Assembly: GCA_963545485.1 (NCBI GenBank)
Contig: CAUUJG010000007.1
Location: 6,240 to 70,239 of the forward strand
Reading direction: 5' to 3'
DNA: 64,000 bases
DNA from: an uncultured Clostridia bacterium
GTDB lineage: Bacteria; Bacillota; Clostridia; Christensenellales; CAG-917
Below, piece by piece: positions 1 through 64,000 of this stretch; the stretch's first letter is position 1, and every line of letters begins with the position of its first letter. The notes under the pieces were generated by a model. The model saw only the letters and a list, made by a program, of their open reading frames with translations. It made no database searches and was not told where the DNA came from. A program made the translations under genes and the position numbers.

Positions 1-1
1 G

Positions 2-793
2 TCGCATAATGATCCTCAAAAAGATGTAATAAAATTAATGAATCCATTAAGTGAAGCAGTTGCTTGTATGCGTCCGTCTTTAATTTATTCTGTTTTAAAT
101 ACAGTTTCATATAATTTGTCACATTCGAACAAAGATTTCGGAATATTTGAAATTGCAAAAACATATTGTAAAAATCCTGAATTTAATAAAGGAACTGATT
201 TACCAACTGAAGAAAGCAAACTTGTATGTGCTTTAGTAGATAAAGATATACATGATTTAGCTCAAATATTAAAAATGCTCTGTGAAGGATTGAGATTAAA
301 TATGCATTTAGAACAAAATACTAGACCATATCTTCATCCAGGAAGAACTGGACAAATTATAATAAACAATGAAGTTGTAGGAGAGATTGGAGAAGTACAT
401 CCTCAAGTATCTGACCAGTTTAATTTAAATGCGAAAGTATCAATATTTGAATTATCTGTTGATAAAATATTTAAATTAAGTAGATCAAATTTTAAATTAA
501 AAACATATTCAAAATTCCCAATAATTGAAAGAGATTTGGCAGTGGTTATTAATGAAGATGTTCCTGCATGGAAAATTTTAAGTGTACTTTCTGATTTAAA
601 AATATCTGAGCTCATAGAATACGAATTATTTGATGAATACAAAGGTGATAATATTGAAGCTGGTAAAAAATCAATTGCAATGCATTTTAACATTCAAGGA
701 ATTGATAAAAATTTGGTTGATAACGAAATTGATGAAATTATTAAGCGAGTAATGAATAAATTAGAAGAAAAGTTTGGAGCTGTTATACGGTGA
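2..793 (+). CDS. pheT: Phenylalanine--tRNA ligase beta subunit, C-terminal part (5' end lies outside the window)
   Basis: The frame is open from nt 2 (SHNDPQKDVIKLMNPLS...). It has the typical PheT tail with a ferredoxin-fold anticodon-binding end (...FDEYKGDNIEAGKKSIAMHF...GAVIR). The TGA stop at 791-793 overlaps the GTG start of the next gene. Confidence 0.85.
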   Translation, partial: SHNDPQKDVIKLMNPLSEAVACMRPSLIYSVLNTVSYNLSHSNKDFGIFEIAKTYCKNPEFNKGTDLPTEESKLVCALVDKDIHDLAQILKMLCEGLRLNMHLEQNTRPYLHPGRTGQIIINNEVVGEIGEVHPQVSDQFNLNAKVSIFELSVDKIFKLSRSNFKLKTYSKFPIIERDLAVVINEDVPAWKILSVLSDLKISELIEYELFDEYKGDNIEAGKKSIAMHFNIQGIDKNLVDNEIDEIIKRVMNKLEEKFGAVIR

Positions 794-1905
794 TATATTT
801 AGATAATGCAGCGACAACCAAACCATATGAGCAAGCATTAAAAGTTTTTTTACGTAGTTCAGAAGATGAATATTTCAACACATCAGCTTTGTATGCATGT
901 GGAGTAAATTTAAATAAAGAACTTGATTATATACGAAATGATATTTTAAATATTTTGCATGGTAATGGTACCGTTATATTTAATTCCGGTGGAACGGAAG
1001 GTGCTAATCAAGTTTTTGCATCATCTAAATTAAAAAAGAAATCTACTATTTTAATATCCATGGCAGAGCATGATTGTGTAGTAAATTCAACAAAAAAATT
1101 GATGGAAGAGGGATTTACTGTTAAGTATATTCCAGTTGATAAATACGGTCGCATAATTGAAGGTGAATATGTAAAATTGCTAACTGAAGATGTAAGTTTA
1201 GTATCAATTATGCATGTTTGTAATGAAAGTGGTACCCACAATGATATAAAACGGCTTAACAGACTTGCAAAAAATGCAAATCCAAATGTTTTATTTCATA
1301 GTGATGGAGTTCAAGCATTTCTTAAAACTGAAGTAAATATCTTGGATTTAGGAGTTGATTTTTATACTGTATCAGGACATAAATTCCATGGTTTAAAGGG
1401 CGTTGGATTTTTATATCTTAAAGATGAAAAAAATATAAAGCCATTGATATATGGTGGTGGACAGGAAAAAGGATTACGTTCCGGGACAGTGCCTTTCCCA
1501 AATATTAAAGCGATGCATGAAGCCATTAAAATAGGTAACGAAAATTTAAAAGACAAAATTATGCTAAGACAAGAATATATTAAAAATTTAAGAAACAAAC
1601 TTGAAAAAAATATACCCGATATATTCTTTCTTTCTGATGAGTATTCAACATCGATACTTCAGTTAGCAATTAAGAATATTCGAGGAGAAGTACTGTTACA
1701 TGCCTTGGAAAAACACAATATTATTATGGGTACCGGATCTGCTTGTGCTGGAAGAAAAGAAAGTCTATATAAAAAATCATTAGAAATTCCTGATGATTAT
1801 AAAAATGGAATAATAAGATTAAGCATCTCATCATTTAATAATATTGATGAAATACAATATGTGGTTGAAAAAATTACTGATGAGGTAAGAGAACTGCGAG
1901 TATAA
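790..1905 (+). CDS. Cysteine desulfurase (class V aminotransferase, NifS/IscS/NifZ-like)
   Basis: MIYLDNAATTKP N-terminus; PLP-lysine motif SGHKFHG; C-terminal GTGSACAG catalytic-Cys loop; 371 aa. It sits directly upstream of thiI, the sulfur-donor/ThiI pairing known from Bacillus NifZ-ThiI. Confidence 0.85.
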   Translation: MIYLDNAATTKPYEQALKVFLRSSEDEYFNTSALYACGVNLNKELDYIRNDILNILHGNGTVIFNSGGTEGANQVFASSKLKKKSTILISMAEHDCVVNSTKKLMEEGFTVKYIPVDKYGRIIEGEYVKLLTEDVSLVSIMHVCNESGTHNDIKRLNRLAKNANPNVLFHSDGVQAFLKTEVNILDLGVDFYTVSGHKFHGLKGVGFLYLKDEKNIKPLIYGGGQEKGLRSGTVPFPNIKAMHEAIKIGNENLKDKIMLRQEYIKNLRNKLEKNIPDIFFLSDEYSTSILQLAIKNIRGEVLLHALEKHNIIMGTGSACAGRKESLYKKSLEIPDDYKNGIIRLSISSFNNIDEIQYVVEKITDEVRELRV

Positions 1906-1906
1906 A

Positions 1907-3091
1907 ATGGAAGAAGTAATAATAATAAGATTTGGTGAAATATTTTTAAAAGGGAAAAATAAGAAAGCTTTTGAAAAGTTACTGCTTAAAAATATTAAAA
2001 ATGCATTATTTAAAGAAAATATTACATACGATATTGTTTCGTTACAAAATAGATACTATGTTAAAAGCTTTACCGGCGAAAATAAAAATAAAATTTTAGA
2101 TATTGTCTCATCAACATTTGGAATATATTCATATTCAACAGGCTATTTAACAAAATATAAAGATATTTTATTTAATGAAGTTGGTATTATTTTGGCTAAT
2201 TATGCAAAAGAATTACATTCATTTAATGAAGATAAGAATAAAACATTTAGGATTACCACAAATCGTGCAAATAAAACAGTTGCTAAGTCTTCATCTGAAA
2301 TTTCAGCGTATCTAGCTTCATTTATTTTAGATAATTGCGATTTAAAAGTTAATTTAAAGAATTTTGATTATGAATATACTATTGACTTAAGAGAAAATGG
2401 TGACATATTTATTTTTGATAATATTAAATATGGACAAGGAGGACTTCCTGTAGGATCTTCATCACATGGGTTACTTCTTTTATCTGGGGGAATTGACTCT
2501 CCTGTTGCCGGATACATGATGGGTAAAAGAGGAATGAAACTTTCAGCGATACATTTTGTTTCTCCACCATACACTTCAGAAGGTGCTAAAAACAAAGTAA
2601 TACAACTTAGGAATATAATATCTAAATATTGTACCGACATTACATTATACATAGTACCTTTTACAGAAATTCAGATGTCAATACATAAAAACTGCTTACC
2701 AGATTACATGATAACTATAATGCGAAGATTTATGATGAAGATAGCAAATAAAATTGCAATCGAAAATAATATATCTGCGATCATTACAGGTGAGTCGTTG
2801 GGACAAGTTGCCTCTCAGACGGTTGAAAGTATGGTATCAACAGAAAGTGTAAGCAAGCTACCAATTTTTAGACCTGTAATAGGAATGGATAAAGAAGAGA
2901 TAATTAATATAGCAAGAAAAATTAAAAGCTTTGAAACTTCTATTTTACCTTTTGAAGATTGTTGTACAGTATTTCTTCCAAAGAATCCTATAATACATCC
3001 AAAGTTAGATAATGTTGAAAAAATCGAAAATCAAATTAAAAATATTGATGAATTAATAGAAAAAGCCATTCAAAATATGGAAATTGTATAA
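1907..3091 (+). CDS. thiI: tRNA 4-thiouridine(8) synthase ThiI
   Basis: N-terminal IIRFGEIFLKGKN (ferredoxin-like/THUMP part); PP-loop SGGIDSPVA; 394 aa; follows a cysteine desulfurase. Confidence 0.9.
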   Translation: MEEVIIIRFGEIFLKGKNKKAFEKLLLKNIKNALFKENITYDIVSLQNRYYVKSFTGENKNKILDIVSSTFGIYSYSTGYLTKYKDILFNEVGIILANYAKELHSFNEDKNKTFRITTNRANKTVAKSSSEISAYLASFILDNCDLKVNLKNFDYEYTIDLRENGDIFIFDNIKYGQGGLPVGSSSHGLLLLSGGIDSPVAGYMMGKRGMKLSAIHFVSPPYTSEGAKNKVIQLRNIISKYCTDITLYIVPFTEIQMSIHKNCLPDYMITIMRRFMMKIANKIAIENNISAIITGESLGQVASQTVESMVSTESVSKLPIFRPVIGMDKEEIINIARKIKSFETSILPFEDCCTVFLPKNPIIHPKLDNVEKIENQIKNIDELIEKAIQNMEIV

Positions 3092-4416
3092 TGTCGAAAA
3101 CATATAAAATTAACACATACGGCTGTCAGATGAATGTTCATGAATCTGAAAAAATTGCAGCAATTTTAAACGAAAATGGATATGAAGCAACTGACAACCA
3201 AATAGCAGATATAGTTGTTTTTAATACATGCTGTATTAGAGATACCGCAGAAAGGAAAATTTTAGGTCATATAGGAAGATATAAAAAAATCAAAGAACAA
3301 CATCCTGATATTATTTTAGTAATTGTTGGTTGTCTTTCTCAACAAGAAAGATATGATGAAATATTTAAAAAAAGATATCCATATGTAAATATAATTTTAG
3401 GGACACGAAATATTTCTGACTTGAATGAAATTTTAAAATCATACTTATTAGAACATAAAAAAATTAAATATTCATCGCAAAAAATGCCAGTAGAGTATAT
3501 GTGCCTTGATTCAAAATTGGAAAAGTATAGAACAAGTTTTCCAAATGCCTGGATAAATATCATATATGGATGCAATAACTTTTGTACATATTGTATAGTT
3601 CCACATGTAAGAGGTAGAGAGATATCAAGAAATAAAACCGATATTTTAAATGAAGTGAAAAAATGTTTAGATTTAGGATACAAAGAGATTACTTTACTTG
3701 GACAAAATGTAAATAGTTATGGAAACGATTTAAGCACAAAAGAAACTTTTGCAAGTTTATTAAATACTATCGATCAACTTGATTATAAATTTAGATTAAA
3801 ATTTATGACATCTCATCCAAAGGATTTAAATGACGATGTAATAGATGTTATGAGTGATAGCAAACATATTGCTCATTATTTACATTTACCAATTCAATCA
3901 GGATCTAACAAAGTTTTGAATGATATGCATAGAAGATATACAGCGGAACATTATTTAAATATAATCAAAAAAATTAGAAAGAAAATACCTGACATTGGAT
4001 TGACAACAGACATAATGGTTGGATTTCCATCTGAAACGGATGCAGATTTTTATGATACATATAACATTGTAAAAGAAATTAGATACAATAGTGTTTTTGC
4101 TTTTATTTATTCTCCTCGAAAGGGAACCCCTGCAGCTGAAATGGAACAAATTCCATATGAAATTAAGCAAGAAAGATTAGATAAAATTTTAAAGTTACAA
4201 AATGAAATTACTATAGAAATGAGTAAAAACTCATTAAATGAAATTCATGAGATTTTGACAGACGCATTTCTTATTTCTAAAATGGGATATGTAACCGGGA
4301 AAACATTTAATGGAAAAATTGTTAATGTTCCAGCTGAAAATATTGGAATAGGTGAATTTATAAATGTAAAGATTACATCAAATAAAAATACTTCAATGTT
4401 CGGAGAAAAGATATAA
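3091..4416 (+). CDS. miaB: tRNA-i6A37 methylthiotransferase MiaB (radical SAM)
   Basis: N-terminal YGCQMN...FNTCCIR cluster motif; radical-SAM CNNFCTYCIVP; C-terminal TRAM-like end; 441 aa. Its position upstream of mutS matches Bacillus ymcB. The ATG overlaps the thiI stop (TAATG). Confidence 0.85.
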   Translation: MSKTYKINTYGCQMNVHESEKIAAILNENGYEATDNQIADIVVFNTCCIRDTAERKILGHIGRYKKIKEQHPDIILVIVGCLSQQERYDEIFKKRYPYVNIILGTRNISDLNEILKSYLLEHKKIKYSSQKMPVEYMCLDSKLEKYRTSFPNAWINIIYGCNNFCTYCIVPHVRGREISRNKTDILNEVKKCLDLGYKEITLLGQNVNSYGNDLSTKETFASLLNTIDQLDYKFRLKFMTSHPKDLNDDVIDVMSDSKHIAHYLHLPIQSGSNKVLNDMHRRYTAEHYLNIIKKIRKKIPDIGLTTDIMVGFPSETDADFYDTYNIVKEIRYNSVFAFIYSPRKGTPAAEMEQIPYEIKQERLDKILKLQNEITIEMSKNSLNEIHEILTDAFLISKMGYVTGKTFNGKIVNVPAENIGIGEFINVKITSNKNTSMFGEKI

Positions 4417-7011
4417 TTGGAAGAAAAAATCACCCCGATGTGGAAACAATATCACACTATTAAGTCAGAATATAAAGACTATATTCTTCTATATAGACTT
4501 GGTGATTTTTATGAAATGTTTTATGAAGATGCAAAAATTGGATCTGATGTTTTAGGAATTGCATTAACCGGTAGAAGTGCAGGGAATAATACAAAAGCAC
4601 CAATGTGCGGAGTACCATTTCATAGTGTAAATTTATATATTAAAAAATTAATTGAAGCTGGATATTCAATTGCAATGTGTGAACAGATTTCAGATTCATC
4701 TGAAAAAGGTATGGTTGAACGAAAAGTAGTTAGAGTTATAACCCCTGGAACAGTCATAGAAGACACTATTTTATCCGAACCAGAATCTAATTATTTGGCA
4801 TATATATATTTTGAAAGAAATAGTTTTGCAATTTCTTGGATAGATATTTCCACGGGTGAATATAATGTATATTCTCATATTGATAAAGAACCATTAACTA
4901 AAATTCAAGATTTGTTATCTATGATAAAGCCAAAAGAGATTTTATCCAATGATGAATTTTTTAAATTTCACTATGATATACCTTATTTTAATATGTTTAA
5001 TATTAAGCCTAAAGTTTTTTCTTCAGGCAGAATGACTGTTAATAGTGCAAAAGAATTTTTAATTAATTATTTTAATTTAAAAACATTAAATTCTTTTGAG
5101 ATAAAAAATGATTTAGAGATACTAGCTGCAGCTCAAATACTTTCTTATATTATTAATACTCAACAACAAATTTTAAAAAATATAATTAAACTAACTGTTA
5201 TTAATGAATCTATGTATATGATTTTAGATATTAATACTCGAAGGAATCTAGAGCTTATACAAAATGTAAGAGACGGTAAAAAAGAAGGAACACTAATAGA
5301 AGTACTTGATTATACAGTTACTCCAATGGGCTATAGAGCTTTAAAAAGTATAATTGAAAAACCATTGCACATATCCAAGGATATAAATGCAAGACTTGAT
5401 TCAATAACAGAATTAATTCAAAAAAAAGAGGAAACAAACAAATTAAATAATTTATTTGCAAATATTAAAGATTTAGATAGAATACTGTCGAGAATTCTTA
5501 TAGCATCAATTAATCCAAAAGAAATTTTACATGTTTTAGAAACACTTCAGTTAATACCTAAAATTAAACAACTACTTAAAGAACATAATTCGGAATTAAT
5601 TAAAAATTTGAATAACGATATTTCTTATTTAGATGAATTTACAGATATTTTAAACAGATCTCTCGATAAAGAAAAAATTAATAATAATGAACACTTTGTT
5701 ATAAATAGTTGTTTTTCAAAAGAATATGATGAATATAGTAATATTGCAAAAAATGCTCAACAATGGGTTGCTGCAATTGAGCAAAAAGAAAAAGAGCATA
5801 CAGGAATAAAAAACTTAAAGATATCAAAAAATAATATTTTTGGTTTTTATATAGAAGTAACGAAATCATTTACTAATTCTGTTCCGGATAATTATATTAG
5901 AAAACAAACATTGGTAGGGTCTGAAAGATATACAATTCCGGAATTACAAGAAATAGAAGAAAAAATTAATTCAGCAGAAATTAAATTAAATAATATTCAG
6001 GAAGAGATTATTAACAATATTAAAATTGAATTTATTAATCATTACTCTGAATTGAAAAAAATTTCCAATTCAATAGGCATGTTGGATTGTTTAATATCGT
6101 TAGCTAAATCCGCAGTTATAAACAACTATCAGAGGCCTATAATTAGTGATGAAATCAAAGAATTAAAAATCATATCTGGAAGACATCCAGTCGTAGAGCA
6201 GATTTTAAAGAAAAATGTTTATGTTCCAAACGATACTACATTTGATAATACAAAAAGAACGCACATAATATCTGGTCCAAATATGGCGGGTAAAAGCACG
6301 TATATGCGTCAGGTAGCATTAATTACATTAATGGCACATATAGGTTCATTTGTATCTGCAGAATCGGCACAGATTCCTATAATCGATAGAATTTTTACAC
6401 GAATAGGTGCTTCAGATGATTTATTTACAGGGCAATCAACATTTATGGTAGAAATGAATGAAATTGCAATGATTCTAAATTATGCTACTGAAAACTCATT
6501 ACTGATTATAGATGAAATTGGTCGTGGAACATCTACACTTGATGGATTAAGTATTGCTTGGTCTATCATTACATACATTAATGATAAAGTAAAAGCAAAA
6601 ACCTTGTTTTCAACACATTTCCATGAATTAATAGAATTAAATGATGTTGATGGAATTATTAATTATCATATTCTTATAAGTGAAAAAAATAATAAAATTA
6701 ACTTTTTGTATAAAATAGTTCCAGGTGGAGCTGTTAGAAGTTACGGAATAGAAGTGGCTGAAATAGCTGGAGTAAATAAAGAAGTTATAACAACTGCAAA
6801 ACAGATTTTAAAGAACTTAGAGGTAAATAATATTGGATTAGACATACCAAATAAGTCGGATTGGTACACACAAGGTAACTTGTTTGATTACAAAGAAAAA
6901 AGTAAAATTGAAAAAGAAATTTTAGATTTAAATTTAGATAATATAACACCTTTACAAGCATTAACTTATTTAATTGATATTAAGAAAAACATAGAGGAAT
7001 CTTATGAGTAA
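4417..7011 (+). CDS. mutS: DNA mismatch repair protein MutS
   Basis: TPMWKQY N-terminus; Walker A GPNMAGKST; DEIGRGTS; STHFHEL; 864 aa. TTG start immediately after the miaB stop, with GGAG 12 nt upstream. Confidence 0.95.
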   Translation: MEEKITPMWKQYHTIKSEYKDYILLYRLGDFYEMFYEDAKIGSDVLGIALTGRSAGNNTKAPMCGVPFHSVNLYIKKLIEAGYSIAMCEQISDSSEKGMVERKVVRVITPGTVIEDTILSEPESNYLAYIYFERNSFAISWIDISTGEYNVYSHIDKEPLTKIQDLLSMIKPKEILSNDEFFKFHYDIPYFNMFNIKPKVFSSGRMTVNSAKEFLINYFNLKTLNSFEIKNDLEILAAAQILSYIINTQQQILKNIIKLTVINESMYMILDINTRRNLELIQNVRDGKKEGTLIEVLDYTVTPMGYRALKSIIEKPLHISKDINARLDSITELIQKKEETNKLNNLFANIKDLDRILSRILIASINPKEILHVLETLQLIPKIKQLLKEHNSELIKNLNNDISYLDEFTDILNRSLDKEKINNNEHFVINSCFSKEYDEYSNIAKNAQQWVAAIEQKEKEHTGIKNLKISKNNIFGFYIEVTKSFTNSVPDNYIRKQTLVGSERYTIPELQEIEEKINSAEIKLNNIQEEIINNIKIEFINHYSELKKISNSIGMLDCLISLAKSAVINNYQRPIISDEIKELKIISGRHPVVEQILKKNVYVPNDTTFDNTKRTHIISGPNMAGKSTYMRQVALITLMAHIGSFVSAESAQIPIIDRIFTRIGASDDLFTGQSTFMVEMNEIAMILNYATENSLLIIDEIGRGTSTLDGLSIAWSIITYINDKVKAKTLFSTHFHELIELNDVDGIINYHILISEKNNKINFLYKIVPGGAVRSYGIEVAEIAGVNKEVITTAKQILKNLEVNNIGLDIPNKSDWYTQGNLFDYKEKSKIEKEILDLNLDNITPLQALTYLIDIKKNIEESYE

Positions 7012-8782
7012 AATAATTCATTTAAGTGAAGATGTATACAATATGATTGCGGCTGGTGAAGTTGTAGAAAATCCATCTTCTGTAGTAAAAGAACTTGTTG
7101 AAAATTCTATAGATGCTGGTGCAACACAAATATTTGTATATACAGAGAAAGGCGGTAAAGAATTAATTAGAGTATCAGACAATGGTATTGGCATTGAATA
7201 CAATGATCTTGAATTGGCATTTATGCCTCATTCAACAAGTAAAATATCGTCAGCTCTAGATTTGTCTCAAATAAGTACTTTAGGATTCAGAGGTGAAGCC
7301 TTACCTTCAATTGCTTCGGTTGCAAAAATAGAAATATTCTCTAGATATAAAAATTCTGACATCAGTGGCCATTTGGTTATTGATGCAGGGAAAATACTTT
7401 TAAAAGAACAATGCAATTGTGCAATTGGAACTAAAATTTTGGTTAGCAATTTATTTTATAATGTTCCGGCAAGGCAAAAGTTTTTAAAATCAGATAACTT
7501 AGAAGAAAAATATATTAAGGAAAAAATTAAAAATCTTATATTTTCATCTCCAAATATATTTTTTAAATATGAAACTGAAAGTGGTATAAGTATGCTGTCA
7601 GAAGGACGGGGACTTGATTATGCAATTTCAGATATTTATTCTGATGAAATTGCCAATAATATGCTAACTGTAAATTATCAAAATCAATATGGCGTAACAG
7701 TTTTTGGGAAAATATCAAATATAAAAATTAGTAAAAGTAATAGGTCATATCAAACTTTAATCATAAATGGAAGAACGGTAACTGATAAAAAATTGCAAGT
7801 TGCAATTGAAAAAGCATATACGCCATATCTCATGACAAAGACATTCCCTTTATATGTACTACATATTAGTATGCCATTTGATGAACTTGATATTAATGTT
7901 CATCCAACGAAATTCGAAGTTAGATTTTTAGACATAGGAAGAATATTTTCCGCTCTTTATAATGCCGTTATGCATGCACTACATGGATATGAAATTGATA
8001 GGAATAATGATAAAAAAACATTAATTAATGAAAATACTCAAAATAGAGGATTCATAACTCCTAAAATTAATGCATCAATCAAATCAAATTCTGAAACACC
8101 AGTTTACAATGAGAAAATAGATAATAAAGGAGATGTTTTCATTTACGATATTAAAGAAAGTATTTCAGATACAAAGACTGAAATATTAAATGTTGTTACA
8201 GAAGATGTCTTTTATGGGAAAATAATTGGTCAAGCTTTTGATACATATTTAATTTTGGAATTAGATAATATTTTATATTTAATTGACCAACATGCAGCTC
8301 AGGAAAGAATAAGATATGATAATATTGTCAAAAATTTTAGTAATGATAAAATCCAAAAGCTTTTAGTTCCATATATTTATAGAATGTCTATTGTGGAAGA
8401 AGAGTACATAAAAAATATATTTACATCATTAATTGATATTGGATTTAGAATTGAAGTAACAGACGGTCAATTAACAATTTTTGCAATACCAGAAATTTTA
8501 ACATCTTATGGTATAGAAAAAATAATTAATTACTTATTTAAAGAAATTAATGACTTATCAGATAAAAATATTGATGATTTCGTTAAAGACTTATTTGCAT
8601 CCAAAGCCTGCAAAGGTGCAATTAAAGGGGGCGATACTCTCACAAGACAACAAATTGCGTATCTTTTGAAAATGATGAAAACAGATGACCAATTATTTCC
8701 TACTCAATGTCCACATGGTAGACCTTGTGTTTTTGAAATCACAAAAGATGAAGTTGAAAAAATATTTAAGAGAATTGTTTAA
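7004..8782 (+). CDS. mutL: DNA mismatch repair protein MutL
   Basis: GHKL ATPase motifs (IAAGEVVENPSSVVKELVENSIDAG, DNGIGI); C-terminal QHAAQERI and CPHGRP motifs; 592 aa; overlaps the mutS end by 8 nt. Confidence 0.95.
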   Translation: MSKIIHLSEDVYNMIAAGEVVENPSSVVKELVENSIDAGATQIFVYTEKGGKELIRVSDNGIGIEYNDLELAFMPHSTSKISSALDLSQISTLGFRGEALPSIASVAKIEIFSRYKNSDISGHLVIDAGKILLKEQCNCAIGTKILVSNLFYNVPARQKFLKSDNLEEKYIKEKIKNLIFSSPNIFFKYETESGISMLSEGRGLDYAISDIYSDEIANNMLTVNYQNQYGVTVFGKISNIKISKSNRSYQTLIINGRTVTDKKLQVAIEKAYTPYLMTKTFPLYVLHISMPFDELDINVHPTKFEVRFLDIGRIFSALYNAVMHALHGYEIDRNNDKKTLINENTQNRGFITPKINASIKSNSETPVYNEKIDNKGDVFIYDIKESISDTKTEILNVVTEDVFYGKIIGQAFDTYLILELDNILYLIDQHAAQERIRYDNIVKNFSNDKIQKLLVPYIYRMSIVEEEYIKNIFTSLIDIGFRIEVTDGQLTIFAIPEILTSYGIEKIINYLFKEINDLSDKNIDDFVKDLFASKACKGAIKGGDTLTRQQIAYLLKMMKTDDQLFPTQCPHGRPCVFEITKDEVEKIFKRIV

Positions 8783-9693
8783 TGGAAATTTATATTGTTG
8801 GTCCTACAGCTTCTGGTAAAAGTGACCTAGCAATACAAATTGCTAAGATTTTAAATACAGAAATTATATCTGCCGACAGCATGCAAATATATAAGGAATT
8901 AAATATAGGCACTGCGAAAATAAAAAAAAATGAAATGATGGGCATCCAACATCATATGATAGATTTAATTTCATATAAAGATGATTTTTCTGTGTCTGAA
9001 TTTTCCAATAGAAGTAAAGAAATTATTAAAGAAATTAAATTAAAAAATAAAATTCCTATTATTGTCGGTGGCACTGGGCTATATGTACATTCTCTTTTGT
9101 ATAATATGAATTTTGGAAAAACAGTTAAAAATATTGAACTCAGAGCTAAAATAGAAAAACTGATAAATAAATATTCACTAGAAAAAGTATATAGAATATT
9201 GCAAATTATAGATTACACAGCATCATTAAAAATTAATAAAAATGATAAGAAACGAATTATTCGTGCACTAGAAATTAACCTGGAAACAAAAAAAAATATT
9301 TCATCTTTAACAGACAATTACTGCTTAGATAGAGAAATAATAATGATATTTATAAATCCAAGCGACAGGGCATTATTATATGAAAAAATTAATTTGCGAG
9401 TAGATAAAATGTTTCAAGATGGGTTATTAGAAGAAATTAAACAAATTGATAATTTTGAATACCAAAGTATGAAAGCAATTGGATATAGAGAATTTAATAA
9501 AGTTAATATAACAAATATCACTGAAGAAGAAATAACTGCGGTTAAAACGCAAATAAAACAAGATACTCGAAGATATGCTAAAAGACAGATAACTTGGTTT
9601 AAACAATATCAATTTGCAAAACAATTTGATTTAAATCAAAACCACAAAATAATTAATTATATTACGGAGAAACTAAATGATTTCAATAAATAA
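8782..9693 (+). CDS. miaA: tRNA dimethylallyltransferase MiaA
   Basis: P-loop GPTASGKS; ISADSMQIYKELNIGTAK; RRYAKRQITWF; 303 aa; TAATG overlap with mutL. Confidence 0.92.
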   Translation: MEIYIVGPTASGKSDLAIQIAKILNTEIISADSMQIYKELNIGTAKIKKNEMMGIQHHMIDLISYKDDFSVSEFSNRSKEIIKEIKLKNKIPIIVGGTGLYVHSLLYNMNFGKTVKNIELRAKIEKLINKYSLEKVYRILQIIDYTASLKINKNDKKRIIRALEINLETKKNISSLTDNYCLDREIIMIFINPSDRALLYEKINLRVDKMFQDGLLEEIKQIDNFEYQSMKAIGYREFNKVNITNITEEEITAVKTQIKQDTRRYAKRQITWFKQYQFAKQFDLNQNHKIINYITEKLNDFNK

Positions 9694-10888
9694 AATAGAG
9701 AATGATTTAAAAAAAGTGTTTGCTAGAATAGATGACATTGCAATATTTAATCAAAAAAAAGTACTTGAGGCTTTTAGAATTAATCAAATTTCTGATTGGC
9801 ATTTTACTCATACCACAGGATATGGGTATGATGATCTGGGACGTCAAATGTTATCTAAATTAGTTGCGACAATTTTTGATGCAGAAAGTGCTATAGCCTC
9901 TCCATTGATTACCTCTGGTACACATGCTATTTCATTAATGTTTTACGCGACCTTATTTCCTGACGATATATTGTTATCAATAACAGGTAAACCATACGAC
10001 ACTTTAAATGATGTAATAAGTAAAAAAAATACAGGTTCACTAGCAGATTATAAAATTAAATATCAAGAAATAGATCTTACAAAAGATGATTTTGACTACA
10101 AACAAATTGAAATGTATTTAAAAGAAAAATTTATTAAATGCGTATTTATAACAAGGAGTAGGGGATATTCTCTTAGAAATTCACTATCGATTACTAAAAT
10201 TAAAGAAGCTATTAAATTTATTAAAAAAATTTCACCTAATACACTAATTTTGGTGGATAATTGTTATGGTGAATTTGTTGATGAACTTGAGCCAACACAA
10301 GTAGGTGCAGATCTAGTTGCAGGATCTTTTATTAAAAATTTAGGTGGGGGGATTGTTCCTACAGGAGGATATATAGTTGGAAAAAAAGAATTAGTGGATT
10401 TAGCTGCTAATAGATTAACTGTACCTTCATTAGGATTTGAAGTTGGTTCCTACAGAAGTGGTTACAATGAATATTTTGAAGGATTATTTATATCACCAGT
10501 TACAGTTAAAAACGCATTAAAATCAGCAGCTTTATTTTCATCTTGTTTTTCACATTTAGGATATGAAACAATTCCAGAAAAAAGTACCATACCATTTGAT
10601 ATTATTGTAAGCATAATACTTAAAGATAAACATAAACTATTAGAGTTTTGTAGATTAATTCAAAAATATTCTCCTGTTAATTCAAATGTAATTCCAGAGC
10701 CATATCAGATGCCTGGATATGATGATGAAATTATTATGGCGGCTGGAACATTTATACAAGGTGCGTCCATTGAATTAACAGCTGATGCTCCAATAAGAGA
10801 ACCTTTTGTAGTTTACTTGCAGGGCGGATTAACTTACGAACATTCAAAAATAGTATTAAATGAACTGCTTAATTTAAATGTTTTTTAA
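9677..10888 (+). CDS. PLP-dependent Cys/Met-metabolism family protein (YnbB / 'aluminium resistance' family)
   Basis: The HFTHTTGYGYDDLGRQ...SGTHAIS signature is typical of the YnbB family. 403 aa; overlaps the miaA end by 17 nt. Confidence 0.75.
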   Translation: MISINKIENDLKKVFARIDDIAIFNQKKVLEAFRINQISDWHFTHTTGYGYDDLGRQMLSKLVATIFDAESAIASPLITSGTHAISLMFYATLFPDDILLSITGKPYDTLNDVISKKNTGSLADYKIKYQEIDLTKDDFDYKQIEMYLKEKFIKCVFITRSRGYSLRNSLSITKIKEAIKFIKKISPNTLILVDNCYGEFVDELEPTQVGADLVAGSFIKNLGGGIVPTGGYIVGKKELVDLAANRLTVPSLGFEVGSYRSGYNEYFEGLFISPVTVKNALKSAALFSSCFSHLGYETIPEKSTIPFDIIVSIILKDKHKLLEFCRLIQKYSPVNSNVIPEPYQMPGYDDEIIMAAGTFIQGASIELTADAPIREPFVVYLQGGLTYEHSKIVLNELLNLNVF

Positions 10889-10974
10889 CTTTACATATTG
10901 CATTCCAAAATAAAGTTAAATTTTAAAATTGATAAATTATATATTAATTTATTATTTTAAAATTTGTGATAAAT

Positions 10975-11110
10975 AAAAAAACACTTAAAGAGTGTTCTTT
11001 TATGAGAGCCTCGAGCTCCAGCCTTAATATCTGGCTTTTAGTCTTCAACTGTTCTCTCCCTACAACGCAGGTTGTAGCACGCTTTTCAGCAACGTAGCGC
11101 CAACGACAAT
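10975..11110 (-). ncRNA. Unclassified structured small RNA, paralogue A (own promoter and intrinsic terminator)
   Basis: - strand promoter: TTGACA (11142-11137), 17 nt, TATTAT (11119-11114). The transcript begins near AAAUUGUCG. The body is GC-enriched relative to its flanks and contains hairpins CUACAAC-CUGC-GUUGUAG and CCAG-N9-CUGG. It ends in the hairpin AACACU/AGUGUU plus U7 (10975-10996). No gene lies downstream on this strand. The 3' 48 nt are 46/48 identical to paralogue B. Confidence 0.6.
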
Positions 11111-11392
11111 TTAATAATATAGGAGAAAAAGAAGGATGTCAATGTAAACGCAAAGCCAATAAGAAATCTTGTTTTTAAGACATCTGAAGAAGTGTATGAC
11201 GAATAGAGTGAAGTATATCAACCTACGGTTTTCTTTGCACATCATCAAATTTGTCGCATTGTTTATTCAATTAATGGCGTTGCCGGTATAATTATTTATA
11301 TGATTAAAAAATGCAAATATTGTAATAATAGATGTAATTAAAATTATTGATAAAAAGTACTCAAACAAATAATATAAGTTGGGGGCTAAATC

Positions 11393-12397
11393 ATGAATAA
11401 AATTAAGAATACAATGATAGAAATTAGTGAAGATATAATTGAAAATAAGATTTATATTATAAGAAATCAAAAAATTATGCTGGATAGTGATTTGGCAGAA
11501 ATTTATGGATATGAAACAAAAAATCTTAATAGACAAGTTAAAAATAATATTGAAAAATTTGAAGGCGAAGATTTTATGTTTCGGTTAACAACTCAGGAAG
11601 TTAAAGAACTTTCAAGGTGCAAAAATTTCACCTTGAACAATATAGGTCAAGGGAATAACATTAAATACAATCCATATGCTTTTACAGAACAAGGAATATA
11701 CATGTTAATGACCGTATTAAAAGGTAATTTTGCCATTCAACAGAGTAGAGCTCTAATTAAAGCATTTAAACAAATGAAGGATTACATTATAGAAAATAGA
11801 GATTTTATTACTTCAAATGAATTATTTAAATTAGCTATGCAAACGAGCAAAAATACTAAAGATATATTAGAAATAAAATCAAACATGGCGACGAAAGAAG
11901 AATTCAAAAAAGTGATGAACAACTTTATAGATCCAAATACATATAAGCATTTTTTATTATTTAATGGCGATAAAATAGAAGCTGATATTGCATATGTTAA
12001 AATATATAAATCAGCCAAAAAAAGCATTTATATTATAGATAATTATATAGGGTTAAAAACATTAGAATTATTAAGGGCAGCAAAAAATGATATAGAAATA
12101 AAAATTTTTAGCGACAATATAAAAAATAAAGAAATGCTTACCAAAAATATTTTAGAAGATTTTAAAAAAAGTTATAAAAATATTAAAATAAACATCCAAA
12201 TTGCAAATAAAAAATATCATGATCGATATATTGCAATTGACTATGGAACAGAAGATGAAGCATTTTATCTTTGCGGAGCATCATCAAAGGATGCTGGAAA
12301 TAAGATATCTACAATTACTAAAATTGAAGCAGTATCTAATAACTTATACCATAATATGTTTTTTGAAATATTAAAAAATAAAGAATTAAATTTTTAA
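11393..12397 (+). CDS. ORF6N (KilA-N-related DNA-binding) domain protein fused to a variant HKD/PLD-like C-terminal domain
   Basis: The N-terminus matches the ORF6N pattern (IYIIRNQKIMLDSDLAEIYGYETKNLNRQVKNNIEKFEGEDFMFRLT...YNPYAFTEQGIYMLMTVL). The C-terminus reads KKSIYIIDNY...KYHDRYIAIDYGTEDEAFYLCGASSKDAGNK, which resembles a single HxK(x)4D...GSxN PLD motif with R in place of K. GGGGG RBS 8 nt upstream. Confidence 0.7.
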   Translation: MNKIKNTMIEISEDIIENKIYIIRNQKIMLDSDLAEIYGYETKNLNRQVKNNIEKFEGEDFMFRLTTQEVKELSRCKNFTLNNIGQGNNIKYNPYAFTEQGIYMLMTVLKGNFAIQQSRALIKAFKQMKDYIIENRDFITSNELFKLAMQTSKNTKDILEIKSNMATKEEFKKVMNNFIDPNTYKHFLLFNGDKIEADIAYVKIYKSAKKSIYIIDNYIGLKTLELLRAAKNDIEIKIFSDNIKNKEMLTKNILEDFKKSYKNIKINIQIANKKYHDRYIAIDYGTEDEAFYLCGASSKDAGNKISTITKIEAVSNNLYHNMFFEILKNKELNF

Positions 12398-12446
12398 TTT
12401 ATTCACTTTTTACAAATAATATTTTTATTATCTATTTAGAATAAAT

Positions 12447-12582
12447 AAAAAAACACTCAAAGAGTGTTCTTTTATGAGAGCCTTGAGCGTTGGTCTTATA
12501 AACCCAACTTTTAGTCGATCACTTTTCTCTCTGAACGGTTCAATATCTACATCCCGTCTTAGCATTCTCAGCCACGCGACAA
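12447..12582 (-). ncRNA. Unclassified structured small RNA, paralogue B (own promoter and intrinsic terminator)
   Basis: - strand promoter: TTGACA (12615-12610), 17 nt, TATATT (12592-12587). The transcript begins near UAUCUUGUCGCG. Hairpins ACGG-N17-CCGU and GUUGG-N10-CCAAC. Conserved elements AGAGAGAA, GACUAAAAG and GGCUCUCAUAAAAG. Terminator AACACUC/GAGUGUU plus U7 (12447-12469), which also serves as a + strand terminator for the ORF6N gene. Confidence 0.6.
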
Positions 12583-12807
12583 GATAAATATATAAAGAAG
12601 AGTAAAAAATGTCAATAGGAACAAAATTTAAGTTAGCGTCTAGTTTTCCGTTAGATTTGAGTAAATAATAATCAAACAAAATTAAATTTAATATAAAAGA
12701 TGTAATGTTCGGAAGTAATAAATAGAGTAGATTATCGACTAATAGTATGATTCCAAATGACATTATTGTAAGTATTTTCAAAAATTTTAGTGATTAAGCT
12801 AATCCAG

Positions 12808-12843
12808 CAACTATGCGTAAAATAATAATTTTACGCATAGTTG
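12808..12843. repeat. Perfect palindrome: 15-bp arms around a 6-bp AT spacer (CAACTATGCGTAAAA-TAATAA-TTTTACGCATAGTTG)
   Basis: Read directly from the sequence. No T-run follows on either strand, so it is not a canonical intrinsic terminator. It sits between sRNA B and the corA promoter. Confidence 0.8.
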
Positions 12844-12876
12844 TGTGAAGAAACATGAAAACTATTATTTATTTGT

Positions 12877-13018
12877 TTGATAAGTTATTTTAAGTTTGTT
12901 AGAATTAAAACACTTTTGAGGTAAATAATGGAATCCGATGGTCGAAGTAAAAAATTAAATATTGTGACGCTGAGGTAAATATTTACTGTTTCCCTCTGGC
13001 AATCTTTAGGAGGGTTAA
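12877..13018 (+). promoter_or_regulatory. corA promoter and ~107-nt leader with an SD-sequestering hairpin
   Basis: TTGATA (12877-12882), 17 nt, TAGAAT (12900-12905). CCCUC (12992-12996) can pair with the GAGGG of the RBS (13010-14). Two upstream copies of UGAGGUAAAUA (12917-27, 12971-81) could compete for the CCCUC. Confidence 0.45.
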
Positions 13019-13978
13019 ATGATTCAAGTTTTTAAAAAAGAAAATAATTCAACAGTTTCAATCAATTTTGAAGATTTATTGGATAATTATGACTATTCTG
13101 ATCATTGGTTACATTTATCAAATCCAACTGACAAAGAAATTGAATTTATTTCCAAAACATTTAATGTCGAAGAAAATTTAATTAAATCATCATTGGACGA
13201 TGAAGAAAGACCTAGAATTGATTATGAAAACAACTCAACACTGATTCTTACTGATATTCCAATTACTGAAGAAGATGAAGAGCAAAATCTGTATACATAT
13301 TCAACTATTCCATTTGGATTTATAAATGCTGGTAAAACCATTATAACAATTTGTCTTTATGAGACATCTATTGTTAATGATTTAATTTATGGAAGATTTA
13401 TTAGAGGAATCAATATACATAAAAAATCACGTTTCTTACTACAATTACAGTACACTATTTCAAAAAAATATATACAGTATCTTAGTCAAGTAGATAAAGC
13501 CTCTCAACGAATCAAAAATGAACTCGAAAAATCAACAAAAAACAAAGAGTTAATTGAAATGATGAATTTAGAACAATCACTAGTCTACTTTTCCACTTCT
13601 TTAAGATCTAATCTCATTGTTGTAGAAAAATTAGTAAAAATAATTGAAATGTTTGATGAGGACAAAGAATTACTTGACGATGTAATCATTGAAAATAAGC
13701 AAGCAATTGAAATGGCAAATATTTACAGAGATATTTTATCAGGGACTATGGATGCATATGCTTCAATAATTTCAAATAATTTAAATGTAGTTATGAAAGT
13801 TTTAACCTCAATTACGCTTATTTTAGCTATTCCAGCTCTATTTGCTGCATTTTGGGGAATGAACACAAAGGTTCCTTTTCAAGGTAAAGAATGGGGATTT
13901 TGGGTAGTCGTTGTTCTATCACTTATTTGTAGTATCGTATTAGCTATTGTACTTTGGAAAAAGAAACTACTGAAATAA
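13019..13978 (+). CDS. corA: Magnesium/cobalt transporter CorA
   Basis: 319 aa with a cytoplasmic N-domain and two C-terminal TM helices. The signature GMN motif (FWGMNTKVPF) lies in the loop. GGAGGG RBS. Confidence 0.88.
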   Translation: MIQVFKKENNSTVSINFEDLLDNYDYSDHWLHLSNPTDKEIEFISKTFNVEENLIKSSLDDEERPRIDYENNSTLILTDIPITEEDEEQNLYTYSTIPFGFINAGKTIITICLYETSIVNDLIYGRFIRGINIHKKSRFLLQLQYTISKKYIQYLSQVDKASQRIKNELEKSTKNKELIEMMNLEQSLVYFSTSLRSNLIVVEKLVKIIEMFDEDKELLDDVIIENKQAIEMANIYRDILSGTMDAYASIISNNLNVVMKVLTSITLILAIPALFAAFWGMNTKVPFQGKEWGFWVVVVLSLICSIVLAIVLWKKKLLK

Positions 13979-13980
13979 TA

Positions 13981-14577
13981 TTATAATGTCAATAATTCAA
14001 GATGCAATTTAAGCTCTTTTTCAACTTTTAACGCTCTTGAACATTCAGAAAGAAAACTTATATTTTTATTTTCCTTCAGCATATATTTTTGTAAAATTTC
14101 TCGAATAAATTTAAGTCCTCTATTTTTTACAGGCTTCAAAATATCACAAATTGTTCGTTCTAAATTATATGCCCGTAAAATATTTCCTTGTGGTGAAATA
14201 ATAGATTCTATGCCTAAACTATAATATGGCTCTACCGAATTATTACATATAATTCCATCATTTTTTGGATTACTATAATTATATGTTTTAGGAAATGTCA
14301 TTTGTATATTATTTGGTTTTATATCAATTATTTTATGTAAATATAAAGCGGTTTCTAAACAATAAATCCCCTTTTTATATTTAGTCTGAAGATTTAAAAA
14401 ATCATCTTCTACGCCGTTAGGTACTTTATATACTCCTCTACTTACACGAATTAAAGAGCCCAATTTTAAAAGATAATTTATATTACTTCGCAAATAACCA
14501 GCATCAACTATCATATTGGTAGTAATAAGTCCGTTGTTTGAATTTGCTATACTTAATATTTCTGTATATTTTTTCAT
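13981..14577 (-). CDS. abiEi: AbiEi-family antitoxin / transcriptional regulator (type IV TA) with no adjacent AbiEii
   Basis: End-to-end AbiEi pattern: NGLITTNMIVDAGYLRSNINYLLKLGSLIRVSRGVYKV (wHTH), ...YCLETALYLHKI...MTFPK..., ...AYNLERTICDILKP.... 198 aa. Confidence 0.8.
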   Translation of the reverse strand: MKKYTEILSIANSNNGLITTNMIVDAGYLRSNINYLLKLGSLIRVSRGVYKVPNGVEDDFLNLQTKYKKGIYCLETALYLHKIIDIKPNNIQMTFPKTYNYSNPKNDGIICNNSVEPYYSLGIESIISPQGNILRAYNLERTICDILKPVKNRGLKFIREILQKYMLKENKNISFLSECSRALKVEKELKLHLELLTL

Positions 14578-14590
14578 AATAATTTCTTTT

Positions 14591-14810
14591 TATGCTTTAA
14601 TTATAATATTTAATAGCATATAAGTAAATAAAATGTAATGGTTTAAAATATTTGCTTTATTGCTTTGTTATATAAAATAACTGCATAAAAGTAAGTATTG
14701 ACAATTTAATACACAATAGTATGTATAAGGACTTTATTAATATTTTCATTATATTGATTTTTACCATTATTCAACTTTTATGCTCTAATAATATATTTAT
14801 AAGCATAAAA
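14591..14810. promoter_or_regulatory. Operator-like inverted repeats upstream of abiEi
   Basis: IR1 is TATGCT-N18-AGCATA (14591-14620) and spans a - strand TATAAT (14605-14600). IR2 is TTTTATGCT-N17-AGCATAAAA (14776-14810, 9-bp perfect arms). Extra half-sites: TGCATAAAA at 14682-14690 and AGCATAAAA at 14954-14962. Confidence 0.5.
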
Positions 14811-14978
14811 ATTGATAATGAGGTTTTTAATATTTATACAATCTTTTCTATAAAATAAACTGATTTTACCTTTTTGCTTTATTAAATAAAAACAACGCAT
14901 ATTTGTTGAAAATTAAGTCAATCAACATCTATGCATGATTAATTATTATATAAAGCATAAAAGTTGACATAATTAAAT

Positions 14979-15054
14979 TGGAGCAGGTAGTCAGAATCGA
15001 ACTGACGGCCTGTTCATTACGAGTGAACTGCTCTACCGACTGAGCCATACCTGC
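14979..15054 (-). tRNA. tRNA-Thr (anticodon CGU)
   Basis: - strand reads GCAGGTA-TG-GCTC-AGTCGGTA-GAGC-A-GTTCA-CTCGTAA-TGAAC-AGGCC-GTCAG-TTCGATT-CTGAC-TACCTGC-T-CCA. 76 nt cloverleaf with encoded CCA. Confidence 0.93.
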
Positions 15055-15055
15055 A

Positions 15056-17572
<2,517 letters not shown>

Positions 17573-17582
17573 AACAAAAATA

Positions 17583-17610
17583 AAGAGCACTTGCATAAGT
17601 GCTCTTTTAT
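17583..17610 (+). terminator. Intrinsic terminator after eno
   Basis: AAGAGCAC-ttgcataa-GTGCTCTT followed by TTAT. Confidence 0.8.
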
Positions 17611-17655
17611 TCTGATCTATTTTATATATTAAAATTTATATTAAAGCGATTTATA

Positions 17656-18429
17656 TTAACCAAGTTTCTTTTTATATTTAACTAACTCATCTTCAGTAAT
17701 ATTACCCAGCTCAAGTCTTGCTCTAATTAATTTAGCTTGTAACTCAGATTCCATATCAGTTTTAACTTGTTTTTTAGGTTTACTAGATTCAGAATTGTTT
17801 GGCTTTACATTTGCTTTAGTTTTATCGTTTATTTTATCAGTTGCTTTTATTCTTTTATTTGACGCAGATTCAACTTTAATATCTTCCTCTTTAATAACAT
17901 TAGACTTAACTAATTCACTTTGCAATCTACTCATTAAATCTGCTTCGATATTTTTCTTTGTGCTTGTTTGTGTTTTTGTTTCTTTTTGAGGCTTTTCTTC
18001 CTTGCTAGATTCATTTACCGCTGCACTTTCTTCTGCTTTCTTTTGTGCAAGTTTCTCAGCTTTAATTGTTTCTTGGAGTTTTTGTTTTGCTAACTTCTCA
18101 GCTCTTAATTTTTCTTTTTCAGCAGCTTTAGCAGCCTTAAGTTCTTCTTGATGCCTTTGTTCTTCCAGTTTTTCAGCTTTAGCTTTTTCCTTCTCAGCCA
18201 ATTTCTCAGCTTTTAACTCTTCTTGATGCTTCTGCTCTTTTAATTTTTTAATACGTTTTTCTTCTGCGAACGCATCTAAATCTAAATCCTTATATTTACC
18301 TTCTTCAATCTTTTTATTAAGGATTTTTTCTTGCAGATGATTATTTATTAAAACTATAAGAACACTTGTCACAATTGATACTGCGACTAAAACGACTGCT
18401 ATAATTAAAACTAAATTAACATCAAACAT
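17656..18429 (-). CDS. Membrane-anchored (N-terminal TM) Lys/Glu-rich coiled-coil repeat protein, function unknown
   Basis: N-terminal TM helix (LVLIIAVVLVAVSIVTSVLIVLI) followed by repeats of the type K(L)KEQKHQEELKAEKLAEKEKAKAEKL. 257 aa. Confidence 0.6.
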   Translation of the reverse strand: MFDVNLVLIIAVVLVAVSIVTSVLIVLINNHLQEKILNKKIEEGKYKDLDLDAFAEEKRIKKLKEQKHQEELKAEKLAEKEKAKAEKLEEQRHQEELKAAKAAEKEKLRAEKLAKQKLQETIKAEKLAQKKAEESAAVNESSKEEKPQKETKTQTSTKKNIEADLMSRLQSELVKSNVIKEEDIKVESASNKRIKATDKINDKTKANVKPNNSESSKPKKQVKTDMESELQAKLIRARLELGNITEDELVKYKKKLG

Positions 18430-18488
18430 ATTCTCTTAAATTCTATATTAAATATAATAACACGCTTAATATTCAATTTTCAAATTTT

Positions 18489-18887
18489 CTATTTTTTTAT
18501 AAACAAAGTTAATAGCGTTTTTATACCCCAAGCAGCTAATCCAGAACAAGCTCCGCACACTAATGCAATAACTATCTTAATGAATAAGTTAACTTTATAT
18601 GTTTTTTCTGTACGTGCAAATGCTCTTCCCTTAGGACTCAAATTAATACAATATACCTTTTCACCCTTTTTATCAGATATTGTATTCGTAAAATATTCAT
18701 CTATTTCTAATGAATGAAGAGATTCTTCCAAATCGGATTCATTAATTTTAATGTCATAACTTACTTTTTCAAAAATATCATAAGGCGTAAGTAAACACTC
18801 TCCCGTTTTCTTGTTGGAAGAATTATAAATTGTTTTCATTATTGTTTTCTCTGTTTTTGATAAAACATGTTGTTTTTCTAATGCCAA
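18489..18887 (-). CDS. Small tail-anchored protein with a wHTH-like N-domain, function unknown
   Basis: 132 aa. The soluble N-part (LSKTEKTIMKTIYN...LTPYDIFEKV...KGEKVYCINLSPKGRAF) looks wHTH-like. Single C-terminal TM helix. TTG start with GAGG RBS inside the end of the upstream gene. Confidence 0.55.
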   Translation of the reverse strand: MALEKQHVLSKTEKTIMKTIYNSSNKKTGECLLTPYDIFEKVSYDIKINESDLEESLHSLEIDEYFTNTISDKKGEKVYCINLSPKGRAFARTEKTYKVNLFIKIVIALVCGACSGLAAWGIKTLLTLFIKK

Positions 18888-18890
18888 TCC

Positions 18891-19388
18891 CTACCTCTTA
18901 AGAAAAAAATACAATAGAACGAAAACAAGACCACAGATAATTGCACCAAAAAAGCTACCAAGAAATGAATACAACAATGTCATATTTTGCTTTATCTGCC
19001 TTGTTGATTCTTCCTTTTTACTATCTATATTTAATTCTTTTTTTATTACTTTTTCTTTTTTCTTTTCATGTATATTACTTTCTTCTAAAGGACTGCTTTC
19101 AATTGTACTTTCTACTACTTTTTTATATACATTTGTTTCTGCAATTAATTCTTTTAAATCTTTCTTGAGCATCAAGCAAAATTCTTCAGGTGTAAAATAT
19201 TTCAAATCAATTAAATCTTTATCTTTGAAATCCTTAATTACATCTGGAATTTTTATTATATCTGCATTTGTGTCAAATTTTTTTGTTGTATTTAAAATAT
19301 CTTCAGTTTCAAGAATTTTAAATTTTTTTTCACTACCGACTAGTTCATCCAGTGCTTTATAAATATTTAATTCAAAATCGCTTAACAT
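18891..19388 (-). CDS. Small tail-anchored protein, function unknown (same architecture as 18489-18887)
   Basis: 165 aa with a soluble N-domain, a charged linker and a single C-terminal TM helix (LLYSFLGSFFGAIICGLVFVLLYFF). Confidence 0.55.
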   Translation of the reverse strand: MLSDFELNIYKALDELVGSEKKFKILETEDILNTTKKFDTNADIIKIPDVIKDFKDKDLIDLKYFTPEEFCLMLKKDLKELIAETNVYKKVVESTIESSPLEESNIHEKKKEKVIKKELNIDSKKEESTRQIKQNMTLLYSFLGSFFGAIICGLVFVLLYFFLKR

Positions 19389-19450
19389 TACTACCTCAAC
19401 ACATTTATGATAACATCTTTGTTTTGTTATAAAAAGATTACAACATTAAC

Positions 19451-20866
19451 ATGAATGCAAATTTAGTTTATAATTTTCAAATGAGGTTAAAAAAACAGAT
19501 TATTACATTAATATTTGTAATTCTATTTATTTTTTCTTTTGTGTCATGTGGGAAAAACAGTAGAACTATTCCTAAACTAAACTACAAAAGTATTGATTCA
19601 ACTCAAAAACCAGATCAAAATAAATTTAGTGATTCCAAATTTGGGAATGAAATTAGACAAATGTACGATTATTCAATTGTCGATGAATATATAAGCCCAG
19701 ATAAAAATAATAAAAATTCAAAACTCAACAATTATCTGGCACATCCAGATAGTATAATTTGTAAGGATGGTTCAATTTTAACGACATATGTTAAAGGTCA
19801 TGGCAGAGGAGAAATTTTAATGTCTAGATCTTATGACAATGGATCTACTTGGATAAGAGAACAAGATTTGCCAAAAACATTTTCAAAATCAGAAGAAACC
19901 CCAACTCTATATACACTTGATTTTAAAATGCATCCAAAATATAAAAATGAAATAAAAACAGTCTTAATCAGCGGTCGTCCAGGATGGCAACAATTTATAA
20001 AACATGGTGAGGGTTTTTCATGTTCTTTAGGTGATGAAAATGGTAAAAATTGGACCGAGTTCGAACATTTTTTTAGTCCTCTGGCACAAAGAAAAAAATA
20101 TAAAGAAATGACAGGAAAATGGAATCCAATCGTTGCAATGGCATCATTAATTCAACTCAAAGATCCTAATACAAATCAATTTATAAATAAATGGGCAGGA
20201 TTCTTTCATGACTACTCTTTTAAAATATATAAAACTGTATTAAGTTTTAATGATAATGGGGAAATGGAATGGACTGACCCTGAACCAGTATTTAACACAC
20301 AACGCCGTATTGAATCTTTAGCAGGTCTATGTGAACCTTGTGTTTTTAGAGATCCAAAGAGTAACGAAATAATGATTTTAATGAGAGCTCAAAATAGAAA
20401 GACTCAGTCGTTTTTTGCAATATCAACCGATGAATGCATTACATGGAACAACCTTACAGAAACATCTTCTCATATTACCGGAGATCGTCATAAAATTACT
20501 GTAGATAAAAAGACTGGCTTACTTTGCATGACATTCAGAGATATTTCTTATTATGGAAATAACCCAAATCCTAAAAATCAGTTTTCAAGAGGAACTATGC
20601 TGTGGATTGGCAACTATAGCGATATCAAAGAAAGAAAACCTGGATTACTATTACTTAAACTTCAGCATTCATATACTAAAAATCAAAATAAAGAAAAAGA
20701 TTACACAACAGCAGACAGTGACACCGGATATTGTGGAATTGTCTGTACAACAAACGGGTATATTGTTGTGACTACATACGGAAAATTCAACTGTAAAACA
20801 AAAAATTCTATTATTATTTCAAAGATATTAAATATTAAAAAACTTCTTGAATATTTTAAAGATTAG
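19451..20866 (+). CDS. Lipoprotein with BNR/Asp-box (sialidase-like beta-propeller) repeats
   Basis: Signal peptide plus lipobox (LFIFSFVSCGK). Asp-boxes SRSYDNGSTW and ISTDECITW. 471 aa. The start may instead be the internal ATG at 19481 (MRLKKQ...). Confidence 0.7.
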   Translation: MNANLVYNFQMRLKKQIITLIFVILFIFSFVSCGKNSRTIPKLNYKSIDSTQKPDQNKFSDSKFGNEIRQMYDYSIVDEYISPDKNNKNSKLNNYLAHPDSIICKDGSILTTYVKGHGRGEILMSRSYDNGSTWIREQDLPKTFSKSEETPTLYTLDFKMHPKYKNEIKTVLISGRPGWQQFIKHGEGFSCSLGDENGKNWTEFEHFFSPLAQRKKYKEMTGKWNPIVAMASLIQLKDPNTNQFINKWAGFFHDYSFKIYKTVLSFNDNGEMEWTDPEPVFNTQRRIESLAGLCEPCVFRDPKSNEIMILMRAQNRKTQSFFAISTDECITWNNLTETSSHITGDRHKITVDKKTGLLCMTFRDISYYGNNPNPKNQFSRGTMLWIGNYSDIKERKPGLLLLKLQHSYTKNQNKEKDYTTADSDTGYCGIVCTTNGYIVVTTYGKFNCKTKNSIIISKILNIKKLLEYFKD

Positions 20867-22541
20867 CTTTATATTCATGTGCATATTTCAAGAGTTCTTT
20901 TGCATGAATTATTGCAGTTTCAGAATTTGCAGTATTTCCTAAAACTCTTGCTAATTCTCTTTCAGGTTCCTTTAATAACTCTATTTTTGTAAAGGTTTTA
21001 TTATCCTTTTCATACTTTTCAATAAAGTAATGATAATCAGCCATAGATGCCAGTTGAGGTAAATGTGTGATTGCTATAACCTGTTTATGTCTGGAAATAT
21101 TGCACATTTTTTCTGCGACTTTTTGAGATATTACTCCAGAAATACCAGTATCAATTTCATCAAAAATCATCGTCGCTATATGATCAGTTGCTGAACTAAT
21201 ATTTTTAACTGCCAACATAAATCTTGACATCTCACCGCCAGAAATAATTTTTGACAATGGTTTTAACGGTTCTCCAGCATTTGGTGCAATTAAAAATTCA
21301 ATTTCATCTGCACCATTTTTTTTGAATAATTCAATGTTTCCTAAATTCTGTATCTCCACCTTAAATTTAGTACTACCCATCCCTAAATCTGACAAATGTT
21401 TTAAAATATCTTTTTCAAATTTTTTTGCTACTTTAACTCTAGAATTATGTAAAATTTCCGCCGCTTCTTTAACTATTACTTCAAGCTTTTTTAATTTTTC
21501 AGTTAATATATTGATATTAAAATCTGCATTATCCAAATTGTCATAATCTATCTTTATGTCATTTAAGTATTCATTTAATTTTTCATAACCATTAGCATAT
21601 TTCTTAAATACATGTTTTATTTCTTCAATTCTAGTTTCCAATCTATCATATTCAAATTCATTATAATCCAACGAATCTAAGTTGCTTTCAAGCATTTCAA
21701 TCAAATCATCTAATTCAATTTTTGCCGAATCAAGTCTATTGTATATCTCTTCAAGTTCATTATCATATGATGTAATAGACGAAATTGCTTGTATTGCCAT
21801 TTTAAGTTGATGACTTATTGAGTATTCACTATTATCTAAGAAATTTTTTGCATTATTTAACTTTTCTGCGATTTCAGTCACATTTTTCATTTTTTCTCTT
21901 TGTGCCATCAATTTTTCGTATTCATTTTCTTTAAGGTCTAATGTTTCAATCTCTTCTATTATATTTTTTAACCTTAAAAGTTTTTCATTCCTTTCATTAA
22001 TATCCCCATATTCCTTGAGCTGATTATTTACATTTAAATATTTACTAAGAGCTTCTTGATATTTTTCTAAGGGAACTTTAATTTCAAGTTTTCCAATAGA
22101 GTCGATAAAGTTAATATGCTCTTTTACATTCAAAAGAGATTGATGCTGATGTTGTCCATACACATCAACGAGTAACTGAGTCAATCCTTTTAGTGTATTT
22201 AGTGTTACAACTTGATTATTAATACGACATTCATTTTTATTATCAGTTGTCATTTTTCTTTTGATAATAAGTATTTCTTCACATTCAATACCTATATCAT
22301 GTAAGTAACTTTTAATTTCTTCCGTTAAATATTCATCAAAAACAGCCTCAACAATTGCATAATCACTTCCATGTCTTATTAATGTTCTATCTGCTCTTTC
22401 ACCTAATACAAAATTTATTGAATCTATTATAATTGATTTACCAGCACCTGTTTCTCCTGTAAGAATATTTAATCCATCATTTAAATTAAGTTCAAGTTTG
22501 TCTATTAGTGCTATATTTTGTACAAACAATTTTGATAACAT
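20856..22541 (-). CDS. recN: DNA repair protein RecN
   Basis: N-terminal Walker A GETGAGKS, long coiled coil, C-terminal SGGEMSRFMLA...FDEIDTGISG. 561 aa. Confidence 0.93.
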   Translation of the reverse strand: MLSKLFVQNIALIDKLELNLNDGLNILTGETGAGKSIIIDSINFVLGERADRTLIRHGSDYAIVEAVFDEYLTEEIKSYLHDIGIECEEILIIKRKMTTDNKNECRINNQVVTLNTLKGLTQLLVDVYGQHQHQSLLNVKEHINFIDSIGKLEIKVPLEKYQEALSKYLNVNNQLKEYGDINERNEKLLRLKNIIEEIETLDLKENEYEKLMAQREKMKNVTEIAEKLNNAKNFLDNSEYSISHQLKMAIQAISSITSYDNELEEIYNRLDSAKIELDDLIEMLESNLDSLDYNEFEYDRLETRIEEIKHVFKKYANGYEKLNEYLNDIKIDYDNLDNADFNINILTEKLKKLEVIVKEAAEILHNSRVKVAKKFEKDILKHLSDLGMGSTKFKVEIQNLGNIELFKKNGADEIEFLIAPNAGEPLKPLSKIISGGEMSRFMLAVKNISSATDHIATMIFDEIDTGISGVISQKVAEKMCNISRHKQVIAITHLPQLASMADYHYFIEKYEKDNKTFTKIELLKEPERELARVLGNTANSETAIIHAKELLKYAHEYKANL

Positions 22542-23002
22542 TATTCACTAATTTCCTTATTAAGTATTTCATTTAATTTTAGTACAACTTTTTTTGTGTT
22601 GTCAGGATTATCTACGGCTATAAAAATAGTATCATCACCTGCTATAACCCCTATAATTTCTTCAAATGAAAGCTGATCTAGTAAAGCAGCAACTGGATTT
22701 GCACTCCCAACAACCGTTTTAATAACTATTAAATTTAAACTTGATTTAATTTCTTTAACAACATTCTTAAAAACATTTAAATATTGTTTTTCCTCAGTAG
22801 TTTCCTTTTCTTTATATTTATATCCTGGTCTTTTTTCTGCCTTTACTTTAATTAATTTTAATTCATTTATATCTCTTGAAACAGTTGTTTGAGTTGTATT
22901 ATGTCCGAGTAAATTCAATCTTTCAACAAGCTCTTCCTGCTTTTCAATTTCAAATTCTTTAATTAAATTTAATATATCACTTTGCCTACTATTTTTTGAC
23001 AT
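22541..23002 (-). CDS. argR: Arginine repressor ArgR/AhrC
   Basis: SRQSDILNLIKEFEIEKQEELVERLNLLGHNTTQTTVSRDINEL (wHTH). C-terminal GTIAGDDT-type motif (GVIAGDDTIFIA). 153 aa. Classical nadK-argR-recN context. Confidence 0.9.
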   Translation of the reverse strand: MSKNSRQSDILNLIKEFEIEKQEELVERLNLLGHNTTQTTVSRDINELKLIKVKAEKRPGYKYKEKETTEEKQYLNVFKNVVKEIKSSLNLIVIKTVVGSANPVAALLDQLSFEEIIGVIAGDDTIFIAVDNPDNTKKVVLKLNEILNKEISE

Positions 23003-23009
23003 TTATACC

Positions 23010-23771
23010 TCAGTTGCTTTTCCAATCTCCAAGTTTTAAAAATAATTTTGAATAAAAATTATCTCCAGTCTCTATAAAGTTAACTTTTAAATCTGGTACT
23101 ATAAATTCAAAAGTTTTTGAACTTTCAGGAATTTGTTTTCCATCTGCTGCAAGTACAATATTTTCTCCCGTTATTTCAACTTTAATTTTTGCTTTATTCG
23201 ATATTACAAGTGGTCTTGACCTCAGTGAATGTGCAGCTAAAGGAACTATGGCAATTGCTTCAACTTTGGGATCTAATACAGGTCCACCAGCTGACAATGA
23301 ATATGCTGTAGAACCTGTCGGTGTTGAGATAATCAATCCATCACCATGAAAATTGTCTATATATACATCGTCAATAAATAATTTCGTATATATTGGAGTA
23401 ATTGACGAGCTTTTAATAACAAATTCATTTAGAGCATAATTACCATTAGTGACACATTTTATTGTTCTACGCTTATTTAACTGCATATTTTCAATATTTT
23501 TAAGTATTTCAATAAGGTTATCTGTCTTCTTTAATTGAGTCAGAAAGCCTAAATTTCCAAAATTTATTCCTAATATGCTTATATTCAGTTTCGCAGCTTT
23601 AATTGCGACTTTTAAAATGCTACCGTCACCACCAAAAACAACAACAAGATTAAAACTTGAATCCAATTCATTAACTGAATTTACAATCACTATTTCATGC
23701 TTAACTTTTTTTATTATATCTTTAAAATCTATCGTTTTAGCTTGCTTGTTTATAAAAAAAGCGATTTTCAT
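23010..23771 (-). CDS. nadK: NAD kinase
   Basis: GGDGS motif (VVVFGGDGSILK), NFGNLGFL, TPTGSTAYSLSAGGP. 253 aa. Confidence 0.9.
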   Translation of the reverse strand: MKIAFFINKQAKTIDFKDIIKKVKHEIVIVNSVNELDSSFNLVVVFGGDGSILKVAIKAAKLNISILGINFGNLGFLTQLKKTDNLIEILKNIENMQLNKRRTIKCVTNGNYALNEFVIKSSSITPIYTKLFIDDVYIDNFHGDGLIISTPTGSTAYSLSAGGPVLDPKVEAIAIVPLAAHSLRSRPLVISNKAKIKVEITGENIVLAADGKQIPESSKTFEFIVPDLKVNFIETGDNFYSKLFLKLGDWKSN

Positions 23772-23799
23772 ATTTCTCCATTTTTGAATTGATCAATAT

Positions 23800-23828
23800 T
23801 TGTTTTTTTATTATATCGTATATATAAT
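23800..23828 (+). promoter_or_regulatory. Promoter of tRNA-Ser
   Basis: TTGTTT (23800-05), 17 nt, TATAAT (23823-28), 9 nt upstream of the mature tRNA 5' end. Confidence 0.55.
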
Positions 23829-23837
23829 TAATTGTCT

Positions 23838-23926
23838 GGAAGAGTCGCCTAGTTGGTCTATGGCGCACGATTGGAAATCGTGTAAGCAGAAATGCTTCGA
23901 GAGTTCGAATCTCTCCTCTTCCGCCA
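23838..23926 (+). tRNA. tRNA-Ser (anticodon GGA), long variable arm
   Basis: GGAAGAG...CACGA-TTGGAAA-TCGTG-(variable arm TAAGCAGAAATGCTTC)-GAGAG-TTCGAAT-CTCTC-CTCTTCC-G-CCA. 89 nt. Confidence 0.92.
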
Positions 23927-23928
23927 AA

Positions 23929-25857
23929 TTAATGTTTTTTAGAAACAATATCTTCATTAATAATCTTTATAAAATCACTTAATGTCATTGTCCCCATATC
24001 GCCTGTTTCTCTACTCCTTACAGAAACTATATTTTTTTCTGCTTCTGCATCCCCTACCACTAAAATATACGGAATTCTTTCAAGTCTTGCTTCTCTGATT
24101 TTCTTTCCTAATTTTTCATTTCTTAAATCTGTACCAACTCTAATATTATATTTCAGTAACTCATTTTTGTACTCCAATACTTTATTAGCTGTTCTATCTG
24201 TTAGTGATAAAATCTTAACTTGCTCTGGTGCGAACCAAACAGGGAAAGCACCGTTATATTTTTCTATCAACATTGCCAATGTACGCTCGTAACATCCAAT
24301 TGAACTTCTATGAATAATATATGGAATAGACTTTTCACCATTTTCATTGATATATGTCATTTGAAAACGCTTTGCCAATGCAAAGTCAATTTGTATTGTA
24401 ATAATTGTATCTTCTTTCCCATGTACATTTTTTAACTGAACATCAAGTTTAGGACCATAAAAAGCAGCTTCTCCCCAACCTTCTTCATAATTTATATCTG
24501 CTTTTTTTAAAAGATTTTCCATAATTTTTTCAGTATGTTCCCATTCCTTTTTTGTCCCGATATATTTCTTTGAATTATTTGGATCCCATCTAGAAAATCT
24601 AAAGGTTACATCATCTGTTAAACCAAATGTATCTAACATAAATTTAACCAAATCAAATGCACCTTTAAATTCACTTTCTAATTGCTTTTTAGTACATACT
24701 ATATGCCCATCAGATAAAGTAAATTGTCTCAATCTTATTAATCCATGCATTTCGCCTGATGCTTCTTTTCTAAACAAAGTTGAGGTTTCGGAATATCTTA
24801 AAGGTAAATCTCTATATGACTTAATACCATTGTTATATATCGTAAATTGAAAAGGACATGTCATAGGTCTCAAATACAGTTCTTCGTCAGTATCGGGATT
24901 ACAACAAAACATTTTATCTTTATAATGTGCAAGATGCCCTGATGTCTCAAATAAGTTTGGTTTAGTTAAAAACGGTGTTTTAGTGAAAATATATCCTCTT
25001 CTTTCTTCTTCATCTTCAACAAATCTTTCCAGAATCTGTACTACTTTAGCACCTTTAGGCATCAGTAAAGCTAAACCTTGTCCAATGTTTTCATCCGTCA
25101 TAAATAATTCAAGATCTCTGCCCAATTTATTATGGTCTCTTAATTTAGCTTCTTCAAGTTTCTGTAAATATTCGTCAAGTTGAGATTCTTTTTCAAATGC
25201 TGTTCCGTAGATTCTTGTCAGCATTTTATTTTTTTCAGAACCACGCCAATATGCACCAGTTAGTGATGTAAGTTTAAATGCTTTAATTTTTCCAGTTGAT
25301 GTCAAATGCGGTCCACTACATAAATCCTGAAATTCACCCTGTTTATAGAATGTAATTTCTTCATTTTCTGGCAAATCGGCAAGCAATTCTAATTTATAAG
25401 ATTGCTGTTTACTCATTAAATATTTTTGAGCCTCTTCTCTTGTATATTTTAATTTTTCAATTGGAAAATTAGCCTTTATTATGTTTTTCATTTCTGTTTC
25501 AATTTTTTCAAACTCTTCACGCCCAATTGATGTTAAAAAATCAAAATCATAATAAAAACCATTTTCAATAGAAGGTCCTATTGCTAGCTTAACGGTTGGA
25601 TAAATATTACTTATAGCCTGAGCTAAAATATGAGAACAAGTATGTCTATATGCCCTACGCCCCTCTTCATCGTCAAATGTATAAAATTTAATATTTGCAT
25701 CCTCATTTACAACACTATTAAGTTCATTAGTAATACCGTTTACTGACATTACTAGAATTCTTTTTGCATTTGGCAAATTTGCATCTTTTAAAATCTCAAA
25801 TCCTTTTTTTGGTTGTGAATAATTTAATGACACTCCATTTTCTAATTTAATTTCCAC
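23929..25857 (-). CDS. thrS: Threonine--tRNA ligase
   Basis: TGS N-domain, editing-domain HTCSH motif (YRHTCSHILAQA), class II core (FRKEASGEMHGLIRLRQFT). 642 aa. GTG start with GGAG RBS. Confidence 0.95.
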   Translation of the reverse strand: MEIKLENGVSLNYSQPKKGFEILKDANLPNAKRILVMSVNGITNELNSVVNEDANIKFYTFDDEEGRRAYRHTCSHILAQAISNIYPTVKLAIGPSIENGFYYDFDFLTSIGREEFEKIETEMKNIIKANFPIEKLKYTREEAQKYLMSKQQSYKLELLADLPENEEITFYKQGEFQDLCSGPHLTSTGKIKAFKLTSLTGAYWRGSEKNKMLTRIYGTAFEKESQLDEYLQKLEEAKLRDHNKLGRDLELFMTDENIGQGLALLMPKGAKVVQILERFVEDEEERRGYIFTKTPFLTKPNLFETSGHLAHYKDKMFCCNPDTDEELYLRPMTCPFQFTIYNNGIKSYRDLPLRYSETSTLFRKEASGEMHGLIRLRQFTLSDGHIVCTKKQLESEFKGAFDLVKFMLDTFGLTDDVTFRFSRWDPNNSKKYIGTKKEWEHTEKIMENLLKKADINYEEGWGEAAFYGPKLDVQLKNVHGKEDTIITIQIDFALAKRFQMTYINENGEKSIPYIIHRSSIGCYERTLAMLIEKYNGAFPVWFAPEQVKILSLTDRTANKVLEYKNELLKYNIRVGTDLRNEKLGKKIREARLERIPYILVVGDAEAEKNIVSVRSRETGDMGTMTLSDFIKIINEDIVSKKH

Positions 25858-25880
25858 TATTTATTTCTCCATTTTTTGCA

Positions 25881-29626
<3,746 letters not shown>

Positions 29627-29637
29627 TTTGTAGCTCC

Positions 29638-30372
29638 TTATATAATTTTATATGGTTTATTTGAATTTGCTCTTTTAACTGGCACTTCAACACTTTTAAG
29701 TATATCATAGACAATACTTTCAAACGGCAATTCACTAGAAAAATGAGAAAATTCTATTAATGCCAATTTAGTAGCTTCTATCCAGTAGTTATGTTTTATT
29801 TCAGATGTAACGAATACATCACATACTTCTTCAGCATGTGCGAAGGATTCAGCACTCATACCGGAACCAGTACATAAATATACAGTTGAAACATTTTTTC
29901 GAAAATCACCTTTTATTTTTAAAATATCTTCAGAAATAATTTCTTTAATTTTAAAAGCAAAATCTTTAAGTAATGTTGTCTTTATTGAAAAAATAATTCC
30001 TTCTTGTGCCTTTATAATATTAAAAGCTCCTAACTTATCTGCGATATAATTATTCATACTTCTGCTACAATTATCAAAATTTGTATGTGCAGAATATACT
30101 GAAATATTATTTTGAATTAATTTAATTATACTTTTGTTTGATTCATTAATTTTTTTAAGACATTTAAAAATTACAGGATGATGCGTAATGATTAAATTCA
30201 AATTATTTTTAATCGCAAAATCTACACTACTTTCATCACAATCTAAAGAAATAAGTATCCCAGAAACTTCATTTTTTTTATCACCAATTAATAAACCAAC
30301 ATTATCCCATTCCTCAGCAAGGTTTACTGGTGCAACTTTTTCTAATTGATTAATTACATCTTCAACATACAT
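29638..30372 (-). CDS. Nif3-like dinuclear metal centre protein (YqfO family)
   Basis: WDNVGLLIGD, ITHHP, AHTNFD. 244 aa. rpoD-trmK-nif3 context as in Bacillus sigA-yqfN-yqfO. Confidence 0.85.
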   Translation of the reverse strand: MYVEDVINQLEKVAPVNLAEEWDNVGLLIGDKKNEVSGILISLDCDESSVDFAIKNNLNLIITHHPVIFKCLKKINESNKSIIKLIQNNISVYSAHTNFDNCSRSMNNYIADKLGAFNIIKAQEGIIFSIKTTLLKDFAFKIKEIISEDILKIKGDFRKNVSTVYLCTGSGMSAESFAHAEEVCDVFVTSEIKHNYWIEATKLALIEFSHFSSELPFESIVYDILKSVEVPVKRANSNKPYKII

Positions 30373-30375
30373 GAT

Positions 30376-30990
30376 CTATTTTAAAATGCTATCCAGTTCT
30401 GCAATAACTTCATTTAATGAATCTTTATTAATTTGCTTTAGTAAGGTTCTTTTGTATTTTAAATATTCTATTGTTGATGGTTCTGTTTTATAGAACTTTC
30501 CATATTTAATTTGTAAATTATCAAGAATCTCTGCCCCTCTTGTAGCTTTAATTATTGGATACCATTTTCTATTAAAGAATAACATTTCATCAACATCTAT
30601 TTTATATCCTTTTTGTATCAGTTTTTCTCTAACAATTTCTGAATGTGTATTTGGTGATAAAATATAGCAACCAAAATTTTTATTTGCAGATATAATTTCT
30701 GCAATTAAGTCTCCACCCATTCCAGCAATAACTATACACTCAACTTCATCATCTCTAATTACATCAAGTCCGTTACCTAAACGAGTCTCTACTTTATTCA
30801 TTAAATCGTTTTCTTTTAAAAGCTTAATAGTTTTAGCAAGGCACTTTTCATTTATGTCTGTTGCAATTATTTTTGAACAATCATCACTTTTATATGCAAC
30901 AAGCTTACCATGATCACATCCTATATCAGCAAAACTGTTAAATGTTATTAAATCTGCAATTTTTTTTAATCTTTCATCCAATTTAAACAT
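30376..30990 (-). CDS. trmK: tRNA (adenine22-N1)-methyltransferase TrmK
   Basis: [12 protein letters not shown]...[10 protein letters not shown]...IAGMGG. 204 aa. Located downstream of rpoD. Confidence 0.85.
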
Positions 30991-32482
30991 TGAAATCCTC
31001 CAATTTTTTTGTCTTTGCCGGCGATTTAAGCTTTTTAATAGCTTTTGCCTCTATCTGCCTTATTCTTTCTCTTGTAACATTAAATACATGTCCTACTTCT
31101 TCAAGAGTTCTTGTATGTCCATCATCAAGTCCATATCTCAGCCTCAAAACCTTCTCTTCACGAGCTGTTAATGTTTTTAATACTTCCATAAGCCGTTCAC
31201 GCAACAACTTATGTTCAGCTGCCTCAACAGGTGAAATTGCTGAATGATCCTCAACGAAATCACCAATATGGCTATCATCTTCCTCACCTATAGGAGTTTC
31301 TAATGAAAGTGGGTCTTGATTTATTTTCTGTATTTCAATTACTTTTTCAACTGGAATTCCCATTTTTTCTGCAATCTCTTCTTGAGTTGGTTCTCTATTT
31401 AACTCTTGAGTTAATGCTCTTATTGTTCTTGCTTGTTTATTGATTGTTTCAACCATGTGAACCGGAATTCTAATTGTTCTTGATTGATCTGCTATTGCTC
31501 TTGTGATTGCCTGTCTGATCCACCATGTTGCATATGTTGAAAACTTAAACTCTTTTTTATAATCAAATTTTTCAACTGCCTTCATTAAACCGCCATTCCC
31601 TTCTTGTATTAAATCAAGGAAAGACATTCCTCTACCAGTCCACTTTTTTGCTAAAGAAACAACGAGACGTAAGTTCGCTTCTATAAGACGTTTCCTCGCT
31701 TCCTCATCTCCAGCTTCAATTCTCATTGCAAGTTCTTTTTCTTGTTCTTTTGTTTTTAAAAGTTCGACTTGCCCTATTTCAGTTAAATAAAGTTTAACTG
31801 AATCATCTACATATCTATCTAAATTCATATTTGGATCTTGAAAATCTATCTTTGTAGGCACTTCATCTTCTACAATTGTCATGCCTTTATTCTTAAATGC
31901 GGAATAAATATATTCCATTTCATCAACATCAGGATTGAACTTTTCTAATCTCAAATTAATTTCAAATAATGTAATTGAGTTTGTTGCCTTTGCTATTTCA
32001 TATAATTTTTTTATCTCTTGAAGAAACTTTTTATTTCCTTTTCCATATTTATCAATTTCATCTAAATCAAGATCTGAAAATAAAAATTCTTCTGGTGCAA
32101 TTTCTTGTCCAACTGCTATTCTTGAAGTTTCTGTAAAATTATTCTTCAAAATTTCCTTTGTTTTTTCTTCACTAATACCTATAAATGAATTAAGTGTTGG
32201 AATTTCACTTAATCTATTTTGTGCACTTTTTTTACTAATTTTTTTTGTTTTTTTTACAGATTTAGTACTTTCACTCTTGGTATCAATTTTAATTTCACGC
32301 AAAATTTTTTGAATTGATTGTTTTTCAGCCGCTACTTCTTCAATAAGATTTTCATTTTTTCCCTTTTCTATTACTTCTTGATTCTTGGTTTTAATATCTT
32401 TCACATCTTTATTATTAATAGAAAAACCTTTATCCTCTAAAATTATATCTAAAGCTGTTAATTTCTTTTTATCTGTCATCAT
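30983..32482 (-). CDS. rpoD: Primary RNA polymerase sigma factor (sigma-70/SigA)
   Basis: Region 2 ([40 protein letters not shown]), region 3 and region 4 ([20 protein letters not shown]), plus a long acidic/basic N-terminal extension. 499 aa. Confidence 0.95.
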
Positions 32483-32494
32483 ATCCTCTTAATT

Positions 32495-34204
32495 TTAATG
32501 TATTTCAATATTTTTTTCTAATAATTTTTTTCGTTTATACTTAGTAGACAAATTCTTTAAAATTCTATTATATGTTGATTCTTGATTATGAAGATCACGA
32601 CATTCTATATCCTCATTTTTTTCTTCTTTAAAAGTGTCTGATTTAAAAAGTTTATTTAACATTTCAGTATAATCGTTAAAATCATCACCATACGACTGAA
32701 ATGTGTCATACAACTTATTTGCAAGCTCTGCCTTTGGTAACGAGTAATTATTCAAAACAAACTTAAATAATTCTTGACTAAATAAATCAGAAAAATATTC
32801 TGTTTTTATCTGTTTCATATCTATGAATGGTAACTTCATTAACATATATTTCAATAAGACTTGTTCTTCTTTCAGTTGTTTGTTTTGTTCTTTTTCTAAT
32901 GTAGTTTTAGGTAACCCTTGAGATGTCGCTACATTTTTCTTTAAATCGGCTATGTTGATATTATAATCTTTAAAAATCTGACGAGCGAGATTACCAGCAA
33001 TTTCATTTGGTAATTTTTCAAAAATATTTTCATTCAACCTACTAGCAAAAACCATTTTATCGTTATAATTTTCAATACTAAGCCCTTCTTTCTGTCTATT
33101 TATCAGAAAATCAATAGCTCCAATTGCAGATTTAATTTTATTTAAAAAATATTCTTTCCCAAATTTTCTGACAGTATCATCAGGATCTAAACCATAGTCC
33201 AATGTGATGACTTTTGGAAATAAACCTGCTTCATATAGACTTGGTAAATTATTTGTTGCTGCTTTTTGTCCGGCTTCGTCTCCGTCATAACAAACAATAA
33301 CATTATTAGCTAAACGCTTAATTTCATTACATTGTGAAAGTTTTAAAGCCGTTCCCATTCCTGCTACAGCATTTTTAATTCCTACAGATCCTAATGCAAT
33401 TACATCCATATAACCTTCAACTAAAATTATTTCATCTATATTGTTTTGTGCACTTCGTTCTTTTCTAATATAATTTGCACCAAAAACTATATTTCCCTTT
33501 TTAAACAAAGCGGTGTCACCGCTATTAATATATTTACCACCCTCATGATTTTCTTTGTATTTTCTACCACCAAATGCAACACATTCATTTCTGCTATTAA
33601 ATATTGGAACAATAATTCTTTCAGCGAAAAAATCAGTATTGTAATTAGTAATGACACCACAATCAATAAGATCTTTTGTAAGATACCCTTTTCTATTTAA
33701 GTAATTAAACAAAGAAGTTTTATCTGGTGACAAACCAATTGAATAGTATTTTCTTACTTCTTGAGTGATACCTCTACTTTCTAAATATCTAATTGCTTCT
33801 TCTGAACCAGGAGAATTCAGATTCTCTAGATAAAATAATCGAGTTTCATCCATTATTTTTTTTAAAGCTTCAGTACGTTCATAATTTTCTTGCGATGAAA
33901 ATCTACTTGTAAATTTTGGAATATCAACATTGTATTTTTTCGCCAAAATCTTAATAGCTTCCATAAAACTTACTGATTCATACTGCATTATGAAAGTTAT
34001 GGCATTACCAGATGCTTGACATCCAAAACAATGATAGTAACCTTCACTATTTATACAGAATGATTCATCACTTTCATTATGAAATGGACATTTAGCAAAA
34101 AATCTAACACCTTTTTTTTTAATAGGAATATAATCAGCTATTACATCGGCTAAATTCACTCTTGATAATAAATTTTGCTTAAAACTATTAAAATCCTCTG
34201 CCAT
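32495..34204 (-). CDS. dnaG: DNA primase DnaG
   Basis: CHC2 zinc finger (CPFHNESDESF...YHCFGC), TOPRIM (VEGYMDV...YDGDEAG). 569 aa. Confidence 0.93.
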   Translation of the reverse strand: MAEDFNSFKQNLLSRVNLADVIADYIPIKKKGVRFFAKCPFHNESDESFCINSEGYYHCFGCQASGNAITFIMQYESVSFMEAIKILAKKYNVDIPKFTSRFSSQENYERTEALKKIMDETRLFYLENLNSPGSEEAIRYLESRGITQEVRKYYSIGLSPDKTSLFNYLNRKGYLTKDLIDCGVITNYNTDFFAERIIVPIFNSRNECVAFGGRKYKENHEGGKYINSGDTALFKKGNIVFGANYIRKERSAQNNIDEIILVEGYMDVIALGSVGIKNAVAGMGTALKLSQCNEIKRLANNVIVCYDGDEAGQKAATNNLPSLYEAGLFPKVITLDYGLDPDDTVRKFGKEYFLNKIKSAIGAIDFLINRQKEGLSIENYNDKMVFASRLNENIFEKLPNEIAGNLARQIFKDYNINIADLKKNVATSQGLPKTTLEKEQNKQLKEEQVLLKYMLMKLPFIDMKQIKTEYFSDLFSQELFKFVLNNYSLPKAELANKLYDTFQSYGDDFNDYTEMLNKLFKSDTFKEEKNEDIECRDLHNQESTYNRILKNLSTKYKRKKLLEKNIEIH

Positions 34205-34229
34205 GTAACTAACAATCCCTTTATATTTT

Positions 34230-34258
34230 AAAAGCCATCTAATTATTAAATGGCTTTT
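34230..34258 (-). terminator. Intrinsic terminator after ppdK (hairpin is symmetric, so potentially bidirectional)
   Basis: AAAAGCCAT-N11-ATGGCTTTT, flanked by T-runs when read on the - strand. Confidence 0.7.
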
Positions 34259-34287
34259 AAATTCAGTAACTAAGTATAATTAATTGC

Positions 34288-36927
34288 TTAATTAGCACTC
34301 TTTAATGCTGCTTGAGCTGCGGCAAGCCTTGCTATTGGTACTCTATATGGTGAGCAAGAGACATAGTCAAGCCCTACATTGTGACAGAACTCAATTGTTG
34401 ATGGATCGCCACCATGTTCTCCACAAATTCCCAAATGCAGATTGTTTCTTGTTTCTCTTCCTAATTTTGCAGCTATTTTAATTAATTGCCCGACACCCTT
34501 TTGATCAAGCTTTGCAAATGGATCAGACTCATATATTTTCTTGTCATAATAGTCCTTTAGGAATTTACCAGCATCATCTCTACTGAAACCAAATGTCATC
34601 TGTGTTAAGTCATTTGTACCAAATGAGAAAAATTCTGCTTCTGTTGCAATTTCATCTGCTGTAATTGCAGCACGAGGAATCTCAATCATAGTACCAATTT
34701 TAAATTTAAGCTTTGATTTATTTTCTTTAATCATTTCTTTTGCTGTTTCTGTAACGATGTTCTTTACATAAGCTAACTCTTTTACTTCTCCAACAAGCGG
34801 AATCATGATTTCTGGTACAATTTTCCAATCAGGATGTTTTTCTGAAATTTTAATTGCAGCACCAATAACAGCTTTTGTCTGCATTACTGCTATTTCAGGA
34901 TATGTAACTGATAATCTACATCCTCTGTGTCCCATCATAGGATTGAACTCATGTAGAGACCTTATGATACTTTTAATATCATCCACACTTTTACCCATCG
35001 TATTTGCCAAATCAGCAATATCTGCTTCATCTGTTGGTAGGAATTCATGTAATGGTGGATCTAAGAATCTAATTGTAGCTGGTAATCCTTCAAGAGTTTC
35101 ATAAATTTGTTCAAAATCATTTTGTTGCATTGGCAAAATCTTTGCAAGTGCTTTTTCTCTACCTTCTAATGTATCTGAACAAATCATTTCTCTAACAGCT
35201 TTGATCCTTGATTCTTCAAAGAACATGTGCTCTGTTCTGCACAATCCAATACCTTCTGCACCAAAGTCTTTTGCTTGTTTTGCATCTTTTGGTGTATCAG
35301 CATTTGTTCTTACTTTTAATTTTCTGAATTTATCAGCCCATTCCATTACTCTAGCAAAGTCACCAGTTAATTTTGCAGGAACTGTAGGAATCTCTTCTCC
35401 ATAAATATTACCAGTAGAACCATCTAATGAAATCCAATCACCTTCTTTAAATGTCATTCCACCTAATTCAAATGTTTTATTTTCTTCATCGATCTTAATA
35501 TCGCCACAACCTGATACACAGCAAGTTCCCATTCCTCTTGCAACAACAGCTGCATGAGATGTCATACCACCACGAGCTGTTAAAATACCTTGAGAATAAT
35601 GCATTCCTTCAATATCTTCTGGTGATGTCTCAAGCCTTACGAGAATAACTTTCTTTTCACCTTTTTTTGTTACCCATTCAGTTGCATCCTGTGCTGTGAA
35701 TACAATTTTACCAGTTGCAGCACCTGGAGATGCCGGAAGTGCAGAAGCAATCTTTTTTGCAGCTTTTAATGCTTTTGCATCAAACTGAGGATGTAGCAAA
35801 GCATCTAACTGTTTTGGGTCAAGCATAAGTATTGCATCTTTAGGCTTAATCATTTTTTCATCAACTAAGTCACATGCAATTTTCATTGCAGCTGCAGCCG
35901 TTCTTTTTCCGTTTCTTGTTTGCAGCATAAATAATTTACCTTCCTCAATTGTAAATTCCATATCCTGCATATCTCTATAATGCTTTTCAAGTTTATTAAC
36001 TATTTTTACAAATTGATCATACGCTGCTGGATTTTCTTTTTGTAATTTTGATATTGGAGATGGTGTTCTTACGCCAGCAACAACATCTTCACCCTGTGCG
36101 TTCATTAAATATTCACCAAATAAACCTTTTTCTCCAGTAGCAGGATTTCTTGAGAATGCAACTCCTGTTCCTGATGTTTTTCCCATATTACCAAAAACCA
36201 TCATCTGAACATTAACAGCTGTTCCCCAATCTCCAGGAATATCATTCATTCGTCTATAATAAATTGCTCTAGGATTATCCCAACTTCTAAAAACTGCCTT
36301 AATAGCACCCATAAGCTGCTCTTTTGGATCCTGTGGAAATGGCTTCCCGATTTTGTTTAAATATTCAGCTTTAAATGCATTTGCCAAATTTTTTAAATCT
36401 TCTGCAGTTAACTCAGTATCTAGTTTTATTCCCTTTTCTTCTTTCTTTTTATCAATCAAAGCTTCAAAGTATTTTTTACCAACTTCCATAACTACATCGC
36501 TATACATCTGAATAAATCTTCTGTATGAATCATATGCAAATCTAGGATTGTTGGTTTTTTTTGCGAACTTTTCAACAACAACATCGTTTAAACCTAAATT
36601 CAAAATTGTATCCATCATTCCAGGCATTGATGCTCTTGCACCTGAACGCACAGAAACAAGTAAAGGATTCTCTTCCGAACCAAATTCTTTTCCTGTAATC
36701 TCTTCAAGCTTTTTAATGTTCTCCATTATTTCAGCTTCAATTGATGGATTAATTTTTTCTCCATCATTGTAATATTGTGTACATGCTTCTGTTGTAATTG
36801 TGAATCCTTGTGGAACTGGCATTCCTAATTTAGTCATCTCTGCCAAGTTTGCACCTTTACCACCGAATAACGCTCTCTTATCACATTCTAATTCTGCTGC
36901 TTCTTTGAATTGATATACGAATTTCAT
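34288..36927 (-). CDS. ppdK: Pyruvate, phosphate dikinase
   Basis: 879 aa. ATP-grasp N-domain, phosphohistidine motif GGMTSHAAVVARG, PEP-utilising C-domain (GICGEHGGDP). GGAGG RBS. Confidence 0.95.
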   Translation of the reverse strand: MKFVYQFKEAAELECDKRALFGGKGANLAEMTKLGMPVPQGFTITTEACTQYYNDGEKINPSIEAEIMENIKKLEEITGKEFGSEENPLLVSVRSGARASMPGMMDTILNLGLNDVVVEKFAKKTNNPRFAYDSYRRFIQMYSDVVMEVGKKYFEALIDKKKEEKGIKLDTELTAEDLKNLANAFKAEYLNKIGKPFPQDPKEQLMGAIKAVFRSWDNPRAIYYRRMNDIPGDWGTAVNVQMMVFGNMGKTSGTGVAFSRNPATGEKGLFGEYLMNAQGEDVVAGVRTPSPISKLQKENPAAYDQFVKIVNKLEKHYRDMQDMEFTIEEGKLFMLQTRNGKRTAAAAMKIACDLVDEKMIKPKDAILMLDPKQLDALLHPQFDAKALKAAKKIASALPASPGAATGKIVFTAQDATEWVTKKGEKKVILVRLETSPEDIEGMHYSQGILTARGGMTSHAAVVARGMGTCCVSGCGDIKIDEENKTFELGGMTFKEGDWISLDGSTGNIYGEEIPTVPAKLTGDFARVMEWADKFRKLKVRTNADTPKDAKQAKDFGAEGIGLCRTEHMFFEESRIKAVREMICSDTLEGREKALAKILPMQQNDFEQIYETLEGLPATIRFLDPPLHEFLPTDEADIADLANTMGKSVDDIKSIIRSLHEFNPMMGHRGCRLSVTYPEIAVMQTKAVIGAAIKISEKHPDWKIVPEIMIPLVGEVKELAYVKNIVTETAKEMIKENKSKLKFKIGTMIEIPRAAITADEIATEAEFFSFGTNDLTQMTFGFSRDDAGKFLKDYYDKKIYESDPFAKLDQKGVGQLIKIAAKLGRETRNNLHLGICGEHGGDPSTIEFCHNVGLDYVSCSPYRVPIARLAAAQAALKSAN

Positions 36928-37103
36928 TGAAATTCCTCCTAAAATTTAATTACTGTCAATGAGTATAACAAATGCGTTTTTTTATAGCAAACCAATATAT
37001 ATTTTCAAGGGTATTTTTAAGGCAAACAATAAATAAACTATATCTTACTCTACAGTGTACAAATAAACTTTTTTTGTAAAATTAATTTTTAATTTGTTAC
37101 TAA

Positions 37104-37676
37104 TTAAACAGCTTTAATATTGATGTCTACTGTGTTAAATAAAATTTTTAAATCTAAACTAATTGAAACCTTATCAACATATAAGAGCTCAAGATTTAAT
37201 TTATCAATCCACTCAAGATTCTCACCTTTGATGGTGTCCTTTATTGATTTCATCCCAGGACGAACATACCATCTTGCTTGATGTCTACCAACAACCAAAC
37301 TTTCTTGATTGGTATTTAATGCTTCAGGTCCAATAAAACTCATCTCTCCAATTAGAACATGAAAAAGTAGCGGAATTCTATATAATTTAGTCTTTTTAAG
37401 AAATTTACCATAACCACTCAATCTTTCTTCTTCACTGATTATAGTGTCATCTCTTTGCTTTTTAGGTTTTTTTGTTCTAAATGTGACCATTTTAAAAGTT
37501 TTTGCACTTTTCCCTATTTTCACTGATTTGCTAAACGGACGACCACCCATAAAGATTAAACCAAGAATTATTAGAAACAAGATAATAGGCAAAGCTAAAA
37601 GGATTCCTAAAAAACTGAATATAATATCAAAAAATCTTTTACCATATACGACACCTGGCTTTTGATAATTATGCAT
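37104..37676 (-). CDS. Small monotopic sugar phosphotransferase (bacterial sugar transferase / PglC-WbaP C-domain family)
   Basis: KRFFDIIFSFLGILLALPIILFLIILGLIF (re-entrant helix), KMVTFRT, IGPEA..., RPGM. 190 aa. Confidence 0.75.
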   Translation of the reverse strand: MHNYQKPGVVYGKRFFDIIFSFLGILLALPIILFLIILGLIFMGGRPFSKSVKIGKSAKTFKMVTFRTKKPKKQRDDTIISEEERLSGYGKFLKKTKLYRIPLLFHVLIGEMSFIGPEALNTNQESLVVGRHQARWYVRPGMKSIKDTIKGENLEWIDKLNLELLYVDKVSISLDLKILFNTVDINIKAV

Positions 37677-37737
37677 ATTCCTCCTTAGCTTTAATTTACA
37701 ATATCACATTGTTATATATTTTTAAAGACAAAAAACT

Positions 37738-38682
37738 CTATAAAACATCTCTTAATTCATTATTTATAAGCGACATCATATCTTGATAATTGCTTAAACT
37801 AATAATCTTCATTTTAATTTCCTTAACACTATTCAATCCTTTTAAATAGAAACATAAATTTGATTTCATTAAATTAAGAATAATGTGCTGGGGCATATAT
37901 TCATTAAGAATTTCTATGTGTTCAAGAACCGCATCGTATTTAGTGATACAGTCGCTTTTATTTAATAGTTCGGAAAATATTCCCGGATTGCCTAATGAAC
38001 CTCTTCCAACCATATACGCATCTGCACAAGTTTCTTTCTTTATCCTATCAAATGTTATTCTATCTTTAATATCCCCATTTGCAATAACAGGAATTTTTAA
38101 AAGTTTTTTTAAATTTTTAGTTACTTCATGATTAGCTGTACCCTGATACATTTGAACTCTGGTTCTTGGATGTATTGCAACTGCACTACATCCGGCTTTT
38201 TCAACTTCTGTAGCAATATCGTATGCAAGCACACTACTGGCATCAATTCCACTACGAATTTTTACCGTAACAGGCTTTCTACTCCCTTCAATTGCCGCAC
38301 GAACAATTTCTCCAGCTAGTTTTGGGTTCTCAAGTAATTTTGAACCATCGCCATTATTTACAATTTTTCTAACAGGACATCCCATATTAATATCTATTAT
38401 TTCAAATTTTTCAAATACACCACTTTTACAAGCCTTATATATAAACTCTGGTTCAGAGCCAAAGATCTGAACTGCTGTTTTATTAAAGTCTTTTTTAGAC
38501 TTATAAAGTAATTGAAATGTCTTTTCACTACCATATACAATGCCCTTGGCTGAAATCATTTCTGTATATGTGAGCCCAGCACCCGCTTTGCCCGCAAGAT
38601 ACCTATATCCTGCTTCAGAGTATCCTGCCATTGGGGCTGCAAAGATATTAGATTTAAGTTCTAAATTACCTATTTTCATCAA
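37738..38682 (-). CDS. dusB: tRNA-dihydrouridine synthase (DusB type)
   Basis: APMAGYSE..., DINMGCP, TVKIR, HPRT. 314 aa. Confidence 0.88.
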   Translation of the reverse strand: MMKIGNLELKSNIFAAPMAGYSEAGYRYLAGKAGAGLTYTEMISAKGIVYGSEKTFQLLYKSKKDFNKTAVQIFGSEPEFIYKACKSGVFEKFEIIDINMGCPVRKIVNNGDGSKLLENPKLAGEIVRAAIEGSRKPVTVKIRSGIDASSVLAYDIATEVEKAGCSAVAIHPRTRVQMYQGTANHEVTKNLKKLLKIPVIANGDIKDRITFDRIKKETCADAYMVGRGSLGNPGIFSELLNKSDCITKYDAVLEHIEILNEYMPQHIILNLMKSNLCFYLKGLNSVKEIKMKIISLSNYQDMMSLINNELRDVL

Positions 38683-39712
38683 CTTTTAAATCCGCAACTT
38701 CTTTCAGTGACATTTTATTCAACAACGAAGAATATTTTAATTTAATTTCATCCCATAAATTGTTTAAATTGTTAATGTCTAATTCTGATATTTTTTTGTT
38801 ATATTTTTTTAATGCATACTTTTCTAAAATAATATATCTTTTTATAAACTTTTCAGTTGCAAGCCTTAATGCTGTTTCAGGTTCCACTTTATTAATTCTT
38901 AATAAATTAACTACGGAAAAAATTATATCCCCACCTTCTATATTTTTGTCTTCACTATTTGCTTCTAAAAATTCAGTTATTTCTTCTTGAATTTTTTCTA
39001 TAATTTCCTGATTATTTACAAAATCAAAATTTGAATCTGCAGCTATTTTTTGTGATTTATTTGCATACATAAGACTTGGCAAAGCATTACATAGCTGTAA
39101 TATTCTATCAGTATCACTTTTTTGTTCTTTTTCACGAAGCTTCGCTTTGTTCCAAAAATTAAGAGCCTCTTGCGAAGATGTGGCTTGATCTGAACCAAAA
39201 ATATGTGTGTGGCGTGAAATCAGTTTGTTACATACTTCATTCAGTACATCATTAATATTAAATTCTTGTTCATCACTGGCTATTGCTGCATGAAAAACTA
39301 CTTGTAAAAGCACATCTCCTATTTCTTCTTGCATCATTGTTTTATTTTTCAAATCAATAGCTTCTACTAACTCATATGTCTCTTCAATTAAATTTTGCTT
39401 AATACTGAGATGTGTTTGTACTTTATCCCATGCACAGCCATTCTCTCCTCTCAGAATTTTCATAATTTCTTCCAAATCATTAAATGAATAACTATATCTA
39501 GAAGTTAATTCTGTATTTTGTATGAAGATAATATCATCAGAAATTTGTTTAAAATTAATTTGTTGAGCAACAAGTTGATCAATATATGATTTTGGACATT
39601 CAAACAAAATATTATCTATAGAATACTCAAGATTCATATTATCACTATATTTAAGGATTCTTATATCTGTGTTTTTTTCTTTTTCTAAAAATTCAATTAT
39701 TTCTTTTCTCAT
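38666..39712 (-). CDS. mazG: MazG-family nucleoside triphosphate pyrophosphohydrolase (tandem MazG domains, short unrelated N-terminus)
   Basis: LRGENGCAWDKVQTHLSIKQNLIEETYELVEAID...EEIGDVLLQVVFH, with a second MazG repeat (EEITEFLEA...GDIIFSVVNL). 348 aa. Confidence 0.85.
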   Translation of the reverse strand: MRKEIIEFLEKEKNTDIRILKYSDNMNLEYSIDNILFECPKSYIDQLVAQQINFKQISDDIIFIQNTELTSRYSYSFNDLEEIMKILRGENGCAWDKVQTHLSIKQNLIEETYELVEAIDLKNKTMMQEEIGDVLLQVVFHAAIASDEQEFNINDVLNEVCNKLISRHTHIFGSDQATSSQEALNFWNKAKLREKEQKSDTDRILQLCNALPSLMYANKSQKIAADSNFDFVNNQEIIEKIQEEITEFLEANSEDKNIEGGDIIFSVVNLLRINKVEPETALRLATEKFIKRYIILEKYALKKYNKKISELDINNLNNLWDEIKLKYSSLLNKMSLKEVADLKVDENR

Positions 39713-39963
39713 TTATATATTTCTATTTCAAATTTTGTAAACTCTACTGACTCCATAAAATCATCAGGTAGAAATGCAAATCGTCTAAATTGCTTCATAT
39801 GTTTAATTTGAGAGTCTAAAAGTACTGGACATGATAAATCAAGTTTTTCACATGCAAACTTGAGCATCTTGAATATGTTTTCATAATTTATTCTTACAAC
39901 TCCATCATAAACAATATCTTTAAGTATTTTATCTTTTTGCATCACTTTTGCCCAAGCTTTCAT
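39709..39963 (-). CDS. Hypothetical 84-aa protein, translationally coupled to mazG
   Basis: The ORF has a 4-nt stop/start overlap with mazG and sits 5 nt downstream of the flavin reductase gene. No motif recognised. Confidence 0.45.
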   Translation of the reverse strand: MKAWAKVMQKDKILKDIVYDGVVRINYENIFKMLKFACEKLDLSCPVLLDSQIKHMKQFRRFAFLPDDFMESVEFTKFEIEIYK

Positions 39964-39968
39964 AAATT

Positions 39969-40433
39969 TTAATATTCCTCTATTATTTCACCAAAATACA
40001 ATGTATGCATGTCTTTTGTCGGATAGAACTTTTCATAATCTCTTAATGGCATATCTTTCATTTCCATTTTATAAACAACTATACATTCAAAATATTTTGA
40101 ACATCCCTTTACTACACTTTCATCAAGTTGCCTTGCTTTTTGTTTTTCAATATTTGCAATTTCCCACTTATTGCAGTCACGACCACTCTTTGTTCCACAA
40201 ATAGAAATTGCTTTTTGCATAGTATCTTTTTCTGGAATGCTGATTGTAAAGTGATTATTTTTATCAACAAATTTTTTTGTATATCTTGATTCTCTAACAG
40301 GAGTAATGAAAATTTTCTTTCCCCACATCACACCAATAAATCCCCAACTAGCAGTCATAACATTGTTACCAGATACTAGAAATGCTCCTGTATTAAATGC
40401 AACATCTAAATTCTTATTTATATCTAAATTCAT
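39969..40433 (-). CDS. Flavin reductase-like (FMN-binding split-barrel) protein
   Basis: GAFLVSGNNVMTASWGFIGVMWGKKIFITPVRESRYT pattern. The ATG at 40433 is preferred (GAGGTG RBS) over the ORF-track start at 40445. Confidence 0.7.
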   Translation of the reverse strand: MNLDINKNLDVAFNTGAFLVSGNNVMTASWGFIGVMWGKKIFITPVRESRYTKKFVDKNNHFTISIPEKDTMQKAISICGTKSGRDCNKWEIANIEKQKARQLDESVVKGCSKYFECIVVYKMEMKDMPLRDYEKFYPTKDMHTLYFGEIIEEY

Positions 40434-40518
40434 TACACACCTCATAAAAAATTATATATGATATCCGAATAGATAAAAAATAATTGCCGTTGCTATTTAA
40501 GCATGTTAGTATAATTTT

Positions 40519-40554
40519 GTTGGTGTCGGAAACCCAACTAATCAAAAACCGAGG
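40519..40554 (+). promoter_or_regulatory. preQ1-I riboswitch (translational, overlaps the queT SD)
   Basis: GUUGG-UGUCGGAAAC-CCAAC-UAAUCAAAAACCGAGG. This has the same layout as the class I aptamer remembered from Thermoanaerobacter (CUGGG-UCGCAGUAAC-CCCAG-UUAACAAAACAAGG). TATAAT at 40510-15. The downstream gene is queT. Confidence 0.8.
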
Positions 40555-40560
40555 TGTATT

Positions 40561-41109
40561 TTGAAAAAAAGCATTAGAGCAATCGCTCGATCTGGCATTA
40601 TAGCCGCAATCTATTTTGTTATTACATTTATTTTATCATTAGTTAACCTAGCATATGGACCACTTCAATTTCGTTTATCAGAAGTGTTAACATTACTGCC
40701 AGTTCTCTTGCCAGAAGGAGTTCCTGGAATTATGTTTGGATGTATGTTCTCAAATTTATTATCTCCTTACGGAGCTGTAGATATTGTTATAGGTACATTT
40801 GCAAGTTCAATTGCAGCAATATTAACACGACACTTAAGAAAAAATCTTTATCTTGCAGCAATGCCACCTATCATTATTAATGCATTATTAGTTCCGGTTA
40901 TATTCTTATTCTTAGATCAAGAAACTATATACTGGATAGCATTTCTTGAAATATTTACCAGTCAAAGTATAGTAATTTTATTCGCAGGAATACCATTTAT
41001 ATTGGTTCTTAAGGATGCCTTAATTAAATCAAATCTAATAAAAAAAGAATATTACATTAAAAATTCTATTAAAATTCCTAAAAAATTACGCCAATTGCAT
41101 CATTTTTGA
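40561..41109 (+). CDS. queT: Queuosine-precursor transporter QueT (ECF S-component-like)
   Basis: IARSGIIAAIYFVITFIL...GPLQFRLSEVLTLLP... with about 5 TM helices. 182 aa. TTG start with GAGGTG RBS. A preQ1 riboswitch lies upstream. Confidence 0.85.
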   Translation: MKKSIRAIARSGIIAAIYFVITFILSLVNLAYGPLQFRLSEVLTLLPVLLPEGVPGIMFGCMFSNLLSPYGAVDIVIGTFASSIAAILTRHLRKNLYLAAMPPIIINALLVPVIFLFLDQETIYWIAFLEIFTSQSIVILFAGIPFILVLKDALIKSNLIKKEYYIKNSIKIPKKLRQLHHF

Positions 41110-41155
41110 TGTGTATTTATTTTAGAACTCTAAATATTGACATAATATAGAATAC

Positions 41156-41755
41156 TCAATTTTTAGAATACTTTTTAAGGCAATAATGAATTATATTTTC
41201 AGAAAATAGTTCTTCATATACAAGTTCAAAACCCATTTTTTCATATATTAAAATATTGTTTTTATCATGAGTTTCAAGATATATATTTTTGCCATTAGAT
41301 AAAATTTCAATCATTTTTTTTGCTATACCTTTTCCTCTACATTCTTTATTTACTCCAAGATTTCTTACATAGCAATCTTTAGATTTATCAAAATATTTTG
41401 CTGCAATTGCTTTTGCAAAATTTATATATTCTTTAATTTTTTCAAGTTCATCTTTTGGTATTATGTTTAACAATTGAATTATGAAATCTTTTTTATAACA
41501 ATTTTTCAAATCCTCATCGCCCGGTTTCTGTATTACACATAATCCCTCAAAATTTCCAAATACATATGTAAATTTATATGTTGGATACAGCTCATATAAA
41601 AACATATTGTACATTTTGAAAAATTTATTTTCACTACTTATAAAATAATCATATGCTTTATATTCGTAAAAAAATTCAGTAAATTTTTTTGCTGCAACTT
41701 TAATTTCTTTTTTTAAAATTTTTCTTATTTCCATGCTGTCATTATAATATACCAA
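41156..41755 (-). CDS. GNAT-family N-acetyltransferase
   Basis: Acetyl-CoA motif A NLGVNKECRGKGIAKKMIE, ...YEKMGFE. 199 aa. Starts at TTG (41755) or the ATG at 41734. Confidence 0.75.
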   Translation of the reverse strand: MVYYNDSMEIRKILKKEIKVAAKKFTEFFYEYKAYDYFISSENKFFKMYNMFLYELYPTYKFTYVFGNFEGLCVIQKPGDEDLKNCYKKDFIIQLLNIIPKDELEKIKEYINFAKAIAAKYFDKSKDCYVRNLGVNKECRGKGIAKKMIEILSNGKNIYLETHDKNNILIYEKMGFELVYEELFSENIIHYCLKKYSKN

Positions 41756-41795
41756 TATATCTACAAACAGCTTTTATATATGTTAATATTGAAAT

Positions 41796-42860
41796 ATGGA
41801 TTATTACAGAGAACGGGATATCAATAATATTAAAAAAATTCAAATTTTACTAAATGAACTTCCCTACTTTTGTAGCGAATACTTCGTTGGTATTGAGCAA
41901 AGCACGTCAACACTTACAAGATTAAATTATGCTCATGATTTAAAAACATTTTTCACTTATTTGCATGAAAATATCCTTATTTTCAAAAATACAAAAGTCG
42001 AAGAACTTTCAATTTCTGACTTAGAAAAAATAACTATTTCACATATTGAAAACTTCTTATCATATCTTAGCTTTTATGATAAAGATGGTATTAATCATAC
42101 AAATAAAGAAGCCAGCAAGTCGAGAAAATTATCTAGCATCAGACATATGCTAGCCTATTTTTATAATAAAGAAAAAATTGCAAAAAATGTTGGAGTAAAA
42201 GTAAAAAATCCAAAACTTCACAAAAAAGAAATTATTAGGTTAAAAGAAAATGAAGCCAACGACTTAATTGAAACTGTTACTTGTGGAAAAGGCTTAACGA
42301 ATAAAGAATATGCCTCTGCTGTAAGAACAAAAGAGAGGGATTTAGCATTAATCACTCTTCTATTATCTACTGGTATCCGTATTAGTGAATGTGTTGGATT
42401 AAATATAAGTAATATAAATCTTGAAGAAAAACAGTTTAAAGTTAAGCGTAAAGGTGGGAACGAACAAATATTATATTTTAATGATATTGTTAAAGATTTA
42501 CTTGAAACATATATTAATGACGAAAGAATGTCCATACAAAACGAGATTGAATTAATAAATGGCAATACAGAACCATTATTTTTTTCATTACAAAAAAAAC
42601 GTATGTCTACAAGAGCAATTCAAAATTTAGTAAAAAAATTTGCAAAAATTGTTACTCCCTTAAAAAATATTACTCCCCACAAACTTCGATCAACTTTCGG
42701 AACAACTTTATATTCAAAAACAGGTGATATTTATCTTGTAGCTGATATTTTAGGTCACAAAGATGTAAATACAACAGTTAAACATTATGTAGCTAAAGAT
42801 GAAGATAAACTTAGAGATGCTGCAGATTTAATTGATTTTACAAATAAGCCAGAAGATTAA
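41796..42860 (+). CDS. Tyrosine recombinase (Xer/phage-integrase family; the N-terminus resembles XerS-type proteins)
   Basis: Catalytic residues in context: LLSTGIRISE (R), HKLRSTF (HxxR), GHKDVNTTVKHY (H...Y). N-terminal LPYFCSEYF...TLTRLNYAHDLKTFFTYL. 354 aa. Confidence 0.8.
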   Translation: MDYYRERDINNIKKIQILLNELPYFCSEYFVGIEQSTSTLTRLNYAHDLKTFFTYLHENILIFKNTKVEELSISDLEKITISHIENFLSYLSFYDKDGINHTNKEASKSRKLSSIRHMLAYFYNKEKIAKNVGVKVKNPKLHKKEIIRLKENEANDLIETVTCGKGLTNKEYASAVRTKERDLALITLLLSTGIRISECVGLNISNINLEEKQFKVKRKGGNEQILYFNDIVKDLLETYINDERMSIQNEIELINGNTEPLFFSLQKKRMSTRAIQNLVKKFAKIVTPLKNITPHKLRSTFGTTLYSKTGDIYLVADILGHKDVNTTVKHYVAKDEDKLRDAADLIDFTNKPED

Positions 42861-42950
42861 TATAAATTATGGCGTTTTTTATAATAAAAAAAATTTTTAT
42901 ATTAAATTTTAAAATTGACTTTAAACTAATTTAAAATATATACTTTCTAC

Positions 42951-44324
42951 ATGGATATGTCGTCAGTAAATAGTGATATTATTAGAGGAAATGTTACCAC
43001 AATAATATTAAATACTCTTGTAAAAAATGGCGGCTATGGATATGATATTTTAAAGCAAATCGAAACAAATACTCTCGGTGTTTATAAACTAAAATCAGCA
43101 ACTGTATACAACAAATTAAATCGACTCGAAGAAGATGGGCTTGTTTCATCTATGCTTGGTGATACAAACGACACTAGCGGTGCTCAAAGGCGTTACTATA
43201 AACTTACAGAAGAAGGACGAAAATATTTAGAAAAAGAAAAAGAAAAATATAAATTTTCAAGGACTATTCTTGATAATCTTGTTTCTTCTGATGAATTTAA
43301 TTTAAATCACGATACACCTCCATTTGATCCAACTGAATTAAGACCGTATACAAAGAAAGAAAAGGATCCTGAACAAAAACCAAAGATTATTTACAAAGAC
43401 AAAATAGTAGAAAAGATTGTTGAAGTAGAAAAACCAATATATATTGAAAAAGAAGTTATTAAACCTGTTATACAAGAAAAAATAGTTGAGGTTGAGAAAC
43501 CTGTTTACATTGAACAGAAACAGGGTCCAAAAACTATTGATGATTTAGATGTTCCAACTAGCAATACCCCAAAATTAACACTACTAGAATTATATAAAAA
43601 ATTGAAGGCTGAAACTGAAAAAGAACCTGAATCAGCAAAAATAAATATAGTAAAGCCCCGTAAAACTTTAGATAATTTAAAAACATTTGGTGATGAAACT
43701 GCTCAATATGAATATGAAAAATCTCAATCTAATTACAAAGATTTTTATCAAGAATTAAATAATAAGGAATTTGAAATTGATGCCGAAGAGGAAAATTTAT
43801 CTGAGACATTTCATACTGATATTAAAACAGACTTATATGCAAACGGATTTAAATTAAGAGCGTATAACAAAAAAAATTCTTCTGAATTTTATGACTTAAA
43901 TTTTCTATTTGTAAATAGAATAAAAAGAGACCTTAGTTTTATTTTTTTTGCAATTGTTGCCGTTGAATTAGCAATATTTTGGGTTTCACTTTATAAACAT
44001 ATAACATATGTTTATTTTATGCCGATATCTATAGTATCCTTATTACTTGCATTATCGCCAATTGTTATTTATTTAGCTAATCCTCATAAAAGAGTACGGG
44101 ATAGGTTTAATTTCAAACTATCATTATTATTACGATTTATTATTTCTTTAAATTTGATCGGAGCTTCTATAATTATTGCATTCTTCGTACCAGGAATAAA
44201 AATCGCCGATAAATATCATCAATTTGAATGTATAATAATTCCAGCTGTTTTATTTGCGAATCTACCGCTAAGCTCTTTTTTAAATTTATTACTAATAAAA
44301 TCAAAAAAATATCATACAGCTTAA
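42951..44324 (+). CDS. PadR-family wHTH regulator fused to a repeat linker and a C-terminal multi-TM domain
   Basis: N-terminal PadR pattern (ILNTLVKNGGYGYDILKQIE...YNKLNRLEEDGLVSS...RRYYKLTEEGRKYL). Duplicated EKIVEVEKP(I/V)YIE. About 4 C-terminal TM helices. 457 aa. Confidence 0.7.
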   Translation: MDMSSVNSDIIRGNVTTIILNTLVKNGGYGYDILKQIETNTLGVYKLKSATVYNKLNRLEEDGLVSSMLGDTNDTSGAQRRYYKLTEEGRKYLEKEKEKYKFSRTILDNLVSSDEFNLNHDTPPFDPTELRPYTKKEKDPEQKPKIIYKDKIVEKIVEVEKPIYIEKEVIKPVIQEKIVEVEKPVYIEQKQGPKTIDDLDVPTSNTPKLTLLELYKKLKAETEKEPESAKINIVKPRKTLDNLKTFGDETAQYEYEKSQSNYKDFYQELNNKEFEIDAEEENLSETFHTDIKTDLYANGFKLRAYNKKNSSEFYDLNFLFVNRIKRDLSFIFFAIVAVELAIFWVSLYKHITYVYFMPISIVSLLLALSPIVIYLANPHKRVRDRFNFKLSLLLRFIISLNLIGASIIIAFFVPGIKIADKYHQFECIIIPAVLFANLPLSSFLNLLLIKSKKYHTA

Positions 44325-44334
44325 TTTATTTATA

Positions 44335-45705
44335 TTAATTGTTAGTTTTTGCAGTATCAAACCCTTTCTTTTTTAGTGCCATTACCTGAGATGTAAATGA
44401 ATCTATAAATTCTTTATTTGTTTTGGTTTTTACTATCATATTCAAAAGGAACTGAATTGCATCAGGGTTGTCTGTTAACATTTTTCTTATAATCCATGTT
44501 GCTTCCAATTCACTCTTAGTTAAGAGTAACTCTTCTTTTCTAGTTCCGGATTTTGCTAAATCTATAGCAGGGAATATTCTCTTTTCACTCAAATTTCTAT
44601 TCAAATGTATTTCCATATTACCTGTTCCTTTGAATTCTTCAAAAATAACATCATCCATTCTACTTCCGGTATCAACTAAAGCTGTTGCTATTATTGTCAA
44701 TGATCCTCCGTTTTCAATATTTCTAGCACTACCAAAAAATCTTTTTGGTGAATGTAAAGCACCTGGATCAATACCACCAGATAATGTTCTTCCAGTAGGT
44801 GGAACAGTTAAGTTGTAGGCTCGGGCAAGTCTTGTTAAACTATCCATAAGTATTACAACATCCTTACCCATTTCTACACTTCTTTTTGCTCTTTCAAGTA
44901 ATTTTTCAGCAGTTTTTGTATGATTTTCAGGTAATTCATCAAAGGTAGAATAAACTACAGTTCCCTTTATTGAACGCTGCATATCTGTAACTTCTTCTGG
45001 TCTTTCATCTATAAGTAAAACCAAAAGTTCAACATCAGGATAATTTGTAGAAATAGCGTTAGCTATTGATTTTAATAATGTTGTCTTACCTGCTTTAGGT
45101 GGTGAAACAATCATAGCTCTTTGTCCTTTCCCAATAGGTGCCACTAAATCTATACAACGAATTGCAAAATCATTCTGACTGCCAGCTGATTCTAAAACAA
45201 GTCTTTCATTTGGATAAATAGGAATCAAATTATCAAACTCTACTCTATTCTTAATATCAGTATAAGGAACGCCATTAATTGATATTACATCTATTAATGC
45301 AGGTTGTTTTGAATCAGTTGTCTGTTTGCAATTTGCAACAACTATATCACCTTGTTTTAATTTAAATGATTTAATTTTAGGTAAACTTACATATATGTCA
45401 TCTGAAGAATTTGCATCATGTTGATTTTGTGCTCTTAAAAAACCATATCCACTATGCATTATTTCAAGCTGTCCTGATGCCTGAATTATCTTTTCTTCGT
45501 TCTGCATCATTTTTTCTTTTTTTACAGAATTTTCAATATCACTTTTAACAGGCAATTCTCCAGTTTCAAGATTGTTTGCAATCTTATTTATTTTTTCAAT
45601 AAGCTCATCTTTTTTTAATTTTGTAGGAGATTGAATCCCAAATTCTTTCGCTAGTAAACGCAACTCAAAAATATTTTTTGAATCTAAATCTTCTATATTA
45701 TACAT
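44335..45705 (-). CDS. rho: Transcription termination factor Rho
   Basis: N-terminal SAP-like LRLLAKEFGI, RNA-binding OB domain, Walker A PPKAGKTTLL, LIDERPEEV, C-terminal IFPAIDL. 456 aa. Confidence 0.95.
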   Translation of the reverse strand: MYNIEDLDSKNIFELRLLAKEFGIQSPTKLKKDELIEKINKIANNLETGELPVKSDIENSVKKEKMMQNEEKIIQASGQLEIMHSGYGFLRAQNQHDANSSDDIYVSLPKIKSFKLKQGDIVVANCKQTTDSKQPALIDVISINGVPYTDIKNRVEFDNLIPIYPNERLVLESAGSQNDFAIRCIDLVAPIGKGQRAMIVSPPKAGKTTLLKSIANAISTNYPDVELLVLLIDERPEEVTDMQRSIKGTVVYSTFDELPENHTKTAEKLLERAKRSVEMGKDVVILMDSLTRLARAYNLTVPPTGRTLSGGIDPGALHSPKRFFGSARNIENGGSLTIIATALVDTGSRMDDVIFEEFKGTGNMEIHLNRNLSEKRIFPAIDLAKSGTRKEELLLTKSELEATWIIRKMLTDNPDAIQFLLNMIVKTKTNKEFIDSFTSQVMALKKKGFDTAKTNN

Positions 45706-45723
45706 GTTCCTCCGAATAGATGT

Positions 45724-46362
45724 TTAGAGTTTATTTAATACAAGGATTTTTGTTTCTTCCGAATCTACATTATATCTATCAAATTCAATTGTTTTTTCTT
45801 CTCTGACCTCGACTTCATCTTCATCAAATAAATCAATGAACTCATGTCTCTTATCTAAATCACAATCACAATCTTTTTCTTTGAAATGCATTGGAATAAC
45901 AATATTTGGCATTAATTTTTCTACATATTCTTTTGCCAAATCAGCGTCAATTGTATCATGCCCGCCAACTGGAATTAATAATACATCAATAGGTGCTAAA
46001 GTTTCAACTAACAATGTAGTACATTCTGAATTAATATTTCCCATATGACATACATCAACACCATCTAAACGATATTTGTATATGATATTCTTGCTATCTA
46101 CTTTATTTAGAATTGCTTCTGAAAAACCATGTATATGTACTCCTTCAACATCATATGACCCAGGTCTATTTATAATTGTAGGGGTACCTTCAATGCCAGA
46201 TGCGACCGCATTAAAACAAGTTTCACAGCTTACAGTTACAATATCAGATTTAATTTTTTGTATTGAATGTCCCGAAACGGGTGAATAAGGATCAGCAACT
46301 AATACAGTACCAGTGCTTTCCTCCAACTTGAAAGCAGAATGCCCAAGCCAAGAAATTTTCAA
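45724..46362 (-). CDS. Metallo-beta-lactamase-fold hydrolase (UPF0173-like)
   Basis: MKISWLGHSAFKLE N-terminus, ...LLIPVGG.... 212 aa. TTG start with AGGAGG RBS. Confidence 0.65.
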   Translation of the reverse strand: MKISWLGHSAFKLEESTGTVLVADPYSPVSGHSIQKIKSDIVTVSCETCFNAVASGIEGTPTIINRPGSYDVEGVHIHGFSEAILNKVDSKNIIYKYRLDGVDVCHMGNINSECTTLLVETLAPIDVLLIPVGGHDTIDADLAKEYVEKLMPNIVIPMHFKEKDCDCDLDKRHEFIDLFDEDEVEVREEKTIEFDRYNVDSEETKILVLNKL

Positions 46363-46371
46363 AATATCCTC

Positions 46372-47511
46372 CTATTTACTATCAATTCTTTCCATTAATT
46401 TTTTAATTTTTTCTGATGGACTTAATAATGTAGATGCTGAAATATTATAGTTAGATGCAGCTACAATATAGGCAAGATATTTTGACATATCAGCCTCATA
46501 GAACCATTTTGCATTTTTTAATTCAGGAATTCTATATGTTAGATTCGTTGATAAAACACCTTCAAAAGCGTGCTCCTCATATGCTTTATTAAATTTCTCA
46601 ATACCTTCTGTAAATAAAGAAAATGTAGGGGCTAAGAAAACTCTTCTAGCTCCTTTCTCTTTTATTTCATAGGCAAGTTTTAATATTGAATCTCCAGTTG
46701 CAACTACATCATCTGCAACAAATACATCCATTCCCATAACTGAACTTCCAATATATTCATGTGCCACTATTGGATTTCTTCCGTTTATGATTTTTGTATA
46801 ATCTCTTCTTTTATAAAACATTCCCAAATCTAAACCTAGGATTGATGCATAATATATATTTCTAGGCATTGCCCCTTCATCGGGTGAAATGACCATCATT
46901 CTATCCTTATTAAACTGCACATCCGGAAAATGTTTAGATAATTTTTTTAAAATTTGATAATGAGGAAAAAAGTTATCAAATCCCATCTGAGGAACTGCAT
47001 TTTGTACTCTTGGATCATGTGCATCGAAAGTTATTATATCTTTAACGCCCATATGCTGCAGTTGATGTAACATAAGTGCACAGTCAAGCGATTCCCTTGC
47101 TGATCTCCTATGCTGTCTTCCGCCATAAAGCATTGGCATTATAACTGTTATTCTTTTAGGCTTGCCTGTTGTGGTCCCTAAAAGTCTTATTAAATCAGCA
47201 AAATGCTCATCCGGCGTCATAGGAATTTGTTTCCCATACATATTATATGTAATTCCATGATTGTTTGGATCACATATTATGTATAGATCCTTACCTCTTA
47301 CAGTTTCATATATAATTCCTTTTCCTTCACCATTCGTAAATCTTGGACAATCCGATTCGATAATAAACGATTTTCTATCACCTAAATCTTTTTTAAACCA
47401 GCTTGTTAACCAACTATCAATTGAAGCTGCTAACTCACCCGCTCCGGGTGTTGCTACTATAGCAAGAGGTGCAGTTTTGTTCTTAATATCATATTTTAAA
47501 TCTGGAACCAT
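46372..47511 (-). CDS. prs: Ribose-phosphate pyrophosphokinase (PRPP synthetase), long form
   Basis: ITFDAHDPRVQN and the PRPP-binding loop VFVADDVVATGDSI. 379 aa. Confidence 0.85.
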   Translation of the reverse strand: MVPDLKYDIKNKTAPLAIVATPGAGELAASIDSWLTSWFKKDLGDRKSFIIESDCPRFTNGEGKGIIYETVRGKDLYIICDPNNHGITYNMYGKQIPMTPDEHFADLIRLLGTTTGKPKRITVIMPMLYGGRQHRRSARESLDCALMLHQLQHMGVKDIITFDAHDPRVQNAVPQMGFDNFFPHYQILKKLSKHFPDVQFNKDRMMVISPDEGAMPRNIYYASILGLDLGMFYKRRDYTKIINGRNPIVAHEYIGSSVMGMDVFVADDVVATGDSILKLAYEIKEKGARRVFLAPTFSLFTEGIEKFNKAYEEHAFEGVLSTNLTYRIPELKNAKWFYEADMSKYLAYIVAASNYNISASTLLSPSEKIKKLMERIDSK

Positions 47512-47566
47512 GAAACTCTCCGTTGATTAAATAATATCAAATTGAAGTGTCCTTATCAATGAAAAT

Positions 47567-48637
47567 TCAAGCTTGACCTGCCAATTCAATTATATCTAAA
47601 CAAATACGATTCATAATATTCATCCCTTTATTATTGAGTATAAATTTATCATTATTTATTAAATAAAATCCTTTATATTCTGTTAATATTTTTTCATTAA
47701 CATATTTCTTATCAATTCCATAAATGGTTCTTAAACCTAACATAACTTCCTCTTCAAAAATATCTTTTTCTATTAAATACTCATATGATTTTCCTTTGTC
47801 GTTAAGATATTTTTCAATATTGTCACTATTACTATACCTTATATTTTTTTCAGAAATGAATGAATGTGCTCCAGCACCAAACCCATAGTATGTACCCCGT
47901 GTCCAATATTTCATATTATGTCTTGAATGGTATCCAGGAAATGCAAAGTTTGATATTTCATATCTTATATATCCAAGACTTAATAGATATTCAACAAGGT
48001 CAGTATATCTATCCATGCATTCATCTTCATTTTTAACAATATATGTTTCTTTAGGATCAAGAATTGTTTTTTCATCAAATGACAAAAGATATATTGACAA
48101 AGATTTGGCATAATTCTTAAGTTTTTCTACTGTATCAATTAAAGTTTTGTTTTCTTTAAAACCAACTATTAAATCACAAGAAATATTGTTGAAAAATTTA
48201 GAAACTAACTCTAACTTCTTCATTGCTTCTAGTGAACTATGAATTCTGTTCATGCTCTTCAATTCCAAATCTTGTAGAGACTGAATTCCAATACTTATTC
48301 TATTAATACCAAGTTGTTTGTATATAACTAATTTTTCTTCAGAGACGCTTTCTGGATTTACTTCTATAGTACATTCGCAGTCGTCAGTTATTTGATTGTT
48401 TTCTTTGACTATATTTACCAGCAATTTAATTTCATTCTCAGTCATTATAGAAGGTGTTCCACCTCCGAAATAAATTGTATCAATTGCAGAATTTATTTTT
48501 GTACTGGAAATCTCTTCAATTAACTTATTTATGTATTTTTCTTTTAAGCTCAAATCAGTTATTGAATTGAATGTACAATATGAACATTTACTTTTACAAA
48601 ATGGAAAGTGAATATATATTGATGCAGATTTATTCAT
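47567..48637 (-). CDS. hemW: Radical-SAM haem chaperone HemW (HemN-like)
   Basis: [19 protein letters not shown] (CxxxCxxC), GGGTPS. 356 aa. Directly downstream of lepA as in most Bacillota. Confidence 0.85.
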
Positions 48638-50441
48638 CCGACAACTTTAAAATTGTTATAAAAGCATCACTTGGAATCTCGACAGAACCAATTTTTCTCA
48701 TACGCTTCTTCCCTTCTTTCTGTTTTTCAAGAAGTTTTTTCTTTCTGGATATGTCGCCACCGTAGCATTTTGCAAGAACATCTTTCCTAACTGCTTTAAC
48801 AGTTTCTCTCGCAATTATTTTAGAGCCTATTGCCGCTTGTATTGGTATTTCAAATAATTGTTTCGGAATAACATTACGGAGTTTTTCAACAATTGCCCTT
48901 CCTCTAGAATATGCCTTATCTTTATGTGTTATAAGTGAAAGTGCATCACATACTTCTCCATTTATTAAAATATCAAGTCTTAATAAATCACTTTTTTCAT
49001 AGTCAGCCATTTCATAATCTAATGACGCATAACCTTTAGTTCTTGATTTAAGAATATCAAAAAAATCATATACGATTTCATTAAGTGGCATCTTATAAAT
49101 TATACTTACCCTCTTTGAATCAATATATGACATATCTTCCATTGTTCCTCGTTTTTCCTGACACAATTCCATAATTGTTCCAACATACTCAGGCGGGGTA
49201 TATATTGTTGCCTTAACCATTGGTTCTTTAATGTATACTATGTTAGTTGGTGAAGGTAGAGAAATAGGGTTGTCGACTATTATTTCTTCGTTATTGCTTT
49301 TCATTACTTTATATGAAACACTAGGTGCTGTAGTTATAATCTTTAAATCAAATTCACGTTCTATTCTTTCTTGAATTATATCCATATGAAGTAATCCAAG
49401 AAAACCACATCTAAATCCAAAACCAAGTGCCTTAGAAACTTCAGGTTCAAATGATAATGATGCATCATTTAATTGAAGTTTAAGCAATGCTTCCTTTAAG
49501 TCATCATATTTAGATCCATCCGCAGGGAAAACCCCTGTATATACCATTGGAACTGACTTTTTGTAACCAGAAAGCGGTTCCTTTGCTGGATTATCAACAA
49601 GAGTAATAGTATCACCAACTGCAGTATCAGAAACATTTTTAATGCTTGCTGCAATATAACCAACTTCTCCGGATTTAATTTCACTGGAACTGTATAAACT
49701 TGGATGAAAATATCCTACTTCAACAACTTCAAATTCTTTTTTTGTAGAAAACATTTTTATTCTGTCCCCTACTTTTACCTTTCCATCAAATACCCTAACC
49801 ATAGAAATTGCACCACGAAAATTATCATAAAAACTATCAAAAATTAAAGCTTTAAGCGGTGCATTTTCATCTCCAACTGGTGCAGGAATCTTATCAATTA
49901 CAGCTTCAATTAATTCTGTAATTCCTATACCTTCTTTAGCTGAAACTAATGGACAATTTGATGTATCTAATCCGATAACATCTTCAATTTCCTTCTTAAT
50001 CGCAGGAACATCTGCCGATGGTAAATCAATCTTATTAATTACAGGAATTATCTCAAGATTATTCTCTAACGCTAAATATAAATTAGACAATGTTTGAGCT
50101 TCAATGCCTTGTGTAGCATCTACTATCAGTAGTGCTCCTTCACAAGCGGCTAATGATCTTGAAACTTCATAGGTAAAATCAACATGTCCTGGAGTATCTA
50201 TCAAATTAAGAATATAATCTTCACCTTTGTAATTATATTTCATACGACAGGTCTGTAACTTTATTGTAATACCACGCTCACGCTCAATATCCATATTATC
50301 AAGCAACTGAGATGTCATGTCTCTTAGTGCTACTGTTTGAGTTTTTTCTATCAATCTATCCGCTAATGTACTCTTGCCATGATCTATATGTGCAATGATA
50401 CAAAAATTTCTAATGTTATTTTTATTCAAGTACTTCCTCAA
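48630..50441 (-). CDS. lepA: Elongation factor 4 (LepA)
   Basis: [34 protein letters not shown], with the LepA-specific C-terminus. 603 aa. Confidence 0.96.
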
Positions 50442-50510
50442 AAAATCAATATTGACAATATTATAATTAAAGCTTAAAATTTTATCAATAAATTAGATAT
50501 AGGGGAAAAT

Positions 50511-51275
50511 ATGGAATTAACATGGTTAATGGAAAGACCCGTTTGCCATCGTGGTTTTCATGGAAACTGCATAGCTGAAAACACTATTTCTGCTTTTAAA
50601 CAAGCCATTGATCATAATTTTAACATTGAACTGGATGTACAATTAACGAAAGATAAAAAATTAATAGTTTTTCATGATTATAATTTAAAAAGACTTTTTG
50701 GAATAAAAAAAAGTATTTCCTCAGTTACTTTTGACGAAATAAGAGAACTGAGATTTCCAAATACAAATGAACAAATACCTACTTTTGAAGAAGTTTTAGA
50801 CCTCGTTAATAATCAAACTGGGATATTATGTGAAATTAAAGGATTAAACCCATACTGTCACGATATAGAAGCTACAGCAGACAATCTGACAAAAAATTAT
50901 AATGGTAGACTTGCTTTCCAATCCTTCAATTTTGAAGCTGTTAAATATCTAAAACAGCATTCTGATTTTAATTGTGGACAACTTGCATCTTGGCGTTTTG
51001 GGAAAAAAGAACGTTCATTTATGCTTAATTATTTTGGAAAATTAAGAGTTGTTAAAAATAGTAACCCTGATTTCATCGCTTATGATGTAAGATCATTGAA
51101 CCCAAAATTCAAAGAAAATACATACCTTAAAAATTATATTGGAAAACTTCCTATACTATTATGGACAGTTAATTCTGAAGAAAAAATTAAAATTGCTGAA
51201 AATTTTTCTGCAAATATAATTTTTGAAAAAATTCCTCTTGAAACGATAGAAATATTTATAAATAATAAAAAATAA
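50511..51275 (+). CDS. Glycerophosphodiester phosphodiesterase family protein
   Basis: CHRGFHG...ENTISAF...ELDVQLTKDKKLIVFHD (GDPD motifs). 254 aa. Confidence 0.8.
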   Translation: MELTWLMERPVCHRGFHGNCIAENTISAFKQAIDHNFNIELDVQLTKDKKLIVFHDYNLKRLFGIKKSISSVTFDEIRELRFPNTNEQIPTFEEVLDLVNNQTGILCEIKGLNPYCHDIEATADNLTKNYNGRLAFQSFNFEAVKYLKQHSDFNCGQLASWRFGKKERSFMLNYFGKLRVVKNSNPDFIAYDVRSLNPKFKENTYLKNYIGKLPILLWTVNSEEKIKIAENFSANIIFEKIPLETIEIFINNKK

Positions 51276-51300
51276 AAAAGCCCCATTTCGGGGCACTTTT
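51276..51300. terminator. Bidirectional intrinsic terminator between convergent genes
   Basis: AAAAAA-GCCCC-atttc-GGGGC-acTTTTT. The - strand reading gives GCCCC-gaaat-GGGGC-TTTTTT. Confidence 0.85.
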
Positions 51301-53486
51301 TATTTAGCAGCTTGTTTAGCTATTTTTCTTTCTTTAAAATACCTATTCATCATTACAAATTTATTTTTGATATATTTAAAAAGATTTTCATTCATAGGTT
51401 TTATATCAACTACTTTTTTACTTACTGTGATCGAGTATGCAACATACATATAATATAGTAATGTTAACAATGCAATTACTGAGAAGAAAATCAAAAATGG
51501 ATCTCTTTCTTCAAATGCAACCAATGCATTTTGTGCTGTTGCACCATTCTTACCACCAATAAACTGCGAAATATTAATTATCTGAGTTATATTTACTACT
51601 GAAATAAACATAAATACTGCATTTATAAAATATAGTCTCTTATCTCCTACAATCATTGTGTGTAACAAAAGAATTGCGATAGGTATTACAATGTATGTAT
51701 AGTCTACTTTCATTGTTAAAATACCCATAACGGAATATGTCAAAGCTACCAACAATAAAATATCAAGTTTGTTTTTCTTTCCTATAAACATGGATATTAC
51801 AAAGATTTCAAATACAATAATAAATATTATATTAAGTATTACTGTACTTTTAAGTACTTCCTGACCATTCATTCCGGCTAAGGCATAAAGATTCAGTCCA
51901 TTCAAAACAAAAATATTGTTGTTAATCATTACATTTGCAATTGCTTTATACCCATAAAAAGCATCCTTACCTTTAATTTGAGTAATTGCAATTGGTAATG
52001 TTAATAAATAAAGCATTACTAGAGTTACCAAAACTCCAAATACCATTACTGCTCTGTTCTTTGTAAATTTTGCAATCGAAGCATCATCTTTAATATAATC
52101 AAAAACCATTACTACTGCTAAAACCGGTACTGCCGCCATAACTCTCAAATCAAAAAGAATTGCTAAAGGCAAAATTGCATAAAATGCAATGTATTTCTTT
52201 TCAAGTAATAGCAATGTGAGCATTAATATTAATGCAATAAGTACACTTAAGAAAACATTGGACATTGCAGACATAATAAATGCAATTGGTAACAATGCAT
52301 ACAATGATGAATATATTGTTGATAATTTATTCCCAACATACTTTCTGCCATAAAAATAGATGGTTAGAACAATACCAATATCAAACAAAATATTTATGAA
52401 TCTTATCATAATTGATAAATCATTATTGCTTTTTATCCCGAATGCTCCCAATATTGATAATAAATATAAAAATCCCGGAGCTGCTGTACTATTTTTGTTG
52501 TTTGAATAGAATTTTGTTAAATCACTAGTTTTAGCTATAGACCTTGCGGTTTCTATTGTGCCAGTCATTTCTTTCCCAAACCCATAAGTAGTAAACAACA
52601 AAATAAATCTTAATAAAAGTGCACAAACTGCAATTATAATGCCTATATAAATAAATTGATATTTATCCAAATGTGCTGATATCGCAGGATTGTTTTTTGC
52701 AATCTTTGTTGTTACAAAATCTTCAAAAACATCTTTTTTACTATATGCTCTTCTTGCAAATACAGAAGCAGCGATTACTAATGCAACTGTAATTAATGAT
52801 GCAAATACAATTAGAATTGTTCCTGACTGACTTTTAATGTTATATTTTGCACTTCCTTTATTTGTTTTTGCTACTGTTGTAACTGTTGTTCCTGCTGGGG
52901 GATTTTTAACTGCTGTTAAAGAAATATTGTCAACATATAAATTACCCTTCTCTTTTGCGTCTTTTGTCCCTAATAGAACTTCTAGCTTTAAATCTCTAGA
53001 TTTAGACTTTATATAAACTTCTGTAGTATTCCACTTTTCATTTATACCATCTTTGTGAGATATTTTAGTTGCTCCATCATTTAATTGAAGATATCCCTTA
53101 GTCGTTTTGGCAGGCTTATCATATTCAACTTCGTAACGCCAACTAATAGACAATTTATATACTTGATCTTTTTTAACTTTAATTGTCTGTGAGATAGATA
53201 CATAATTTTCAGTCTTATCATTTTTTAATTTTAAAATTCCTTTCCCGAAATTGAACCCATCACTTTTTGCGTTATTTTCCTTCTCAGCTGGAGCTACTTT
53301 TTCATATGTTCCCTTTGATTCATCAAAAACAGTCCAGTTATCAAACTTACTGTCATTAAAATCTTCAAAAGCTCCGTTTTTAACTAAATTTGTATTTTCA
53401 TCAATTTCACCACATGCAGTAAATGAAAATATTGCAAGCAACAAAATCAATACAGTTATTACTATTGAGAGAACTCTTTTTTTCAT
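51300..53486 (-). CDS. Lipoprotein-type signal plus carbohydrate-binding-like beta-sandwich, fused to a large polytopic membrane domain (GT-C/ArnT-like?), function unknown
   Basis: Lipobox LAIFSFTACGE. NLVKNGAFEDF...W motif as in CBM4/9-type modules (~200 aa), followed by 12 or more TM helices. 728 aa. Confidence 0.55.
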   Translation of the reverse strand: MKKRVLSIVITVLILLLAIFSFTACGEIDENTNLVKNGAFEDFNDSKFDNWTVFDESKGTYEKVAPAEKENNAKSDGFNFGKGILKLKNDKTENYVSISQTIKVKKDQVYKLSISWRYEVEYDKPAKTTKGYLQLNDGATKISHKDGINEKWNTTEVYIKSKSRDLKLEVLLGTKDAKEKGNLYVDNISLTAVKNPPAGTTVTTVAKTNKGSAKYNIKSQSGTILIVFASLITVALVIAASVFARRAYSKKDVFEDFVTTKIAKNNPAISAHLDKYQFIYIGIIIAVCALLLRFILLFTTYGFGKEMTGTIETARSIAKTSDLTKFYSNNKNSTAAPGFLYLLSILGAFGIKSNNDLSIMIRFINILFDIGIVLTIYFYGRKYVGNKLSTIYSSLYALLPIAFIMSAMSNVFLSVLIALILMLTLLLLEKKYIAFYAILPLAILFDLRVMAAVPVLAVVMVFDYIKDDASIAKFTKNRAVMVFGVLVTLVMLYLLTLPIAITQIKGKDAFYGYKAIANVMINNNIFVLNGLNLYALAGMNGQEVLKSTVILNIIFIIVFEIFVISMFIGKKNKLDILLLVALTYSVMGILTMKVDYTYIVIPIAILLLHTMIVGDKRLYFINAVFMFISVVNITQIINISQFIGGKNGATAQNALVAFEERDPFLIFFSVIALLTLLYYMYVAYSITVSKKVVDIKPMNENLFKYIKNKFVMMNRYFKERKIAKQAAK

Positions 53487-53499
53487 TTTTTACCCTCAG

Positions 53500-53841
53500 T
53501 TATCTAATTTCTTTTAACTTTGCCGCTCTACCTGTTTTTTCTCTTAGATAATACAATTTTGCTCTTCTTACTTTTCCGTGTCTTACAACTTCTATTCTAT
53601 CAACTCTTGGTGAATGTAGCGGAAATGTTCTTTCGACTCCTACACCATAACTGATTCTTCTAACAGTCATTGTCTGTCTTACACCACCGTGTTTAAGTGC
53701 TATAACAGTACCTTCATACGACTGAATACGTTCCCTGTTGCCTTCAACAACTTTAACAAAAACATTAACTTGATCGCCTATTTCAATCTTAGGCAAATCT
53801 TGCTTCATGCTCTCTTTTTCTAATGCATCAATTATGTTCAT
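53500..53841 (-). CDS. rplS: 50S ribosomal protein L19
   Basis: [20 protein letters not shown]...[18 protein letters not shown]...[13 protein letters not shown]. The ATG at 53841 with GGAGG RBS is preferred over the TTG at 53853. Confidence 0.96.
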
Positions 53842-53864
53842 GACTTCCTCCAAATCTTACAAAA

Positions 53865-53942
53865 GTTCTTACTGAATATCTTTCAGCATAGGAACAGTTG
53901 AGCCATGTGAAAAATTTTAACATAAAATATATATATAAACAA
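53865..53942 (-). promoter_or_regulatory. rplS promoter and structured leader
   Basis: TTGTTT (53942-37), 17 nt, extended -10 TGTTAAAAT (53922-14). Leader hairpin GUUC-CUAUG-CUGAA-AGAUA-UUCAG-UAA-GAAC (53895-53865). Confidence 0.45.
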
Positions 53943-53966
53943 TTAAATATAATATATAAAAGTGCT

Positions 53967-54581
53967 TCAAAATAATTTTTTTAGAAATGTCATTCTATGT
54001 ATAGGACAAGGTCCAAATTCTCTTATTGCAGCTATATGCTCGAATGTTCCGTATCCTTTATTTTTATCAAAGTGATATTGCGGATATTCTTTTGATAACT
54101 CACACATCAACCTATCTCTCGTTACTTTTGCAACAATAGATGCTGCTGCAATAGCATATGAAACACTATCTCCATGTACAATATCTCGAAAATTATATTT
54201 ACCACATTCGTATTCAGATGATAAATCAATATAATCAACTAAAATTAAATCCGGATTAATTGTAAGCCTTTCAATATTTTTTTTCATTGAATTTATTGTA
54301 CATTTCAAAATCCCATATTTATCAATATCAATATTTGAAATTCCTGTTGTCGATACATCTATTGCATTTTTCATTATTTCATCAAAAACGATTTCTCGCT
54401 TTTGGGATGTTAATTTTTTTGAATCATTCACACATTGAATGCACTGCTCATATGACATAATTATTGCTGTTGAAAATACCGGTCCTGCTAAACAGCCTCT
54501 ACCAACCTCATCAATACCACAAATCAGTGATCTGTTTTCTTTTTTAATAATGTTTAAATCAAAATCAAACAGTTTACTCAT
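53967..54581 (-). CDS. rnhB: Ribonuclease HII
   Basis: GIDEVGRGCLAGPV, DSKKLT, ...ASIVAKVTRD. 204 aa. Confidence 0.93.
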   Translation of the reverse strand: MSKLFDFDLNIIKKENRSLICGIDEVGRGCLAGPVFSTAIIMSYEQCIQCVNDSKKLTSQKREIVFDEIMKNAIDVSTTGISNIDIDKYGILKCTINSMKKNIERLTINPDLILVDYIDLSSEYECGKYNFRDIVHGDSVSYAIAAASIVAKVTRDRLMCELSKEYPQYHFDKNKGYGTFEHIAAIREFGPCPIHRMTFLKKLF

Positions 54582-55416
54582 CGTTAAATTTGTCCAGCAT
54601 TATTTTGCCAAGTTTACCTTGTCTAAAGTCTGTAATTATTCTTTTTGATGTTCTTAAGTAGTCAGTAATATTACCTTTTAATTTAAAGTTACATTTATCC
54701 GCAATTTGCTCTATTATTTTTTCAGTTTCACAACTGTCATTTATTATATTGTATCTTTCTTGAATATAACTAAAATACCTTTTTTTAATTTTATTAATAA
54801 AATCAAATGCAAGTTCCTCAATATCCAAAATATCATCATTTATGCTTCCAATGTATGCAAGATTATGTGCTGTATCGTCATCTTCAAATTTTCCCCATAA
54901 TGTTCCTGGAGTATCAAGTAAAGAAACTTCATCTAAATGTATCCATTGTACACCTCTGGTTACTCCAGGTTTGTTACCAGTTACTGTTTTAACTTTATTT
55001 GATACAGAGTTGATTACAGTTGATTTCCCACTATTAGGTATTCCTACTACCATTGCCTTAATTTGATATTTTATTCCTTTAGTTTTAGCTTTTTGTAACT
55101 TCTCATCATTAACTTCTTTTAACTTTAAAATAATATCTTTTGCCTTTACTTGAGTGCCCACACAAAAGAAATAATGCATATTATTTTTATTAAAATAACA
55201 TTCCCACTTTTTTAAATCAGCATCTTCTACAAGGTCACATTTATTTACTAAATATAAAACTTTTTTTGTTCTACAAATACTATTCAAAACCGGATTTAGA
55301 CACGATCTAACTGCTCTAGCATCCAAAATATATATGAGAGAATCGACCAAATTAACATGGTCCTTCATTGCTCGTACAGCCTTTGTCATATGTCCTGGAA
55401 ACCAATTAATGTTCAT
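54574..55416 (-). CDS. ylqF: Ribosome biogenesis GTPase A (YlqF/RbgA), circularly permuted GTPase
   Basis: INWFPGHMTKA, NKCDL preceding GIPNSGKST, DTPG. 280 aa. Confidence 0.9.
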   Translation of the reverse strand: MNINWFPGHMTKAVRAMKDHVNLVDSLIYILDARAVRSCLNPVLNSICRTKKVLYLVNKCDLVEDADLKKWECYFNKNNMHYFFCVGTQVKAKDIILKLKEVNDEKLQKAKTKGIKYQIKAMVVGIPNSGKSTVINSVSNKVKTVTGNKPGVTRGVQWIHLDEVSLLDTPGTLWGKFEDDDTAHNLAYIGSINDDILDIEELAFDFINKIKKRYFSYIQERYNIINDSCETEKIIEQIADKCNFKLKGNITDYLRTSKRIITDFRQGKLGKIMLDKFNDE

Positions 55417-56117
55417 TTTTTCGGTAAGTACTCTTCTACATTTTTATTATTCAAAAGATCCATTCTATATTTAAAAGTTTCTTCAAGACTTTTTTCAATT
55501 CTCCATTTATCAATTAATTTATGATTTCCACTTAATAAAACTTCAGGAACAGTTTGTCCATTAATTATTTGTGGCTTTGTATATTGAGGATACTCCAATA
55601 ATAATCCATTTGTAAAACTTTCACTTTTTAGCGAAGCTCCCGACCCAAGCACACCATCAATATATCTTCCCAACGTATTAATAAAAACGAATGCAGCTAC
55701 TTCTCCACCTGTTAAAATATAATCACCTATTGATATTATTTCGTCTATTTCAGTACTAACGATTCTCTCATCGATCCCTTCATAATTTACGCATATTAAA
55801 ATAAACTCATCAAGATCAAATGTTTCAATATAATTTTGAGATAAAGTATTCCCTTTTGGTGAGAACATAATTCTCTTCAATTTATGAGCAGAATCTATAT
55901 CATCAAGTGCATATTTAATAGGCTCATACTGCATCAACATACCTGCACCGCCACCAAAAGGAGTATCGTCAACCTTTTTATACTTATCGTTTGTATATTT
56001 TCTTATATCGATAATATTAAATGAAATCAGTTTATTATCTATAGCTTTTCCTAAAATACTATAGTTAAATATTTTAAAAAATTCGGGAAATATTGTAAGT
56101 ATATGAATTTTTGTCAA
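55413..56117 (-). CDS. trmD: tRNA (guanine37-N1)-methyltransferase TrmD
   Basis: ILTIFPEFF..., DDTPFGGGAGMLM, YEGIDERI, GDYILTGGE. 234 aa. Confidence 0.95.
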   Translation of the reverse strand: MTKIHILTIFPEFFKIFNYSILGKAIDNKLISFNIIDIRKYTNDKYKKVDDTPFGGGAGMLMQYEPIKYALDDIDSAHKLKRIMFSPKGNTLSQNYIETFDLDEFILICVNYEGIDERIVSTEIDEIISIGDYILTGGEVAAFVFINTLGRYIDGVLGSGASLKSESFTNGLLLEYPQYTKPQIINGQTVPEVLLSGNHKLIDKWRIEKSLEETFKYRMDLLNNKNVEEYLPKK

Positions 56118-56614
56118 TTTTCAACTCCAACTCTTTTAAATACATCTGAATCGAGTTTAATTAATTTATTTCTAAGATCTTTAGACAAAATTAATCCATC
56201 AACTACTGGTACATGAAAAGTACCTTTACCTTTAATCACATATATATATCTATCAGAATAATTATAAATGTCAATGAGACATCCAATTTCTTCATTAGAG
56301 ACTAAAACAGTGCATCCAAGTAAATCTACCACATAATTATATCCATCTGGCAGTTCTTTAAATTCTTCTCTATCTATACAAATTTCCATATCTTTTAAAG
56401 TTAAAGCTTTTTCTAGCGAATCAATCCCTTCAAGAGTTATATATACAAAACCTCCATATGGAACTGCTGATTTTTTTATATAAAAGATATTGCCTACAGA
56501 TATCTCTTTTGCTATAAGAATATTCCTATATTCTTTTGAGTAAATATCAACCTTTAGTTCACCTTTTAATCCCCTAGGTTTTAATATTCTCCCAATAGGA
56601 ATTAAATTATTCAC
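56114..56614 (-). CDS. rimM: 16S rRNA processing protein RimM
   Basis: IGRILKPRGLKGELKV..., PRC-barrel C-domain. 166 aa. rpsP-KH-rimM-trmD context. Confidence 0.9.
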   Translation of the reverse strand: MNNLIPIGRILKPRGLKGELKVDIYSKEYRNILIAKEISVGNIFYIKKSAVPYGGFVYITLEGIDSLEKALTLKDMEICIDREEFKELPDGYNYVVDLLGCTVLVSNEEIGCLIDIYNYSDRYIYVIKGKGTFHVPVVDGLILSKDLRNKLIKLDSDVFKRVGVEN

Positions 56615-56828
56615 GCTCTTTAATCGTTAATTTGTAATTACTTTTATCTTTAAAGTTTTTAGAACGCATAATTGTTCTTATAGCCTTCACAATCTTCCCT
56701 GACTTACCAATTATTGCTCCCATGCTATCTTTTTCAATATATACAATAATTTCATCTTCATTCTGATCGATTGTGAATTTTTCTTCTCCGATAAATTCGC
56801 CAACTAAAAATTTTATCAATTCAATCAT
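56607..56828 (-). CDS. khpA: KH-domain RNA-binding protein (YlqC/KhpA family)
   Basis: 73 aa. GAIIGKSGKIVKAIRTI (GxxG KH motif). Conserved position after rpsP. Confidence 0.85.
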   Translation of the reverse strand: MIELIKFLVGEFIGEEKFTIDQNEDEIIVYIEKDSMGAIIGKSGKIVKAIRTIMRSKNFKDKSNYKLTIKERE

Positions 56829-57070
56829 TATTTAATAATTCCTTGTTTCTTAAACAAACTCTTAACTGTTTCTGTAGGTTGTGCTCCTAATCCAAGCCAT
56901 TTCTGAGCAACTTCAGTATCAATTTGAACCATCTTAGGTTCTACAGTTGGATTGTAAATTCCAATTTGCTCAATATATTGACTATCTCTTGCCTTTCTGC
57001 TGTCAATAGCAACTATTCTATAAAAAGGTGCTTTCTTTGAACCCATTCTTGTTAATCTTAGCTTTACCAT
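56828..57070 (-). CDS. rpsP: 30S ribosomal protein S16
   Basis: [25 protein letters not shown]...YNP. 80 aa. Confidence 0.96.
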
Positions 57071-57107
57071 ATAAATTATCCTCCATTTTATATATACTTT
57101 TAATTTA

Positions 57108-58436
57108 TCAAAAAGGATTCATCATCCCTCTTAATCCTTTTCCGTTCGCCATTTTACTCATCATTTCTTTAGATGCTAAAAACTGTTTTAATAGGTGATT
57201 TACATCCTGAATATTTGTTCCACTCCCATTTGCAATTCTTTTTTTTCTATTTGATTTAACTATTTCTGGATTTTTTCTTTCTTTCTTTGTCATAGACTGA
57301 ATTATCGCTTTTGTTTTTTTAATTTCATCTTCACTTATATTTGGCATTGCACCATTTAATTTTTTTTGTAACCCTGGTATAAGCTTTATAATATTTGTTA
57401 TTCCACCCATTTTTTTAACTGAATCTAACTGTTTTAAATAGTCATCCAAAGTAAAACTATTATCCTTCATTTTCTGTCTTAAACTTTTTGCTTCATCTTC
57501 TGTTATTGCTTCTTGTGCTTTTTCTATTAATGTAAGCACATCACCCATTCCAAGAATTCGTGATGCCATTCTATCTGGATGAAATGGCTCTAAATCTTCT
57601 ATTTTTTCACCGGTTCCAATAAGCTTAATTGGTTTACCACTAATTGCTTTAATAGATAGTGCTGCTCCACCTCTTGTATCACCATCTAGTTTTGTAATAA
57701 TAACACCCGTGATATCTAATTGATCATTAAATGCCTTAGCAACATTAACCGCATCTTGTCCAGTCATCGCATCAACTGTAAGCAATATTTCTTGAATATC
57801 AATTGCCTTTTTGATTTCAGAAAGTTCCTTCATTAGATCAGCGTCAATATGCAATCTTCCAGCAGTATCTAAAATTACTACATCAAATTGATTTTTTTCT
57901 GCATACTTTAATGATTCCTTTACTATTTTTAACGGTGCAATTTTACCTTTCTGGAAAACCTCAACATTTGCTTTTTTACCTACAATTTCTAATTGTTCTA
58001 TAGCTGCAGGTCTATATATATCACAAGCTACTAATAATACTTTCTTATTTTGCTTTGTGAGGTACTTTGCAAGTTTACCACACATTGTTGTTTTTCCAGC
58101 CCCTTGAAGTCCACACATCATATAGACCGAAATAGGTTTACTGGAAAATGTTAACTTTTGATCATTAGAACTCATTAAAGCAATCAATTCTTCATTAACT
58201 ATTTTGATAATCTGTTGTACTGGAGTTAATGATTTTAAGATATCTTCACCAACAGCTTTTTGAGATACTATATTTATAAAATCTTTAACAACAGCATAAT
58301 TAACATCAGCCTCAAGTAATGCAACTCTTATTTCTCTCATTGCATTTTTAATCTCAAGTTCTGTTAGCTTCCCTTTATTCCTAAGCTTTGAAAAAATATG
58401 ATTAATTCTATCACTTAAGTTTTCAAATACCGACAT
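57108..58436 (-). CDS. ffh: Signal recognition particle protein Ffh
   Basis: [10 protein letters not shown]..., [20 protein letters not shown], Met-rich M-domain. 442 aa. Confidence 0.96.
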
Positions 58437-58747
58437 TAATTCTCCAATATTTTTTTAATACTTTTTAAACATTTCACAGTGTCCATATCACCTTTTATAC
58501 CCTGTGTAACAATATTATCAATTTTATAAAATATTTCACGCATATTTAAGGCTTTTTCAAATTTTATTAATGATGATTCTGCCTTATTAACTGCATTAAG
58601 CACTGCGGCTCTACTAATATTGTACATCTGACTTATTTCACCAAATGACAAATCTTCACCATAATGTAACGACAACATTTCATTCTGATGTTCAGTTAAT
58701 AAATTACCGTATATACCGTGTAGTTCATTAATATAAAACCTATCCAA
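58436..58747 (-). CDS. ylxM: YlxM (UPF0122) putative HTH protein of the ffh operon
   Basis: LTEHQNEMLSLHYGEDLSFGEISQMYNISRAAV (sigma-70 region-4-like HTH). 103 aa. TTG start with GAGG RBS. Confidence 0.85.
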   Translation of the reverse strand: MDRFYINELHGIYGNLLTEHQNEMLSLHYGEDLSFGEISQMYNISRAAVLNAVNKAESSLIKFEKALNMREIFYKIDNIVTQGIKGDMDTVKCLKSIKKILEN

Positions 58748-58772
58748 GTGTCAACCTCAAATGCTTTACACT

Positions 58773-58801
58773 ATTGTATGTGACTTAAAAAAATTTGTCA
58801 A
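58773..58801 (-). promoter_or_regulatory. Promoter of ylxM-ffh
   Basis: TTGACA (58801-796), 17 nt, TACAAT (58778-773). Confidence 0.6.
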
Positions 58802-58805
58802 AAAA

Positions 58806-59702
58806 TTAATCAAAAATTGCGTCAACAAATTCTTTAGGTGAAAATGGAATTAAATCATCAACCCCTTCACCAACTCCGGCATAAACAACTGGTAGGTTAA
58901 TTTCATATCCTAGTGCAATTACAACTCCGCCTTTAGCTGTACCATCAAGTTTAGTTAAAATGATACCATCAGCCTCAATTACTTCTCTAAATGTCTTTGC
59001 CTGTTGTAATGCATTCTGACCAGTTGTAGCATCTAACACAAAATATGTTCTTACATCTGCTTGAGGAAACTCACGATTGGTTACTCTATATATTTTATTT
59101 AGTTCATCCATGAGATTTTTCTTATTATGTAATCGACCGGCTGTATCAACTAAAATTACATCTGTTTTTTTTGCTTTAGCAGAAGTTATTGCATCAAATA
59201 CAACTGCAGCAGGATCAGCTCCCTCTTTTTGTCTAATGACTTTAACGCCAGAACGATCCCCCCATTCTTGTAGCTGTTCTGAGGCTGCCGCTCTAAATGT
59301 ATCCGCAGCTGCAATGAGAACTGACTTGCCGTTATCTTTAAACATTTTTGCTAACTTACCAACTGATGTGGTTTTACCTACTCCATTTACTCCAGCTATC
59401 AACATCACCAAAGGATAACTATACTCTGATATCTCAAAATCTATTTCATCTAAAACAAGCTCTTTTAAACAGTCTTTTGCTCCCTCTACACTTGTTATCT
59501 TTCTTTTAAAACATTCTGCCTTAAGATCTTCAATGAGCTTTTCAGTTATTCCTATTCCTGCATCAGATGTTATTAATGCTTCTTCTAAACCATCATAAAA
59601 TTCATCATTAAGTTTTCTTGCTTTAAAAGCAAAGAAAAGTTTTTTTGCAAACTTTTCATTTGTTTTTTTTAGGCCTTCTTTTATTTTAGAAAAAAATCCC
59701 AT
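58806..59702 (-). CDS. ftsY: Signal recognition particle receptor FtsY (short form)
   Basis: GVNGVGKTTS, DTAGRLHNK, TKLDGTAKGG. 298 aa. Confidence 0.95.
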   Translation of the reverse strand: MGFFSKIKEGLKKTNEKFAKKLFFAFKARKLNDEFYDGLEEALITSDAGIGITEKLIEDLKAECFKRKITSVEGAKDCLKELVLDEIDFEISEYSYPLVMLIAGVNGVGKTTSVGKLAKMFKDNGKSVLIAAADTFRAAASEQLQEWGDRSGVKVIRQKEGADPAAVVFDAITSAKAKKTDVILVDTAGRLHNKKNLMDELNKIYRVTNREFPQADVRTYFVLDATTGQNALQQAKTFREVIEADGIILTKLDGTAKGGVVIALGYEINLPVVYAGVGEGVDDLIPFSPKEFVDAIFD

Positions 59703-62700
59703 TTATGCTTCTTTAGTCATCTTAACTGCATCTTCAAGTTCAATTGAAACCAGTTTAGATACCCCTTTTTCTTGCATTGTTACACCATAAATTGAATTAG
59801 CACACTGCATAGCCTGTCTTCTATGTGTAATAACAATAAATTGTGAACCACTAACTGCATATTTATTTATAAACTGTGCAAAAAGATCACCATTTGGTTC
59901 ATCCAACGCCGCATCGGCTTCATCTAGTAAACAAAATGGCATTGGCTTCAATGAAATGAACGAGAACAACAATGCAATAGAAATCAAAGTTTGTTCTCCT
60001 CCGGAATATAATCCGATATCCATTTCTTTCTTTCCAGGTGGTTTAGCTTTAATAATAATATCGGCTAATAACGGATCATCTGTTTTTGAATAATCAAGTT
60101 CAAGATCTCCCTTTCCACCGAGGAAAAGTCCTTCAAATGTTTTCTGATAATTTTCTCTTATCTTATTAAATGACTCTAAGAACTTATTACGCATCTTTGC
60201 TGTCAGCTCGGCAATTAATGACTGTATATCATTACATGCAGCAACAACATCATCACGCTTTACTGATAAGTCTCTGTATTTTGCTTCAACTTCGGCTAAC
60301 TCAAGTATAGCTAAATCATTTACATCTCCGAGTCTTGATTTTTTTGCCTTTAATTCTTTAATTCTTTCTTTTGCACCATATGACTCAAATCCTTCAACTT
60401 TAAACTGCAATGCCCCATCGTATGTTAAATCATATGTGTCAATGACATATGTCCTCATTTCATTGAGTTCTTCTAAATATTTATCAAGTGCCGTTTCTTC
60501 TCTATATTTATTTTCATTCAGGTGACTTCTTTCATCTACAATCAAATCTTTTCTATTCTGAATTTTGTCCATTTCTCCTCTGACAAATTCTTTTCTTAAT
60601 TCAATTGTTTTCCTTTGAAGTTCAAGATCTTCAACTATTTTTCTATCACCACCAACTACTTTGATATTGCCTGTTTTTTCCTCAACTTCCTCAATTATTT
60701 TTTTGTAGTTGTTTAAGTCATCATTTCTACTATTTATATCTCTATTTACATTTGCATTTTCTACTTCTAGCCTATCTAAATCTTGCGTTAATGAGGCAAC
60801 AATTTGACGTAATGTAGCTGTTTCAACTTTAAGATTCATAACTTCAGTTTCAAGTACTGTAATCTCATCATTTTGCTGACTCTCTGCAGTAATTTTTGAT
60901 GCTTCATCATATTCAAGTTTCTTCTTAATTACAAATTCTTCAAGTCGCCTCTGTTCCTCAAGCTTTGGTTGTAAGTCTTTTGCACCATATGTTAATAGGC
61001 TTAGCTCTTCTTGTGCTTTTTGAATAATATTTTCTAATTCTTCTTTTTGCTGTACTAATAATGTCATCGTATTTTCAGCAGCAAGTTCTTTCTCTCTATA
61101 TGAAAGCATTGAATTCTTTCTTTCTTCAAGAACAGCAGCAAGATCATTAACTTCAATTTGTTTTCTTTTTATTTCATTCTGAGTTTCCTCAAGTGCAATT
61201 TTAGTCTGTTCTATGGTCTTTTTAGCATCATCAATTTCTTTTTGTTGTGAGAATATTTTAGAAGACTGACTCTTATTGAAACCACCCGTTATTTCACCGC
61301 CTCTAGAGAAAATATCTCCATCAAGGGTAGCAATTTTAAATGCTTGTCTATATTGCATGAATAGCTGTTTACCTGTCTCAGCATTATCAACTATCAATGT
61401 ATTGCCTAATAAAAATTCAACAAGATTTTTAAATTTAGGATCACATTCAACGAGTTCCGATGCAATTCCTATTACACCATATTCTTTTTTTGCAGCAATG
61501 ATTTCTCCGGATCTCACTTTAACATTTGTAGTTGATAATGGTCTGAATGTTACTCTACCATATCTTTTTTCTTTCAAATAATTAATTAGGAATGTGGCAT
61601 CATCTGCAGTTGGAACTACAACATGTTGATATGCACCTCCTACACTGTATTCAACAGCTGTTGAATATTTTGTAGGTACTTTAATTAAATCAACAAGTGT
61701 TCCAAACAATTTTCCTTTAATTTGTGGTAAATCCTTGTCTTGTAACAATAATCTAGTAGCTTCATTGAAAATAGATAATCTTGATTTATTGTCACTCAAA
61801 ACCTCATACTTTGTTCTCTGAGATGACATAACATTATTCAATTCAGCAATCTCATTACGTAAATCTTCGATTTCCTGTTTTAATTTTTTTCTATTTTCTT
61901 CAACTTGATTATATGCATTTGATTCATCAATTTTTAAATTGTAATATTTCTTTTTTTCTTTATCTGATGTATCTATCTCAACAAGTAAATTAGCAAATTT
62001 TTCTTTGTTATCTGTCAAAAAATTATTTAAATCGTTAACTTTAGATTCATTAACAGCTTTTATTGTTTTAACACCCTGAAGTTCTTCATCCAATTTACCT
62101 TTCTTTTCAATTGCTTCAATATATTCTTTATGTAATTGTTGGAGCTTTGAGTTTCTCTCACCACTTGTTTTAACAATTATTTCGTACTTGGAATTTTTCT
62201 CATTATATATTGCAGACTTATTATTTAATTCATCATTTTTTAACTTAAATTCCGCTTTCTTTTCTTCAAGTTCTTTGGCAAGTTTTTCTTTCTTTTCATT
62301 AAGTATTTCCAACTCACTATTTATTCTTTCAATGTTCGTATTGCAATCTTGCATCTTTTGTTTCAATGTATTTATTTGTCCGGTATCTGTTGCATTCTGA
62401 ACCATTACTTCTGTTATCTGTGTAGATACTGCCGTTAATTCCTTTTCAAGTCTATTAATTTCATTTCTATATTCATCATTTTGTGCTGAAATTTTATTCA
62501 TCTCATCATCAAGAGCAACGATCTCAAGTGTTGCTTTGTTGATTTTCTTTTCAAATTTCTGTTTTGTCTCTTGCATGCTATCTGATTTTGAAATAAACAA
62601 ATTAAGTTCCTGCTCTTTAATTTGTGCTTTAAGCTCATCGCTCTTTCTTGTTTTCTCAGCTTGCTTTCTCAAAGGTTCAAGTCTTGACTCATAATCAAGA

Positions 62701-63299
62701 ATCATGTCGTTCATTGACTCAAGTTTATATTGAGTATCTTTTAATTTTTCTTCTGCCTGAACTTTATCAGTTCTATAATTTGAAATATCTGCTGCTTCTT
62801 CAAAAAGAATACGTCTTTCTTGTGCCTTTGCTCTACATATTTCAGAAACTTTTCCTTGGTGAATTATTGAATAACCATTTTTTCCAATACCAGTATTTTG
62901 CAACATAGCATTGATATCTTTTTGTAAACATTTCATATTATTAATAAAATATTCACTAGTCCCAGACTTATCAATTTTCCTGGTTATCACTACTTCATCA
63001 TAGTTTAAACCTTTAAATAAATCTTTTTTTGTGTTATCAAAATATAGTGATACCTCTGCATATGACATGCTTGGTCTTTTTTCTGTACCTTTAAAAATAA
63101 CATCTGTCATTTTTCCCGTTGAACGTACTTCTCTAGGTCTTGATTCCGCCAATGTCCACTTTATCGCATCAGATACATTTGATTTTCCACATCCATTAGG
63201 TCCGACTATTGCTGTATAGTTATCATTGAAAACAATTTCTGTTCTATCAGCAAATGACTTAAAACCCTTAATTACAAGTTTATTTAATCTCATGTTCAC
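59703..63299 (-). CDS. smc: Chromosome partition protein Smc
   Basis: GFKSF...GPNGCGKSN N-terminus, long coiled coils with a hinge, C-terminal YSGGEQTLISIALLF...LDEADAALD. 1198 aa. Confidence 0.96.
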   Translation of the reverse strand: MNMRLNKLVIKGFKSFADRTEIVFNDNYTAIVGPNGCGKSNVSDAIKWTLAESRPREVRSTGKMTDVIFKGTEKRPSMSYAEVSLYFDNTKKDLFKGLNYDEVVITRKIDKSGTSEYFINNMKCLQKDINAMLQNTGIGKNGYSIIHQGKVSEICRAKAQERRILFEEAADISNYRTDKVQAEEKLKDTQYKLESMNDMILDYESRLEPLRKQAEKTRKSDELKAQIKEQELNLFISKSDSMQETKQKFEKKINKATLEIVALDDEMNKISAQNDEYRNEINRLEKELTAVSTQITEVMVQNATDTGQINTLKQKMQDCNTNIERINSELEILNEKKEKLAKELEEKKAEFKLKNDELNNKSAIYNEKNSKYEIIVKTSGERNSKLQQLHKEYIEAIEKKGKLDEELQGVKTIKAVNESKVNDLNNFLTDNKEKFANLLVEIDTSDKEKKKYYNLKIDESNAYNQVEENRKKLKQEIEDLRNEIAELNNVMSSQRTKYEVLSDNKSRLSIFNEATRLLLQDKDLPQIKGKLFGTLVDLIKVPTKYSTAVEYSVGGAYQHVVVPTADDATFLINYLKEKRYGRVTFRPLSTTNVKVRSGEIIAAKKEYGVIGIASELVECDPKFKNLVEFLLGNTLIVDNAETGKQLFMQYRQAFKIATLDGDIFSRGGEITGGFNKSQSSKIFSQQKEIDDAKKTIEQTKIALEETQNEIKRKQIEVNDLAAVLEERKNSMLSYREKELAAENTMTLLVQQKEELENIIQKAQEELSLLTYGAKDLQPKLEEQRRLEEFVIKKKLEYDEASKITAESQQNDEITVLETEVMNLKVETATLRQIVASLTQDLDRLEVENANVNRDINSRNDDLNNYKKIIEEVEEKTGNIKVVGGDRKIVEDLELQRKTIELRKEFVRGEMDKIQNRKDLIVDERSHLNENKYREETALDKYLEELNEMRTYVIDTYDLTYDGALQFKVEGFESYGAKERIKELKAKKSRLGDVNDLAILELAEVEAKYRDLSVKRDDVVAACNDIQSLIAELTAKMRNKFLESFNKIRENYQKTFEGLFLGGKGDLELDYSKTDDPLLADIIIKAKPPGKKEMDIGLYSGGEQTLISIALLFSFISLKPMPFCLLDEADAALDEPNGDLFAQFINKYAVSGSQFIVITHRRQAMQCANSIYGVTMQEKGVSKLVSIELEDAVKMTKEA

Positions 63300-63978
63300 C
63301 TTCCAAAATTAAATTATAATAAAAATTCTTACATGCCTCTTCTTCAGCTTTTTTCTTTGAATGACCTTCGCCACTAATTGATATATCATTTATTATCAAT
63401 GTCGTTTTAAATGTACCAACATCAAGTTGTGTATCAATCATTTCACACTTGAATTTATTTTTTTGACAATACTCGTTTATTTCTGCTCTATAACTTTCTG
63501 GAACGACTTCATTGTCTTCAATTTCTAATTCATGACTTAAGAGCGTTCCAACAACAAATTTATAAACAACATTAATATTTGAAGAATCTTTATAAATTGC
63601 CGCAACAAGTGCTTCATATATATCGGCAAAAATCTTCTCAGACTTTTCGAGGTCAAAAGAATTGTTTTTTATTAAATACTTCTCTAATTCAAGCTTTTTT
63701 GCAGCCCTAGCCAAATTTTTGTTACTCACATGCTTTTGTCTTAATTTAGTAAGTTCACCAGAATTTTTATTCGGTTGCAAACCAAACTCAACATCTGAAA
63801 CAATGAAATTTAAAAGTGCATCGCCAAGAAATTCCAACCTATCGTATGTTAGAATCTTACTGCTTGCTACTTTAATTGAAGGATGAGTAAATGCAACTGT
63901 TAAAAGTTTATCATTTCTAAATTTATAGTTGATCTTCTCATACAATGCACTATAATCCATATTCAATAATTCCTTCAT
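63280..63978 (-). CDS. rnc: Ribonuclease III
   Basis: Signature ERLEFLGDALL and a C-terminal dsRBD (GEGHSKKKAEEEA). 232 aa. The start could be the internal ATG at 63960. Confidence 0.93.
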   Translation of the reverse strand: MKELLNMDYSALYEKINYKFRNDKLLTVAFTHPSIKVASSKILTYDRLEFLGDALLNFIVSDVEFGLQPNKNSGELTKLRQKHVSNKNLARAAKKLELEKYLIKNNSFDLEKSEKIFADIYEALVAAIYKDSSNINVVYKFVVGTLLSHELEIEDNEVVPESYRAEINEYCQKNKFKCEMIDTQLDVGTFKTTLIINDISISGEGHSKKKAEEEACKNFYYNLILEGEHEIK

Positions 63979-64000
63979 GGATTTTGTTACACAATTCTAC

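Follow-up and report, generated by a model that had tools for sequence, protein, structure and literature searches.

Covariation supports a new small RNA family in uncultured Clostridia, probably carried by a mobile element that inserts at a dif-like site

Introduction

The DNA analysed here (the window, 64,000 nucleotides in all) comes from an uncultured Clostridia lineage that is very AT-rich, and the libraries searched returned no matching RNA family for it. An ORF6N gene in the window is bracketed by two similar minus strand units, which a sequence-only reading took for stand-alone structured RNA genes of about 135 nt and of no recognised family, possibly forming an RNA-plus-effector cassette with the gene between them. 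The locus raises the question of whether these units are RNA genes and, if so, whether they belong with the bracketed gene or with something else.

Results

Two paralogous RNA genes

The two units, RNA A and RNA B, were found where they had been proposed, as paralogues of ~138 nt each that lie 1.3 kb apart as single units with their own promoters and terminators (Table 1). Both promoters matched the sigma-70 consensus at 11 of 12 positions and were the top two promoter matches within 10500-13200, and a hairpin followed by U7 (T7 in the DNA) closed both units. The terminator scan listed that of RNA B only; the terminator stem of RNA A carries a G->A change private to the window, with two G-C pairs remaining. 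G+C content was 0.37-0.48 across the RNA bodies as compared to 0.09-0.25 in the flanks. The motifs UUGUCG, AGAGAGAA, GACUAAAAG and GCUCRAGGCUCUCAUAAAAG could all be aligned between the two RNAs, and the 24-mer GGCTCTCATAAAAGAACACTCTTT common to both was present in the window just twice, with 0.00 occurrences expected. The promoters, terminators, GC-enriched bodies and shared motifs had been read from the letters, as had the layout of a variable body on a constant 3' part, and all held up. The body of RNA B was the most diverged, with P1, P4, the pseudoknot strands and the terminator matching the consensus and hairpins of its own in place of P2 and P3. The covariance model found RNA A and RNA B and no third copy in the window. 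The two copies converge on ynbB and on the ORF6N gene.

Table 1. Coordinates of features in the window (ranges with the higher number first are given in the direction of the minus strand)
Feature	Position	Strand	Remarks
RNA A	10972..11109	-	predicted orphan copy, new sRNA family; covariance model 133.3 bits, E 1.8e-23
RNA A P1	11109-11104 with 11044-11038	-	
RNA A P2	11100-11097 with 11082-11079	-	
RNA A P3	11076-11072 with 11065-11061	-	
RNA A probable pseudoknot strands	GAGAG 11058-11054 with CUCUC 11008-11004	-	
RNA A P4	11034-11031 with 11021-11018	-	
RNA A terminator	11000-10976	-	
RNA A promoter TTGACA-17-TATTAT	11114..11142 (11142-11114)	-	11/12 match
RNA B	12444..12582	-	predicted second orphan copy, most diverged body; covariance model 123.8 bits, E 1.2e-21
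RNA B promoter TTGACA-17-TATATT	12587..12615 (12615-12587)	-	11/12 match
Small-protein gene remnant	11150..11293	+	stop-interrupted (..KPIRNLVFKTSEEVYDE*)
ORF6N + PLD-like gene	11393..12397	+	Pfam ORF6N 1.8e-31, weak PLDc_2
Segment in window but missing from L075	11017..12592		blastn, window vs L075
Dif-like palindrome AACTATGCGTAAAAT-AATA-ATTTTACGCATAGTTG	12808..12843		unique in window, 0.03 expected

Rfam 15 at the gathering score returned two tRNAs only for the whole window, and with E<=10 the stretch 10900-12700 gave just two matches, both to 6A RNA, with 18-19 bits as compared to a gathering score of 41. Copies of the RNA from islands in related genomes, described below, gave no match to Rfam 15 either, and the early impression of an unrecognised family was thereby confirmed. 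RNA A and RNA B appear to be genes for a previously undescribed family of ~138-nt structured sRNAs, whose expression itself we infer.

A conserved fold

An alignment of 20 distinct homologues had 96% of cells paired, and compensatory changes were seen in 18 of 38 pairs as compared to 6.9 ± 1.2 after shuffling (0/500) and 2-5 for slid controls. The hairpin after GACUAAAAG, where compensatory change had been noticed between the two window copies (CCAG/CUGG as compared to UUGG/CCAA), was compensatory in 3 of 4 pairs with 100% of cells paired across the 20 homologues. The helix suggested between 5' UUGUCG and (C)GAC-U-AA also had compensatory changes, in 4 of 6 pairs, and reads UUACGA : UCGUUAA in L079. 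The GAGAG : CUCUC pairing is invariant in the present alignment and hence neither supported nor refuted by covariation. The adjoining 3-bp helix AGY : RCU covaries, and the two together would probably make a pseudoknot with the first helix (P1). The fold predicted for the family consists of the closing helix P1, two body hairpins, P4 with the invariant loop GUUUAUAAGA, the probable pseudoknot and an intrinsic terminator. Folding energies of the two window RNAs as single sequences were not significant (z = -1.5 and -1.8). The ratio of G-U to A-C counts used as a strand test was 28:7, and 15:6 with the terminator left out, and the promoter arrangement was conserved upstream of the RNA in 16/16 distinct copies examined. 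The motifs AGAGAGAA, GGUUUAUAAGACC and GGCUCUCAUAAAA were invariant amid the covarying helices. These three motifs, a covariation-backed and unusual fold, probably pseudoknotted, and the lack of an Rfam entry mark the family as new. The motifs and the multi-helix fold exceed the needs of a simple antisense RNA, a hint that a protein partner or a trans target may exist. An integron attC site was considered and rejected, the fold being multi-helix and probably pseudoknotted and no integrase being found in the window neighbourhood or in the islands.

The same alignment bears on whether the region encodes protein, either a plus strand small peptide (MRASSSS...) or a 117-aa ORF on the minus strand at 12428-12781. 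The plus strand frame is ATG-led, runs for ~30 codons and is open in many copies, and gene-calling programs placed an ORF of 111-117 aa across RNA B in L131 and L133. However, one-nucleotide indels shift the plus strand frame in three lineages, an early stop ends it in L077, and helix changes that are compensatory as RNA alter its amino acids; the homologues conserve pairing and not amino acids, contrary to the substitution pattern of a peptide. The minus strand ORF spans promoter and terminator, matches nothing in Pfam or NCBIfam and, in the sister species, is split into pieces of 67 and 76 aa. We give a real gene of either kind next to no chance, and public assemblies that list an ORF of 111-117 aa across RNA B are very probably in error on this point.

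The RNA and the ORF6N gene are found apart

The bracketed gene matched the PADLOC candidate PDC-S05 (PDLC04869, 2.6e-107, residues 1-327 of 334), and defence activity is a candidate annotation for it. The cassette proposed from the letters would have the RNAs guide or regulate this ORF6N/PLD effector. In agreement with this, ORF6N adjoined these RNAs in 7/7 strains of the species carrying the ORF6N gene; both RNA copies were present in 5 of those 7, and in the other two, which have the shortest contigs, the contig end truncates or removes one copy. However, each also occurred without the other. The RNA was found without the ORF6N gene in L007, L076, L078, L080 and all island loci, the ORF6N gene was absent from the same-species strain L075, and no RNA was detected beside ORF6N/PLD homologues of other organisms (L137-L139, 73% identity) even with filters off. 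Near-identical proteins stood in for the window's ORF6N protein in look-ups. Homologues at 70-74% identity include proteins with the source names Streptococcus, Fannyhessea and Sphaerochaeta, and PADLOC lists the gene as a candidate system of its own. The cassette idea fails because relatives have the RNA without ORF6N and other organisms have ORF6N/PLD without the RNA, and we regard it as contradicted already and very improbable. The flanking is accounted for by recombination of two RNA paralogues through their identical 3' modules, and the ORF6N gene appears to be cargo between RNA copies and not a conserved RNA partner. The RNA should not be annotated as part of the PDC-S05 defence candidate.

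A small basic protein gene is the constant partner of the RNA

A different gene was linked to the RNA. The constant partner, in place of ORF6N, was a gene for a basic protein of 106-163 aa that lies back-to-back with the RNA gene, with its ATG inside the -35 hexamer of the RNA promoter and its Shine-Dalgarno sequence in the promoter spacer. The RNA 5' end was ~27 nt from this ATG in every locus fetched through the protein (L140-L147 and L156-L158, with L077, L079 and L081 found earlier). One locus of this set, L158, had a protein that the family profile matches at no better than E 4.8e-12, and its RNA has a different, compensated terminator. The protein family has very few members (18 clusters among 5.8e9 proteins, 44 representatives among 1.84e9), which are hydrophilic and basic with an R/N-rich tail; there was no match to Pfam or toxin families, and the AlphaFold model (pLDDT 55) was too poor to use. 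RNA body types and small-protein types changed together. A remnant of the gene lies upstream of RNA A (Table 1; the small protein of L077 matches it by tblastn at 43% identity across 51 aa, E 5.8e-8), and remnants were also seen upstream of the ynbB-adjacent RNA copy in relatives. In L156 the RNA body was the same as in the ynbB-adjacent orphan of L076 and adjoined an intact 163-aa partner gene.

This linkage could mean that the RNA is an antitoxin or translational operator of the small basic protein, or part of an RNP with it, and not a repressor of a whole operon. The strict linkage, fixed spacing and overlapping expression signals fit such an RNA-protein pair, as do the basic protein with its R/N-rich tail and the joint change of RNA body and protein types. 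We nevertheless consider the pair unlikely, as the protein lacks the character of a small hydrophobic toxin and has no counterpart among toxin families or in Pfam, tandem repeats of the type III antitoxin kind are absent, and orphan RNAs outlast the decayed protein gene. Known toxin-antitoxin RNAs were also compared directly and rejected. A type I sRNA did not fit copies that converge on ynbB and ORF6N and have a hydrophilic basic divergent partner, and a type III RNA did not fit single units with their own promoters and terminators and no same-strand toxin.

The partner gene opens the operon of an island at a dif-like site

In the islands the small basic protein gene opens a long operon of an element that also encodes a cI-like repressor (HTH_3) and a rolling-circle initiator, Rep (REP_ORF2-G2P). 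Searches of Pfam, PHROGs and PADLOC recognised only the HTH and Rep proteins among the island proteins; the other operon proteins are unknown and mostly membrane-anchored. The rep gene lies ~5-6 kb downstream of the RNA at the operon end, and in L143 the RNA is at 291-434 and Rep starts at 6950 with seven genes between. No inovirus or other phage structural family matched among the seven large island proteins scanned, and no integrase appeared in the 8-9 kb or so of island seen (the left part); the element is at most a candidate phage, on the strength of its Rep domain and repressor. In intact elements the RNA and the genes converging on it share a two-way terminator, the convergent neighbour being a 66-aa small membrane-protein ORF in L077-type islands only (L077 8806-9006) and a 132-136 aa ORF in L140, L142 and L158.

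Comparison of strains with and without islands revealed the insertion site. Island-free loci had a full dif-like palindrome (Table 1), and at 10 island loci the left palindrome arm and centre were kept and followed by island DNA (..CGTAAAATAATAATT|GTG..). The GC skew switches sign at 12-16 kb, where gene orientation is also convergent, and we infer that the palindrome is the functional dif at the replication terminus. A generic dif pattern (ATAA-N6-TTATGTNAA) did no better than chance and was discarded, no extra dif half-sites were present near RNA A, and insertion of the islands into the RNA gene itself was rejected, as they insert ~200 bp away at the palindrome.

[quoted passage not shown] An IMEX is expected to insert centrally in the dif site of the chromosome, and this was seen for the RNA-bearing island at the left junction of the 10 loci, taking the palindrome at the terminus as that dif. 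Further likenesses are the rolling-circle Rep with a repressor, the lack of an integrase in the part seen and the remnants of earlier copies that accumulate beside dif. Unlike the described IMEXs, the island is known from its left junction, and the seven large proteins scanned have no phage structural match. If the IMEX reading is true, the right junction would consist of an island arm and TTTTACGCATAG, again without an integrase. We consider it very likely that the RNA family is a component of a mobile element inserting at the dif-like site centre in a narrow clade of uncultured low-GC Clostridia, and not an accessory of the ORF6N defence gene. The family points to a so far undescribed element, nearly all of whose proteins are unknown.

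Orphan copies and a narrow distribution

The segment that the window has and L075 lacks contains the body and promoter of RNA A, what is left of the partner gene, the ORF6N gene and the 3' module of RNA B. Its ends fall in or beside the repeated RNA 3' module, and the ynbB-CorA spacer of L075 holds only a truncated RNA remnant. Recombination breakpoints at the 3' module were seen here and between L079 and L077. The identical 3' modules would have served as the recombination substrate that made the bracketed segment and deleted it in other strains, with the ORF6N defence gene caught as cargo between two orphan RNAs. The window RNAs appear to be orphans that earlier insertions left behind next to dif; RNA A is assigned as an orphan because a partner-gene remnant lies upstream and its pairs are broken in some strains within the species. 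Orphan copies keep near-consensus promoters, with which a host function would also be compatible.

A scan of the genome collection for CTAAAAG..GGCTCTCATAAAAG gave 7 matches of which only L007 was genuine, and a metagenome scan gave 43 with only L089, L113, L116 and L124 genuine. Four IMG/VR scans, one of them with the small-protein profile, produced chance matches only, and blastn/tblastn of the RNA and of Rep against phage and plasmid collections produced none. Copy number and position of the RNA differed between strains. The family appears confined to the narrow clade of uncultured low-GC Clostridia named above.

Discussion

What would the RNA do for such an element? In the reading that we prefer, its promoter, presumably strong and constitutive, sits on the operon start and would fire against transcription reading in, the RNA would be antisense to read-through transcripts (an overlap with the operon transcript is assumed), and it would repress the element's operon as a countertranscript or immunity-type regulator, with the variable body setting specificity for its own element type. 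No convincing plus strand promoter for the small-protein operon was found. We hold this specific mechanism only tentatively, at somewhat less than even weight. The explanation as a whole, covering identity, context and mechanism together, we judge evenly balanced between right and wrong. The RNA offers a concrete case for asking how an RNA may control the main operon of small rolling-circle elements, and whether orphans beside dif protect the host. A bolder and unlikely extension makes the RNA the specificity (immunity) determinant of an unknown dif-integrating rolling-circle family of gut Clostridia, in which the orphans beside dif would be an RNA record blocking superinfection and the 3' module both a protein handle and a recombination joint; the variable body should then match one element type.

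The countertranscript reading has precedents. Countertranscript RNAs of rolling-circle and theta plasmids and of conjugative-plasmid switches, such as pT181 RNAI/II, pMV158 RNAII, pIP501 RNAIII and pCF10 Anti-Q, are short, structured and constitutive, lie beside a repressor protein, run against an essential operon and end in an intrinsic terminator. The new RNA, as known here from its sequence, is likewise a short structured element RNA with a repressor alongside, predicted to be transcribed against an operon and to end in an intrinsic terminator. However, no Rfam ctRNA model matches it, it is multi-helix and probably pseudoknotted with invariant motifs, and it is not antisense to the distant rep leader; a plasmid ctRNA of that strict kind was rejected on the seven genes between RNA and Rep in L143.

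The rolling-circle Rep suggests another role, in which the fold would act as ssDNA, as a single-strand (lagging-strand) origin, a packaging signal or an attP-like fold. Single-strand origins have conserved structure, variable sequence and strand specificity, and the structured region lies within a main non-coding stretch of the element. However, every copy, orphans included, has a canonical duplex promoter at fixed distance and a U7 terminator, and the structured region has no dif-like half-site. The strand favoured by the G-U to A-C counts is antisense to Rep and the whole operon, whereas the displaced or packaged strand of rolling-circle elements is usually Rep-sense. An ssDNA role is improbable on these grounds, and an ssoA-type origin in particular was rejected for its strand, the conserved duplex promoter and the TAGCGT (CS-6) loop, which was not visible by eye in the aligned copies.

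The orphans could instead be domesticated host riboregulators acting in trans, with the element as origin only and the chromosomal copies acting on host mRNAs or titrating an RNA-binding protein via invariant single-stranded motifs (CUCUCAU, AGAGAGA and three UAAAAG-like boxes). The orphan copies keep their terminators as well as 11/12 promoters, the ynbB-adjacent copy is identical across many sister-species strains, and some motifs are invariant amid covarying helices. The (AG)3A sequence of the RNA resembles the B. subtilis Hfq aptamer motif, and we count this for a host role, as we do the absence of hfq from its usual place after miaA. Against this, complementary matches to the invariant motifs in the 64-kb window lay only on the opposite strand of the RNA genes themselves, besides weak AGAG-motif matches, one strain (L075) has lost the RNA, RNA A carries pair-breaking polymorphisms within the species, and the family varies in copy number and position and is limited to one small clade. 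We find a host riboregulator rather unlikely. A 1-mismatch match to the P4 loop at 11171 lies on the RNA's own strand and was judged irrelevant.

Small RNAs of other integrated elements offer further comparison with the proposed element-borne regulator. The only IMEX-linked sRNA in our literature search was CisR, which acts on CTXphi and is encoded by the host and not the element (PMC13250501). The sRNAs of type I toxin-antitoxin systems in Bacillus prophage regions (RatA, SR4, SR5) resemble the new RNA in their length of 100-200 nt, their place on a mobile element, their two-way terminator and, in some islands, a convergent small membrane-protein gene (the L077 ORF). They differ in that the convergent neighbour of the new RNA is not constant, the overlap with it would be the terminator only, and orphan copies have no toxin gene. 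Active sRNA genes are also known from decayed or integrated prophages, including DicF of the Qin prophage (PMC5069750), the RalA antitoxin of rac (PMC4041452) and svsR of NC-SV, which limits phage infection (PMC12803456). These have no sequence or structural relation to the new RNA, which comes from uncultured Clostridia and from a dif-inserting rolling-circle element, not a tailed prophage, but they may share with it genes that stay active in decayed or integrated elements and a capacity to act in trans, including against incoming phages.

Two paralogous RNA genes in the window

The minus strand of the window carries two units, RNA A and RNA B, that the sequence-only reading had described as stand-alone structured RNA genes, and this description was accurate. 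The promoter of each RNA showed an 11/12 match to the sigma-70 consensus, better than any other site in the 2.7 kb scanned, and both RNAs terminate in a hairpin with seven T after it. Neither RNA A nor RNA B has a downstream gene on the same strand. G+C was 0.37-0.48 across the RNA bodies as compared to 0.09-0.25 in the flanks. The two RNAs could be aligned over their full length and the final ~60 nt, the 3' module, were nearly identical; one 24-mer of the shared sequence has exactly 2 occurrences in 64 kb, with none expected. Single-sequence folding energies were unremarkable (z = -1.5 and -1.8), so the case for structure must rest on the comparison of homologues.

Positions of the RNA units and associated features, and gene order of the islands
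Feature	Position	Strand or direction	Description
RNA A	11109 to 10972	-	138 nt
RNA B	12582 to 12444	-	139 nt
Partner-gene remnant	11150-11293		stop-interrupted; upstream of RNA A
ORF6N gene	11393-12397	+	ORF6N domain and weak PLD-like region
dif-like palindrome	12808-12843 (core 12812-12839)		11-bp arms, 6-bp centre; intact and unique in window, between RNA B and CorA
Island genes 1		rightward	two small genes
Island genes 2		leftward	cI-like HTH_3 repressor
Island genes 3		rightward	one or two small genes
Island genes 4		leftward	RNA
Island genes 5		rightward	operon of small basic protein and proteins of 89-723 aa
Island genes 6			rolling-circle initiator REP_ORF2-G2P
Island in L077	7615-13212
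Island in L140	5003-14372
Island in L142	37-8754
Islands in L143, L146

Homologues of the RNAs

Scanning one genome per species (185,579 species) returned a single true homologue, in an uncultured Clostridia MAG (L007) where the RNA lies at the same place beside ynbB, and a metagenome scan added 4 further RNA loci. Most homologues were obtained from the DNA flanking close relatives of ynbB, the neighbouring gene, and of two other proteins. With a covariance model derived from 11 sequences, all copies found scored 100-167 bits and exactly 2 copies were detected in the window, also with filters off. The sequence-only reading had recognised no known family, and Rfam 15 likewise gave no match for any RNA copy from the window or the islands. 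Measured against Rfam 15, IMG/VR and the collections of phages and plasmids, the RNA family is new; it is limited to a small uncultured clade. Four public contigs end inside or right beside the RNA gene (L007 1-80, L124 1-118, L082 9021-9124 and L145 4-147), which fits assembly breaks at the repeated 3' module.

A covarying fold on the minus strand

Pair statistics were calculated from 20 distinct sequences, with standard pairs in 96% of cells. Compensatory changes were found at 18/38 pairs as compared to 6.9+-1.2 in column shuffles (0/500 reached 18) and to 2-5 pairs when partners were slid by 1-3 columns. The 5' end pairs with GAC-U-AA, as had been proposed from the window for UUGUC, and this helix (P1) varies with pairing kept (UUGUCG:CGACUAA, UUAUCG:CGAUUAA, UUACGA:UCGUUAA). 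The body consists of two hairpins, P2 and P3, and is accompanied by P4, whose loop is invariant (GUUUAUAAGA), and the terminator hairpin. Two helices cross P1, a covarying AGY:RCU and a putative GAGAG:CUCUC whose sequence never varies. G-U pairs outnumbered A-C mismatches 28 to 7, favouring the minus strand as the folding strand.

We give almost no credence to a coding sequence instead of an RNA. Many copies have an open plus-strand frame that starts with MRASSS, and a plus-strand peptide was the alternative against which the sequence-only reading had set base pairing. This candidate gene was rejected because single-base indels shift the frame in 3 lineages, an early stop interrupts it in 1, and RNA helix changes alter its amino acids. 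A 117-codon minus-strand ORF over RNA B was also rejected, being broken in the sister species and matching no family. ORFs of 111-117 codons are annotated here in public assemblies (window 12428-12781, minus strand; L131 1687-2022; L133 1691-2044); they span the promoter, body and terminator of RNA B and are very probably spurious.

The RNAs are separable from the ORF6N gene

The bracketed gene had been read together with the RNAs as a possible RNA-plus-effector cassette. It is a full-length match to the PADLOC candidate defence system PDC-S05 (2.6e-107). Its relatives at 70-74% identity carry the source names Streptococcus, Fannyhessea, Sphaerochaeta and Eggerthia; such identity across differently named organisms implies that the gene moves horizontally and indicates that its spread was probably recent. 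The cassette is highly improbable, as the RNA was present in L076 (sister species), L078 and L080 where ynbB is followed directly by CorA with no ORF6N gene, and no RNA was found with filters off near a 73%-identical ORF6N homologue at 3 loci. In L007 the RNA adjoins ynbB and the contig stops just past the RNA promoter.

The functional significance given to the bracketing did not hold up either. L075, whose ynbB is 98% identical and which belongs to the same species as the window, lacks an ORF6N gene and has only a truncated RNA, so the RNA is dispensable. In this remnant (L075 2472-2552) the -35 of RNA B runs into TTGTCC, followed by TTTAAAAG and the 3' half; P4 and the terminator of RNA B are fused to the downstream flank of RNA A. 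The window has 1,576 bp more than L075 (11017-12592), and the ends of this segment fall within or next to the 3' module repeat. By its sequence, the remnant is what a crossover between the two identical 3' modules would be expected to leave. The segment ends and this fusion identify the bracketing as a by-product of paralogue recombination.

A solitary AbiEi-like gene is found at window 13981-14577 (PADLOC 7.3e-53), with no adjoining AbiEii partner and no third RNA copy. The sister species does have a third RNA copy, divergent from the adjoining AbiEi-like gene (L076 8765-9361 and 9568-9707).

The RNA is paired with a small basic protein gene in islands

Beyond the ynbB-side RNA, L077, L079, L081-L085, L140, L142 and L146 carry a large island with its own RNA copy. 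The survey of neighbouring genes suggested by the sequence-only reading failed to find the ORF6N gene as a constant neighbour but did find one in every island, a gene for a basic protein of 106-163 aa back-to-back with the RNA. The ATG of this partner gene is ~27 nt from the RNA 5' end, within the reverse complement of the -35 hexamer of the RNA promoter (TTGACAT / ATGTCAA), and its ribosome-binding site GGAGA is within the promoter spacer. All loci fetched through the partner protein had the RNA at the ~27-nt spacing, including the remote-member loci L156 and L158; in the L158 RNA the terminator stem differs but is compensated, and P3 reads CUCAA:UUGAG. In a set of 5.8 billion proteins the partner family formed 18 clusters, and searching 1.84 billion proteins with a profile gave 44 representatives; the family has no Pfam domain.

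The partner-gene remnant upstream of RNA A and a frameshifted remnant at the ynbB-side copy of the sister species mark the chromosomal RNAs as orphans left by former elements. In L156, the RNA body known from the ynbB-adjacent orphan of L076 sits beside an intact partner gene. That the orphans were domesticated as a host riboregulator is unlikely. Their intact promoters would argue against relaxed constraint, while the pair-breaking polymorphisms of RNA A within the species (window 10986-10990; L130 4580-4717; L135; L136) appear to argue for it, as does the truncated copy in L075. These polymorphisms are a G->A in P2, GAGAG->UAGAG in L135 and L136, and a window-private G->A that weakens the terminator stem. 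We consider it very likely that this is a real new structured sRNA family of a dif-inserting mobile element, with orphan copies in the window and an unrelated ORF6N gene. Mobile-element sRNAs paired with a repressor and kept in cryptic copies are a well-known kind (DicF, PMC5069750; svsR, PMC12803456; RalA, PMC4041452), and the RNA described here is of the same general kind.

The island inserts at a dif-like palindrome

When island-bearing strains were aligned with island-free ones, the left junction of the island fell at the centre of the palindrome AACTATKCGTAAAAT-AATA-ATTTTACGMATAGTTG, and in 10 island loci the sequence runs on as ..CGTAAAATAATAATT|GTG... The sign of the GC skew switches between 12 and 16 kb, from +0.13 to about -0.2, and the genes converge on the same place; the replication terminus thus probably lies there, inside the window. 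An N-terminal membrane anchor is present in most operon proteins, which match no family. The retrieved part of the island, which stops short of the right end, showed no integrase. Two 11-bp arms, a 6-bp centre, a terminus location and an integrase-less rolling-circle element are the signature of IMEXs, integrative mobile elements exploiting Xer (PMC4246890, PMC5357621). The island resembles these in its insertion into a terminus palindrome, its rolling-circle initiator and the lack of an integrase in the part retrieved, and by this analogy may depend on Xer. Neither IMG/VR nor the phage and plasmid collections gave a match to the island, which may be a new type of IMEX or ssDNA phage from Clostridia. 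With such an initiator present, the fold could be read as a single-stranded DNA element of the replicon; set beside the promoters, the terminators and the G-U excess, we judge this quite improbable. The RNA leads to a type of element in Clostridia that is so far undescribed, and provides a clean system in which to study the control of dif-inserting rolling-circle elements by RNA.

Proposed control of the operon

In every island region scanned, no promoter-like site was stronger than the RNA promoter, which overlies the translation start of the first gene of the operon. No credible rightward promoter was found between the RNA 5' end and the partner gene ATG. The rightward upstream genes end at the RNA terminator, which is symmetric (A-run, stem, U-run) and so could act, leakily, both ways. 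Read most simply, the operon would be reached through read-through across the shared terminator, against which the RNA promoter would fire head-on, producing an RNA complementary along its whole length to the read-through leader. With plasmid countertranscripts and with phage switches that use convergent promoters, an operon is kept off by such means, and we liken the control proposed here, read from sequence, to theirs. RNA body type and operon type co-vary between islands and the homology of L077 and L079 breaks inside the 3' module, suggesting that RNA and operon are one exchangeable module.

We put this specific mechanism forward tentatively, at somewhat less than an even chance; for the family and its context combined with the mechanism we hold the balance to be even. 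The invariance of AGAGAGAA, the P4 loop and GGCUCUCAUAAAA throughout the family is unexplained by a countertranscript; a protein partner or a tertiary contact may lie behind it. An RNA-protein pair formed with the small basic protein, whose gene always lies alongside in the islands, is rather unlikely.

In the window the gene order is mutS-mutL-miaA-ynbB (8782-10888), with miaA overlapping ynbB. In Firmicutes hfq is often placed after miaA; it is absent from that position in the window. The invariant AGAGAGA of the RNA resembles the Hfq aptamer motif of B. subtilis. A GA-rich plus-strand repeat, GAGAGAGATGGAGAGAG, lies between the stop codon of a small membrane-protein gene and the shared terminator (L077 8996-9020, also L079 and L156). 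It is absent from L081-type islands, and its sequence echoes the AGAGAGA motif.
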